Shown: positions 1 to 64,000 of the stretch, piece by piece | How the letters are laid out: every line of letters begins with the position of its first letter | Position numbering within the stretch: position 1 is the stretch's first letter | Source of the DNA: Octopus vulgaris | Lineage: Eukaryota | Length of the DNA: 64,000 bases | Assembly: GCA_951406725.2 (NCBI GenBank) | Contig: OX597822.1 | Span: 37,138,001 to 37,202,000 of the forward strand | Reading direction: 5' to 3' | Translations under genes and position numbers: made by a program | Notes under the pieces: generated by a model | Seen by the model: the letters and a program-made list of their open reading frames with translations, nothing else | What the model was told of the DNA's origin: nothing | The model's database searches: none

Positions 1-612
1 TGTTCTCACCAATGCATCTTTTCTTCTGTTTGTCACTGAGCGCCCTGGGAACAAACTTTGCACAAATTTTGTGCATGTTCAGATTTTCATGAATAAATCT
101 GTGTAGAGTTGCCACACCAGACTTTATGCTTATTGTTTTTATAGACAGTCTTCATCCAGAGAACTGAATAATATCAACCGGCTCTGATGTTCTGATGCCT
201 CACTCCCTCCCACACCTCTCATTGTCTCTTGCCTCCTCTCTGCTGTCCTTAAATCACTTGTGCCAGCAGAAAAACAGATGCTTAGCTTATACAAGTCAAT
301 CCATGACCAGTCTGGATCATTTCATAATTTTCTGTGGCATTTTTACCCTGTTTATCACAAGATTTATTGCATGACAAATTGCATTCACATTCTGACTTCA
401 TTCTGCAAACTTATCAGCTGTGACAAGCGGTGTTTAGTAGTGTATGTTTAAAGTGCTGTTACAGTTGTCTCCTTCAATCTGGTAAAAAAAAAATTGGTTG
501 GTCAGATTATTAAATGTATAGTATTGCTATACTACAATTAGAGTCGTCTAGGACAGTTATGATTACCTCTTCTAAAAAAAAAAAGGCTCAAAATCTCTGG
601 ATGCACCTTGTA
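1..612 (-). mobile_element. Tc1/mariner (mariner-type) transposon remnant, 5' part, running off the window start
   Basis: Minus strand reads LNMHKICAKFVPRALSDKQKKRCI (mariner WVPHEL-type linker) and WHK*FKDSREE (HTH). It contains stops. A TA+CAAGGTGCATCC TIR-like end lies at 599-612. Confidence 0.8.
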
Positions 613-879
613 TTGTTGATTTGGGGAAAGTAGTAAAAAACATGGTACTTTGGTACCTTCAGGGAAATTTCTTTACACAGTATGCAGAAAAGGAGTAGTT
701 ATGAACTCCATATGCTGCAACCTATGTAATCTATAGTCACACAAGAGGTGCAATAGAATTACAAGTAAACTATCAGAGAAAGCAAGCTTCATATATGATA
801 GAGGCATTGGGAATGGATGTACACTGAGCACACCAAAATAGATTTTATTAAACACCTGAATCACTCACTAGAAGTAGTC

Positions 880-1395
880 AATAGTTTTCATTATCTAGGA
901 GATGTAATTAGCAGGGAGGTGACTGCTCTGAAAGTATAGTAGCCAGGTTAAGCTGGAAAAAGTTCAGTGAGTTTCTATTGCTCCTGGTGACAAAAGATTT
1001 TTCCTGCTGAGTGAAGGAGAGATTGTATGATGCTTGTGCTAGAACTGTGATGTTGCATGTTTATGAGACATGAGCCAGGAATATAGAGGACAACTTGGAC
1101 TTGAGAAAAGTAGAAAGAAATGCAGTGAGCATGCTCCATTGGGTGTGCAGGAATGACATAGTGCAAATGTGCTGAGAGAAAAACTGGGTATAAGAGGAAT
1201 CAGATGTAGTATGCAAGAGGAATGACTGTTTGTATGACTCTTGTGTTAGAACAGCAATGCTTGACAAAACAGGAAAGAAATGAAACAAGCATACTTCATG
1301 GGACGTGTAAGTGCTTATGAACAACATAGTACAAATGTACTGAGAGAAAAACTGATCATAAGGAGAACGAAAACTACTTTGGCATGAATATATCA
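880..1395 (+). mobile_element. Degenerate RTE-clade LINE fragment (RT C-terminal region)
   Basis: Frameshifted reading like SIVAR..WKKFSEFL.LLVTK..RLYDACARTVMLH, typical of RTE ORF ends. Internal duplication CAAATGT(G/A)CTGAGAGAAAAACTG near 1164 and 1332. Confidence 0.6.
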
Positions 1396-3304
1396 TGTAT
1401 ATGGGCTTTCAGTTTCCATCTACCAAATCCACTTACAAGGCTGTGGTCAGCCTGAGGCTATAGTGGAAGACACTTGCCCAAGGTGCCACACAGTAGAACT
1501 GAACCTGGAACCATGTGTTTGGAAAGCAAGCTACTTACCAAATAGACACTCCTGCACTAATTGCAAACAAGTACCACTGTCATACAAACTGGGTCGTTTG
1601 TTTACAATCTTCCATGTTGGTATGACCAGCCAATTTTTTTGCTTGTGTTTGAAGAATTGGGGAAAATTACATTGTTTAGAAGCAGATGAAGGTAGGGGAC
1701 TGGAAGATCATATGGCTGTAGAAAATTTGCCTCAACAAATTTTGTTTGATCCATACAAGCATTGAGAAGTGGACATTAAGTGATGATGATGTTGACAATC
1801 AGCCCTACACACACAAGCACACTCAGATGTGAAGTTACATAAGTGAGTCAAGGACCAAGAGTTTTATGAATTGTACTTATCTAACTAAATTGTAAATCCA
1901 CTTTAAAAAAACAAACTCTTTCTCTTTCTCTCTTCCTGTATGTATGTATGTATGTGTATATATGTATGTATGTGTGTGTGTGTACATATGTATGTGTGAG
2001 TGTGTGTGTGTGTAAGATGATCTTAATGTGTTTCCAGTAGTGGAAATGGGTGAAACATCAAATATCTCATATTCACAGCTGTATATTTAAAGTGGTTATG
2101 TTTTATAGATTTATTGATGTAATCTTAAACATGGTTGGTTTTCTTTTTAAGGGTCATAAAATATTGATTTATGACACAAGCTCAAAGGAAGAATAGCTTA
2201 TTATATTGACCCCCCCAGATATTAGTATTGAACAGTTTTACAGCTCCAGAAGGATAAAAAGCATAGTTGGGCTTGGAGGGATTTGAACTCAGTAAAGAGA
2301 TGTAACCAAAGCAACCCACTACTATTAAAATATTACTCACAGTTCTAAACAGTTTCACAACAGTTGTTAGCACTTTGGGCTACTTATTCTGATGCGTTGT
2401 AGTGCACCTGAACACTGTATACAATAAGTTCATTCTATTATCTTATATAATAAGTTCGTTATTGTATTATTAGAAGAGGCAAAGTTGTGAGGAAGCAGCC
2501 CATCTTCGGGCTAGAATTTAAAGTGTGATTGAATGATAAGTTGATGGCTTCTTATAGGACATGGTTTCAGGCTTTCATATGTGTTTGCACAGCACCATCT
2601 TAGGTGTAGGAGCAGCACTCCAATAAAAGTCCAATATAAGCTTTGTAAGAGGGTCAACAACTCTTTGGAACTGAGGTATATTCTGGCTTTGAAGAGAACT
2701 GCTTGACTTTAAGATTCAGTTTTTACAATTGTCATTGTCATCATCATCATCACCACCATCATTTCTATCATCATCGTTCACCCATGCTGGCATAGGTGAA
2801 GTATATGACCACCACTAAGAGAGGAGTATCAGTAATTGTAAGGCATTTCTAGCAATATTTACTTCTCTTCTTTTGTCCACTAATCTCAAAATACAGAAAT
2901 TCAAAAGTTGATCTTTGGTTTTGTTTACAGAAAAATCTCTTTAGTATTTGCTCTGTCAATTTAAGATTAAAGTAACACAAAATCTTGCTACCCCACATAC
3001 TCTTCCTATTAATGGAAAATAAAAATCTGCTACAAGCCTGGACTGGCTGATGTGGCCAGAGCTTATCCAGAATTTCAAGGTGTATTGGCTGAGAGTACAA
3101 GACTTCTCCTGAACAGGATGTCAATCTGCTGCAGGATTAAGTCCCCTGGAAGTGCCACTGGTGCTCATTTTCAACCGAGTGTTTTGTTCAAGGATACAAT
3201 GCATTACCTAGTTTGAGAAATGAACCTACAATCTCACTATTATGAGCCTGACATACTCATCTTTAATTCATATGTCTTGCACTATTTAATAGAAGTGCTA
3301 CAAA

Positions 3305-3840
3305 TGTGAAGGCACATGGCTCAGTGGTTAGAATGTCAGGCTCACTTCCTGGACTGCGCTGTGTGTTGCGTTCTTGAGCAAGACAATTTAATTCATGTTG
3401 CCAGTACCGCCTGACTGGCCTTCATGCCGGTGGCATGTAAAAGCATCCACTACACTCTCAGAGTGGTTAGCATTAGGAAGGGCATCCAGCTGTAGAAACT
3501 CTGCCAAATCAGATTGGAGCCTGGTGCAGCCATCTGGTTTGCCAGTCCTCAGTCAAATCGTCCAACCCATGCTAGCATGGATAGCGGATGTTAAACGATG
3601 ACATTGCTCCAGTTCACTCAGCTGTAGAAATGAGTTACAATGTCACTGGTGCCAAGCTGTATCAGCTTTTGCCTTTCCCTTGGATAATATTCATGGCGTG
3701 GAGAGTGAAGGCTGGCCGGTGTGTGTGGGCAACTGCTGGTCTTCCATAAACAACCTAGCCTGGACTTGTGCCTTGGAGGGAACTTTCTAGGTACAATTCC
3801 ATGGTCATTCATAACCAAAGGGTAATTTTACCCTTTACAA
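3305..3840 (+). mobile_element. tRNA-headed SINE interrupted by a nested SINE of another family (about 3395-3600)
   Basis: Head GGCACATGGCTCAGTGGTTAGA..CTTGAGCAAGAC, then an insert ending GTTAAACGATG, then the host resumes at TTGCTCCAGTTCACTCAGCTG. A related host copy is at about 44935-45230. Confidence 0.7.
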
Positions 3841-4877
3841 ATGTGACTGACACATGGTGACAGAAATAACACATTCAACAAACCATATATGTAGTCATGA
3901 GCAATAATGGTGTTCTCTGAAAAAAAAGCAACCTATCGGTTTAGGTTACTAATCTTTTTATAAGCAGGCCAGGGAAACTCTGTATAGCCACTCATGTTGT
4001 CAGAAATAGAAGCTAAGTTTCCTTAAAATTACGTAATGTAGTTTTAGATATCCTGAGAAAATTTAAATGGTCAAAGCTGGTTTGCCTTCAGTTATAAGAT
4101 TGTATTGGTCAATGTTGGTAATCTAAATGATGTTAAACAACAGCAACTGCTGCTGCTGCTACTACTACTACTGTCACAAACACTAGAAAAGGTGTGAGTC
4201 TCTATGTAGTTGATTTACTTGCTAGAATTTGTAGTCAAATTTCCTTAAGATTGCACCTTTTGTCTTAACAGAAAGACACATTAGATATGATGTACTCCCA
4301 GATACACATTGTCAAAATAAAAATATAAAAAAAGACACACAATGTTCATATCTGGAACATCATCTGAATAAGAAAAAGTAATGCTTTTGTGGATTGCACA
4401 TAGTCATTTGACTACCTGTGCTCCATGGATCTGCTTCATTGGGATTGCTTGGGGCTAAATAACAACTACAGCAACCAGAAAAGGTAACTCTGTTAATGAA
4501 GCAGATTCTTTTGTTAGACAAAGGGCTCTGCATACAACATTAGCCATTGTTTTGTGACATGGCACATGTCTGTCTTCATTTCATACTTCCAGTCCAGTTT
4601 TGGTTGACACAGACCATCTGTAACCTATCTTGATTATATCTTTGTTTTCACAAAGTTGATAGATAACAAGGTTGGAATTTGTAACGTAACCCAGAAGGAC
4701 CATTGATTATTTTATATGTATTTAGAACATGATTTTGTTGAATTTATCTGTTGCTGGCCTTCTTTGAATAGACCTATGAGCAAAGGTGTTCTGACCTTGT
4801 CACATCTACCCTACTTCCAAAAAAAGTGTACCCCAGACTACATTAACCAATGAGCTGCTTTTCTTTGATAATAAAAT

Positions 4878-5195
4878 AATAATAATAATAATAATGAAAT
4901 TATTGTATACAATGTTCAGGTGCTCCACAACTTGTCAAAAAGTGCATATAAAGTATATGCAGTAATATACAAATGTCTGGAAAGCGAACAGTGTATGAGT
5001 CAGATACATGCTTGCGTGTGTATGGAAGGGAGAAAATCAGGTGTAGTGTTGGCGAATCTCAGAAAGCTTTGGAGGTTTTGAAGGATGCAGTGCTCCGACA
5101 ACTAACAACTGATGCTGGCAGTTTGTTCCATGCTTCAGCAACTCTCAGCGTGAAAAAAAGGTTCTGAAAGTCATGGGAACTGTGCTGTTTTCTGA
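4878..5195 (-). mobile_element. CR1/L2-clade LINE 3' end with (TTA)n tail
   Basis: Reverse-complement match to 38983-39281 (TLRVAEAWNKLPASVV region, then GTGCACCTGAGCAC-like 3' end). Confidence 0.85.
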
Positions 5196-5523
5196 TATGA
5201 TAGGATATGGCCTAAAGAAGATTTGGCTGCTATTTGTAGCAGGTCAAGAAGTCACATATAGAGACTTCTTTGTTGGTTCATTAAATGTGTCGCTTTGAAT
5301 ATGGAAGCAGACTTATGGTCAACGGCATTTCAGTTATAAACATCCTTTTTTATATGTAGAGAATACAGAGCTCTACATTATTTAATGTATCTTTTTTGTT
5401 TTTCAACTTTAAAGCTAAATTTAAGGGAGATTTAGTTGCTATCTCTTGCAGTTTAAGCAACAAGGTAGAGGTTCCATTGTTGATATATGAAAGCTTGATC
5501 TATCAACTATGTCCACATTATAT

Positions 5524-5778
5524 CAGTGGTTCTCAACCAGTTTTTACCTATGGACCCCTTTGAATCCTATTTTATTCAGGTAGACCCTCACAGCCATTCA
5601 ATGTTTAAAGAATCTTGTTATATTTTTATGATCAAGTATTATTAAGAATTGCATAAAATAAATTGTTAAATTATTTTGTGTATTGTAGAAGTACAACCAA
5701 TTTATTGCACATAAATTTTGAACAACAGAGTCTTATGTGGACCCCAAGGATCATATGGACTCTGGTGGAGAACCACTG
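5524..5778. mobile_element. hAT (Charlie-like) MITE
   Basis: TIRs CAGTGGTTCTCAACC ... GGTGGAGAACCACTG with subterminal GGACCCC motifs. Degenerate 8-bp flanks. Confidence 0.8.
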
Positions 5779-6243
5779 CTATACATGAAGAAATATTTAT
5801 TAGTTCAGCCAGGCTTAAAAACATAAGTTCCCTATTTATATTTTCTATTAACAAGCTGGAGTTCTTTTAATAATTTTTATTTTAATTCTTCATTTCTTTA
5901 TTTGTTATTATTGTTTAACCACAAGTTGATTCTGACTGTGCAAACCTAAACAAAGATGTTAAAACCATGCCCATCCCATGGACTACTTCAGAAATAGTGG
6001 ACTCTACACAATATTATCAGAGGTGCTCTTTTCGAAAAATGATAGGGGATAAGTTTGAAAGAGATTTGACTGCTATTTCAGGCAAGTTGCGTAACCATAT
6101 AGAAGTTCCCTTGTTGTTTAGCCCCAGGTCAATTCTGGTTGAGCAGACCTATGATCAAAGACATTGCAACTGTGATCCTTATTCCTCTGTGTATTACTGT
6201 CTATGGAACCAAATATTTTGCAGTTTTGTAAAACATTCAGCAT

Positions 6244-6296
<53 letters not shown>

Positions 6297-7049
6297 GATA
6301 AGGATTGTTCAGTGATGGTCTGAATCAGCAGGATGTGGACTGGTAATAAAGACAAGAATTATAATGTTGGTGTGGCATGAAATGAAGTAGAGTGACATTT
6401 TGCATAGAGCCATTTATTGGAGAAGGAAATGGGGATTACAAGAACTTGACCATGTTACAAAATATGGACAATTTGTGTGTGTCTAGAATAATATAGTGTG
6501 TATGTGTGTGTGTGTGGTTATTCACACCACACTTTGAATTGTTTGAAATACATACCACTGAAAGAATGTGTGTTAGTATATGTTTGTGTGTTTGTGGTTA
6601 TTTCCATTGTACATCATAGTTGAATTGCTTAAAACACATACCATTACAAGAATGTGTGTGTGTGATTATTCACATTATACTTCACAGTAAAATGCTGCAA
6701 GAATGTGTATGTGTGTGTGTGTTCAGGCACCACCAAGATTCAAGGGAAACCTATTTAGTAATATTGAGTCAGTCGGCTAAAGACTCTTATTTTTCCACCA
6801 CTCCTTCTTTTACAAAGAGGGGGCATTGTGCCAAGTGAAAAGAGAGAATCAATACTGCAGTGTGAGAATAGCAAGCAGTGAAGTTCCCCCACACCAGTTA
6901 ACTGAGTCCACGACCCACTTTTCATTCTCATATGAAGCCATTTCACTCCACTTCATGATTGCCCTTGAGAAAGGGACACACGTCACACACTCCCATTACC
7001 TCCCCCTATCACTCCCTCTCCTGTTTCTCTCTCTCTCTCTCTCTCAATA

Positions 7050-9750
7050 AATCCGGGGTTTTGTGCCGTCTGTGTAAGCGATCGATATTATTGCTGTGTG
7101 AAGGCAAGCTGGTCTAAATGTTTATAACACTATACACTTTGATGTCTGACGCACACACACGCAGACACACATGTGTTGAGCACGCACGCACTTCTATATT
7201 CAAATCCCGCCGGGGTCAGCTCTGCCTTTGAATCCTGTGTAGTCGATAAATAAATATTATTATTAATCTAATGTGGTCGATTCAATTGACTGTATGTACT
7301 CTCCATCACTTGCAAAATTTGGCCCTATGCCGAACAACAACAGAAACAACAATAATCAATAGTGTTACTTTAATCCTCTGGTGCGTGCAGTGATGTGGCA
7401 GTAATCGATTCTGTGTTCGGATTCCGATTCGAAGTTTCAATGCCTTCGATTCAGTTATGCTACTAATCATCTCGGAAAAGGCAGGAGCATTATAAAATCT
7501 ATCTGTCTGTCCCGTAAAAATAACACAAACTACATATTTAATAAACCTTTATATTTAAATGAAATAAAAATAATAAAGTTATCTCCCTTGAATTTCAACT
7601 CTGATTAGAATCAATAAGTCCACTTTGGAAATAGTTACTCTTCTTACAGTCACACGCCGATTCATATATTCTGTGTACAGTCACTTACTCATTTACTTTC
7701 TTCCCTCCACGTTTCTGTATTTTGTTTTCTAAATTATTCTGTTGGCTGTAACTTTACTTACGGCGAAGTCGACAACGTTATTGATCTCACATTACGGTGA
7801 TTGATTTCGATGAATTTTTTTTTTTTTTTAATACTAGACGATTATATAGTCATGTCTATCTATCTCGAAAGCGGGTTCAAATCCGAGCAACATCATTGTA
7901 ATCTGCTAGATATTTTATCGATCACTTTGGGAAAAAATGAAGAAGCATAACCAAAGACATTAAGGTATATTTTGAAATTTACTATTTCCCCCTCTTTATA
8001 TATATATATATATATATTTACTTATAGTAGATTGCAGTCAAATTTAATTTACGCGCGCGCGAACACAAACATATATATGAATGAATGAGAAGTGCAATAT
8101 TTGTTTATTGATTTTTTTTTCATAATTTATTCGAAAGCAAAAATCCAGGGGTCGATAAGACAAGCACCAATATTACACTGGGGTTGGTTGATTCAATCGA
8201 CTCGGTATTCCTCTCCACCTTACGAAAATTGGCCTAGTGCCTAAGAAAGAAATTACATGTCTGTGTGTCTGTGACTCATGTCTTTGTTCTGATCTCTGTA
8301 TGTTGTTGTTGTTGTTGTTAGTGTTGATGCTGCTGCTGCTGATGGTGCTGCTGTAGTTATCTCCCCTGTCTGTCCTCCGTGTTTGTTGAAGTTAGAAACA
8401 TCTCGGCCTTTAATAATGGCTCGACATTCTCAGAGATCCCAAGGGAACTTTATTCAAATTACAAATGTACAAAACTACTTCATTCTCTTATATGTCGGCT
8501 GAATTTTAAAAAAGTACTATACGAAAATCGAAAGAAAAACAGCTTCATCTATTCACGCCTCTTCACCTCACTTCAGCATCCATTCATGTTCTTTCTGTAA
8601 GTATTTCATTGTTTTATTTACATGACACATTCTCTCTCTTTCCCCCTCTCTCTTTCTCTCACTCTTTCTCCCGCTCTCTGTCTTTCTCTCTCTTCTCTTC
8701 TCTCTCTCATCAAGCCCGGTGTCTACCTTTTGTTCGTTCAAATGTCAGATTTTTTCTCACCCTTAACACTGTTTTTCTGTGTCTTTATCACCATCGGATT
8801 TTTTTTTATTTCGTTAAACCAATGTGGAAGCCCTTACTAACCTCGGCCTTTCTCGCGCACCAGTGTAAGGGATTTCTTATTAAATTTAATGACTTCTACA
8901 GGAGAGGTTTATAATATCTGTAACTCTGCCGATTTGGGACAAGCGTAAAAATGTCCGTAGATCGCTTGGTCAACGAAGATATTAATCGCAAGAGTGGTAC
9001 TGGTGCGGACACAGTAATTATGTAGAAACTAGGGTAGTAAGAGAAATATAAAGGGAAAATATGAGTAAAGCAGAAAACATTTTTTTTTTAGTTTAAGACA
9101 AGGTCATTTTTCTGAGGTTGGAGGTGTAGAGTCAATCGTTTCGACCTTATATTTTTATAGACCTCTCGATTTCTTTTTTCTAATTTTCAACAGAAGTCGA
9201 TCTTGGCTGAATTTGAACTTAAAACCGCGAAGCTAAATAGAAATACTCTGAACAATTCTAAGAGGCGATTTACTATCTTAGATATTTTCAGTAATATTTT
9301 TTATTTTGAAAAATTTTGACCGGGGGACAAAGAAAGAGGGAAAATATGTGATTGCATGCATCTTTGTTTTTGAAATTTGTGTTGTTGTTGTTATTATTAT
9401 TGTTATTGTTAATAATAAACTCCCTTCAAATTGCTAGAATTATTATTAATTTATTTAACACAAACAAGAAAAAATCTGATATTTGTCCAGATACATCTGA
9501 ATTTCAGAAAATTTCATTTCAGATTGTACCCACCCACCTGAAATTGGTTTTCTCTTTTTTATATCACCGGGTCAATATTTCGCGGCTTCCGACTTAAGGC
9601 TTGCCAAACCTTCTGCTAGAGATTTTGTTTTTGAAAGAGAACAATAATCGGTTTTTATGCTATGTATTTATTGATTGATTCAGTCGCATCAGATCACACA
9701 ACATAGCCAAAATGGCTGCATAATAGCCGGGTTATGTTACCCATATCGAT
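7050..9750. promoter_or_regulatory. CpG-retaining, SINE-poor island; likely unmethylated promoter region of ZNF-1, possibly bidirectional
   Basis: Visibly more CG dinucleotides than the flanks (not computed). Contains the conserved cassette at 8351-8603. Confidence 0.6.
8351..8603 (+). promoter_or_regulatory. Conserved promoter / non-coding first-exon cassette, copy 1; splice donor GTAAGT at 8597
   Basis: Colinear identical blocks shared with 46386-46574: CTGTAGTTATCTCCCCTGTCTGTCC, CAGAGATCCCAAGGGAACTTT, AAATTACAAATGTA, CTTCATCTATTCAC, TTCT|GTRAGTATTT. Confidence 0.7.
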
Positions 9751-10623
9751 TCTGTCTTGGATAATGATGCCTATTGATTTCTACCACTTAAAGATTTGTT
9801 TTATTCGAACATATATATATGTGTGTGTGTGTGTATATAGTTTGAACTCAGGTGGTTATTACATTCCTCTGTAGGTTTGTCCGCAGATTGGTGAAAGTAT
9901 TCCTTTATTTGGTTATACAAACGCGCACACACACGATAGCCAATTCCTCATGGCCGTCTGTTTATTAGCCCCAGGTCAGCCTTGATTCAACAAACTTCTG
10001 AGCAGAGGTATTCCGGCCATGTCCACCCTATCTATATTACAGATATGATGTATCTAGTATCACGTTATCCAATATAGATAGATTTCTTGAGTTTTAAGAC
10101 GGTATGACGTTATTTATGGGAAATTTGGCTTCTGTTTGTAGAAGGCCAGCCGACCAGGTAGAGACTGCCGTGTATGCTGGAGGATCTTAGATCTATAGAG
10201 TAGAGCAAAGATGAAAAATTACCCTGAAGACAAGGAATAGATCTACAGTTTAAACTGGTGAGCTGGTCACACATATATTTCTGAGTTGCATTTATTTGGC
10301 AAATGCCTTGATCTAGGACCAAATATTGAAAATGAAATATCAAAGTAGAGTCGTTTTAGCTGTTTGTGTGTATGGATATATCTGTATAGATGTATGTGTG
10401 TGTCTTCTGTGAAAACGTGTTCGCCCATGGGAAACAGGTAAGGACTGGCAACAAGAAGAGCATTGAGCTGTAGAAATTATACTTCAATGAATTCTATCTG
10501 ACCCCTGCAAGCACAGAAAAGTGAGCGTTAAAAAGTACGATGACATATCAATGTTTGTATGTGTGTTTTAAATATAATGATATATGTATGTGTGTTACAT
10601 ATCTCTCTCTCTATCTATCTATC

Positions 10624-10681
<58 letters not shown>

Positions 10682-12037
10682 GTACATTTAATGATTTTTG
10701 TTTGCTACAGTGGTGTTTGATTAGAAGGGCATTACAAGGACAGGTTATGATTTGTAGGAGTAGGGGTACATAAAAAAGATGTGGGAGAGAGTTGGGATAA
10801 AAAGTATATACAGTGTACAAAATGTGAACACATGTATGATGTGGTCCTCCTGATACAGAAGACCCTCCAGCTATGGTCAGTCAAGGAACCATCCAGATCC
10901 ACAATCAAACTGACCACTAAGACCTCAAACTGTAACTAAAATGTTGTTCTCCAATCTATAGGTACATACTTAGAATAGTTCCATTCACATTGATCATGCT
11001 TGCTTCAGTCACCTGCCTTTTAACCAAGTGAAATGTGGAAAAGTCAATGAAAGCATTTGTCCTTAGTCCTCTCTTTATCCACCACACATCCTCTTTCACC
11101 ATCAGACAGAGGAACACTGCTTGCTTTGTCTTGTAAAAAACAGGTGGTGTGGCAATCCTCATGACAGACTTAGCCAGTAGCCAGATTTGTTCTATATGCA
11201 ATGACAGCTGTTTGACATAACTCCACATACATTAATATATATGTACTGTGTGTATATATGTATGTATACTTATGTATATATATATGTGTGTGTGTGCATA
11301 TATATATATAATACGTGTGCGTGTGTGCATACACATATGTATAAATTTATATATAATATCAAATGCTTAAAGCTAATTTAATTAGTGATCTGAAGGTTGC
11401 AGGTTCAACTCCCTCTGTAGTTGTACGTTCTCTTTTAGGTGCGGGCATGACTGTATGGTTAAGAAACACACTTTGCAACCACATGGTCTCAGGTTCAGTC
11501 CCACTGCACAGCACTTTGGGCAGGTGTCTTCTACTTTAGCTCTGGAAACCAGTATGTGTGTTTCTTCGTGACTGTATTTGTTTCTGCTATTGTATGGCAA
11601 CCGGTGCTGGTTTCTTTATGTTCCCATAACTTAGTGCTTCTGCAGAAAGGAGTGATAGAATAAGTACGTTACCTAAAGATAAGTAAAATTCTTCAAGGCA
11701 GCCCAAGCACGACATCTATATATACACATATATATGTACAAAATTTGTGTATGTGTGTGCATATATATATGTACAGTTCCGTTATTGGTGAGATCAAAAA
11801 GAGCTATCATTTAATATACACAAGATTTAAATTCAAGCATATATATTCATGTATGTATGTATGTATATATATTTATATATATATATATGTATGTATTTGT
11901 CTCTCTCCATATATGTGTGTGTGAATGGTTGTATACATTCATATGTGTCTGTGTGCTTTTAAATATATATATATATATTTAAAACACACACACACACACA
12001 CATATATAAATGTAAACACTTTCCCAAATAAAATTGC

Positions 12038-12140
12038 ACTTCATTTTTTGAGCTCTGATGAAGCTAATGGGTGATACACAAGCATTCAACTCTTGAGTGC
12101 ATTACATCTTGTAGCAGAAACAGCTGTAAGCTAATGAAGT
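12038..12140 (+). ncRNA. Type I hammerhead ribozyme motif, Penelope-like (palindromic stem III)
   Basis: AGCT-CTGATGA-aGCTA...TAGCa-GAAA-CAGCTG-TA-AGCT. Stem I is extended by ACTTCATT(12038-45)/AATGAAGT(12133-40). Confidence 0.75.
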
Positions 12141-12204
12141 TCATGACATGCTTTCTTATTCCCTTGTCATTTTAATTTCTTATGTATGTGTATGTGTGTA
12201 TCAC

Positions 12205-12420
12205 TTGATCACGTGACTGACCTGGCCGACAGAAGAAAGAGTGAGAGAAATTTGTGGTGAGAGAGTACAGCAGGGATCACCAGCACCTACTGCTGGAGCC
12301 TCATGGTGCTTTAGATATTTTCGCTCAATAAACACTCACAACACCTAGTCTGGGAATCAAAACCGTGATCCTACGACCGCGAGTCCACTGCCCTAACCAC
12401 TGGGCCATTGTGCCTCCACA
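12205..12420 (-). mobile_element. tRNA-derived SINE
   Basis: Minus strand GGAGGCACAATGGCCCAGTGGTTAGGGCAGTGGACTCGCGG.. A-box-like head with a degenerate B box. Confidence 0.7.
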
Positions 12421-12446
12421 CGTGTGTGTGTATGTATGTATGTATG

Positions 12447-12508
<62 letters not shown>

Positions 12509-13015
12509 ATCATTGTTTTAACATTCACCTTTCCATGCTCTCATGTGTCATAATTTGACGAAGAAGATTTTCTATGGCTGTTTCTAAGTAAAGTAATGTT
12601 CCTCCAAAACCAGACATGTTTTCACAAATGACTGAAAATGGAGGACACCTCTTGAATAAGGCTAGAATTCATTCACAGCTAACATGTTTGGTCAAAGGAA
12701 GGAGAGAGAGAGACACACATACATACACACTCCTATAAATCTGATGAGCTTCTTTCAGTTTCTGTTTATCAGATCTACTGATAAGGCTTTGATGGACCCA
12801 GGACTATATCCTTGGAAAGTCACTTTCCTGTGCCACCTTAAGAAAGTCACTTTCTCAAGGTGCCATTCAGTGGGAATGAACCTGAAAGCATGTCGTTGAG
12901 AAGCAAACTTCTTACCACATGGCCATGACTGTCTGTTTATGTGTATATCTGTATATATAAGTGTGTGTTTGTGTGGAGATATCTGTAGGCACATGCACAC
13001 ACGAACATACATAAA

Positions 13016-13023
13016 TAGATAGG

Positions 13024-13066
<43 letters not shown>

Positions 13067-13086
13067 GTAGATAGATAGATAGATAG
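13016..13086. repeat. (GATA)n microsatellite
   Basis: Direct inspection. Confidence 0.95.
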
Positions 13087-13299
13087 GTGGGTAGATATAT
13101 ATGTAGCATACAGACACATATATCCTCTATACAACTCAGTCTTTTTTCCATTTTTTCCCTTTGAATTAATTGGCAACCTCACAAGTGCCTTGTGTTACAA
13201 AAAAAGCTTGCAGTATTTTTTGTAAAGTGGTTGATATTTTAGGAAGGGCATCCTGTAATAAAACTGTGCTAAAGCAGACATACCAGTGTGGAAGATGGA

Positions 13300-13345
<46 letters not shown>

Positions 13346-13726
13346 ATACATGTGTATTTATGTGCATATGTGTGTATGTGTAGATATATGTATCTGTATG
13401 AGTGTGTATATGTAATATATGTATGCATAAGTATTTATAAGTGTATGTATACGCATATATATTCATGTTTCTACATGTTTGGGTATGTCTGTGTGCAGAA
13501 TTTTTTTTTTTTTTTTGTTTTTGTTGAAAATGAAATAGAGATTTCTGTCTTTCATCTTGAGTTTCATATTTTGCAATCTCCAGGCAGTTCTGAGGCTCAC
13601 TTTCAGTTATTAGTTTTAGTGAAAAACAATGTAAACATATCCTCTATAACTCTTATATGTATTGAACACTCTTGCTCATTCATCTTGCATAAACTAATGT
13701 GTGTGTGTGTGTGTATAGGCTTAGGA

Positions 13727-14105
13727 GTGGTTGTGTGGTAAGATGCTTGCTTACCAACCACATGGTTCCGGGTTCAGTCCCACTGTGTGGCACCTCGAGC
13801 AAATGCCTGCTACTATAGCCTCATGCTGACCAAAGCCTTGTGAGGGGATTTGGTAGACAGAAACTGAAAGAAGCCCGTCGTATATATGCATATATATGTA
13901 TGTTTGTGTGTCTGTGTTTGTCCCCCCAACATCGCTTGACAACCAATGCTGGTGTGTTTACATCTCTGTAACTTAACGGTTTGGCAAAAGAACCCATATA
14001 GAATAAGTGCTAGGCTTACAAAGAATAAGTCCTGGGATCGATTTGTTCGACTAAAGGTGGTGCTCCAGCATGGCCACAGTCAAATGACTGAAACAAGTAA
14101 AAGAC
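13727..14105 (+). mobile_element. Full-length SINE family A (tRNA head, internal TA/TG microsatellite, 3' tail)
   Basis: GGAGTGGTTGTGTGGTAAG...GGTTCAGTCCC (A/B boxes)...GGAAACTGAAAGAAGCCCGTCG-(TA/TG)n-...CAAATGACTGAAACAAGTAAAAG. Many copies in the window, e.g. 19110-19480, 39846-40120, 45395-45650, 48330-48712, 53730-54130. Confidence 0.85.
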
Positions 14106-14789
14106 TATATATATATATAAACCAAGTGAAATCGTAGTCATGGCTGATGCCAGTGCTGTGTGACTGTTACCCATGTCAGTGGCCCATAAAAAGCACCACT
14201 TGAGTGTTGTGCTTCGGGGAGGCAGTGACAGGTGACAAAAACCCTCCGTGATATACCATGCTTGTTTTGACCTGTCAAACCAAGTGAGGCCGTTGTCGTG
14301 GCTGATGCTGGTGTCGGGTCAATGGCACCTGTGCCAGTGGCACATAAAAAGCACCCTCTACTCCCTTGAAGTGGTTGGTGTTAAGAAAGGCATCCAGCCA
14401 TAGAAACCTTGCCAAATCAGATCAGAATCTGTTGCACCTCCCACACACACTTCCCTGGCTTACTAGTTTTCAGTCAAACCATCCAACCCATGGCAGCATG
14501 GAAAACATACGTTAAACGTTGATGATGATGTTGATATACATACATATACACGCACAAACATACGCTACTCATATATATATGTGTGTGTGAGTGTGTGTGT
14601 AAATATACACACACACACACATACAATCATTATCATCATTTCTACAGCTATTTTCCATGCTAGCATGCATGAAATAGGTCATTTAGAATGCCATGTATAT
14701 TCTCATATGTTTGAAGTGAAACTAAGTAGGACTTATAGTTCACATATCATTTGACTGAAATCCATAGTCAGGTATGTCACAGAGTATGG

Positions 14790-15186
14790 AAAACAAAACA
14801 GGAGAGTTTGTTTGTAATATATTTAGTTACATCATCTTGCACATGTTTCATTAACAAAGAATGATTATTAGTTATATAACATAAATTGTATATTTGATAT
14901 GCAAATGTTGTCAAATCTTCAGAATCAAGTAATTCTCGTTCATTATGTTGCTGAACAGTGTTGTCTTCACTGGGTAAGCAAACAACTTTATTTGCTTAAT
15001 CCAGTGATGGCAACACTGTCACTAATCCAGCAATAATACATATGAGAATTATACATTTCTGAAGAGATGACAATGCAAATTCATTATGTTATTTACATTA
15101 GATAACTAATCATTTTTTGTTAGTGAAATCCATGTAAGATGGTGTAACTAGATATTTTATACACAATCTCTCCTGTTTTGTTTTTA
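14790..15186. mobile_element. ~400 bp imperfect palindrome; probable inverted Penelope-like pseudo-LTR pair with a hammerhead core in each arm
   Basis: Arm ends AAAACAAAACAGGAGAG / CTCTCCTGTTTTGTTTT, centre near 14985. CTGAAGA...GAAA..GTA on + at 15058-15136 and CTGAAGA...GAAACATGTGCA on the minus strand of the left arm. Confidence 0.7.
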
Positions 15187-15748
15187 CATATATGTACATA
15201 CACACATATAAGTCCACACATTTATGATATTCAGTTGTTTAATGTTTGTTTCTGTGTGTTAGTATGGGTTGAATGGGGACTTATCTGAGGCAACAATTAA
15301 TAGCTAAATGCTTTTCTTCTCTCACCAGCTGTTGCCTATTCTTCATTAAAAATGTGGAATTTTTTTCTGCTGGTGTTTAGGAGAACTGCGTGACTAATCA
15401 TAATGTCAAGAACTGTAAATATCATATAACCATTTCACTCACATGGTGGCAAGTGAAGCCATGGAATATCTACCTTCAAATACACACACATGATGGGCTA
15501 CTCAGTTTCCTTTCACTAATTCCACTCACAATGCGTTGGTCAGTCTAAGGCTATGGTGAAATGAACTTGTTCACGATGGTGCACAGTGGGACTGAAACTG
15601 AAGCCACACAGTTTATAAAGAAAATATTACCAGTTTCGATGATGAATCTCATCTTATTGAATATCAGTAAAAATTTATAAAAATTTGAAGTAAAAACAGT
15701 TTATCTTCTGTCTGGGGGTCAAAAACATGTCATATATATTTGTACATA

Positions 15749-15796
<48 letters not shown>

Positions 15797-15830
15797 GTGC
15801 AGGAAAGGCTGTGTGGTAAGAAGCTTGTTT

Positions 15831-15890
<60 letters not shown>

Positions 15891-16037
15891 TGTTATGCCT
15901 CCTACCTTTCATCACTACTTTTTGCTTCACTTGCATAGGTGATTGGATTTCTTTCCTTACTGTGTCACCAATCAACTAGTATATATATGATTTTGTCAAA
16001 TATTTCCTTTTGTTGTGTTCTTTCTATTCAACCCTTG

Positions 16038-16073
<36 letters not shown>

Positions 16074-16129
16074 TCAGTAATTCATATATCTGAAAAAGAA
16101 GCTCACCCTAAAACATTAGAGCAGTAATA

Positions 16130-16592
16130 TATTTAGTTGGAAGAAACCGTAGCATACCAGATGAAATGCTTAGCGGTATTTCATCTATCTTTAGTTCTGA
16201 GTTCAAATTCTGTCGAGGTCAGCTTTGCCTTTCATCCTTTCGAGGTCAATAAATTAAGTACCAATTGCATACTGGGGTCAATCTAATCGACTAGCCTCCT
16301 CTCCAAAAATTTCGGGCCTTGTGCCTAGAATAGATTGTTTGTGTGTGCGTGTGCCTGTCTGTCTTTGTGAATATTAGTTACAAATTTTGCCACAAGGCTA
16401 ACAATTCTGGTAGAGGGAATAATTCAATTACATTGACCCCAGTGCTCAGCTGGTACCTGATTTTTTTGTTAACCAAGAAAGGATGAAAATCAAAGTTGAC
16501 TTCAGCAGAATTTGAACTCAGAACATGAAGACGGACCTAATGTCGCTAAGCATTTTGCCTGGTATGCTAATGATTTTGCCAACTTGTTGCCT
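16130..16592. mobile_element. Two SINE family B copies in inverted orientation (about 16130-16332 + and 16375-16592 -)
   Basis: Core TTCTGAGTTCAAATT...CTTTGCCTTTCATCCTTT followed by its reverse complement. Confidence 0.8.
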
Positions 16593-16811
16593 TTGTCTTT
16601 GTGAACATTGACAATTTACATTGATCTCCAGATACAGATGATGATATCACCATTTGTAGCTGGGGTACAATTTTAAATTCCTCTGGAATGAAAAAAATCC
16701 CTTCATTAAAAAAAAAAAAGCACCAAGATGTAAACTCCTTCCTCAAGTAGCTCCTCCATGTTATTCCTGTTTGTGTCAAAAAAGTAACATTAAATACATT
16801 GAATAGAACCG

Positions 16812-16917
<106 letters not shown>

Positions 16918-18535
16918 GTGTGTGTGTGTATATATTTATATGTATCTGTATATATATGAATATATATGTATTAACACACACACATGTATGTATGTGTATT
17001 TATGTATCATGTACAGTGAGCCTCGTTAAACAGCGGGATGGGTATCTGATTGTCATTGGTTAAGTATTGGTGGAGGTTGATATTTTATGTTCAGACAATA
17101 TTAGAAATATAAACACCACACACAAACAAAATTACATTAAACACTATAATCATCATATAAATATATATTTTATAAAATCGACATCATAAAGTTAATACCA
17201 CACATTGTTAATTTCATTTCCATGTATTAGATGATAGATGAGCTTGTTGTGATGGAAATGCAAGTATAGATGGTAATTTGTCATTCTGTATTAGTAATGC
17301 TATGATACCACACTGGTCCTTGTCTCCCATTTACAGAAGGTTGATGTGACTTGAGAGGGGGCTGAGTCAACAGCAAGTGTCATTGTTATCAGCAGGTTTA
17401 GCTGCTACTGCAGGCATGGCATGAATTGGTTTCAAGTAGTCAAGTTTTGGTTGTTTTTATTTCATTTAGCTTACAAGCCATGATAGAAAATACTAGGTTG
17501 TCAGGTACTTAGTCACTGAAATACTGCTGAAAATTTTATAGAATACTTGTATGTATACTATATATCTGTTTGAATGTGTATCCGTTGGACTATTGTTTAT
17601 GAATCATCATCATCATCATCTGTTGTCCATGCTGGCATGGGTTGGATGGTTTGATTGGGCTGGCACACTGGAAGGCTGTGCCAGGCTTCCATCTAATTTG
17701 GCATGGTTTTCTAATGGCTGGATGCCCTTCCTAATGCCAACCACTCTGTGAGTGTAATGGGTATGTTTACGTGGCACTGGCATGACACCAGTATCTGCCA
17801 CGACTGCGATTTTGCTCGGCTTGATGGGTCTTCTTCTCAAGCATGACATAATGCCAAAGGTGTTGGTCATTCCCGCCGTGAGGCCAAAACACTCGAAAGG
17901 AACTTGGCCAAGCATGCAGATATATTTTGGTTACACACAGGATATTAAAACAGACTAGGTAACCCTTCACATGAGTGAAGATATGCCTTTCTGTTAGACA
18001 AAGCCTGTTTGTATGATTTACAATGAATGGAGTAGCTTCTTATTTTTGACTAGCACCAGTGGATTTTATTCAAACTTTTATCATTATTTATCATCTATCC
18101 CTTTAATGCATTTTCTCTTTCAGATTTTAAAGTTTTGTATAGACGCTTGTAACAATGCCAGGCTTAGGCTATTCAAGCATGTAAACAGTGAATGACTTTC
18201 ATTGAAGAACAAGACATGTAACGGTGATAGTCAATGTTCCCATTAAATAAAGGAAGCTGTGTTTCCTTGGTTGATACTATCTGTCAGTTACTGTTCTTCA
18301 CAGAAGTGTCACCAGTTTTCAGGAACACAGCTGGAGTTGAACTCATGATGTACAAAACCAGAAATAGCTGTTGCAGGGCATCTCATCCATGCTCTGACAA
18401 TCCTGTTAGTCTACTGTCCTGGACTGATACTTTATCAACTCCCGAAAGGACATAGCTGATCTCCAAACTTGAGAGCAAGAAAGAGGCAGCTATTAAACTG
18501 TATCTCTTGTATTGGTTATTTTCTTTTTTTCTTTC

Positions 18536-18582
<47 letters not shown>

Positions 18583-20061
18583 AACACACACTGACCACTG
18601 ATGTTTGCTTCAGCTGTCACCATCCTATCATTTATTCAGATATCGTGTATCTTAGATACATTATCTAATGTATTGAGAATACAGTAAGTTCACCAAGTTC
18701 ACCTTCACAGGGATAATTGATTGCTACAATGCCCTTCATTTTTAATCTGATTGAGTGAAATTTGTGAGAGATTTAAACTGTTATATCAAGCAAGTTGAGT
18801 TACCACACAGAGGCTTTCTTCTTGGTTTGCATGTCTAATGTGTTACCCTTCATACGATAGGAGAGACATGTACATAGGTGCAATAATTTGGAATTTTACT
18901 TTATTCAAATTTCATGGTGCTTGTATAAGATAAAAGCATAAATACTAATTTTCATGATCATCATCATCAGTTGTCCATGCTGGCAAGGGTTGGACGATTT
19001 GACTAGGGTTGGTGAACTGAGGGGCTGCACCAGACTCCAGTCTGATTTGGCATGGTTTCTACAGCTGAATGCCCTTCCTAACGCCAGCCATTCTGTTATT
19101 CGTTATTAGGTGCAGGCATGGCTGTGGTAAGAAGTTTGCTTCCCGACCCCATGGTTCCGGGTTCAGTCCCTCTGGGTGGTACCTTGGATACGTGTCTTCC
19201 ACAATAGCCCCTGGGTGGATTTGGTTGATGGAAACTTAATGAAGCCCATCGTGTATGTAGAAACATCAATGTGTGTTTACCCTCACCCAACTGCTTGACA
19301 ACCGGAGTTGGTTTGTTTACGTCCCCGTAACTTAACGATTTAGCAAAAGGGACTAATAAAATAAGTCCTAGATTTAAAATCTCAGAAGTGGGTCGATTTG
19401 TTTGATTGAAACCCTTCGAAGTGGTGCTCCACCACGACCGCAGTCCAGTGACCGAAACAAGTAAAAGATACAAGATTAAAATAAGATAAAAAATAATTTA
19501 CTCGTTTTTGTATTTGCCATAATTGTAATCATTAATAGCAATAATACTTTTTAATTATCAATTAATTATAGATGTTAACGTATTCTCAGTTGTTACCCGT
19601 CGTCTGACAGGTGACGTTTTGTATTTACGTAACCAGGAGAGATAACTCCAATATGTTCGGAGTCATCTCCCCTTGCAGGACGCAACCTTATCAGGGACGG
19701 ACGTGTACCTATAAACTATATAATACTATATCTCAGTGCTCCGCAACCGATATGCCTCGATACATTGATGTGTCACGAGACGATGCTATGTGTGCCGCAG
19801 TGTAACCTGAATATAATTTCCCCCCTATGCTTTTAGTTATATTTTAAGTTCAGGTGTGCGGCCGACTTTTCAAAAGAATATAAGTATACAAGTGAAAAAG
19901 AGCGACGGAGCACTGCCATATAATACTATAAACCATGCGTAATGCACATCTCAAAGTTGGAGCTTAAATTGTCTTAAAAACCTGTAGTGTTGGTTAGCGT
20001 TGCACAACTACTACGGAAGTAGAAAATATATTACAATCTGTGTATTTTTGATATTTCATTG

Positions 20062-20398
20062 TAAAGGGTGGTCCGAAAGTCTTATCACCTGCTACCGAAA
20101 AGTAATAAGAATAATAGAGGAACAATATAATAGCAAACACATTTACTGGTTTTAGTATATTCACTTTCATTGACACTGTCACATCGAGAACACCATTTTC
20201 ATGACACAAAATGATGTGGTGCCATGTCCTGTGTGATATTCTACGAAGCTGTGCTTTGGTGATTGTTGCAAAAGCTGCCGAAACAGCTTCCTTCAGCTGT
20301 TGGGTAGTCTGATATCACTCTTGTGAAACTCTCTCCTTGATAACAAAAAATTAAAGCAAAATTTTACTGGTGGTAACAAGACTTTCGGACACCCTGTA
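20062..20398. mobile_element. Tc1/mariner MITE
   Basis: TA-flanked TIRs TAAAGGGTGGTCCGAAAGTCTTATCACC / GGTAACAAGACTTTCGGACACCCTGTA. Confidence 0.75.
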
Positions 20399-20594
20399 TA
20401 TTGGTCTTAAATTTTTGGTACAAGGCCAGCAATTTGGGGCAAGTCGATTACATCGACCTCAGTACTCAACTGGTAATTATTTTATTGACTCTGAAAGGAT
20501 GAAAGACAAAGATGAACCCGACAGAATTTGAACTCAGTACATAGACAGACGAAATGCTGCTGAACATTTCGCCAAGCATACTGATGTTTCCTCC

Positions 20595-21087
20595 CAGTGA
20601 TACCTCGCAGTACAAGTTTAATTCGTTCCATGACCGAGCTCGTTTTACGATTTACTCGTTTTACAAATCTATTTTTCCCATTGAAATTAACTAAAATATA
20701 ATTAATCTGTTCCAGCCCCAAAAACCACATCCTTTAAGGCCCTCATGCTTTCCGAATTCCGCCGAAACTACACCTGATTATATATACACTTTAGATGAGT
20801 TGTAGTGCACCTGAGCACTGTACACAATTATTATTATTATTATTATTATAAAATAATTTTTTAAGAGTTTTAAAACAGAAAAGGTGTAGTTACTAGTAAA
20901 ATGACAATTTTAAAAAAGAGAATGCAAAAGAAATATGTTAATTAGTTTTATTAACTGAATTACCTTAAAAATGGAATGATTTGCATGCTTGTACTGTGAA
21001 TTTCCACCTGTACTTCAAGACGAAAATTTACATGAGTCTCAGCAAAAAACTCGTACAATGGGGTATTTGTACTGCGAGGTTCTACTG
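20595..21087. mobile_element. pogo/Tigger-like MITE carrying a nested CR1-type 3' tail (20732-20850)
   Basis: TIRs CAGTGATACCTCGCAGTACAA / TTGTACTGCGAGGTTCTACTG(TA). The internal segment matches the LINE tail at 39175-39281. Confidence 0.75.
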
Positions 21088-21629
21088 TATATTAGTTTTG
21101 CTTTTTGGCACAAGGCCAGCAATTTCGGATGAGGGTTTAAATCAATGACATCAACCCCAATACTCAACTGGTTCTTATTTTATCGATCTTGATAGGATGA
21201 AAGGCTAAGTCAACTCAGAAGGTAAAGACAGACGAAATGTTGATAAGCATATTGTTCAGTGTGCTAATGATTCTGCTAGTTTGCCGCTTTGTCTACCATT
21301 ATATTATATATTAAAAACATATCAATAATATATTAAAAATATAATCTAAAAAACAAAGCATTATTGTTTTCTTATAAAAGTGGATGAGGAACACATTTTC
21401 AACCTGATATGTTCTATACATATTCCAGATTTGAATTTTGGGGTTGGGTGAAAAGTGTGTATATTATACAAAGAGTTTTAGAGTAATTAGAATACAATTA
21501 TATGTATATGTGTGGGTCAACCCAAAGCTAGAGAAAATTAGATTTACTCAAAATACCTGCAGTGGAATTAAAACCAGTACTGCTTGATTGTAAAGTGAGT
21601 TCCTAACCATTTGGTTACTGCATTTACTT

Positions 21630-21668
21630 GTGTTTGTGTGAATGTATATATATGTATACTTATATATG

Positions 21669-21733
<65 letters not shown>

Positions 21734-21890
21734 ATATATGTGTGTGTGTGTGTGTATATATGTGTGTGTGTGTATATATATGTGTGTGTGTATATATGTG
21801 TGTGTGTATATATATGTGTGTGTGTATATATGTGTGTGTGTGTGTATATATATGTGTGTGTGTATATATGTGTGTGTGTGTATGTATATA

Positions 21891-21923
<33 letters not shown>

Positions 21924-22020
21924 ATATATATATGTGTGTGTGTATATATGTGTGTGTGTGTGTATGTATATATATATGTGTGTGTGTGTATATATGTGTG
22001 TGTGTGTATGTATATATATA

Positions 22021-22051
<31 letters not shown>

Positions 22052-22195
22052 ATATATATGTGTGTGTGTGTATATATGTGTGTGTGTGTATATATATATG
22101 TGTGTGTGTGTGTGTATACGTGTGTGTATGCATATGAATACATATATGTATAAATGTATGTATATGTGTGTCTGTGTGTATACACGTATGTATGT
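21630..22195. repeat. Compound (TA)n/(TG)n microsatellite with higher-order alternation
   Basis: Direct inspection. Source of the 169-237 aa spurious ORFs. Confidence 0.97.
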
Positions 22196-22197
22196 AG

Positions 22198-22350
22198 ACA
22201 GCTGTATAAAGAAGTGCCAACCACTTAAAGTTGACAGACCCTCCACAAGAGGGAAACCCAAGAAGACAAGGGATGAAGTAATGAGGAACCACTCTCAAGT
22301 GCGACTCATGGAGGAGATGACAGTGGCCCAAGATGTCTGGTGATTTGAAG
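22198..22350 (+). mobile_element. RTE-clade LINE 3' fragment (similar fragment at about 42655-42960)
   Basis: Reads DSCIKKCQPLKVDRPSTRGKPKKTRDEV, resembling the RTE terminal GRGRP.KTW motif. Confidence 0.6.
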
Positions 22351-23173
22351 TTCTTGAGAAGTCCCACCCACTTCAGTGAAACTGAGCTCTGGAAGCGTTA
22401 TGCATTATGCACCGTCTACTCATATGTAACATTAAGTAACCTTAATTCACACACCCTCTACTGCAGTGAACCAAACTACAACCTCTTCATTCACTATTGC
22501 TTGTCTCTCTTCCATCCTCCTGCTCCTGCAGCCCACTGCTGCTTTGTCATCTCTCGTGTTCTTTCCCTGCCAGCTCTATCATAGCTATGCTTCCATTCCC
22601 CATATATAGCTGTGTTCACTACTCAATGTGCCCCCTCCCTTTACCTCCTCTCTTCCACATTGTACTCCCTTGAACTCCCTGCTCATTCACCCTGTGCAAT
22701 TCTCTGTACCATTTCACTTACATTCACTTTGTTTCTTGAGGCTATGCCCTGGCACATCAATACACTCTCTCCTCTTTCTTTCTTCTTTCTTTCTTTCTTT
22801 CTCTCTTTCTCTCTTTCTCCTCAACTGGAGTAACTATATATTTTCTCTATAACAAGACGCCTGGTAAAATGCCTGGTACATCCCCTCAGTTGTGGGGTTT
22901 TTGTCATGGAAGTTACTTGGTCAGCTCACCAACACAGGTGCCATGTAAAAACACCCAATACACTCTGTAAAATTTTGGCACTTTGAAGGGTACCCAGCTG
23001 TAGAAAATATGCCGAAGCTGACAGTAGAACTTGATGCAGTCTTCTGGCTTGCCAGCTCCTCTCAAACCATCCAACACATGCTAGCATAGAAAACAGATGT
23101 TAAACAATGATGATATATGTATGTATATTTGTGTATAAGTGTGTGAGTGTGTGTGTCTATACATCTGCATACA

Positions 23174-23215
<42 letters not shown>

Positions 23216-23689
23216 TACATAGTGTGTAGCAAGGTATAGCTGCTGTTATATTGCCCCATCATCAGCTCTGTTCTGTCAGGTCTATGATCTAAGTGTTGTA
23301 GCTGTGAGCATTTTTTGTGCCCCTGGAAGAGTCTGGGTCTACATTATATGATGTATCAAATAATAAAGTCTCCTTTTGTAGAGTGTGGCTGAAGAAATTT
23401 GGTTGTTGCATCTGGTAGATTCAGGCTAATGTATTGAGTCTCCTATTTTGACCTGTCTCCTTCTGTGGTCCAACTTATCTCCTATTTTAGTCCTTAGTTG
23501 GTTGAAATAGCTTCTTTTTCCATAATGTCTAAAATTTCTGCAAATGAAAAAACAAAAACAAAACAATGTTATTATTGTACCAAGCAAGAGACTAGAGCTG
23601 AAATGAAACGATTTCATTGTCAGGAATGTGCTACATTAGGGAAACAAATGCCAGAATTTCATCAACATGGCAGAAATGGTGATATTTAT

Positions 23690-24760
23690 AATAATCCTTT
23701 CTACTTTAGGCACAAGACCCCAAAATAGCAGGGAGGAGTTTTGTTGATTGTATTGACATCAGTGCTCAACTGTTTCTTTTTTTATTGACCCTGAAAGGAT
23801 AAAAGGCAAAGTCAATCTTAGTGGAATTTGAACTCACAACATAAAATAGAAAAAAATGCCGCTAAACATTTTCCCTGATGTGCTGACATTTCTGCCAGCT
23901 TGCTGCCTTAATAATAATAATAATCCTTTCTACTATAAGCACAAGGCCTGAAATTTGTGGGGAGAGGACTGGTTGAATACATCGACCCCAATGTTTCACT
24001 GGTACTTAATTTATCGACCCCTGAAAGGATAAAAGGTAAAGTCAACCTCGGTGGAATTTGAACCCAGAATGTAGCAACGGGTGAAATACCACTGAGCATT
24101 TCATCTAGTATGCTAATGATTCTGCAATAATAACTTCTTGGATACAAGATAAAGTTGCTGCTGCCGACAAAAGACTTCTGAGGATTATATGACTGGTTCT
24201 TTAATAAGCTTCAATGCATTCATTTGTGCTCCTAAAAGTGGCAGCCTAACACCCTCTAATTACATCCCTACTGTGTTAAGTTAAAGGAAACATTAAACAG
24301 TGTAGTCCTAAAAAGGTGATGATAATAGCTAGAATATCTTTATCCAAAGGTCTCTCGGCGAGATTGGTCTGGGAGTGGGGATAAATGACAACTGGTGCTA
24401 TATTTTATCAACCTTTGGAGGATGAAAGGTAAGGTTGATCTCAGAGCATAACTGTTGTTACCTAAGGCATTTTTACCTCCCCCAATTTTATTATTATTAT
24501 TATTAGTAGTAGTAATAATATTAATAATCCTTTCTTTCTACAGTAAGGGTACAAAGCCTGAAATTTTGGGAGAGTGGGGCTAGTCAATTACATCAACCCC
24601 TGTGCTCAACTGGTACTTATTTCGTCAATTCCAAAAGGATGAAAGGCAAAGTTGACCTCAGTGGAATTTGAAGTCAGAACGTAATAATAATAATAATGAT
24701 AATTGTTTCCAATGTGGGCAGATAGCCAAGAATTTGGGGAGATGAGTGAGTCAATTAAAT
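23690..24760 (-). mobile_element. Cluster of SINE family B copies, all minus orientation
   Basis: Repeated GAAAGGAT(G/A)AAAGG(C/T)AAAGT...GGAATTTGAAC cores near 23793, 24023, 24420, 24635. Confidence 0.8.
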
Positions 24761-25814
24761 CCATTCGTGTAGTGATGATGGTGATGATGATTATGATGGT
24801 GATTTCTTATATTGGCACAAGACCATAAATTCTGGGATTCTTTTTATGTTAGCTTTCCTTACTTTCCCCTTCCCACTTTTTTTCTCTCTGTATCTGTTCC
24901 TTGTTTCAGACACACACACATGCACACACACGCACTGATTTAGACACATCAAACATACTGTGACCTCTCTGTTTAAGAACACTTGAGTCTGATCATAACT
25001 GTTTTTCTCTCATGTGCACACACACACACACGCACACACAGAGTTCTACCTAATCAGAGAAAGAAACATGCACACGCACGCACACAGTGAGTGTAATGAA
25101 AGTGTGCTATATCAATATAGATTATTAGAGTAATAGAGGAGTTAGTTAAAGTAGACATGAGGGAGCCAAGCAGGCCAGCGCTATTTGCTATTACATTTAA
25201 ACACCCTCGAGGGTTGACTTTCCCCTTTTATCCATCCATGGTCGATAAAGAAGAGAGGAAAAATGTGTGTGGGTGCGCGTGTGTGTAGGCCATTATTATT
25301 TTAAGTTGATTTGGTCTTCAGTCGATTTCAACTCTCTTTCCCAGAAAAATTTGGCTTTATGCCTAGTGAGAAGAAATAGTTATTAATGTTCTTGTTAGGT
25401 TGGTGGAGTTGATGACATGGACAGTAAAAGAGAATTAGAATAAATTCTTTGTTATCTTGTTAACTTCCTCCTATTTCTGCATTTAACTCACCCCTGGTGG
25501 GCATTTTTATAATTATCATTATTTTCCTTTCATTTTTTTTTTCTAATGGAGAGAGAGAAAGTGAGTGAGTGAGAAGGAGAGAGAAAAATAACTAATGTCA
25601 CATTTAATTAAAAAAAAAAAATCTGTGATGTATATTTTTCCTGTTCCTGGTTAATAACCATTTCACATGCATCTAATACCCTTTTGAGAAAAAATGCGAG
25701 TGAACCTCACAAAAGTACACTGTTTTAGACTAAACAAAAGTCTTTAGTACTCTAAAGCAACCAATTAATATAATTATTAATTATTGTTTGTTCTTATTAT
25801 TAGGGTGCCAGAAT

Positions 25815-27400
25815 AAGCTGGTGAATTGGCAGAATCATTAGCATGTCATTAGCGTTTCTTCTGACTGTTTACATTTTGAGTTTAAATTCTGCTGAGGTCG
25901 ACTTTGCCTTTCATCCTTTTGGAATTGATAAAGAAAGTTCTGGGGTTGATGTAATCGACTTCCCCCTCTCCCCTCAAAAACTGCTGGCTCTGTGTCAAAA
26001 TTTGAAACTATTGTTGTTGTTGTTAATATTATTAGAATCATTAAGTTGGTATTTTGTTTGCCTTTACATCCTGAGTTCAAATTTCATCAGGGTTGATTAA
26101 ATAAGTACCAGTTAAATACTGGGGTTGATTGAACTTAGCTCTTCCCCTGAAATTGCTGGCCTTGAGCCCAAAAATTTGAAATCAATATTATTAAAATCAT
26201 TAGAACTTTGGGAACAATACTTTGCAGTATTTCTTTAGGCTCTTTACATTCTGGGTTCAAACCTCGTCACAGTTATCCTTGCCTTTCATCTATCCAGGGT
26301 CAGACATGGACAGCAAAAGAGAATCAATAAATTTATTACCTGGTGAACTCCCATTTGCACCTACAAGTTCCCCCTTCTACTCTAAGGCAGAAAGAGAAAA
26401 AGATTTCCATAATACATCTAGGATCTCTCTCTATATTTTTTCTTACTAAAAAAACTTTGAGAACAGCATGAATCTCTCAAAATCACATTCCTTATACTAA
26501 AAATTTTAGGTTTTGGATTCAGGCAAAAATAAGCAGCAGCAACTACTGCTGTTGTTGTTGTTGTTGTGGTGGTGGTGGTGGTGTGGCAGAAATGGCCTGT
26601 GTTGAAGTAAATAATTTGCATTATTATTTAGTTTTGTAAGGCAGCGAGCTGGTAGAGTCATTAGCATGCTTGACGAAATGCTTGGCCGTATTTCGCCCAT
26701 CGCTGCATTCTAAGTTCAAATTCTGCTGAGGTCAACTTTGCCTTTCATCGTTTTGGGGTCAATAAATTAAGCACCTGTTGAACACTGGGGTCGATGTAAT
26801 CAACTCATCCCCTCCCTCCAAATTGTTACCATTATTATTTAGTTTTGTGAGGCAGTGAGCTGGTAGAATCATTAACATGGTGGGCAAAATGCCTTAGTGG
26901 CATTTTATGTCTTTATGTTCTGAGTTCAAATTCCACTGAGATTGACTTTGCCTTTCACCCCTTTCAGGGTCGATAAAATGATTATCAGTTGAGCATTTAT
27001 ATCATTGTAATCAACTTACCCCCTCCCTTGAAATTGCTGGCCCTGTGCCAATAATAGAAAAGCACACCAAGCAAAATGCTTAGTGACATTTCACACGTAT
27101 TTACATTCTGTGTTCAAATTCTGCTGAGGTTGACTTAGATTTTCATCCTTTCAGGAATTGATAAAATAAGTACCAGTTGAGTGTTGGTATCAGTGTAATC
27201 AACTTTCACCCTCCCCCAGAATTGCTGGCCTTGTGGCAAAATTTGAAAACACTATTATTTAGTTTTGTCCTGAGTTTCTAAATTCCACTAGGGTTGGCTT
27301 TGCTGTTTGGGATCAATAAAATAAATACCTGTCAAGTACTGGAATTGATTCGATCATTTCTACCTACTTCCCTACAAATTTGTGGCCTTGTGCCAATGTA
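25815..27400 (+). mobile_element. Head-to-tail array of about 7 SINE family B copies, plus orientation
   Basis: Repeated GAGTTCAAATT..GAGGT..ACTTTGCCTTTCATCC..AAGTACCAGTT..CTGGGGT..TGCTGGCC cores, separated by short ATT-rich linkers. Confidence 0.8.
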
Positions 27401-27499
27401 AGAAATCATTGTTATTATGGATACATGCCAGACTTGTTTTCTCCTTCTTTGGCAGAAGTTTATTGCAATGAACAACAACAGTGCTGTCATTCACAGCAA

Positions 27500-29350
27500 T
27501 ATTAACTGGAAAAGGATACCAGTATTGGGAAAGGACACAAACAAGTGGGTCACCATCAGTATTTTCAGGCCCATAACTCTGCTGAATGCAGAGTTTAAGA
27601 CTTTGACGAAGGTGTTTGTAAAGCTGTTGATGCTTGTCATCAGCTTTGTAATTAAGGGGTGTGGAGACCTTCACAATTCTAAGGTAATCTATTCACCTCA
27701 TGTAATACATCATAGAGAAGATGGATATTAAACCTTAAGCAGGGCTCTGATCCATTTGGGTTAATTCAGACACTTTGATAGGGTCAACCTTTAGTACTTG
27801 GAAGCAGTTCTCACTCAGTGCAATTGGTTTTGGTCCTAGTTTTGGAGATCAGATTCTTTTACCATACAGTGACATATGTTTAGTAGTTAGACTGAATGAT
27901 TACCTATCAGAACCAGGCATGTTTATTATGAGACGACTCTTATATTGAACATGCTTGATTTGTCATGGGTGTCTTCTCTCAAGCGTATACTATATTTGAT
28001 GACATATAAAACACTTTTTTTTCCAAAAGAATGTGTCCAAAAATCACCCTTGGTCCTATGTGTGAGGTTGGACCTACAGTAAGCTTTAATGCACTAAAAA
28101 CTTCTATTCCCTAATATGTACTGTTGAAATTGGAGTGCATCTAATGCCTGTGTGCTTTTTGTACCCTCAAATACAGTATATGTTGTGGCTCTTGAGCTAC
28201 TGCTGTAGAGACTGCTGATGTGCTGAAGGGTATTCCATTGAAATTGGTACATGGGAAGGCCATGTGATCATTTACAGAATATTGACACAACAGAAACCAA
28301 AGAAATTAGTGTGATGTTGACAGAAGTACTTGTTAAGCAGTACATGTCATGAGGTGTTGTACTAAAGGTTCTGTTAAGATCTAGTCTGGGCCAGACCATT
28401 AAACAAATAGGAATTGGAGCAAGGTTACAAGCAGAGTCTTTAGTCTCACCTAGAAATGAGACATCCCCGAAATGCCAAGCAAACCTAGCAATTATATACA
28501 TCTCATCCATTATTTATTACCACCTACCCATCATGCTTTGCTCTAATTTTCATTTGATTAAGCTGGAGCATCTGCTTTTTCACTTTTTGTAAGGGCCATG
28601 TTCCACTTGTAATAGGAGTCCATCTGCTACTCATGTCCTTTTCACAAAGGGCTTGATATACCATAGTTGATTATGCACAAGCATGTACTGAGGTTGCAGT
28701 GGCTACAAAACTTTGTGGACAATGAGATGATGTGGTTGTCATTTATAAGCTCATCTTTTTAACAGAGCTGGTCCTGAGTCAAGTGAGGGCCAAAGCTGGG
28801 CATCCAATTTACAAAATATCATGTGCACACAATTCTTTACTAGTTGGATAACATGGCTGGTGGTATGTCAACTCTTGCATTTTATAAGGGGTCAGTAGTG
28901 GGTAAAAGCAACAACATTATCAGGAGTCTGATTTTTAATTATGAACAACTTGCAGAAATCCTTGTTCTGAAAGTGCTACAAGGAGGCATTGTCAGTTTGG
29001 GACAAACTTTACATGACATTAGCTGGTGATTGTCCATGGTTTGTCATATTCTGCACATATTCAAACAATGTTCAAGCATTGCTGGTTTGTAGAATGAGAT
29101 TGTTTGGTGGACAAGACTGAAACAAGTGAATACATTTTCCTTTTGGGCCAAGCCCTCATCAATTTCTCTAAGTTTCACTTAGAGTGAGAGGGGACAGAGA
29201 TGCTGGCCCTCTTGTAAAAAGCTGAATGGTGGGTGTGAGTGGCAAGGATGGTTGCACAAACAGGTTTACTTTCAGTATGTGCCTGTAGTCCAGAGAACAC
29301 CGTTGGACAGGGTAAATAACTTCATTAGCCAGAGTAATCCCTGCTGGGAT
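27500..29350 (+). mobile_element. Degenerate L1/Tx1-clade LINE reverse transcriptase remnant
   Basis: FRPITLLNAEFKTLTKV matches the RT motif RPISLLN.DYKIL.K. An FDRV-like segment follows near 27775. Multiple stops and frameshifts; the right boundary is uncertain. Confidence 0.7.
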
Positions 29351-30034
29351 GTCTTATGTCATACTTTTTCTTTTAATAATCTGGTGCAAGCTTGTCAGGC
29401 TCAATCCCACTGTATGGTACTTTGAGAAAAGTGTCTTCTACTATAAGCCTGAGCCAACTAAAGTCTTGTGAATGGATTTGGTAGATAAAAACTGAGAGAA
29501 GTCTGTCCTAAATGTGTGTTTTTGTATATAGTCTTGTCTAGACATTATGTGGTGGTTGCAAATGTGCATCACCATCATGTCAGTGATGTTGCTTGATCCC
29601 AGTCTTCTGTAGAAAACATATTTAGTTATGGGAAATATTACTTTTTTTGGAAACAGGTAAAAGTTGGCAACAGGAAGGGTATCCAGCTGTAGAAAATTTG
29701 CCTTAGCAAATTTTGTCTGATGCGTGCAAATATGGAAAAGTATGCATTAAAAGATGATGAGGCTATGATGGTGCTGATGATGATGATGAATTCTGCCTCT
29801 CCTGCAATGATTTTGTAATTTATAATATCTCTTTTATTTATTGTCCTTAGCAAATAAAGCTGGTAGAATTATTAAAGCGTTGGGTGAAATGCTTCGCAGT
29901 ATTTCTTCCAACCCTTTATATTCTGTGTTCAGATCCTTTCACGGTCGATGAAAAATAGTACCTGTGAAATACTGAGATTGGTTTAATCTCCTAACCCACT
30001 CCCTTGAAAATTGCTTGCCTTGTGCCTAAACTAA

Positions 30035-31075
30035 CTTACTCTTTTACTTGTTTCAGTCATTTGACTGCGGCCATGCTAGAGCACTGCCTTTAGTCGAGCA
30101 AATCGACCCCATGACTTATTCTTTGTAAGCCTAGTACTTATTCTATCGGTCTCTTTTGCCGAACTGCTAAGTTACAGGGACATAAACACACCAGCATCGG
30201 TTGTCAAGTGATGTTGGGGGGGACAAACACAGACACACAAATACACACACACACACACACACACATATATTCATATACATATATACAGCGGGCTTCTTTC
30301 AGTTTCCATCTACCAAATCCACTCACAAGGCTTTGGTCAGCCCGAGGGTATAGTAGAAGACATTTGCCCAAGGTGCCACGCTGTGGGACTGAACCTGGAA
30401 CTATGTGGTTGGTAAGCAAGCTACTTACCACACAGCCACTCCTGCGCCTACAAGTATTTTTTTTCTTTTATCTTTTGTTTCAGTCATTTAACTGTGGCCA
30501 TGCTGGAGCACCACCTATTAGTCAAACAAATCGACCCCAGGACTTATTCTTCGTAAGCTTAGTACTTATTCTATCAATGTCTTTTGCTGAACTGGTAAGT
30601 TACAGGGACGTACACACACCATCAGTTGTCAAGTGATGGTGAAGGGGACAAATACAGAAATACAGACACACAAACATACACACACACACACAAATATATA
30701 TATATATATACGACGGGCTTCTTTCAGTTTCTGTCTAACAAATCCACTCACAAGGCTTTAGTCAGCCTGAGGCTATAGTTGAAGACACTTGCCCAAGGTG
30801 CCATGCAGTGGGACTGAACACAGAACCATGTGGTTGGTAAGCAAGCTACTTACCACACAGCCACTCTAGCGATGGTGGGGTTGGGGGATAAACACATACA
30901 CAAACATATATATAATATGTATACACGACAGGCTTCTTTCAGTTTCCGTGTACCAAATCCACTCGCAAGGCTTTGGTTGGTCTGAGACATTTGTCCAAGG
31001 TGCCACGCAGTGGGATGGAACCCAGAACCGTGTGGTTGGTAAGCAAGCTACTTACCTCACAGCCATTCCTGCACC
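30035..31075 (-). mobile_element. Three tandem SINE family A copies
   Basis: Three successive ...GGTAAGCAAGCTACTTACC(A/T)CACAGCCA heads near 30410, 30835, 31040. Confidence 0.85.
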
Positions 31076-32256
31076 TGTCGTTGTTAATATTTATTCTATT
31101 GTGGAGGTCTAATTTGCTTTTCATCCTTTCAGGGTCGAGAAAATAAGTACCTGTCAAACACTGGGGTTGATGTAATCGACTGACTCCCTCCCCCAAAATT
31201 GCTGGCTTTGTACCAAAATTTTAAATCTGAATTTATTCTGTTGCAATGAATTGGGGGTTAGTCAGTTGTTAAGCTGTCTAGATACTTTGTGGTATTTAGG
31301 TTAGTGCTGTTTTGCTTTGGGTTTCACATCCACTAGAGCCTAACTTTAGCATTCATCTCTAAAGGGGCAGTGAAATAATGCTTGTAAATTGACTGTTTCT
31401 TAGGAAAAATTGGCTGTGTGCCATGAGAAGAAAAAAAATCAATATTACTATTTTGTTGAGGAAATAATCAGAAAGCCAAGAAGGCAAAGGAGCTTCAATT
31501 TAGCAGCCATGTCTTACTGCACTGATTCTTTGCCATCTCTAAAAGAGGAACTGCACAGGTTACTAAGATGTCTATGTAGACACTTGATTGACTAAATGTA
31601 GTAGTTGATTTTTCCCTATCAAATTCTTTTGAATGTTTTTAAATGAGGGAATACTTTGCCAACAAGGGATGTTTTCTCTATGATGGTTGTTTAATATTGG
31701 CTCTGATGTGATCTAGCAAACCTGTAGTTAAATATTTTCCATCTGTAACCATCCTGACTTTTTTTTTTATTCAAAACATATTTTATTTAGAATTATACTA
31801 GTCAGTGTGTCCCTCCCACACCTTTTTTCTTTTCTGTCTTTCTTTCTTTCTTTTTTTGTGAGGATGTGATATGAGGAAGATTGGGCTTTTATTTGTAACA
31901 ACTCATGTGATCATATAGCAGTTCTCTTTTTGGCTTAGGGGTTTCTATGTCATTGTTTAAAATATTTTGTGCAGCAGCCAGCTTATTTTCCACAAATCCC
32001 CAGTTCTCTGCTGTCTTTAAAATACACAATACACAGCACATTAGACACCAAACATATTTCTAAATCTTGTGCGTGTGTATGGAGATAAAGAGAGAAAGAA
32101 TATGTGTGTACAAACATACATATATACAGCTATATGCAATGTCTGGTGTAGCAAAATAAAACTGTGTAGAGTAATATTTAAATATGTAATGTGTGATGGT
32201 TTATTTTCCCTGTTCTTGTTCTGATAAGAAACATGTCTGTCTGCTTTCTATTGTAG

Positions 32257-32473
32257 GAACTGCCAAGAGGAAGCTGAATTGCCATTTGAAGATGTAACCT
32301 GGAACAATGGTGAATTACTGAAGCAGCAACTTTAAGATGTAGATTGTCAACGTTCCTTAAACTGAAGTGGACAGGACATCATCTCTCAGGACTAACTGGT
32401 GTCAATGTACAGTTATTTTGTGTGATCTGACCAACACAGTTTCAACTAGAATATCATCACCCACCCTATAAAA
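32257..32473 (+). other. Putative 5' UTR part of the ZNF-1 terminal exon (acceptor AG at 32255-32256)
   Basis: CTGTCTGCTTTCTATTGTAG|GAA. ZNF-2 has the same TTGTAG|GAA junction. ATG context TAAAAATGG. Confidence 0.55.
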
Positions 32474-34375
32474 ATGGAGTATAACAGTGACATGTCTAAT
32501 GAGGCATTTACTGAAAACTGTCAGTCTACCAGTCAGGAAGGAAGTCCATTAGGTATGAAAACGTTTCGTGACATATCTGACGAGTCGTTTCTTGAGAATA
32601 GTCAGTCTGCAAATCACAAAGGCTCTCCGTCAAGTGAGAAATCATCTGATAGTGAAATGTCCGATATGACTTTGCCTGAGAAGAATAAGTCTAGCAACTA
32701 CAAGCAAGCTGGGTCAGATGAGAAAACATCCGACAGCGATACGTTAGAGAAGGCATATCCAGTGAAGAGTGGCTTGGGAAATCAGAAAGACTCCACTCAG
32801 TCTGATGAAGAGGAAAGTTTTAATAGTGAAATATCTGGGAAGGCATTTCCAGGGGACAGTAATTTAATCGCAAACAACAAACAAACTGAGTTGGATAAGG
32901 AGACATCTGAAAGAGATTTGTCTCAAGAGCCATTCCCTGAGAACAGCCTGCTGACCAATAACAAAGAGATTCTCATATCTGGGAAGACATTTGATGCAGA
33001 TTTTGTTGCTAAGACACTTCTTGAGAGCAGTAAATTAACCACCTTCAAGAAACAGATGCCCTTGACAGAGAAAGCATTCTACTGTGAATTTTGTGGCAAA
33101 TCTTTTTCTCAGAATTGTAAGTTGACTCGGCACAAGCGTATTCATACTGGAGAGAAACCATTTCATTGCGAATTCTGTGGTAAAGCATTTTCACGGAATT
33201 GCCATTTGTCCGACCACAGAAGAGCACACACTGGAGAAAAGCCGCACTTATGTGAGGTTTGTGGTAAAGCATTTTTACGACCATGTGATTTATCCCTTCA
33301 TGTACGTACTCATACTGGAGAAAAACCCTACGAATGTGATATTTGTGGGAAAAAATTCTCATTTAAGAGTACTTTCCAATGTCACAAGCTAACTCATGCG
33401 AAAGTGAAGCCTTTTTGTGACATTTGCGGCAAAATATTCTCTCTAAAACGTAATTTAATGCGTCATAGATATATCCACTTCAGGGAAGGAACGTTTGAAT
33501 GTGATATATGTAATAAGATTTTCTCTGATGAAGCCTCGTTACTTCAACACAAAGTGATTCATGATGATGGCAAAGACCTTACTCTCGGTGTGTTTGATAA
33601 ATCATTTTCTAAAGACTGTGATGATGTCCCCCTCAAAGAAGATATTTCTACTGAGAAGTCATCATTCCATTGCAAAGCATGTGGCAAGGAATTCTCTGAA
33701 AAGAATGCTTTTATAGAACACAAAGATAGCCAATGTAACGAGAAGCCCTACAGCTGTGACATATGTGCCAGGTCATTTGATTGTAGTAGTAAATTAGAGG
33801 CTCACAAGGAAAAACACACAGGAAATCGGCCCTTCCATTGTGAGATCTGTAACAGGGCTTTCTCTGACATAACTTATTTACAACGCCATAAAATTAATCA
33901 TGCCGAAAAGAAGCCATTTCCATGTGAAATCTGCGGTCGATCTTTCTCTCAGAGTCACGTCCTTGTTTCTCACAGACGTACTCACACTGGTGAGAAACCA
34001 TACCAGTGTGAAGTTTGTGGTAAAAACTTCTCTCGGAAAGACTATCTGTCCTGCCATCGACGGGTACACACAGGTGAGAAGCCATATGTGTGTGAAATTT
34101 GTGGTAAAGCTTTCACCCGTAACGATTATTTATCAATTCACCGACGTTCTCATGCCGAGGAGAAAGCTTTCCCTTGTGAAATTTGTGGTGTTGAGTTCTT
34201 TCAATATAACCAGTTGGTTGAACACAGACAGCTTCACATTGAAGCAAATGCTGGACAATTTCAGTTGGACACCAGTGAAGCGGTCCCTGAAGCTGATAAT
34301 TTACCTCCGACACATTCCGAGAACCGCGTCATCGAACCCATAAAATTTGATATTGATTACAACATATTTTTCTAG
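32474..34375 (+). CDS. Tandem C2H2 zinc-finger protein (ZNF-1), 633 aa: 12 C2H2 + 1 C2HC finger, acidic/Ser-rich N-terminus, no KRAB
   Basis: Intact ORF with repeated CxxC-x12-HxxxH and TGEKP linkers. Confidence 0.95.
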   Translation: MEYNSDMSNEAFTENCQSTSQEGSPLGMKTFRDISDESFLENSQSANHKGSPSSEKSSDSEMSDMTLPEKNKSSNYKQAGSDEKTSDSDTLEKAYPVKSGLGNQKDSTQSDEEESFNSEISGKAFPGDSNLIANNKQTELDKETSERDLSQEPFPENSLLTNNKEILISGKTFDADFVAKTLLESSKLTTFKKQMPLTEKAFYCEFCGKSFSQNCKLTRHKRIHTGEKPFHCEFCGKAFSRNCHLSDHRRAHTGEKPHLCEVCGKAFLRPCDLSLHVRTHTGEKPYECDICGKKFSFKSTFQCHKLTHAKVKPFCDICGKIFSLKRNLMRHRYIHFREGTFECDICNKIFSDEASLLQHKVIHDDGKDLTLGVFDKSFSKDCDDVPLKEDISTEKSSFHCKACGKEFSEKNAFIEHKDSQCNEKPYSCDICARSFDCSSKLEAHKEKHTGNRPFHCEICNRAFSDITYLQRHKINHAEKKPFPCEICGRSFSQSHVLVSHRRTHTGEKPYQCEVCGKNFSRKDYLSCHRRVHTGEKPYVCEICGKAFTRNDYLSIHRRSHAEEKAFPCEICGVEFFQYNQLVEHRQLHIEANAGQFQLDTSEAVPEADNLPPTHSENRVIEPIKFDIDYNIFF

Positions 34376-35408
34376 AGTCGATTCCTCTATCACCTTACCG
34401 AGAAAATAGGATAATGATGTTGCCCTCTAGAGAGCATCATTCTAAAAGTAACATTCTAGGAGTCCCAATTTCAACTAATTCTCCTCAGCTCCTGAATAAT
34501 TAACTTGGTAACACATTTATGAATCAACACAGCTGGTTTAAATTAAACCATATTTCTCTACTTTACCCTCATCCTTGAAGAACTATGTTAAATGATATCA
34601 GATATTAAGCATGTAAGAACGAAGGATGACAAGATTTTTAAGTGTTTCCATGGCAAACATCGAGGAAAAATTTTTCTACCTACCTGGTGAGGTAATAGTA
34701 TCATCTACCTACTCATAGTTGTGCCATTGTCTACCCAGATCTGAAGCAATATCCATTATATTTACTGTTTATAAGAAAATCCTTCAAAAATAAGTAACAT
34801 TTCTGGTGTGAAACCTCATTGCAAAGAATATCTTTGTCGTGGATCAGTTGGTAAGGCATCTACCTCGCAAACAGTCAGGGTACTTTCTACTCCCCCTAAC
34901 TGACAACAATATCAACAAGATAACATTAACTACTAACTATGAACCACGTACTAATGTTTGAGGGTTCTAAACTTCATGGTTCTGATCAGTATTCAAGCTT
35001 AGAGGCAAAGAACATTATAATAATATAGGATTTGGGTAAGGTAGAGGTGTGGCATGGATAAACAAAAGTACATCTTTGAGGCTGTCATGTTGGAGAACTG
35101 GCAGAGAAGTTGAGTTGCTTGGGAAACATCTCATCGAGTTTAACTACAACCACATGACCTTCAGCAATCCTTTTTCCACCCCACTTTTTTGAACTTCTGA
35201 AAAATAAAAAAAAAAAACTTTTCACCTTGCAACCTTTCTTACTGAACATTTGTATGCTTGTTGTTCAAAATAATAATAATAATTATAACAACGACAACAA
35301 TAATCCAATAATCATATATATATATGTATATATATAAATATATATAATGTATGTATGTATATATATATATATGTATGTATAGTAAACTATAGTAGTAGTA
35401 GTAATAGT

Positions 35409-35445
<37 letters not shown>

Positions 35446-37879
35446 GAAAGATTGATCAAAATTTAAATGTATCGAATCTGGAAAAAGAAGTTTTTTTGTT
35501 ATTTTAATTTTTTTTTTAAATTAAAAAAACGTTTTTGGAACAAAATGGTATTCTTCCTCTCCTAGTGGCGGCATCTTTCAGCAAGTTGATAAATGAGATG
35601 TCTCTCCTCCCTCCACCATCACCACCCACAACAACAATTACTCCACCCCACTCTTAAGTCCAGTCTGTGTCTCTGCCTACAAGTCTCAACAAGGGGTGGG
35701 ATTAACTCATTACTGTGCCACACCCCATTTCACAGCCCACCACTACCATCTCGCTTGTAATTCATACTTCAATATTGGTGGGCAGGTATTTTAGACTACC
35801 AATTGGAGGTGGATGAATTGTGTGGCTTAGGGCTGGGAAGTGGCAGAACCCCCTCCCCCCATATAACTCTTCCATTCATGGAATGGATCTTAACAGTATT
35901 CCCTTCCCACAACATGCACCCACACTTTTTTTTTCTTAATTAATTTTTGGAGACGGGTAATGACAATGAAACAATAAACCACTGACCTCCCTCCCCTGTC
36001 ATTTGAGAATGGATATTAGAGCTCACTCACTCCATTATCACTTTCATAATAATTTTACCTCATGTAATCAACATGTAGCAAACCAGTTGCATATAACACA
36101 CTCCCATCATCATTACCTATCTTTGACTGGCAGCCTCATGTCTTCATTGCTCCTCTCTCATTCTCAATCATTCATGAAGTTGGATAAGACAGGTGACACC
36201 TGATTTGTAATGTCTTCTTCAGATTTAGGCAGAAGAAAATTTAAAAGGAAAGTCAACATAGCATGTAAAATTAGTCTTGCAGAAAATTTATAGGATTTTA
36301 TTTCACGGCAAAAATATATGAATAGCACAAATATAAAGATTCAGTCCTCAATGACATAATCCAATGCTAGTAGTAATAGAAATAATAATAATAATAACAA
36401 CAACAATAATAATAATATCTGATATACAAGTACACTCTCTACTTTTTTTGTCTATAAATTTCTGTAACAATGCCATGATATGTATTATCCTCATGAATAT
36501 TGTTTTAATGTCCACTTCCCATGTTAGTATGGGTCAGACAAGACTTATTGAGCCAGTTTTCCTACAGCTGGATTTCCTTCCTGTCACCGACCTTTGTTTC
36601 CTAGTAAGATATTTTTTCCCCTGGTCTTTCGAACAATGAACTGCTCAATGGTGGGTTTTTTGTTGTTTTTTTTTTGCAGTAGATCTAAACAATGACACCA
36701 TGTATAAGTTGACAGTCACATACATACACACACACACACACATACATATATATATATATCTGATATATCAGGCTTCCATACAGTTTCCATCTACTAATTT
36801 CACTCATAAAGTATTGGTCAGTCTGAGGCACTAATAGGCCACAGTACTACAAAATCAAAACTGAATCCAAAACTTGGTTGTGAAGCAATTTTCTTAACCA
36901 CACAGCCATACCTCTACCAATATACATCATGGTGTGTGTGTATGTATATTATATACACACACACATGCACACACTATTTTAGATATATTTAAAAGTTGTT
37001 TTTTTTAATCTTTGATTTTATATCATAAGCCTGTGGGACAGGGTGGTGGTGGCCATTTTAGGATTTTCCTCTCCTTCCACTGAGAGTTTCTAAGGTTTGA
37101 ATTGGAAAGGTCAAAGTTACATGTGGCCGATGTTATTTTATATGAATTTAGTTGTAGGTGCAATATGGCTGAATGTTTAAGAAATCCAGTTCACAGCCAC
37201 AAAGCTGTCTCAGCTTTGATCCCACTGCATGGCATCTTGAGTAAATGTCATTTTCTATACCTACAGACATATCTTGTGAGTGAAATTGGGTAGACAGAAG
37301 CTGTATAGAAGCCTGTTGGCTGGATTATACCTGTAGTTTCAAAGGTACAGTCATGTCACACTAATTCTGCCTGTGAATTATGTTATGGATACATGTGTCT
37401 GTGGAATATTCATGTTAATTCAACAGCAGGTCATTCATAAGAGCAAACAACTGCATCCTCATTGTCGGACAAGGGAGATCCTCCACCACTACCACCATCA
37501 TTTTAGGAAGTTGGTGTTTCTAAATTAAAAACAATCAGATAACATTCACCAAAGAATAACAAAAATGAGATACTTAATACAGATGTAGAATTTGAATATT
37601 TCATTAGCGAATAGAGTGACTGTTTTTTATAGACAGAAACTATGTTTCTGTCTTATAATGATTGTGTGTATGTGTAGTGTCCTGTTGCAACCTGCCTAGG
37701 TCTGTGACATTTTATACCTCCTGATATTTGATTAGCTACCTCTATGCCTAAGGTCTGCTGGACTAGAGCTGACCAGGCTAACAACAACAACCGCAACAAT
37801 GCCAACAACAATAGGAATATATCAAACTATCTTAGGTTAAGAAATACTAGCAGTAGTGAGCTAATGAGAGTAATACATG

Positions 37880-38005
37880 ATGGAGCTCTCTAGGCCTAAA
37901 TAGCAGAGCTCTCATGGCCCAAATGGTCAAGCAGTTCTAGCCAAATTGGTTGAGCACTCCTGGCCTAAATAGTCGAACACTTTTGCCCTAAATGGATTTA
38001 GAGCA
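37880..38005. repeat. Degenerate ~23-24 bp minisatellite, about 5 units
   Basis: Consensus about GAGCACTCCTGGCCTAAATGGTC. Confidence 0.7.
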
Positions 38006-38982
38006 TTTCATTTCATCCCTCCACAGTCCAAGCTCAAAATGTTGCTGGGGATTAACTTTTCCTATCATCCTTCATGGGTTGATGAAAAACCTTTACCAGA
38101 ATTATTGTAGGTGGCAGGGCTGGTTTGGTGCGTGGGTGATATTTTATGGGATTAAATCAAATGGATTATGTCCCCTTTTTTCCTTTTCCTCCCACTAGAA
38201 AAATTGGCTTGGGAACCTCCTTGTCAAAATAAATCATATTTCTATGGTAAATGGGCTGAAATGGGTAAATGTGATGAATGTGTGTGTGTGTGAAGGAATG
38301 TTGTATGTATGTTTACACACTGAAACACATACACTCACACTGAAGGTTGTTTGGCAATAAAATCTTGTGAAAAGAAATTTCTTGTTCCATTGTTTCTTTT
38401 TTATCACATTTTCCTTTATCTGAGTAAAGTCTTGGCTTTGCAACAATTTCTCATATACAGAGATGTATGGCTTAGTGGATAAGGTGTTTGACTCATGATT
38501 GTAATTTCACGTTACTCTGGTCCTTTCAGCCGATACAAATAGGTGATCCTACAAAAGGGTGAGTATATATGCCACAGAAACCAGAAAATCAGCCCTATGA
38601 GACTTGGGAAGGATATTCACCTAAGATTCTGTTTTCATGTTTTAGATTCAACCAGAGGTGGAACTTAAGTACCCTGTCACATTGTGCAGCATATTGATTT
38701 CTGTTTTATTTTTTTGTCGAACATCTTTTGTTATGAAGACAGGTTTTATAATTCTGATGGTGATACAGCTTCACAGTCAACCACTTCAATCTCAGCTGTA
38801 TAAAGTGATTGTAGATATGGCCTAGCCTCCTCTTCAAACTTCTCTTATTCTGAATATCTTTTACTTGTTAAAGTCACTGGACTGTGGCTGTGCTGGGTCA
38901 CCCCCTTTAAGTTGTTTTAGTTGAACGAATCAATACAAGTACCATTTTTTTTCCAAATGTGGTACTTATTCTATTGGTTTCT

Positions 38983-39281
38983 TATCAACCACCTCACCAA
39001 TAACAACACTGAAAACCTTTTTGATCTCCATGTGTCCAACACACGTGGACATGCCTACAAAGTCAGAAAACAACACAGCTCCCATGACTTTCGGAAACAT
39101 TTTTTCACGCTCAGAGTTGCTGAAGCATGGAACAAACTGCCTGCGTCAGTTGTTGACTGCCATGACACTGCATTCTTTAAGGCCCTTATGCTTTCCGAAA
39201 TCCGCCGAAACTACACCTGATTATACATACACTTTAGATGAGTTGTAGTGCACCTGAGCACTACACAATGTTTTATTATTA
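38983..39281 (+). mobile_element. CR1/L2-clade LINE 3' end inserted into a SINE-A tail
   Basis: NTRGHAYKVRKQHSSHDFRKHFFTLRVAEAWNKLP is the classic TRGH...FF..RV...WN.LP ORF2 end. SINE tail sequence lies on both sides. Other copies at about 2390-2430, 40612-40700, 51800-51945. Confidence 0.9.
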
Positions 39282-41923
39282 TGTAGGACTGCTAAGTTAC
39301 AGGGACATAAACCAACACTGGTTGTCAAGCAGTGATGGGGGACAAACACTAATGCAAAAACCATGTACACAAATACACACACACACATATACATATATGA
39401 GCTTTCAGTTTCTGTCTATCAGAACCTCTTACGGTTTTGGCTATCCTGATGCTATATAGAAGACACTTGCCCAAGGTTATGTGCATGGGGACAACCTGGA
39501 ACCGTGTGGTTGGAGAGCAAACTTAACACCCAGCCATGTCTAAGCTTTTTTTTTTTCTGGAGTTGTTCTTTGGCAAATCACTTGGATCTGTGCATGCCCC
39601 ATCTGCCCTGATATGGAGTTAAAACAAGTCATGACACATTTTAGCAATCTAAGGGGAGATAATCCCAAAACAAAAAAAAATCACTACCCATTTAATAATA
39701 GAATTAGTTTCTTCTGGTCATTGGCACAAGTTCACTGCATGTGAATGTGTGTCAATAGCCAAGTTACAGGGGTATGATGAAATTTTCTGACAGTTCATAA
39801 TAGGCAGAACTAGTTCAAAATAGACATAAAATGAAAAAGAATAATAGGAGTGGCTGTGTGGTAAGTAGCTTGCTTACCAACCACATGTTTCCAGGTTCAG
39901 TCCCACTGCGTGGCACCTTGGGCGAGTGTCTTTTATTACAGCCTCAGGCCAACCAAAGTCTTATGAGTGGATTTGGTAGATGGAAACTGAATGAAGCCTG
40001 TCGTATGGTATGTTTGTGATAGGATAAGTACTAGGCCTACAAAGAATAAGACTTGGGGTCGATTTGTTCAACTAAAGGTGGTGCTCCAGCATGTCCACAG
40101 TCAAATGACTGAAACAGATAAAAAAAAAATTGAATGCGGTGGATTTTAAAAAGCTGAAATGACTCTTCTGTGATGTAATTTCAGTTTTTCATATATTTTT
40201 AAAAATATATCCACTGTCTTAATCTGAAATTGCAAATAAGATTATTACTATAGTAGTTCCTACTGATCATTCCCACCCTCTCATCTATATTTCAACAGAT
40301 AAATGATAAGAAACTTTTAGGGAAATGAACACACCAAAACACCTAGAACAAAGGAGTTCTGTTTCCCCAAAGACTTTTTTCAATTTGTTCTTCTTCAGTG
40401 ATCTGCATTTTTTATCTATTTGTTGTTTAATCCAACATGTGATAATTGGAAGCAAATGCACTCTGCCAAAAGGAATTTGACATTTTATAATATCTTACTG
40501 TAAGTCAACAACTGAAGGTAAAAAATACTGAAAAATTGTTTTGAATAACATGAGAATAGATTAAATTTGACTCTTGTCAAATCAAAGTTCTGCTAATATC
40601 ACATTGTCTTTAATAATAATTGTGTACAGTGCTCAGGTGCACTACAACAAAGTGTATATATAATTAGGTGTAGTTTCGGCGGATTTCGGAAAGCATGAGG
40701 AAAAGGTTATTAATAACATTGAGTTTGCTGAATCAAAATGATTTTTTTTAAATGTCAGTGGAGAAAGGGCTGCAACCATGAAGTTTCTTCTAGTTTTCTA
40801 AGACTGGTAGGAGCAAAACATTAAACTCCATCCAGGAGTGAGACTCCAGCTCAGGAGTTTTGGGAGAAGATGAAGTTACCCCTTAGTCACCACTACTCCC
40901 AGATTTACTCTAGCCTGAGTTGTTAGTCAAGGGCTCCAGTTATTGGTGAGATCATGGGAGATAGTCATGTGATTAATGTATAAGACTGAGTACAACTGGC
41001 CCTAGAAATGTGTCATATGGACCCACTGGTATGTGGGCAAGCCTTGATGTTACATAAACCGGTGCCACTGTCTAAGGCTTAAACAGGCACTCTGCTTGAA
41101 GGGTAAGCTTGAGAAACACTGGCAAAGGTCAGCTCTGACCTTGCATATTTATGATCAAATGCATTCCACTCATGACCAAACTATCTTTTATTGAAAGGGT
41201 GCCTTGTAAAAGCACCCATGCAGCGCCATGTAAAAGTACCCATAAAAGCATCCAGCACACACTGTAAAGTGGTTGATGTTAGGAAGGGCATCCAGCCTTA
41301 GAAACCATGCCAAATCACACTGGTGTCTTGTGAAGCTCCCCGACTTACCAGCATGGACAATGGACATTAAGTGATGACGATATATCCAAACCTATATCCA
41401 ATGTAGTTTTCCTTTATCACAATGGTAGGGTGTCATTTGGTTGAGATCTTTAGCAGGCTGAATAATTACAAAGAGGTTCACTTCTTAGCTTGGTAAGATG
41501 TGGTTGCAATTTGCAATAGGTCAAATGAACCTGAAGCTCATAATGTTTATTTTGAGATGAGCCTTTATCCAGCAGACCTATCATCAAAGATGTTTTAATA
41601 GTGACCATCCCATCTTTTATTCAGAAATCTATCTAAAACTGGTCTTTCCCTTGGAGGACAGTGATAATGTGGAAAAGATAGACTTACGTGAATGGGCAAG
41701 TACCAGTCTTCCACAATAAAGCCTTGCCTAGGCCTGTGCATGAAGACACAGATAAAGAAGCAACCATGTCCAACAGGGGTTGATGTATCTAGGACTATAT
41801 AATCCAGTATGTCTTTTCAAAAGATGCTTGGAGTGTGATTTGAGGAAGACAACAACTATTTCTAGCAGATCAAGTGGCTTAAAGACCTCTTGTACTGGTT
41901 CAAGCATGTAGTTATTGACTGTT

Positions 41924-41977
<54 letters not shown>

Positions 41978-44900
41978 ATTGTCATCATCATTCAATATCT
42001 GTGTCCTATGCTGGTGTATGTGTGTGTATTAAACAGTGTGTGTTTGTGTGTGTGTATTAAATGATTCTGGCAGCTTACTTAGTAGCATTCCAATATATAA
42101 CAGGATACTCAAAAAGAATACATAAATACTTGCAATCAATTAACCAGTCAATATAGCAGTCTCTGCGACACTAAACTGATGTATAATGATCTTTAGTATC
42201 CTGTAAATCCATTTACATAACATCAAAACACTGCACATATTATTGGTGTATATTATAGGAAAAGAACAAGAATGGGTACCTCAGATTTTTGCTATATGCA
42301 TTTCCTTAAGCATAGTCATTTATTCAATAATGAATAATGTCGGCTTCAAATTTTGGCACAATGCCAGCAATTTGGGGGTAGGAAGCCAGTCAATTATATT
42401 GAACCCAGTGCTCAACCAGTACTTATTTTATAGACACCCAAAAGGATGAACGGCAAAGTTGACCTTGGCGGAATTTGAACTCAGAACATAAAGACAGGAA
42501 TTGCTGCTCAGTGTTTTGGCCAGCATGCTAGCGATTCTGTCAGCTCGCTACCTTCAGTAATGCATAATATTACATGATATTATGTGACCATACCATTTCA
42601 TCAGGCAATATTGAGCCTTTTAAGGGGAAAATGAAACTCTGAAGAAATGCAATGTGTGTATAAGTGACACAGAGTATAAATGTTCAGAGTGAAAAAGTAA
42701 ACATAAGAAGAATTAGATGTGCTGTGCAAGAAAGAAGACTGTGCTTGTAAGGACATATGAAGCATATGGACGTGGACAGATTTATAAAGAAGTGTTAATC
42801 ACTGAATGTAGCTGGTGCTTGTGGATGAGGGAAACCCTTGAAAATATAAGATAAGTGGTAAACATTGACCTCAAGATCTTGAGCCTCACAGATGAGAGGA
42901 TGAACCTGGTTGTCTGGTGATATCTATCCCCAAGAAGTTCCATCCATCATTGCAAAACTAACTTCTGGAATTATTGTGTGTGCTTATATTATATATATGT
43001 GTACAATTGGGCACTTTCCCCAGTCCCTTCTTTCATATCACAAACCCCACATCTCTCCCATTGTCTCCCACTACTCCTGATACCAGTTTTTCTTCCTTGT
43101 TATCTAGAACTTGTTAGCCATTCTACATCCATTAATGTTGTTCTCTACACCCACAACTTACACTGATCATCCCTTCCCCCCTCCCACATTGGACTGTCAA
43201 ATTTTCAAATTATATATATGTGTATATATATCATCATCATCATTATCGTCATTATCACATTTACATTTAATGTTCAGTTTTCCATGCTTATGTGGGTCAG
43301 ATGGAAGTTACTGAAGCATATTTTCTACAGCTGGATGCCCTTCCTGTCACTAACACTTACCCATTTCCAAGCAAACTAATATTTCTCATGACCAGACATG
43401 TTTTCTGCAGCAGACTGGAAATGAACATTATTGCTTGTATTACGCTGATACTCTACAGCCAGCCCATGATGTCAGGATAATGGCACACACAAACACACAC
43501 ACACACCGCCACCACCACCACCACCACCACAACCACTGTCATGTACTTACATGCCACATGTGCACACACAACACACATACATATATATACATGCATTTAT
43601 ATTATGTAGCAGGGTTAAAATCCAAGCTGTGTCCTCTTGAAGCACATCTACTTATTTCAGTATTGCAAATACTTCTATAGATGTTATATTTATGTGAGGT
43701 ATACACAAGAGTTGAAAATACTTGAAAATATTTTCTCTTGAATGATAATATCAAAACAAGAGATTGGAAAACTTTTAAATAACTCCCTTCATTGGACACT
43801 AAACTCTGCTTGTGAAGACCTGATGGGGCAAGTGAAATCGGAATCGAAATTGAACCAATCCTATGACTGGCACCCGGCAGTTACCAGTGCTGCTGGACTG
43901 ACTCCTGTGCAGGTGGCTAGTAAAGAAACACTGTTTCGACCCTGTGCTTGAGGAGACCTATTGAGTCAAGTACATCAACATCAAAAATTAATGGAAATTG
44001 TAGTTATGATCCCTGTGCCAGTGGCACATAAAAAGCACCATCCGAACATGGCCGGTGCCAGCGCCGCCACGACTGGCCTCCATGCCGGTGGCACGTAAAA
44101 AGCATCCACTACACTCATAGAGTGGTTGGTGTTAGGAAGGGCATCCAGCTGTAGAAACACTGCCAGATCAGACTGGAGCCTGGTGCAGCCTTCTGACTTC
44201 CCAGATCCTGGTCGAACCGTCCAACCCATGCTAGCATGGAAAATGGACGTTAAACGATGATGATGATGATGATGACCAAAGATTTTTGCAATCTCTTGTT
44301 TTGATACATACACTTGTGATTTGTGTGTGTGTGTATGTGTGTGTGTCAGATATATGTTAGTGACAGATGCAATAAATGCAGTGTTTATCATTATTGATAG
44401 CAGATTATTTAAATTTTGTGGGACAGTGTGATAAACACCAAATTAATCAACAGAAGGAAAAAGTTATTTCTTAGATTTTATTTATCCATCACAATTTGTT
44501 GTTAGGAATAGTAAACAAAGGATGTAGCAGTCTGCTGTTTTACAATGGTAAGAGGATCTTAGTAACAAGGCTTGTGTCAGTTGTAGAGGCTAGGAAGAAA
44601 ATGGCTCGCTGGAAAGAGAAAGACATGTAGGGTCTAAGAGCAGGAATGAATTGTCCTAAAATATTCAGAGAGGGTTTGAATTTGTACATGTTTGGAAGCT
44701 GAAAGTAGGTTAGGAGAACAAAGAAAAGTGAATGCATTTAACTATGTCAAACTAAACATAACTTAAGATGTTCAAGAAAATAATATGACTTATCTAAGTC
44801 TGACAATTGACTCTTGTTAATTTCAAAGAACAACTACTGAGAACAATGGAAAGGAGCTTATAGAAGATTCTAGACTAAGGTTCCAATTACTCACTAAAAA

Positions 44901-46385
44901 TCCAGGATAATGATCCATTTCATACACACACATGTGAAAGTACACAGACTAGTGGTTAGGTATGTTGCACTCATGATTGTAAGATTGTGGTTTCAATTCC
45001 CAGACTGGCTGCACGTTGTGATCTTGAGCAAAACATTTCATTTCAAGTTACTCCATTCCACTCAGCAGTAAATAAATCACCTAGTAATGGAATAGCCTAC
45101 CAATTAGGGGGAATGTTGGCCTGGTCACCTTGCCAGTAGGGGTGGGGCATTATTTGAAACCTAAAATAAAGCAAATCGCATTGTGACCAGTGATGTATAA
45201 CAGCATGTGATGGTCAAGTTCATCATGTGATTGATATATATATATATATATATATATATCAATAGCTCTGTTTATATAGAATGATAATTTAATACTTTTC
45301 TGAATTTTGATTATATTTTACCTATAAAGGTGTAAACTTGCTAGCCACTTTATTATTATCATTATTATTATTAATAATAGTAATGATACCTATTAGGTGC
45401 AGGAGTGGCTGTGTGGTAAGTAGTTTGCTTGGCAACCACATGTTTCAGGGTTCAGTCCCACTGCATGGCACCTTGGGCAAGTGTCTTCTAATATAGCCTT
45501 GGGTTGGCCAAAGCCTTGTGAGTAGATTTGGTAGACGGAAACTGAAGACCATCATGTGTGTGTGTATGTCCTAGGGTTGATTTGCTCGAGAAAAGGCAGT
45601 GCTCCAGCATGGCCACAGTCAAATGACTGAAACAAGTAAAAGAATAAAAGAATATATAGATCGCTAGCCACTATACATTCTTTATTTTCTCTCCTTGTTT
45701 CTTTCTATGTTCCTTTCTGTGGAAGAGCATAGGCTCGAAACATTAAAGACTTTTTCACTTCCTGAGTGTTAGACTAATACATCTATTTGTTGTCTACACC
45801 GCCTGTCTTCATCTTTTGTTTTTTTGTGAATTCTCTCTCTATATATATACACACACACACACAAACTTCCACATACTTCTATGGATACATACATACATAT
45901 ATGCACACATGCATACACACACACATATATATGGCAGATTTCTTTCAGTTTCTGTCTACCAAATCCACTCACAAGTCTTTAGTCAACCTGAAGTGATAGT
46001 AGAAGACACCTGCTCAAGGTGTTGTACACTGAGACTAAACCAGAGACCACATGATTAGGAAGCAAGCTTCTTAACCACACAACCCCACCTGCATCTTATG
46101 GACAAATAACAATGGCAGAATAATTGAATTGAATACAATTTAGCTCAATTTGGACTCCTGCTGTTTGAACTTATTTACCAGGAATCTCAATTTAACTCTA
46201 TTTTTGCAACTTTTTTTTTTCTAAACCAATTCTATTTTCTTTGTAGATTTTTTTTCTTCCATATCGATTTATTGATCCAATTGTCATCATCCCTCACTCT
46301 CTTTTCTTTCATCTGTTACATTACGATCCTGTTCTATTCTGAATTAACTCAACCAAGAACTGTTTTTCTTATCTTAGGAGTACCC

Positions 46386-46574
46386 CTGTAGTTATCTCCC
46401 CTGTCTGTCCATTGTAGAAGTTACAAACATCGCCGTCCTCTTAATTACCAGAGATCCCAAGGGAACTTTTATTGAAATTACAAATGTAGAAAAACGACGT
46501 CGGTTAAATTAAAACCAACTATTCTTCTTCATCTATTCACACCTCTGTCTCTTTTCATGTTCGTTCTGTGAGTA
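46386..46574 (+). promoter_or_regulatory. Conserved promoter / non-coding first-exon cassette, copy 2; splice donor GTGAGT at 46568
   Basis: Paralogous to 8351-8603. Lies in a CpG-retaining island (about 46260-48400), 2.5 kb upstream of the ZNF-2 acceptor. Confidence 0.75.
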
Positions 46575-47946
46575 TTTAATTTTTTTTATTTAATCTTGTT
46601 GACAAACATTTGTTCTCCTTACACTAAACTCGGGTTTCCTTGCTTTTGGATTTTACGTCATCTTTTGTCTTCCAAAGTGATAAAATCGATCGGTGAAATA
46701 ATTTTACAGTTTTGTTACTTGAAAGTGTCACATTATATATGTATATGTATATATTACGTGTGCGTATACATGTGAGTGTGTGACCGACACTCACAAAAAC
46801 CCGGCGAGTATCACTGAACATTAGACGGCATTCTTTCGATATAACTCGACAAAATCAAAAGATTTCACTTCGGGTATTTCCATGGGCTGTGGAATATAGA
46901 TATAACGAAGTTATGCCAGCAATGTCTCATTTTAAACTTGAAGAAAAAAAGCCTTGCATATCTGTTCTTACATGTTTCATGTGTGTATGTAAAATCCGCA
47001 AATTTCTAAACAGAAAACAGAATCAAACTGTCATTTGCTTCCACGGAAATACTGACTAAATATAATGAATTAATAATGATAAAGACCTTTCTTGTGAACT
47101 GAATATTTACGTTTTTAATCCTAAGAATATCTCCTGGGTCTTTTTTGTTTTCTTCCAACCATAGATCTTTATCTGAAAATTTTTGAGAAATTCATTAAAT
47201 AGATTGTTTAAATGATGACTGTAATATTATGTGGTTAATATAGAGTTTAAGCCCCGGTCGCGAAAACAAGACAAGAACCAGCCGACTAGGTGTAAAAAAA
47301 TGTGTTGAAAACATATTTGAAAATATGTTTTGTGACTGGTATGGTTTTTATTCCAACCTAGAGAAAGTGGGTAAAAAACACCTTTCTGCTATTTTCACAA
47401 ATATAGCAAACATTTTCACGATGACATGCTAAAATGTCTCTCTCTGTCGTTCTAACATCTATTTTCCAAAAAGAAGCATCAACATGCTGGAAAAAAAGCA
47501 GCTAAATCACAACATCTTTAACAGAAAAAAGGGGGAAAAATCGATGATGACCATTCACGGGTGAAGTCCGACCTGTCGCTTAATAACAAGCATATAGTTT
47601 ATCATGGTATAATAATATGTAATTCACGAAAGTGGGTCAGTTGCTTGCTTGACCATCATAAATGAAGAAAGGATATATAAGATAACGTTATCTTATCACT
47701 ACGTATCGAAGGGAAAACAGATGGGATGGTCACAACTCGGGTGTCTTTGAATATAGGTCTCTCGTACGACTGTTATAAGAACAATAAGCATGTAAACAAA
47801 TACACTCCATTGATACATCGGAACAGTTGTAATTACAAAGTACCTTTCAAAATGTTAATCTCTGTTTGATCTGATCGAGAGCAATGCAATACAGTGCATT
47901 CCTACATAATGCCGGTCACCCAGCTGTAGCTATGTACACACCCACT

Positions 47947-48090
47947 CAGTTACGTAGCAGGGACGGGGCTGGTCCGGCCCAGGCGATGCACTCATGGGAG
48001 CGGCACTTTTTGGGTTGTTGTATAAGCCTGTATGGAAAGACGGCAAACTCAAGGCCTGCCCCGACGACACGTGCTCTAGCTACACCACTG
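47947..48090. mobile_element. Small GC-rich hAT-type MITE
   Basis: TIRs CAGTTACGTAGC / GCTACACCACTG. 8-bp flanks CACCCACT / CACCCATA. Confidence 0.65.
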
Positions 48091-49072
48091 CACCCATATA
48101 CATAACACGAGCCAACGAGAACCTCTTTGTGGTAACTCATCTTGCCAAATATCTCAGATCAGACACAACTACCTTATAAAAAGGGAGGCGGGGTATTTCG
48201 AATTCATTGTCCAATAGTCTCAGATAAACTATATTTGATGGTTACAGTGAGAATACTTTTGAATATAGATCTGCTCAACCAAAGCTAACTAAACAATGAC
48301 AACATACGTAAGTTGTATAGGAAAACACTCTCTTTTACTCTCGTTTCAGTCATTTGACTGCGGCCATGCTGGAACACCGCCTTTAGTCGAGCAAATCGAC
48401 CCCAGGACTTATTCTTTGTAAGCCCAGTACTAATTCCATCGGTCTCTTTGCCGAACAGCTAAGTTACGGGAACGTAAACACACCAGCATCGGTTGTCAAG
48501 TGATGTTGGGGGGACAAACACAGACATACATATATATATATATATATATGACGGGCTTTTTTCAGTTTCTGTCTACCAAACCTACTCACAAAGCTTTGGT
48601 CGGCCAGAGGCTATAGTAGAAGACACTTGCCCAAGGTGTCACACAGAGGGACTGAGCCCAGAACCATGTGGCTGGTAAGCAAGCTACTTACCACACAGCC
48701 ACTCCTGCGCCTCACTGCATATTATTTAATGCCTTTCTCTTTTTTTAATATAAGGTGTGATTTAAGGGATTTTTTGCTGCTATTTCTAGCAGTCGAGTGA
48801 CTATGTAGAGGCTCGCTTGTTTCTTAATCTTTTTTACTATTGTGAGACAGAGATACCAGTCATATTCGGAGGATTTTGTCAATATGATATCTATCATTGT
48901 CTATTTCATTTCAACATGTTTTCAAGTATTTTTTAGGGTTCCAAGGTGCCACTTTACTTTGTAATTGGTAGTTGTCAAAATTAGCTTGATAACAAATTTA
49001 TTATCTGTATTGTAATAGTTTATTGTCAACAGTCTTACGATGATGACTTTATTTGTTTGTCTTCTTTTGTAG

Positions 49073-49361
49073 GAATTAAGAATGGACATTGAATCACAGA
49101 TTGAAGAGGTATCAAAGTACAATGTTGTCTTTCTTTGAGTAAGTTTTAAATTCTTAGTGTGTACTGTACACTCAATGAATATATGTGTGATTCTAAGTGA
49201 CTCACATTTCTGAGTTTACTTCATGGAAAGCATCTAAGTGGTAACTGAACAAGTGTGAAAGTTAAAGAAACATGTCCTCAAAATATTTTGTCCAAATCCA
49301 CAGTTATTCAGATTTTCAGTAATTTTGCTGACTTCCATAACTGGTCATCCTCCATAGGGAA
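49073..49361 (+). other. Putative 5' UTR part of the ZNF-2 terminal exon (acceptor AG at 49071-49072)
   Basis: Strong pyrimidine tract TTTGTTTGTCTTCTTTTGTAG|GAA. Confidence 0.6.
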
Positions 49362-50459
49362 ATGTGTGATACAATATCATCACCAAATAAGGACTTTTCA
49401 GTTCATCAACAGAATCATAATACAGAAAGATTATTTCGTTGTGAAATATGTGATAAAATATTCTCTCTGAAAAGGTCTTACCTCCATCACAAACACAGCC
49501 ATTTGAAAGAAAAGACATTCTCTTGTGAGATTTGTGATAAAAGATTTGTCTGGAAGAGCCAGTTGTCCTACCACATACGTGCTCATACAGGGGAGAAGCC
49601 TTACACTTGTGAAATTTGTGATAAAGCATTTGCTCGCAAGAGCAAATTGGCCATTCATGAGCGTATTCACACAGGTGAGAAACCTTACCATTGTGAAATT
49701 TGTAATAAAACTTTCTCTGAAAATAGTTCATTAAATTCTCACCAACATGTTCACACAGGGGAGAAGCCATACCATTGTGAAATTTGTGGGAAAAGATTCT
49801 TTCGAAACGGTCACTTATCTATTCATGTGCGGACACACACGGGAGAAAGGCCATACAGTTGTGACATTTGTGCTAAATCATTCTCTAGAAAAAGTGGCTT
49901 GTCTGCCCACAAATTAACCCACAGTGGGGAGAAACCCTACCATTGTGAAACATGCGGGAAAGTATTTGCTAACAATTACAATTTGATGAGGCACAAACTG
50001 ACCCATACTGGAATAAAACCACATCGTTGTGAGATTTGTGGAAAAGAATTCTATCGAAATAATCACTTATCTATTCATGTACGAATTCACACTGGCGAAA
50101 AACCATATGTATGTGAAATCTGTGGTAGAGCATTCTCAGACAAAAGTGGGTTTCGTGGTCACAAATTTACTCACGTTGCTAACAAACCTTTCCCCTGTAC
50201 AATATGTGGTAAGTCGTTTTCACAAAACCGTCTGCTACTTTCCCACACACTAATTCATACTGGCGAAAAGCCATTCCGTTGTGATATTTGTGATAAGGCA
50301 TTTTCTCGTAAAAAGACTTTATCTAACCATAGACGTATTCATACAGAAGAGAAATCCTACAGTTGTGAAATTTGTGGACAGAAATTCTTCCTCTATGACG
50401 GCTTTTGTCACCATAAAAAAACACATACTGATTGGAATCAGGTAGAATGTGGATTTTGA
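49362..50459 (+). CDS. Tandem C2H2 zinc-finger protein (ZNF-2), 365 aa, 12 fingers, no effector domain
   Basis: Intact ORF with 12 CxxC..HxxxH repeats and TGEKP linkers. In-frame TAA at 49338 upstream of the ATG. Confidence 0.93.
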   Translation: MCDTISSPNKDFSVHQQNHNTERLFRCEICDKIFSLKRSYLHHKHSHLKEKTFSCEICDKRFVWKSQLSYHIRAHTGEKPYTCEICDKAFARKSKLAIHERIHTGEKPYHCEICNKTFSENSSLNSHQHVHTGEKPYHCEICGKRFFRNGHLSIHVRTHTGERPYSCDICAKSFSRKSGLSAHKLTHSGEKPYHCETCGKVFANNYNLMRHKLTHTGIKPHRCEICGKEFYRNNHLSIHVRIHTGEKPYVCEICGRAFSDKSGFRGHKFTHVANKPFPCTICGKSFSQNRLLLSHTLIHTGEKPFRCDICDKAFSRKKTLSNHRRIHTEEKSYSCEICGQKFFLYDGFCHHKKTHTDWNQVECGF

Positions 50460-51389
50460 GGTAAGTTGCTTTAAGGTAGGGAACCTTAAATTGGTTCCAA
50501 TCTTTGCTGAGATGTAATTTCAAGAACACTGACCCCTATCAACTTAATAAGGAATGGTTCAGTGCCAAAATAACATCACATTAGAAATAATAGTAAAGAA
50601 GAAAAAAAGAAAGGAAAAAAGTAATGGAAAACATTCAAATGTTAAGACACACTGTACCTTCTTTTGTAAACACAGGAAAGAAAAATATAACATCTAAATA
50701 TATTTGATTTGTGAACGATAATGCTGCCATAGATAAAATGATAACAGAATCCTCCAAATCAGTGAAGAGATGAAAGTTTGCTTGGTTGACAAATTTAATA
50801 TTTTCCAACAGAAAACAGTTGATTACATATTATGAAAATGATAATAAAAATTATCAGAAAGACTAGATAACTTTACAAACAGGCTGATAAAACTCTAGCA
50901 GCTGCCACAGGAAGAAGCCTCTGTGTAGTTACTTATCTTTTAGAAATAGCAATGCAAATCTCTTTCAATTCACACTGTTGTCCTTATAAAAGAGGGGATT
51001 AATGTAGTCTTAAACTACAATCTGACCGTGGAAGGAATACTCTTCAACTAAATGTATACCATGAGCTAGTGAAAAAAAAAATCTCTGCTCACTTGACCAG
51101 CTAGAAATAACAGTTAAATTACACCTTGCCATCTAAATAAAAGGATGACTCATTATTTTGCTGTTGTCCTAGATATATTATGTCTGAAAAAATATATAGG
51201 ATATTGATCACAGCTGATATTCTTTTGAACTAGGGAAGTGATCTGTAAATCATGTAACTAAAAATATCCAATGATATAGTAGATTTGTTGATATATTATG
51301 TAAAGCATTCTTGAGTAATGCTTAAAATGTATTTTAATGATCATACATAACTGTATACATGTATATAAATACATACATATGTCTATGTA

Positions 51390-51680
51390 TAATCATATTT
51401 CACATGTTCGTGTACATTCAGACATAGGACAACATGTTGCTCATGTCTTGAGTGAAGAAATTCTCCTTGTAGACTATGAATGTCTTCACTGAACCATAAG
51501 ACACCTACATTTTGGCATTATACTTCACTAGCTATGTATACTGAGCTCAGTATACATAGTTGGCCTAATGGTGTGCTTACACTCATATTATCTAAAAGGA
51601 GAATTTCTTCTCTGATGACAACTTGTACAACATATTATCTTTTCATATCCAAATGTACATGAACATGTTAAATATGACTG
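51390..51680. repeat. ~290 bp imperfect palindrome with a perfect 28-bp core; possible inverted Penelope-like pLTR
   Basis: Perfect core CTATGTATACTGAGCTCAGTATACATAG at 51532-51559. Paired blocks GAAGAAATTCTCCTT/AAGGAGAATTTCTTC and ACATGTTCGTGTACATT/AATGTACATGAACATGT. Confidence 0.75.
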
Positions 51681-51766
51681 ATATGACTATTACATATCTA
51701 TATTTCATTCAACACAGCTTGGTTTGCCTCTGATTAATATATATTTGTTATGTACCTCTAGCCAGC

Positions 51767-51966
51767 AGGTCTGATGAGTCACTAATATTGCTAAGTGCGT
51801 AATAATAATAATAAATAAATTATTATGTATAGTGCTCAGGTGCACTACAACTCATCGAAGTGGCATGTACAGTACATAGAATTGTACAAAAGTCAGGAAA
51901 GTCAACAGTACGAGTCATGATATACATGTGTGCATGCATATGGAGGTGTGAAACCAATGGTAACTT
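51767..51966 (+). ncRNA. Hammerhead ribozyme motif split by a CR1-type LINE tail (about 51800-51945, minus)
   Basis: AGGT-CTGATGA-GTCACT..AGTGC [LINE] GAAA-CCAATGG-TA-ACTT. Confidence 0.55.
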
Positions 51967-54900
51967 TCTGATTGGCCATAACCAATGGCTACATCAAATA
52001 TATATATGTATAAATGTATACATATGCATATTTGATTGATATATTATACAATATATATTGCATTGTCAACACTACCTGTTGCTGTGTTATACATTACATA
52101 ACATACAATCCTGATATTATATCTTTCTCCTAGATGGTATGGGCTGGATGGATCTCATTATTGTCTTTTCTGCTGTGAAGTCATACAGTGTATACTGTAT
52201 TTTATGCCAATGGCCCTATAGAGGTTGTCTGTGGCAAGACACTATTCTTTGTCAAAGTTACTATCCTCTTAAAGGGGTTGGCTCTGTTGTACAAAAAGCT
52301 CTTATTGGCCAAGTATAAAAAGTTGTTTCCCCCTATTTTGGCATGATGTCATTTATGATGGTTGCAGATGCATCTGGAACATTTTGTCATCCTAGACAGA
52401 CACAAGAGTCAGTCATCAACACAGATTCGCAGCATCTCAGAGTGTATACCAATTGTTGAACTCCATGGATTCGTTCCAAAGAGCTGAGTAAGGGAAAACA
52501 GCAATGGAGACTACTAGTGGTAGCCAGACAAAATATAAAATATAACCAAGCCTACATAGGAAGAGAGGTAACAGTTGTAGTCTAAGGATGACTCATGATA
52601 TTGACAGTGACGGATGGTGTTCACTTCTTTCTGCTTTCTCTCTCACACACACACATATATAATTTTCCTATTTGAACAGTTAAATGTACAACTGTTACGA
52701 GTGGATTTAGAGCTCCATATAGAAGATCGTTATCCAGTCTACAGATATGGATACTACTGTACTTAGCAGTATTACCGATTGTAGTATACAGATGAAATAT
52801 AGTGAAAAATATGATAAAAACAAGGTGCTGTTTATACCACTGGTTTCCTACGCACATCTTGCCAGTGTGGCTGTTTGCATCCTCTGCAGTGGATGTTCAT
52901 GGTGCAATTGGATGCATATCTACAACACTTCTTAAGGGAACACTTTACTACATTATGTTTGACACAGATCAAATGCTTTTGATCTGTGTCAACTGCATGC
53001 TTGTGTGTGCATACACTATTTAAAGACTATGTTAATGTGACTGCCTCTCTATTGGAAATCTCTTGCTATATCCCAACATTTAAAATACAGATTGCAATTT
53101 TAAACATAGTAGTTCTGTGTTCATACAGTTGCTGCTTTCAAAGCAGGAGTATAAAATAGTATACAATATAATATATTAACACATCCACCATATAGAATAA
53201 TGGATCCTCTATTGATTCCAATAATGAACATTTAGTTGTTTGATTGAATGGTGAGAGTTGGAAAGGTGTCTGTCTATAGAAAATCTGCCTCAATAAACTT
53301 TGGTCAACCCAAAGAAGCATGGAAGAGTGGATGTTAAAATGTTGATATTTACAAAACTAGTTTCCTTCAGTTTCAACTAACAAATCAATCACATTGTATA
53401 TATACATATATATATATATACACACACACACATATATGCATATATATATATATACACACACACACATATACATATATATATATACACATATATATATACA
53501 CACATACATATGTATATATACATACATATATATATATATATATACACATATACATATCTTCAGAACTTATCTTTTGTTAAGCCTGGTTGGTACCTATTCT
53601 ATTGGTCTCTCTTGCCGAACCACTAAGTTACAGAGACATAAACACACTAACACCAGTTCTCAAGCAGTAGTGGTGGGGCAGACATAGACACAAAGACGTA
53701 CACGCATATATATTCTTTTATTTTTAATCTTTGCTTTTATTTGTTTCAGTCATTTAACTGTGGCCATGCTGAAGCACCACCTTTAGTCGAACAAATCGAC
53801 CCCTTATTCTATGTAAGCCTAGTACTTATTCTATCGGTCTCTTTTGCTGAACCACTAAATTACAAGGATGCAAACACACCAATATTGGTTGCCAAGTGAT
53901 GGTGGTGGGGGACATACACAGACACACAAACATATACAAGCATATATATACACACACACACACACACAGGATGAGCTTCTTTCAGCTTCCATCTACTGAA
54001 TCTACTCACAAAGCTCTGGTCGGCCTGAGGCTATAGTAGAAGACACTTACCATGTTGCCACGCACTGAGACTGAACCAGGAACCATGTGGTTGGGAAGCA
54101 AGCTTTTTACCACACAGCCATGCCTGTGCCTATATATATATATACACATACATATATATATATATAGTTCAAAGAAATTATCTTTTACTTAGTTTTGCTG
54201 TGAAGGATTTTTGCCTCAAAAGTTCCAAATTAAATATTCTGATGCCTGCATGAAATATCTCTAGGGTTCCATAGTCAAAACTGTTCACACTAAAGGGTTC
54301 ATATTTCAATTAAAACCTGGGCCAAAATTTCATTATAACTTAAATGATATCCCAAGATTTTATCATCTATAAAAATTTATGTGTTTTCTGCTATATTAAC
54401 CTGCTGTCTGGAACACAACAAATATATAAGATTTAGAAAGAGTTATAGTAAATTTATTAAACCTTTTCAAATTCTTGGTTATTTTGAATATCACAATTTA
54501 AACACAATAACTAAAGAATAGACACAGGCAACATATTCTCGTTAGACATATGATTATGAAAGGATTGATGAGAACAAATAATTTGTAATCACAGCTTCAA
54601 TTCTTCAAGTCTTGAGATCTTCCAGCTTCTATATTCATCAACCAACACCATTTCTCAGATTTCTAATTTATAAACTATCATCACATGACATTACAGAAAG
54701 ATTTTTAAATGTTCGACTGATTCTATGCTAAAAGTATAAACAGACATATGAAATGCTTTCTAAGGTGATAAGTGTTACACATGAAACTCAGGGCTCTTGA
54801 GTAACTTCTGGGGTGTTTTTCATTTTCAACAAAAAAGGAAAAGAAAAGCTTCTTGTTTCAACACAATTTTGAAGGAAGGGGACAAGTTGATTATATCAAC

Positions 54901-55536
54901 CCCAGTACTTCACTGGTACTTTGTTTTATTGATTCTGAAAGGATGAAAAGCAACCTTACCCCTGTGTGACTTGAAGATAGAATGTAAAATGTTGGAAGAA
55001 ATACTATGAAGCACTTTTTTCTCCTGTTCTTATGATTCTACTATCCTAATATAAATATCAAATGTATTAATAGGTCTAGGTGTGGTTCATCATCATCATT
55101 GTTTAACGTCTGCTTTCCATGCTAGCATGGGTTGGATGATTTGACTGGCGAAGCAGATGGCTGCACCAGGCTCCAATCTGATCTGGCAGAGTTTCTACAG
55201 CTGGATGCCCTTCCTAACGCCAACCACTCGGAGAGTGTAGTGGATGCTTTTACATGCCACCGGCACGAGGGCCAGTCAGGCAGTACTGGCAATGGCCACG
55301 CTCAAATGTTTTTTCACATGTCACCAACACAAGTGCTAGTAAGGTGACACAAGTAACGATCACGCTCAAATGGTGCTTTTTACGTGCCACCAGCACGGAA
55401 GCCAGTTTGTTGCTCTGGCAACGATCATGCTTGGATGGTACTCTTAGTGCTCCACTAGCACGGATGCCAGTCATCGAATTTGATTTCAATTTCACTTGCC
55501 TCAACAGGTGTTTGCAAGCAGAGTTTAGTGTCCAAT

Positions 55537-55909
55537 GAAGGAAAAGTAAGCATAAATGGGCTGGTTACACCCCTGGCATAGGCCATAAGGTTATGGTCTC
55601 ACTTGGCTTGCCAAGTCTTCTCAAGCACTGGTTAAAAAGATTGCTTCTGTAGAAAATGTTTCTAACCATAGGAAAGGTACACATAAGTCGGCTGGTTACA
55701 CCCCTGGCATAGGCCACGAGGTTATGGTCTCACTTGGCTTGCCAAGTCTTCTCAAGCACTGGTTAAAAAGATTGCTTCTGTAGAAAATGTTTCTAACCAT
55801 AGGAAAGGTACACATAAGTCGGCTGGTTACACCCCTGGCATAGGCCACGAGGTTATGGTCTCACTTGGCTTGCCAAGTCTTCTCAAGCACTGGTTAAAAA
55901 GATTGCTTC
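55537..55909. repeat. Tandem triplication, 131-bp period
   Basis: CTGGTTACACCCCTGGCATAGGCCA starts at 55561, 55692 and 55823. Confidence 0.95.
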
Positions 55910-57005
55910 CCCACCGTGTAGTCTTAAGTTCAATTCCACTGCATAGCACCATGGACAAGTGTCTTCTAATAATGCCAACCTAAGCCTTGTGAGTGGATCT
56001 AGTAGGTGGAAACTGAAAGAAGCTTATAGTGCGTAACCTTCTCTAGACATCATGTGATGGTTGTGCAATGTTGTTCCTTTCGAGTCTTCTGTAGAAAATG
56101 TGTCTAACCATAGGAAAATATTACTTTGTCAGGAAACAGAGAAGAACATCCAGCTATACAAAATCTGCCTCAACAAATTTTATCTAACCCACGTAAGCAG
56201 GGAAAAGTAGATGGTAAATGATGATGTATTGAGCTCCCTTTTTCTTCTCATTTGTAAAGCATACTGTACTTGTAGCTTATACACACATATCGAACCATCA
56301 AGGAAATAGCAGCCAAATCACTCTAAAACCACATCAGACTGTCTTAAAACACAGATGTTGGATAATCTAGCCCACTGTACATCACTGCTGAAAAGAAAGG
56401 GGGTAAAAATGTAATATGTCTTGAGTTCTTCTGTTGAGTCATCTTGTATTAAAGCACATGCATATACACTTTTCATCCTGGCATGTGTTGAATGGGTCGT
56501 CGAAAATCAGAATAATTTCTTATGTGAGTTCCTCTCCTTCAAGGAGCATGTTGTACTCTCTGTATGTGTATGCGGAGAGAGAGAGAAGCCAGCTGCGCCA
56601 CAGAGACATATATAGGTACAAGCATGGCTGTGTGGTAAGAGGTTTGTTTCCCAACCACACGATTCCAGGTTCATGACATCTTGGAGTTAGTATATTCTAC
56701 TATAGCTTTGGGCTAATGAAAGCCTTGAAATGGATCGCTGGACTATCTCCTGTGCAGGTGGCACATAAAAAGCACCATTTGAGCATGGCCATTGCCAGTA
56801 CCGCCTAACTGGCCCTCATGCTGGTAGCATGTAAAAGTGGTTGGCGTTAGGAAGGGCATCCAGCTGTAGAAACACTGCCAGATCAGATTGGAGCCTGGTG
56901 CAGCCATCTGGTTCGCCAGACCTCAAACAAATCTTCCAACCCATGCTAGCATGGAAAGCGGACGTTAAATGATGATGATGAATCTAAAAGAGCTTGTTGT
57001 GTGTA

Positions 57006-57048
<43 letters not shown>

Positions 57049-57337
57049 ACACACACGTGCGTGTGTTCTGTCTCCTTGCCTTGAATTCACATGATAGTTA
57101 TAAACAAGTATCACCATTATACAAGAGGTGTCCATTTGCAACCGCCTGTAAAAACATGTCTGGTCATGGAGAAATATTACTTTACTTGGAAAAAGGTGAA
57201 AGTTGGCAACAGGAAGAGTATTCAGCTGTAGAAAAACCCACCTCAACAAACTTTGCCTGACCCATGCGAGTATTGGAAAGTAAACATTTAAATTACAGGT
57301 CATTTTTGGAGTCTCACCTTACCTGTTTATATATGTT

Positions 57338-57431
57338 TAAAAATTGTATCTGGGGATGGTGGATTTATGCTATGATGTAATCTATGAATGCATCAATAAA
57401 ATGCTACCGAAACAGCTGTAGTAAATTTTAT
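57338..57431 (+). ncRNA. Degenerate hammerhead motif (core CTGGGGA, probably inactive)
   Basis: TAAAAATT.TAT-CTGGGGA-T-GGTGGATTTAT...ATAAAATGCTACC-GAAA-CAGCTG-TA-GTAAATTTTTA. Stem III is the same as at 12117-12128. Confidence 0.5.
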
Positions 57432-59212
57432 ACCCCATTTGTGTTTAAAAGTGAGAGAGAGAGAGAGAGAGAAAGACGTTAACTGCAAGTAAAGTATTTA
57501 TAAAACAACTACTAAAACATAAAAACAACATTTGAAAATAAACAATGAAATAATTTAGCAAGTCATTCCCCACAGCAAACTTAGCTTTTACTGAAAATAC
57601 CTCTAAGACAATGTTTTATAAACATCACCTCTGTCATTGTATATCAATCACATACTACCATTGACAGTCTTGTATCAAAGGTGTTTTTGGGAGATTCTTC
57701 TGAAAAACGCTTCTACAGAATGGTTTTGAGTTTTTTCCGGTTTTTTACTAATTAATTTTTTTTTTACTTTTTCTTGTGGATTTGGAGAGAGAGAGGTTTT
57801 ATGTGTCTTTTTTTCTCTTTCTTTCTCTCTCTCTCTGTCCAACACACACACACACAAATACACATGTTTTAGCGGAATGGAGGGGATAAAGTTTTTGGCA
57901 TTTCATTAAATTGAAATTAAAATTTTAAATTAAGAATGCTAGTAATTAAAATATAAAAAAAAATCATATACAGTAAAGCATAAAAATCATAAATAAAAAT
58001 CCTGCAGAATTAGAGAGGTAAGAGGCGAGAGTGGAATGGAGTGGTGCATAGGTGTGAGTCTTGTAAAAAAAAAAAACAAACAACTGTTTTCCTCAACATA
58101 ATAATAATAGTAATAATAATAATGTTGATTTGTAACAGAGGCACAAGATTCCAAATTAAGAGTTCAGAGTATAGCTGATTTAATCAACCTTGTACATGAT
58201 GGCACTTATGCTATCAACCTCAGCAGAATTTAAACTCAGAATGTAAAGGGATGCAGCTAAATACCACAAGGCAGTTCATCCAATGCTCTACTGATTCTGC
58301 CAATCCAGTGATTTCTACCATAGGCACAGGCCTCGATAATAACGAATGATTTATTGGAGGGGAGCAGGGCGTACCTGATCAAACTGACACACACTCTGGT
58401 GCTCTAGCAAGCCAGCTATTTGCTGCTTTCATAATAATAATAGTAATGATGTTTGTAAGAGGGAACGGTCAATTAAATTGACCCCAGTACTTGACTGGTG
58501 TCTTATTTAACCAATCGTGAAAAAATGAAAAGCAGAGTTGACCATGGTGGGATTTGAACTCAGAATGTAGAGAGCCAGAGGAAATACCATAAGGCATTTT
58601 TCTTCTGATGCTACAATGGTTCTGCTAACCCACTAATCTTGTAGCAGCAGCAGTAGTTGTAGAGCCTGAGGGAAATGGTGGTATTCTGCACTGGCCAATT
58701 TTATATTGGGAAAATTCACGAGTCTGGGGTAAGTTTGTGGAGAAGGAGCAAAAAGGGTAGGAGTGTGACATTTTGGGGACTGATACTTCATCTGAGAAAA
58801 AAGGGATTTCGAAACAATTTGGTTTATCTGAGACAGAGAGCCAGGCCCCAAAATGTCAAATGTCCACTTTCCCTGTAATATATAAACTTATATAGACTCT
58901 TGAATTTCACTGTGTAATAATTCTTTTTATTTTAGGTAGAGGGCCTGAAATTTTGGGATGGGGGCCTAGTCGATTATATCGACCCCAGGGCTCAACTGGT
59001 ACTTATTTTATCAAGCTTGAAAGGATGAAAGGCAAAGTGGACCTCAGTGGAATTTGAACTCAGAATGTAAAGAGCTGGAAAAAATGCCACTAAGTATTTT
59101 GTCTGGCATGCTAATGATTCTGCCAGCTCACTGCCATTATAATAATAATGTTAATGAATAATGATAATACTAGAATACACACACACATCCATGCAAACAT
59201 TTTCCAAGCAAG

Positions 59213-59327
59213 TTATCTGTCTGGTGAAATGACAGCTGATATTCCAGTAGTCCAGTAGCCAGTATCATAAAGTTGCTCCTTCATCTCACTGTCATCAACT
59301 GCAAACTTCAGTTGTATGGCCAAGTCC
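59213..59327 (-). CDS. PRMT6: PRMT6-like arginine methyltransferase, last coding exon: (R)DLAIQLKFAVDDSEMKEQLYDTGYWTTGISAVISPDR*
   Basis: Acceptor TTGTTGCAG|G, phase-compatible with the previous exon. Resembles the final beta-strands of the PRMT barrel. Stop TAA at 59213-59215. Confidence 0.75.
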
Positions 59328-60519
59328 CTGCAACAACAACAACAATTACAATTACAAACAGCAATGTTATAACAATAATAAATGCTTCAAATTTCGGCAC
59401 AAAACCAGCAGTTGGGGGTAGGGGTTAGTAATTAAAAAGCATTCAGTCCACGCTGAAAAGTGGTTGGCATTTGGAAGGACATCCAGCTCTAAAAATCATG
59501 CCAAAACTATCTTCTCCTGTGCAAGTACCATGTAAAAAGCACTGAGTCCATTCTGCAGAGTGGTTGGTGTTAGGTAGTACAGCCAGTCATAAAAACCCTG
59601 CCAAAACAGTAGCAAAGGGTAGTTTTTCTACCTGGCCAGCTCCTGTGACCGTCTTACCCATGCATGCATGGAAGATGGGCGTTAAACAATGATGATGATG
59701 ATTTTATCAAACCCTTGATGGAAAAGCAAAGTTGATGCTGATGTGATTTGAATCCAAAATGTAAAGAGTTGGAACAGATACAGCAAAGCCTTTTTTCCTG
59801 AACTCTCATGATTTGGTCAATTCTTCATCCTATTAATAATAACGGTTTCAAATTTTGGCACAAGGCCAGCAAGTTCAGGGGAGAGCGGAAGCCAGTTACA
59901 TTGACCCCAGTGCATATCTGGTACTTATTTTATTGACCCTGAAAGGAGGAAAGGCAAAGTCAACTTTGACAGAATTTTACCTCAACATAGCAACAGATGA
60001 AATGCCAAAAACAGAGGGATAAAGATCCTTCCTGAGACATATAGACTTATAGGGCTAGTTTCTGTAGAGCATATATCACCCACCTTTGAATGGGATGCCA
60101 TGGACAAACAAACAAACACAACTGAAAACAATACCTCTGCCTTTGCTAAGATGGAGGTAATAATAATGGTTTCAGATTCTGGCACAAGACCAGCAATTTC
60201 AAGGGAGAGGGTAAGTCAATTACATTGACCCCAGTACTTGACTGTACTTATTGTATTGACCCTGAAAGGATGAAAAGCAAAGTCAACCTCAGTGGAAGTT
60301 GAATTCAGAACAGAGTCAGAAGAAATGCCACTAAGTATTTTGACCAGTGATCATCATCATCATCATTTAATGTCCACTTTCCATGCTGGCATGGGCTGGA
60401 CAGTGTGACTGAGGACTGGCAAGCCAGGAAGCTGCACTAGGCTCCAATCTGATCTGGCAAGGTTTCTACAACTAGATGCCCTTCCTAATGCCAACCACAT
60501 CGAGAGTGTAGTGGGTGTT

Positions 60520-60765
60520 TTTTACGTGCCACTGGCATGGGAGCCAGTCATGGGGCACTGGCATCGACCATATTTGGATGGTGCTTTTTACATGCCACCA
60601 GATTGGGAGCCAGTCAGGGGGCACTGACATCTACCGCGTTTGGATGGTGCTTTTTATGTACCACTAGCATGGGAGCCAGTCATGGGGTACTGACATTGTC
60701 CACATTTGGATGGTGCTTTTTATGTGCCACCAGTACAGAAGCCAGTCAGGGGGCACTGGCATGGA
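60520..60765. repeat. About 4 tandem ~60-bp units inside a SINE family C copy
   Basis: Unit about GCTTTTTA(C/T)GTGCCAC..CATGGGAGCCAGTCA.GGGGCACTG.CAT...TTTGGATGGT. Confidence 0.85.
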
Positions 60766-61509
60766 CCAGTGTGCTAATGATTCTGCCAGCTCATCACCTT
60801 CCTAATAATAATAATCCTTTTTATGATAAGCAAGGTCTAAATTTGTGGGGAGGGGAGAAGTCAATTACATCATCCCCAGTGCTTAACTGATACTTGTTTT
60901 ATCAACCCAAAAGGATACAAGGTAAAGTCCACCTCAGCATCATTTGAACTCAGAATGTAAAGACAGATGAAATGCTACTACAACAACAACAATAATAATA
61001 ATAATAAATAAGGTGTTAGCATGGCTGTGTGGTTAAGATGTTTGTTTTGAAATTATATGGTTTCAGGTTCATTTCCATTCCAGGTATTGAAGTGTCTTCT
61101 ACTGAACAATGTCTCATCAGTGTCTTGAGAGTAAAATTGGTAGACAAAAACTGTAGGAAGCCAAAATACTTACACACGTGTGTGTGTGTGTGTGCAAGAG
61201 CACATTTTTGTCTCCCAACTGTCTTGACATTCGCAATGCTGTGACACCGTCAATACACACATGCACATATTGATGGTGTATTTGAAAACATGTCCAGCCT
61301 TTGAGTTGTTTGTAGGATTAAAGGATATAGTATCTTTCTTAAAAAGCAAAAGAAAGTTGGAGACAGGAAGAACATCTAACCATTATGAAAACTACTTCAA
61401 TAGGTTTTGTCTAAGCTATTCTGGCATGGAAAAGTGAACAGTGAAATGATGATGATGATATATATGGTATGTGAACAACACACACAACATAATACACAAT
61501 TGCTGTTAC

Positions 61510-61617
61510 CTTGGTTGTTTGCCCTTCTCCAGTTTGATTTTGCCTTTGATTGTTGTATCCTGTACAGTTTGGAATGGTTCATGGACATACAGCACAACCT
61601 GGGACCAGTGTGTTAAT
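61510..61617 (-). CDS. PRMT6: PRMT6-like exon with the THW loop: LTHWSQVVLYVHEPFQTVQDTTIKGKIKLEKGKQP(R)
   Basis: 108-bp exon with TTTGTCAG| acceptor and AG|GTAAC donor, phase 2-2. THWxQ is the type I PRMT signature. Not in the ORF track. Confidence 0.9.
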
Positions 61618-63122
61618 CTGACAAAGATAGTTAAGACAGACAAGTTTGAGAACATACAGTACATCTTAAAATTAGTGTGTTAATGTCACAAAATCACAGA
61701 CACAAAAATAGGAGGCTCCTGTTTCTGGTTCTATGATTTTGGTTAGTTAAATTTTTTGAGAGGTAGACACATAATTATAATGGTTTGTTTGTGGGGAGGT
61801 TTATCATCTTCTGGTATTTGTGTGGGACAGAGTGATATAAGGAGACAGATGGTTTCTTCTTCTATTGGTCATATAAGAACAATGTTAGCTGGATTGATGA
61901 AAAGGTGTTGTTGTTGTTGGGTGAGGTTTGGTGATATACAGTATATTATAGGGTACTTATTTCTTTATTGCCCACAGGGGGCTAAACATAGAGGGGACAA
62001 ATAAAGGGTTTAAGTCGATTACACCGACCCCAGTGTGTAACTGGTACTTATTTAATCGACCCCCGAAAGGATGAAAGGCAAAGTTGACCTCGGTGGAGTT
62101 TGAACTCAGAATGTAATGGCAGACGAAATACCACTAAGCATTTCACCCGGCGTGCTAACGATTCTGCCAGCTCGCCGCCTTAGTATATTATAGGGTATTA
62201 ATACAGTGTGTTAATGTGACAGAGATACAGGGTTGTTGACATACATGTACATTCTGGGGCTAATGTGTTAATGTGACAAAGTAATCAAGAGACACAGGTT
62301 TGTAAATGGAAATAGAGAACATTCCATACCAACCAGTGTTGTGCAAAAACATGTGTTAGTATCATTCTATAACATGTATTGCTGGAACTTATACTGAGAA
62401 TAGTGTCTAACAAGGTGTTTAAAGTCTAGAACAGGTGGTTAAGCTGTTCTGATATGAAGCATCCAAATGCACTTGGAACATCCAGTGAAGGGCTTCAAGC
62501 GACTGTAATGTTGCAATGTATATGGAACTAATAATAATATAAACTCATGTTTATTTTAGTTCTCCTACATTTTTCTCAGTATTTCATAACTAGTAATACT
62601 ACTGAGTATAGTAATTACTATACTGAAAACAGAGTGAAACATGAACATTTATATGGAGCATGAAAAATAATAGTAGCAGTCCTACATCAATTTGTATACA
62701 CAATATATATACATACATACATAAACATATGCAGCTATGTGTGTGTGTGTTACTGCCTCTGTTTTGACATTGTGTGATAGTTGCAAGCAATTGTCCTTCG
62801 TTTCCAATATTTTGTGAAAAATATTAGCTTGTTTGGAAGCAGATGAGGGTTGGCGACAGGAAGGGGATCTGGCCATAGAAAATCTGTCCCAATAAATTCT
62901 GTCCAACCCATGTAAGCATAGAAAAGCGAATGTTAAAACAATGATGATGATGAATCAGAAATCAGGATTCTAAGAGGTTTGTATTGCAATATCAGACATT
63001 GCTTTTGCTAATTTAGAAACCAAATGACAGAAAATTAAAATAAACAACAACAAAATTAAAATAAACAACAACAACAAAATTAAAATAAACAACAAGAGCA
63101 GGAAAATCTTTTGTGTGCTTAC

Positions 63123-63342
63123 TCTGTGAATGGTGACGTTGAGAGTATTATGTTTCCTGGGAATTCAACGTCAAACCACAAACTGAAACCGTGAACACGA
63201 TTCCAGCCGTAGCATTTAAACTCAAAATTCTGTTGAATGTTTTCTATGTCGTGTAGCGTCACTTGGTGGATAGCCAAGGAACAAACTTGAACTGGTGGGG
63301 CAACTATGTCTTCCATCATCAGCTGTTTCAGTTCGACATTAG
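63123..63342 (-). CDS. PRMT6: PRMT6-like exon ...FEFKCYGWNRVHGFSLWFDVEFPGNIILSTSPFTE; upstream exons lie beyond the window
   Basis: HGF..WFDV.F...LSTSP motif. CYG..HGF and LSTSPF resemble PRMT6 most. Acceptor ATTTTCAG|, donor GA|GTAAG. Confidence 0.88.
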
Positions 63343-63495
63343 CTGAAAATAGATTAAGATAGTACAAAGTGTGTGTGTGTTTGTGTTTGCATATACACAC
63401 ACACATTTATATGCATAAACATATATGAATATATATACTGCTTGATACCATAAGTCAGGGAGAAGATGCACTTGTATAACTGTTAGTAAAGTGGG

Positions 63496-63716
63496 TATAT
63501 TGTTTGAATTTTATAGTGTTAAATATCCAATACGGCTGGTCTTAACAATTGGTTCTGTGTAAAAATATATATAATGGAGGTAAGGCAACAAGCCAATTAT
63601 ATAAAATACGCTCGTCAGAAACACTCCATTATATATTTTTTACGCAAAATTGATTGGTAAGACGAGCCGTGATGGATATTTAACACTATAAAATTCAGAT
63701 AATATATATATATATA
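63496..63716. repeat. Inverted repeat, ~90-bp arms, in a PRMT intron
   Basis: GAATTTTATAGTGTTAAATATCCA...ATATAATGGAG / CTCCATTATAT...TGGATATTTAACACTATAAAATTC. Confidence 0.9.
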
Positions 63717-63796
63717 TATATATATAATAATATTAGGGAGTAAATCCAAACTTACAGGGAAAAATTAGATTTAGGAATAAATCTAATTTTACAGTA

Positions 63797-64000
63797 TAAT
63801 ATAAATTAAATTAGAGATAAAACCACCATTAGGCAAATCAAACAGTGAAAAACATAAGCCAAAACATAGAAATAAAAATAATTAATATAATATACAAAAT
63901 ATATTTAAAATTTAAATTATTTTTATTTCTATGTTTTGGTTTATGTTTTTCACTGTTCGATTTGCCTAATAGTGGTTTTATCTCTAATTTAATTTATGTA
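63797..64000. repeat. Near-perfect inverted repeat, probably extending past the window
   Basis: ATAAATTAAATTAGAGATAAAACCAC..TTAGGCAAATC..ACATAGAAATAAAAATAATT and its reverse complement at 63915-64000. Confidence 0.92.

Follow-up and report, generated by a model that had tools for sequence, protein, structure and literature searches.

A locally repeated non-coding cassette upstream of three C2H2 zinc-finger genes in Octopus vulgaris

Two C2H2 zinc-finger (ZNF) genes in a 64,000-nucleotide stretch of the Octopus vulgaris genome (the window) are each preceded, on the same strand, by a similar non-coding segment. What is this segment, and how widely is it used? Next to nothing has been published on what activates the C2H2 genes of the expanded cephalopod family. 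A first-pass annotation had described a promoter and first-exon cassette, present in two copies and serving the whole expanded family. We find that the cassette is real and constrained, but that it belongs to a kind already described and has a much more restricted reach than was proposed.

Five copies at one locus

The two copies in the window, D (8351-8606, + strand) and E (46386-46577, + strand), share colinear identical blocks of 25, 21, 14 and 14 bp, as had been claimed, starting at 8351/46386, 8431/46449, 8456/46475 and 8543/46527. Their local alignment score is 111; among 3000 stretches of 195 nt drawn at random from the 264 kb around the locus, cassette copies excluded, none scored above 30. 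The splice signals and CpG-retaining islands that had been reported are also present: GT donors lie at 8597 and 46568, acceptors of the form TTGTAG/GAA lie at 32257 and 49073 before C2H2 reading frames, and CpG o/e is 0.92 in the kilobase past each donor. A weak downstream match, reported between 8831 and 46617, proved to be out of register: sequence near 46614 corresponds to the beginning of the introns that follow copies B and C (see below), and the counterpart of copy B in D is found at 8708-8824, beyond a TC microsatellite. Between 10 and 310 bp past the donor, D and E score 24, inside the random range (95th percentile 28).

The cassette is present in five copies rather than two. Searching the 2.8-Gb genome with copy D (blastn) gave four matches, all on the + strand of contig C9 within 76 kb, and a profile search of 264 kb around the locus added a fifth. 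An exact donor pattern has five matches genome-wide, which are the five copies, and none for the reversed control; the GT is intact in every copy and the donors are near-identical. The copies are non-coding, 200-250 bases each, and together span 81 kb of the + strand. In window coordinates, copy A (a profile match) starts at -34457, and copies B and C (from the similarity search) start at -29240 and -4574, with donors at -34287 (A), -29021 (B) and -4349 (C); D and E are the pair described originally as copies 1 and 2. The order along the + strand is SMARCAL1, A, B, ZNF0, C, D, ZNF1, E, ZNF2.

SMARCAL1, the next gene upstream of the ZNF locus and co-oriented with it, has about 16 exons (G000:C9:37070522-37099087) and is a useful synteny anchor; it is 99% identical to a database SMARCAL1. 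Its coding sequence ends at -38913, 4.4 kb before copy A, leaving little room for an earlier first exon. An arrangement in which the ZNF genes are nested inside a SMARCAL1 intron was considered and rejected. Between C and D, a 189-residue frame on the - strand (window 1-151 and the preceding 415 bases) resembles, by eye, a fragment of a mariner transposase.

A transposable element or ordinary repeat would be expected to have dispersed copies in both orientations. The four blastn matches and the five pattern matches all lie on the + strand within 81 kb, and we rejected this candidate, in agreement with the original claim that the cassette is not an ordinary repeat. The proposed tie to ZNF genes also stands. 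The wider claim, of a cassette for the whole expanded C2H2 family, does not. Scanned with a five-copy profile, three other ZNF clusters (600 kb in all, holding 65 ZNF ORFs with at least four fingers) and 200 kb of control DNA yielded no match with an E value below 0.47. A pattern combining blocks 2 and 3 matched four cassette copies and one off-locus site (on contig C28) genome-wide, with three control matches. The five donor matches are all at this three-gene locus and no profile match is seen in the three other clusters; thus, judged from these searches, the cassette is local. It is not scattered through the genome as a repeat, and it does not characterize the expanded family. Its absence elsewhere holds as far as blastn and exact patterns can detect copies (copy A was missed by blastn with copy D), and very diverged ones may exist elsewhere in the genome. 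Regulation of the C2H2 family as a whole is not explained by the cassette. A second ZNF cluster on the same contig (G000:C9:89360001-89560000, nine reading frames) is CpG-poor like this locus, with a CpG o/e of 0.40 versus 0.74 and 0.68 for the CpG-rich clusters on C27 and C28.

Predicted genes and first exons

All three ZNF genes lie on the + strand. ZNF0, upstream of the window (-24942 to -22750), encodes 19 fingers, and its predicted acceptor lies at -25115. The predicted second exon of ZNF1 (32257-34375) begins at acceptor 32257 with a 217-nt leader, followed by an ORF (32474-34375) with 12 C2H2 pattern matches; that of ZNF2 (49073-50459) begins at acceptor 49073 and has an ORF from 49362, also with 12 matches. 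The predicted introns are 23,660 bp (donor 8597 to 32257) and 2,505 bp (donor 46568 to 49073), and the ZNF start codons sit in the predicted second exon. Among the scored candidates, the closest paralogue of ZNF2 is ZNF0 (74% over 200 residues), the next matches of similar length being 59% or less. The first 150 nt past the acceptors are related between ZNF0 and ZNF1 (P=0.011) and between ZNF1 and ZNF2 (P=0.004); similarity over the same 150 nt is not significant for ZNF0 and ZNF2 (P=0.15). The kinship of ZNF2 with ZNF0 and the related acceptor regions therefore make it most likely that a two-exon unit, consisting of cassette, intron and leader-plus-coding exon, was duplicated in tandem. Protein searches returned no ZNF1 orthologues, and exact look-up found neither of the two proteins queried, ZNF1 having been entered without its first residue. 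Sequencing runs contain 95-99% of the sampled words of the ZNF1 exon, which is present in 20 of 24 rows; none of the runs is recorded as RNA, a result that speaks neither for nor against transcription.

The flanks of the cassette are CpG-rich. In the kilobase past the five donors CpG o/e is 0.83-1.02; of local 1-kb windows, 11% reach 0.7. Around copy D the CpG-retaining island covers 6751-10250. At copy E, the upstream kilobase is CpG-poor (o/e 0.2) and the island begins at the cassette, extending into the predicted intron (46001-48750). Elsewhere, a CpG-rich stretch without a cassette lies between D and ZNF1 (18751-21500) and could hold another start. Another CpG-retaining segment without a cassette (G000:C9:37127501-37131250) contains inverted repeats and shares segments with 46826-47052.

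These CpG-rich flanks, together with the sharp edges of homology and the intact donors, bear out the promoter and first-exon appearance noted originally, as a prediction. The cassette is a conserved non-coding element, restricted to one locus and lying 5' of diverged paralogues, as a paralogous promoter and first exon would be. Such a sequence is most simply read as a promoter together with its first exon. Strand skew and polyA-signal density were uninformative. We also considered a structured non-coding RNA and rejected it: in four copies scanned, Rfam has no family over the cassette, and no consensus fold was found (-2.2 kcal/mol, no compensatory pair).

We favor the view, at slightly better than even odds (about 0.55), that the cassette descends from a C2H2 gene with two exons, of which it was the promoter and non-coding first exon, and that it was duplicated in tandem locally and probably kept by selection, the extra copies serving perhaps as second starts. 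Transcripts would begin at the cassettes and splice to the nearest ZNF exon that follows: ZNF0 for B, ZNF1 for D and ZNF2 for E. Copies A and C could, more tentatively, provide second, upstream first exons for ZNF0 and ZNF1; their use would leave the protein unchanged but alter the leader along with any upstream ORF. An ATG lies 11 nt before the donor in all five copies (12 nt in A), at 8586-8588 on the + strand in D, where it would open a short upstream ORF after splicing. The predicted spliced leaders hold upstream ORFs of only 4-29 codons. The conserved ATG may reflect translational control, as suggested for the mammalian BGW element discussed below, or merely conserved splice context.

Neither A nor C is followed by its own ZNF exon, and the A-B and C-D intervals yielded no finger remnant and no acceptor paralogue. 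The two copies may serve ZNF0 and ZNF1 as alternative first exons, or they may be relics. If the latter, each gene would have one promoter, with B, D and E active and A and C silent leftovers or sources of short non-coding RNA, duplicates whose coding exon was lost. We regard this as improbable, though it is the most serious competitor. Gene loss is common in ZNF clusters. Copy A is structurally the most eroded, having lost about 70 bp and having a broken palindrome as in a decaying relic, and A and C have the longest branches of a star tree (0.18 and 0.24). Against this, both copies retain the donor consensus, CpG islands and blocks 1 and 2, their cassettes persist while their flanks are unalignable, and no coding remnant was seen nearby.

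Constraint and the conserved blocks

The similarity of the copies is confined to the cassette. Homology edges are sharp at its limits, and flanks 600 bp upstream and 310-910 bp downstream give random-level scores in all 10 pairs. Pairwise identity among the copies is 67-82%, with Jukes-Cantor (JC) distances of 0.16-0.40 over 147 ungapped columns in five copies. By comparison, fourfold sites of the ZNF genes are 29-43% identical (JC 1.06-2.15), in comparisons of 41-67 sites in which ZNF1 pairs may align non-orthologous fingers. The invariant columns are clustered, with 50 adjacent pairs versus 39.8 expected (P=0.0004), a statistic that alignment can inflate. Their number, 77 of 147, is not above that of a uniform-rate star tree (70.5 +/- 6, P=0.15), and the tree of the five copies is star-like. 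Because the copies are so much more alike than the fourfold sites and their invariant columns cluster, the data point to selection, rather than recent duplication, as what has kept the cassette blocks, in line with the constraint claimed for them earlier.

Could gene conversion, as reported for BGW elements, rather than selection on binding sites be the main force upholding this similarity? Homology that ends sharply at the cassette edges would fit, as would a non-coding part more alike than the coding part. Copies D and E, with their 25-bp identical block, also have in common a run of 14 identical polymorphic sites. On the other hand, even the most similar pair, at 82%, is far from near-identical, conservation falls on the same columns in all five copies, and no pair-specific tract survives correction for the 10 pairs among these five copies of one species (lowest P=0.029; D/E P=0.075). 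We consider conversion as the principal cause quite unlikely. Selection appears to fit better than recent conversion, a comparison that leaves room for old conversion.

The conserved blocks would be factor-binding sites, and common blocks would place the three ZNF genes under shared regulation. Block 3 holds a palindrome, TCCCAAGGGA (8437-8446 in D, 46455-46464 in E), that matches the COE/EBF consensus as given in the part of the source available (PMC4512700). It is intact in B, C, D and E and broken in A. Palindromes of the type TCCC(A/G)GGGA (TCCCAAGGGA or TCCCAGGGGA), which fit the COE/EBF palindrome TCCCNNGGGA, occur in block 3 of four of the five copies, and these four predicted sites are the only ones in 264 kb. 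Block 3 is thus possibly a COE/EBF binding site. Genome-wide, its pattern has 13 matches versus three for the control, comprising four cassette copies, four copies of one unrelated repeat and five others; the non-cassette matches show no cassette profile match beyond the selected word. In the repeat (L027, L029, L030 and L034, around 1500), which by eye is the 3' end of a non-LTR retrotransposon, the block-3 14-mer has AGAAACA shortly upstream, a resemblance we judged to be chance. Neither block 2 (19 matches versus 18 control) nor block 4 (34 versus 25) is enriched genome-wide.

Block 1 behaves differently. Its 14-bp core, TAGTTATCTCCCYT (8354-8367, + strand, in D; 46389-46402 in E), marks the 5' edge of homology and has the same orientation in all five copies. 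Genome-wide it has 941 exact matches versus 26 for the reversed word, about 36-fold over-representation (about 33 are expected from composition), mostly in unrelated flanks. In the window it occurs at 7577 (within the island of copy D), 8354 and 46389; a - strand variant lies at 19647, inside the CpG-rich stretch 18751-21500. Of 30 loci sampled, which are the first ones and all on contig C1 rather than a random set, 24 have flanks not repeated in the DNA compared. Three of the 30 are the end of an element with a hairpin and then CTAG, which we take to be Helitron-like. This end, carrying the motif or a one-base variant, was seen at L055, L058 and L065 (around 1500), C27:24182739 and C28:2911218; in L058 it is preceded, at a distance of about 25 bp, by a partial copy in inverted orientation. 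The Helitron-like end accounts for eight of nine relaxed block-1 matches in other ZNF clusters and could spread the motif. The idea that block 1 is a genome-wide mark of CpG islands was dropped: o/e is at least 0.6 at 18 of 30 motif loci and in 37 of 60 control blocks, and a near versus far CpG comparison gave P=0.077. Literature searches with the motif (both strands) and for mollusc or cephalopod motif studies gave nothing relevant, within a scope that motifs given only as logos or in supplements would escape. We regard block 1 as a candidate site of some genome-wide factor, and its over-representation as a lead to a DNA-binding factor.

Promoter choice and known systems

A more ambitious extension of our reading is a miniature promoter-choice array, in which five interchangeable, co-oriented non-coding first exons would compete for three ZNF exons. 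The 14-bp motif at the head of each, with its roughly 900 genomic matches and its presence at a Helitron-like end, would then be bound by a promoter or insulator factor not yet described in cephalopods, and the COE/EBF site in four copies would tie the ZNF genes to neuronal identity programmes. We hold this to be a long shot. Less probable still is choice of the protocadherin kind, with any cassette joined to any downstream ZNF exon (including 8596 to 49073) and block 1 bound by an architectural factor through which each cell settles on a single promoter. Cassettes outnumber genes, all are co-oriented with near-identical donors, and block 1 is a genome-wide motif in one orientation in all five, as such choice would have it. 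However, the ZNF exons are predicted to be terminal, so that skipping one would need read-through of a gene end, the leaders are non-coding and would not diversify the protein, and a CTCF-type role for block 1 would be conjecture. Weakest is the reading of the cassette as an internal exon or unstructured non-coding RNA: homology begins in all five copies at a TAG that could be an acceptor, but this TAG belongs to the genome-wide block-1 motif, the island of copy E starts at the cassette after a CpG-poor kilobase, and neither an Rfam match nor a consensus fold was found, making it very improbable.

The comparison with clustered protocadherins, drawn in the first-pass annotation, fits loosely at best. 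As described in the part of that account available, protocadherin promoters are tandem and co-oriented, each with a short conserved sequence element (CSE) in the same orientation, and the CSE is a CTCF site (PMC7811963). The cassettes share the tandem, co-oriented arrangement. Protocadherins differ in having large variable exons that encode protein, and both the choice of promoter and the binding of CTCF have been demonstrated for them (PMC7811963). Here the predicted first exons are non-coding, every ZNF exon amounts to an entire gene body, and promoter choice and a bound factor are hypothetical. Coding variable first exons were rejected as a description of the locus, given the short upstream ORFs in the leaders and the ZNF starts in the second exon. 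The analogy is loose because the variable parts at the ZNF locus are non-coding leaders.

The closest described case is the BGW element (Winter and Ponting 2005, PMC1274310), a conserved non-coding sequence located in mammals at the first exon of the 5' UTR in BEX/WEX/GASP genes. As far as the available part of that report goes, the two have much in common: locally duplicated genes with diverged proteins and a single coding exon in one chromosomal region, and some copies without a known coding transcript downstream. They differ in that BGW copies reach 91% identity over 383 b, ascribed to gene conversion, whereas the cassettes are 67-82% identical, are conserved block by block and show no significant conversion tract; the cassettes precede C2H2 ZNF genes and number five as against 23 (PMC1274310).

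Octopod C2H2 genes occur in tandem clusters, and shared promoters are absent from the available part of that account (PMC9795677). This locus, likewise a tandem array of C2H2 genes, is small, with three genes beside SMARCAL1, away from the large octopod clusters (PMC9795677). In the literature covered, with subscription papers and supplements outside its scope, we found no description of the cassette or of cephalopod C2H2 promoters. If copies A and C are used, ZNF0 and ZNF1 would each gain a second start site. The five naturally diverged copies provide a ready-made footprint of a 250-bp octopus promoter, usable in a reporter.
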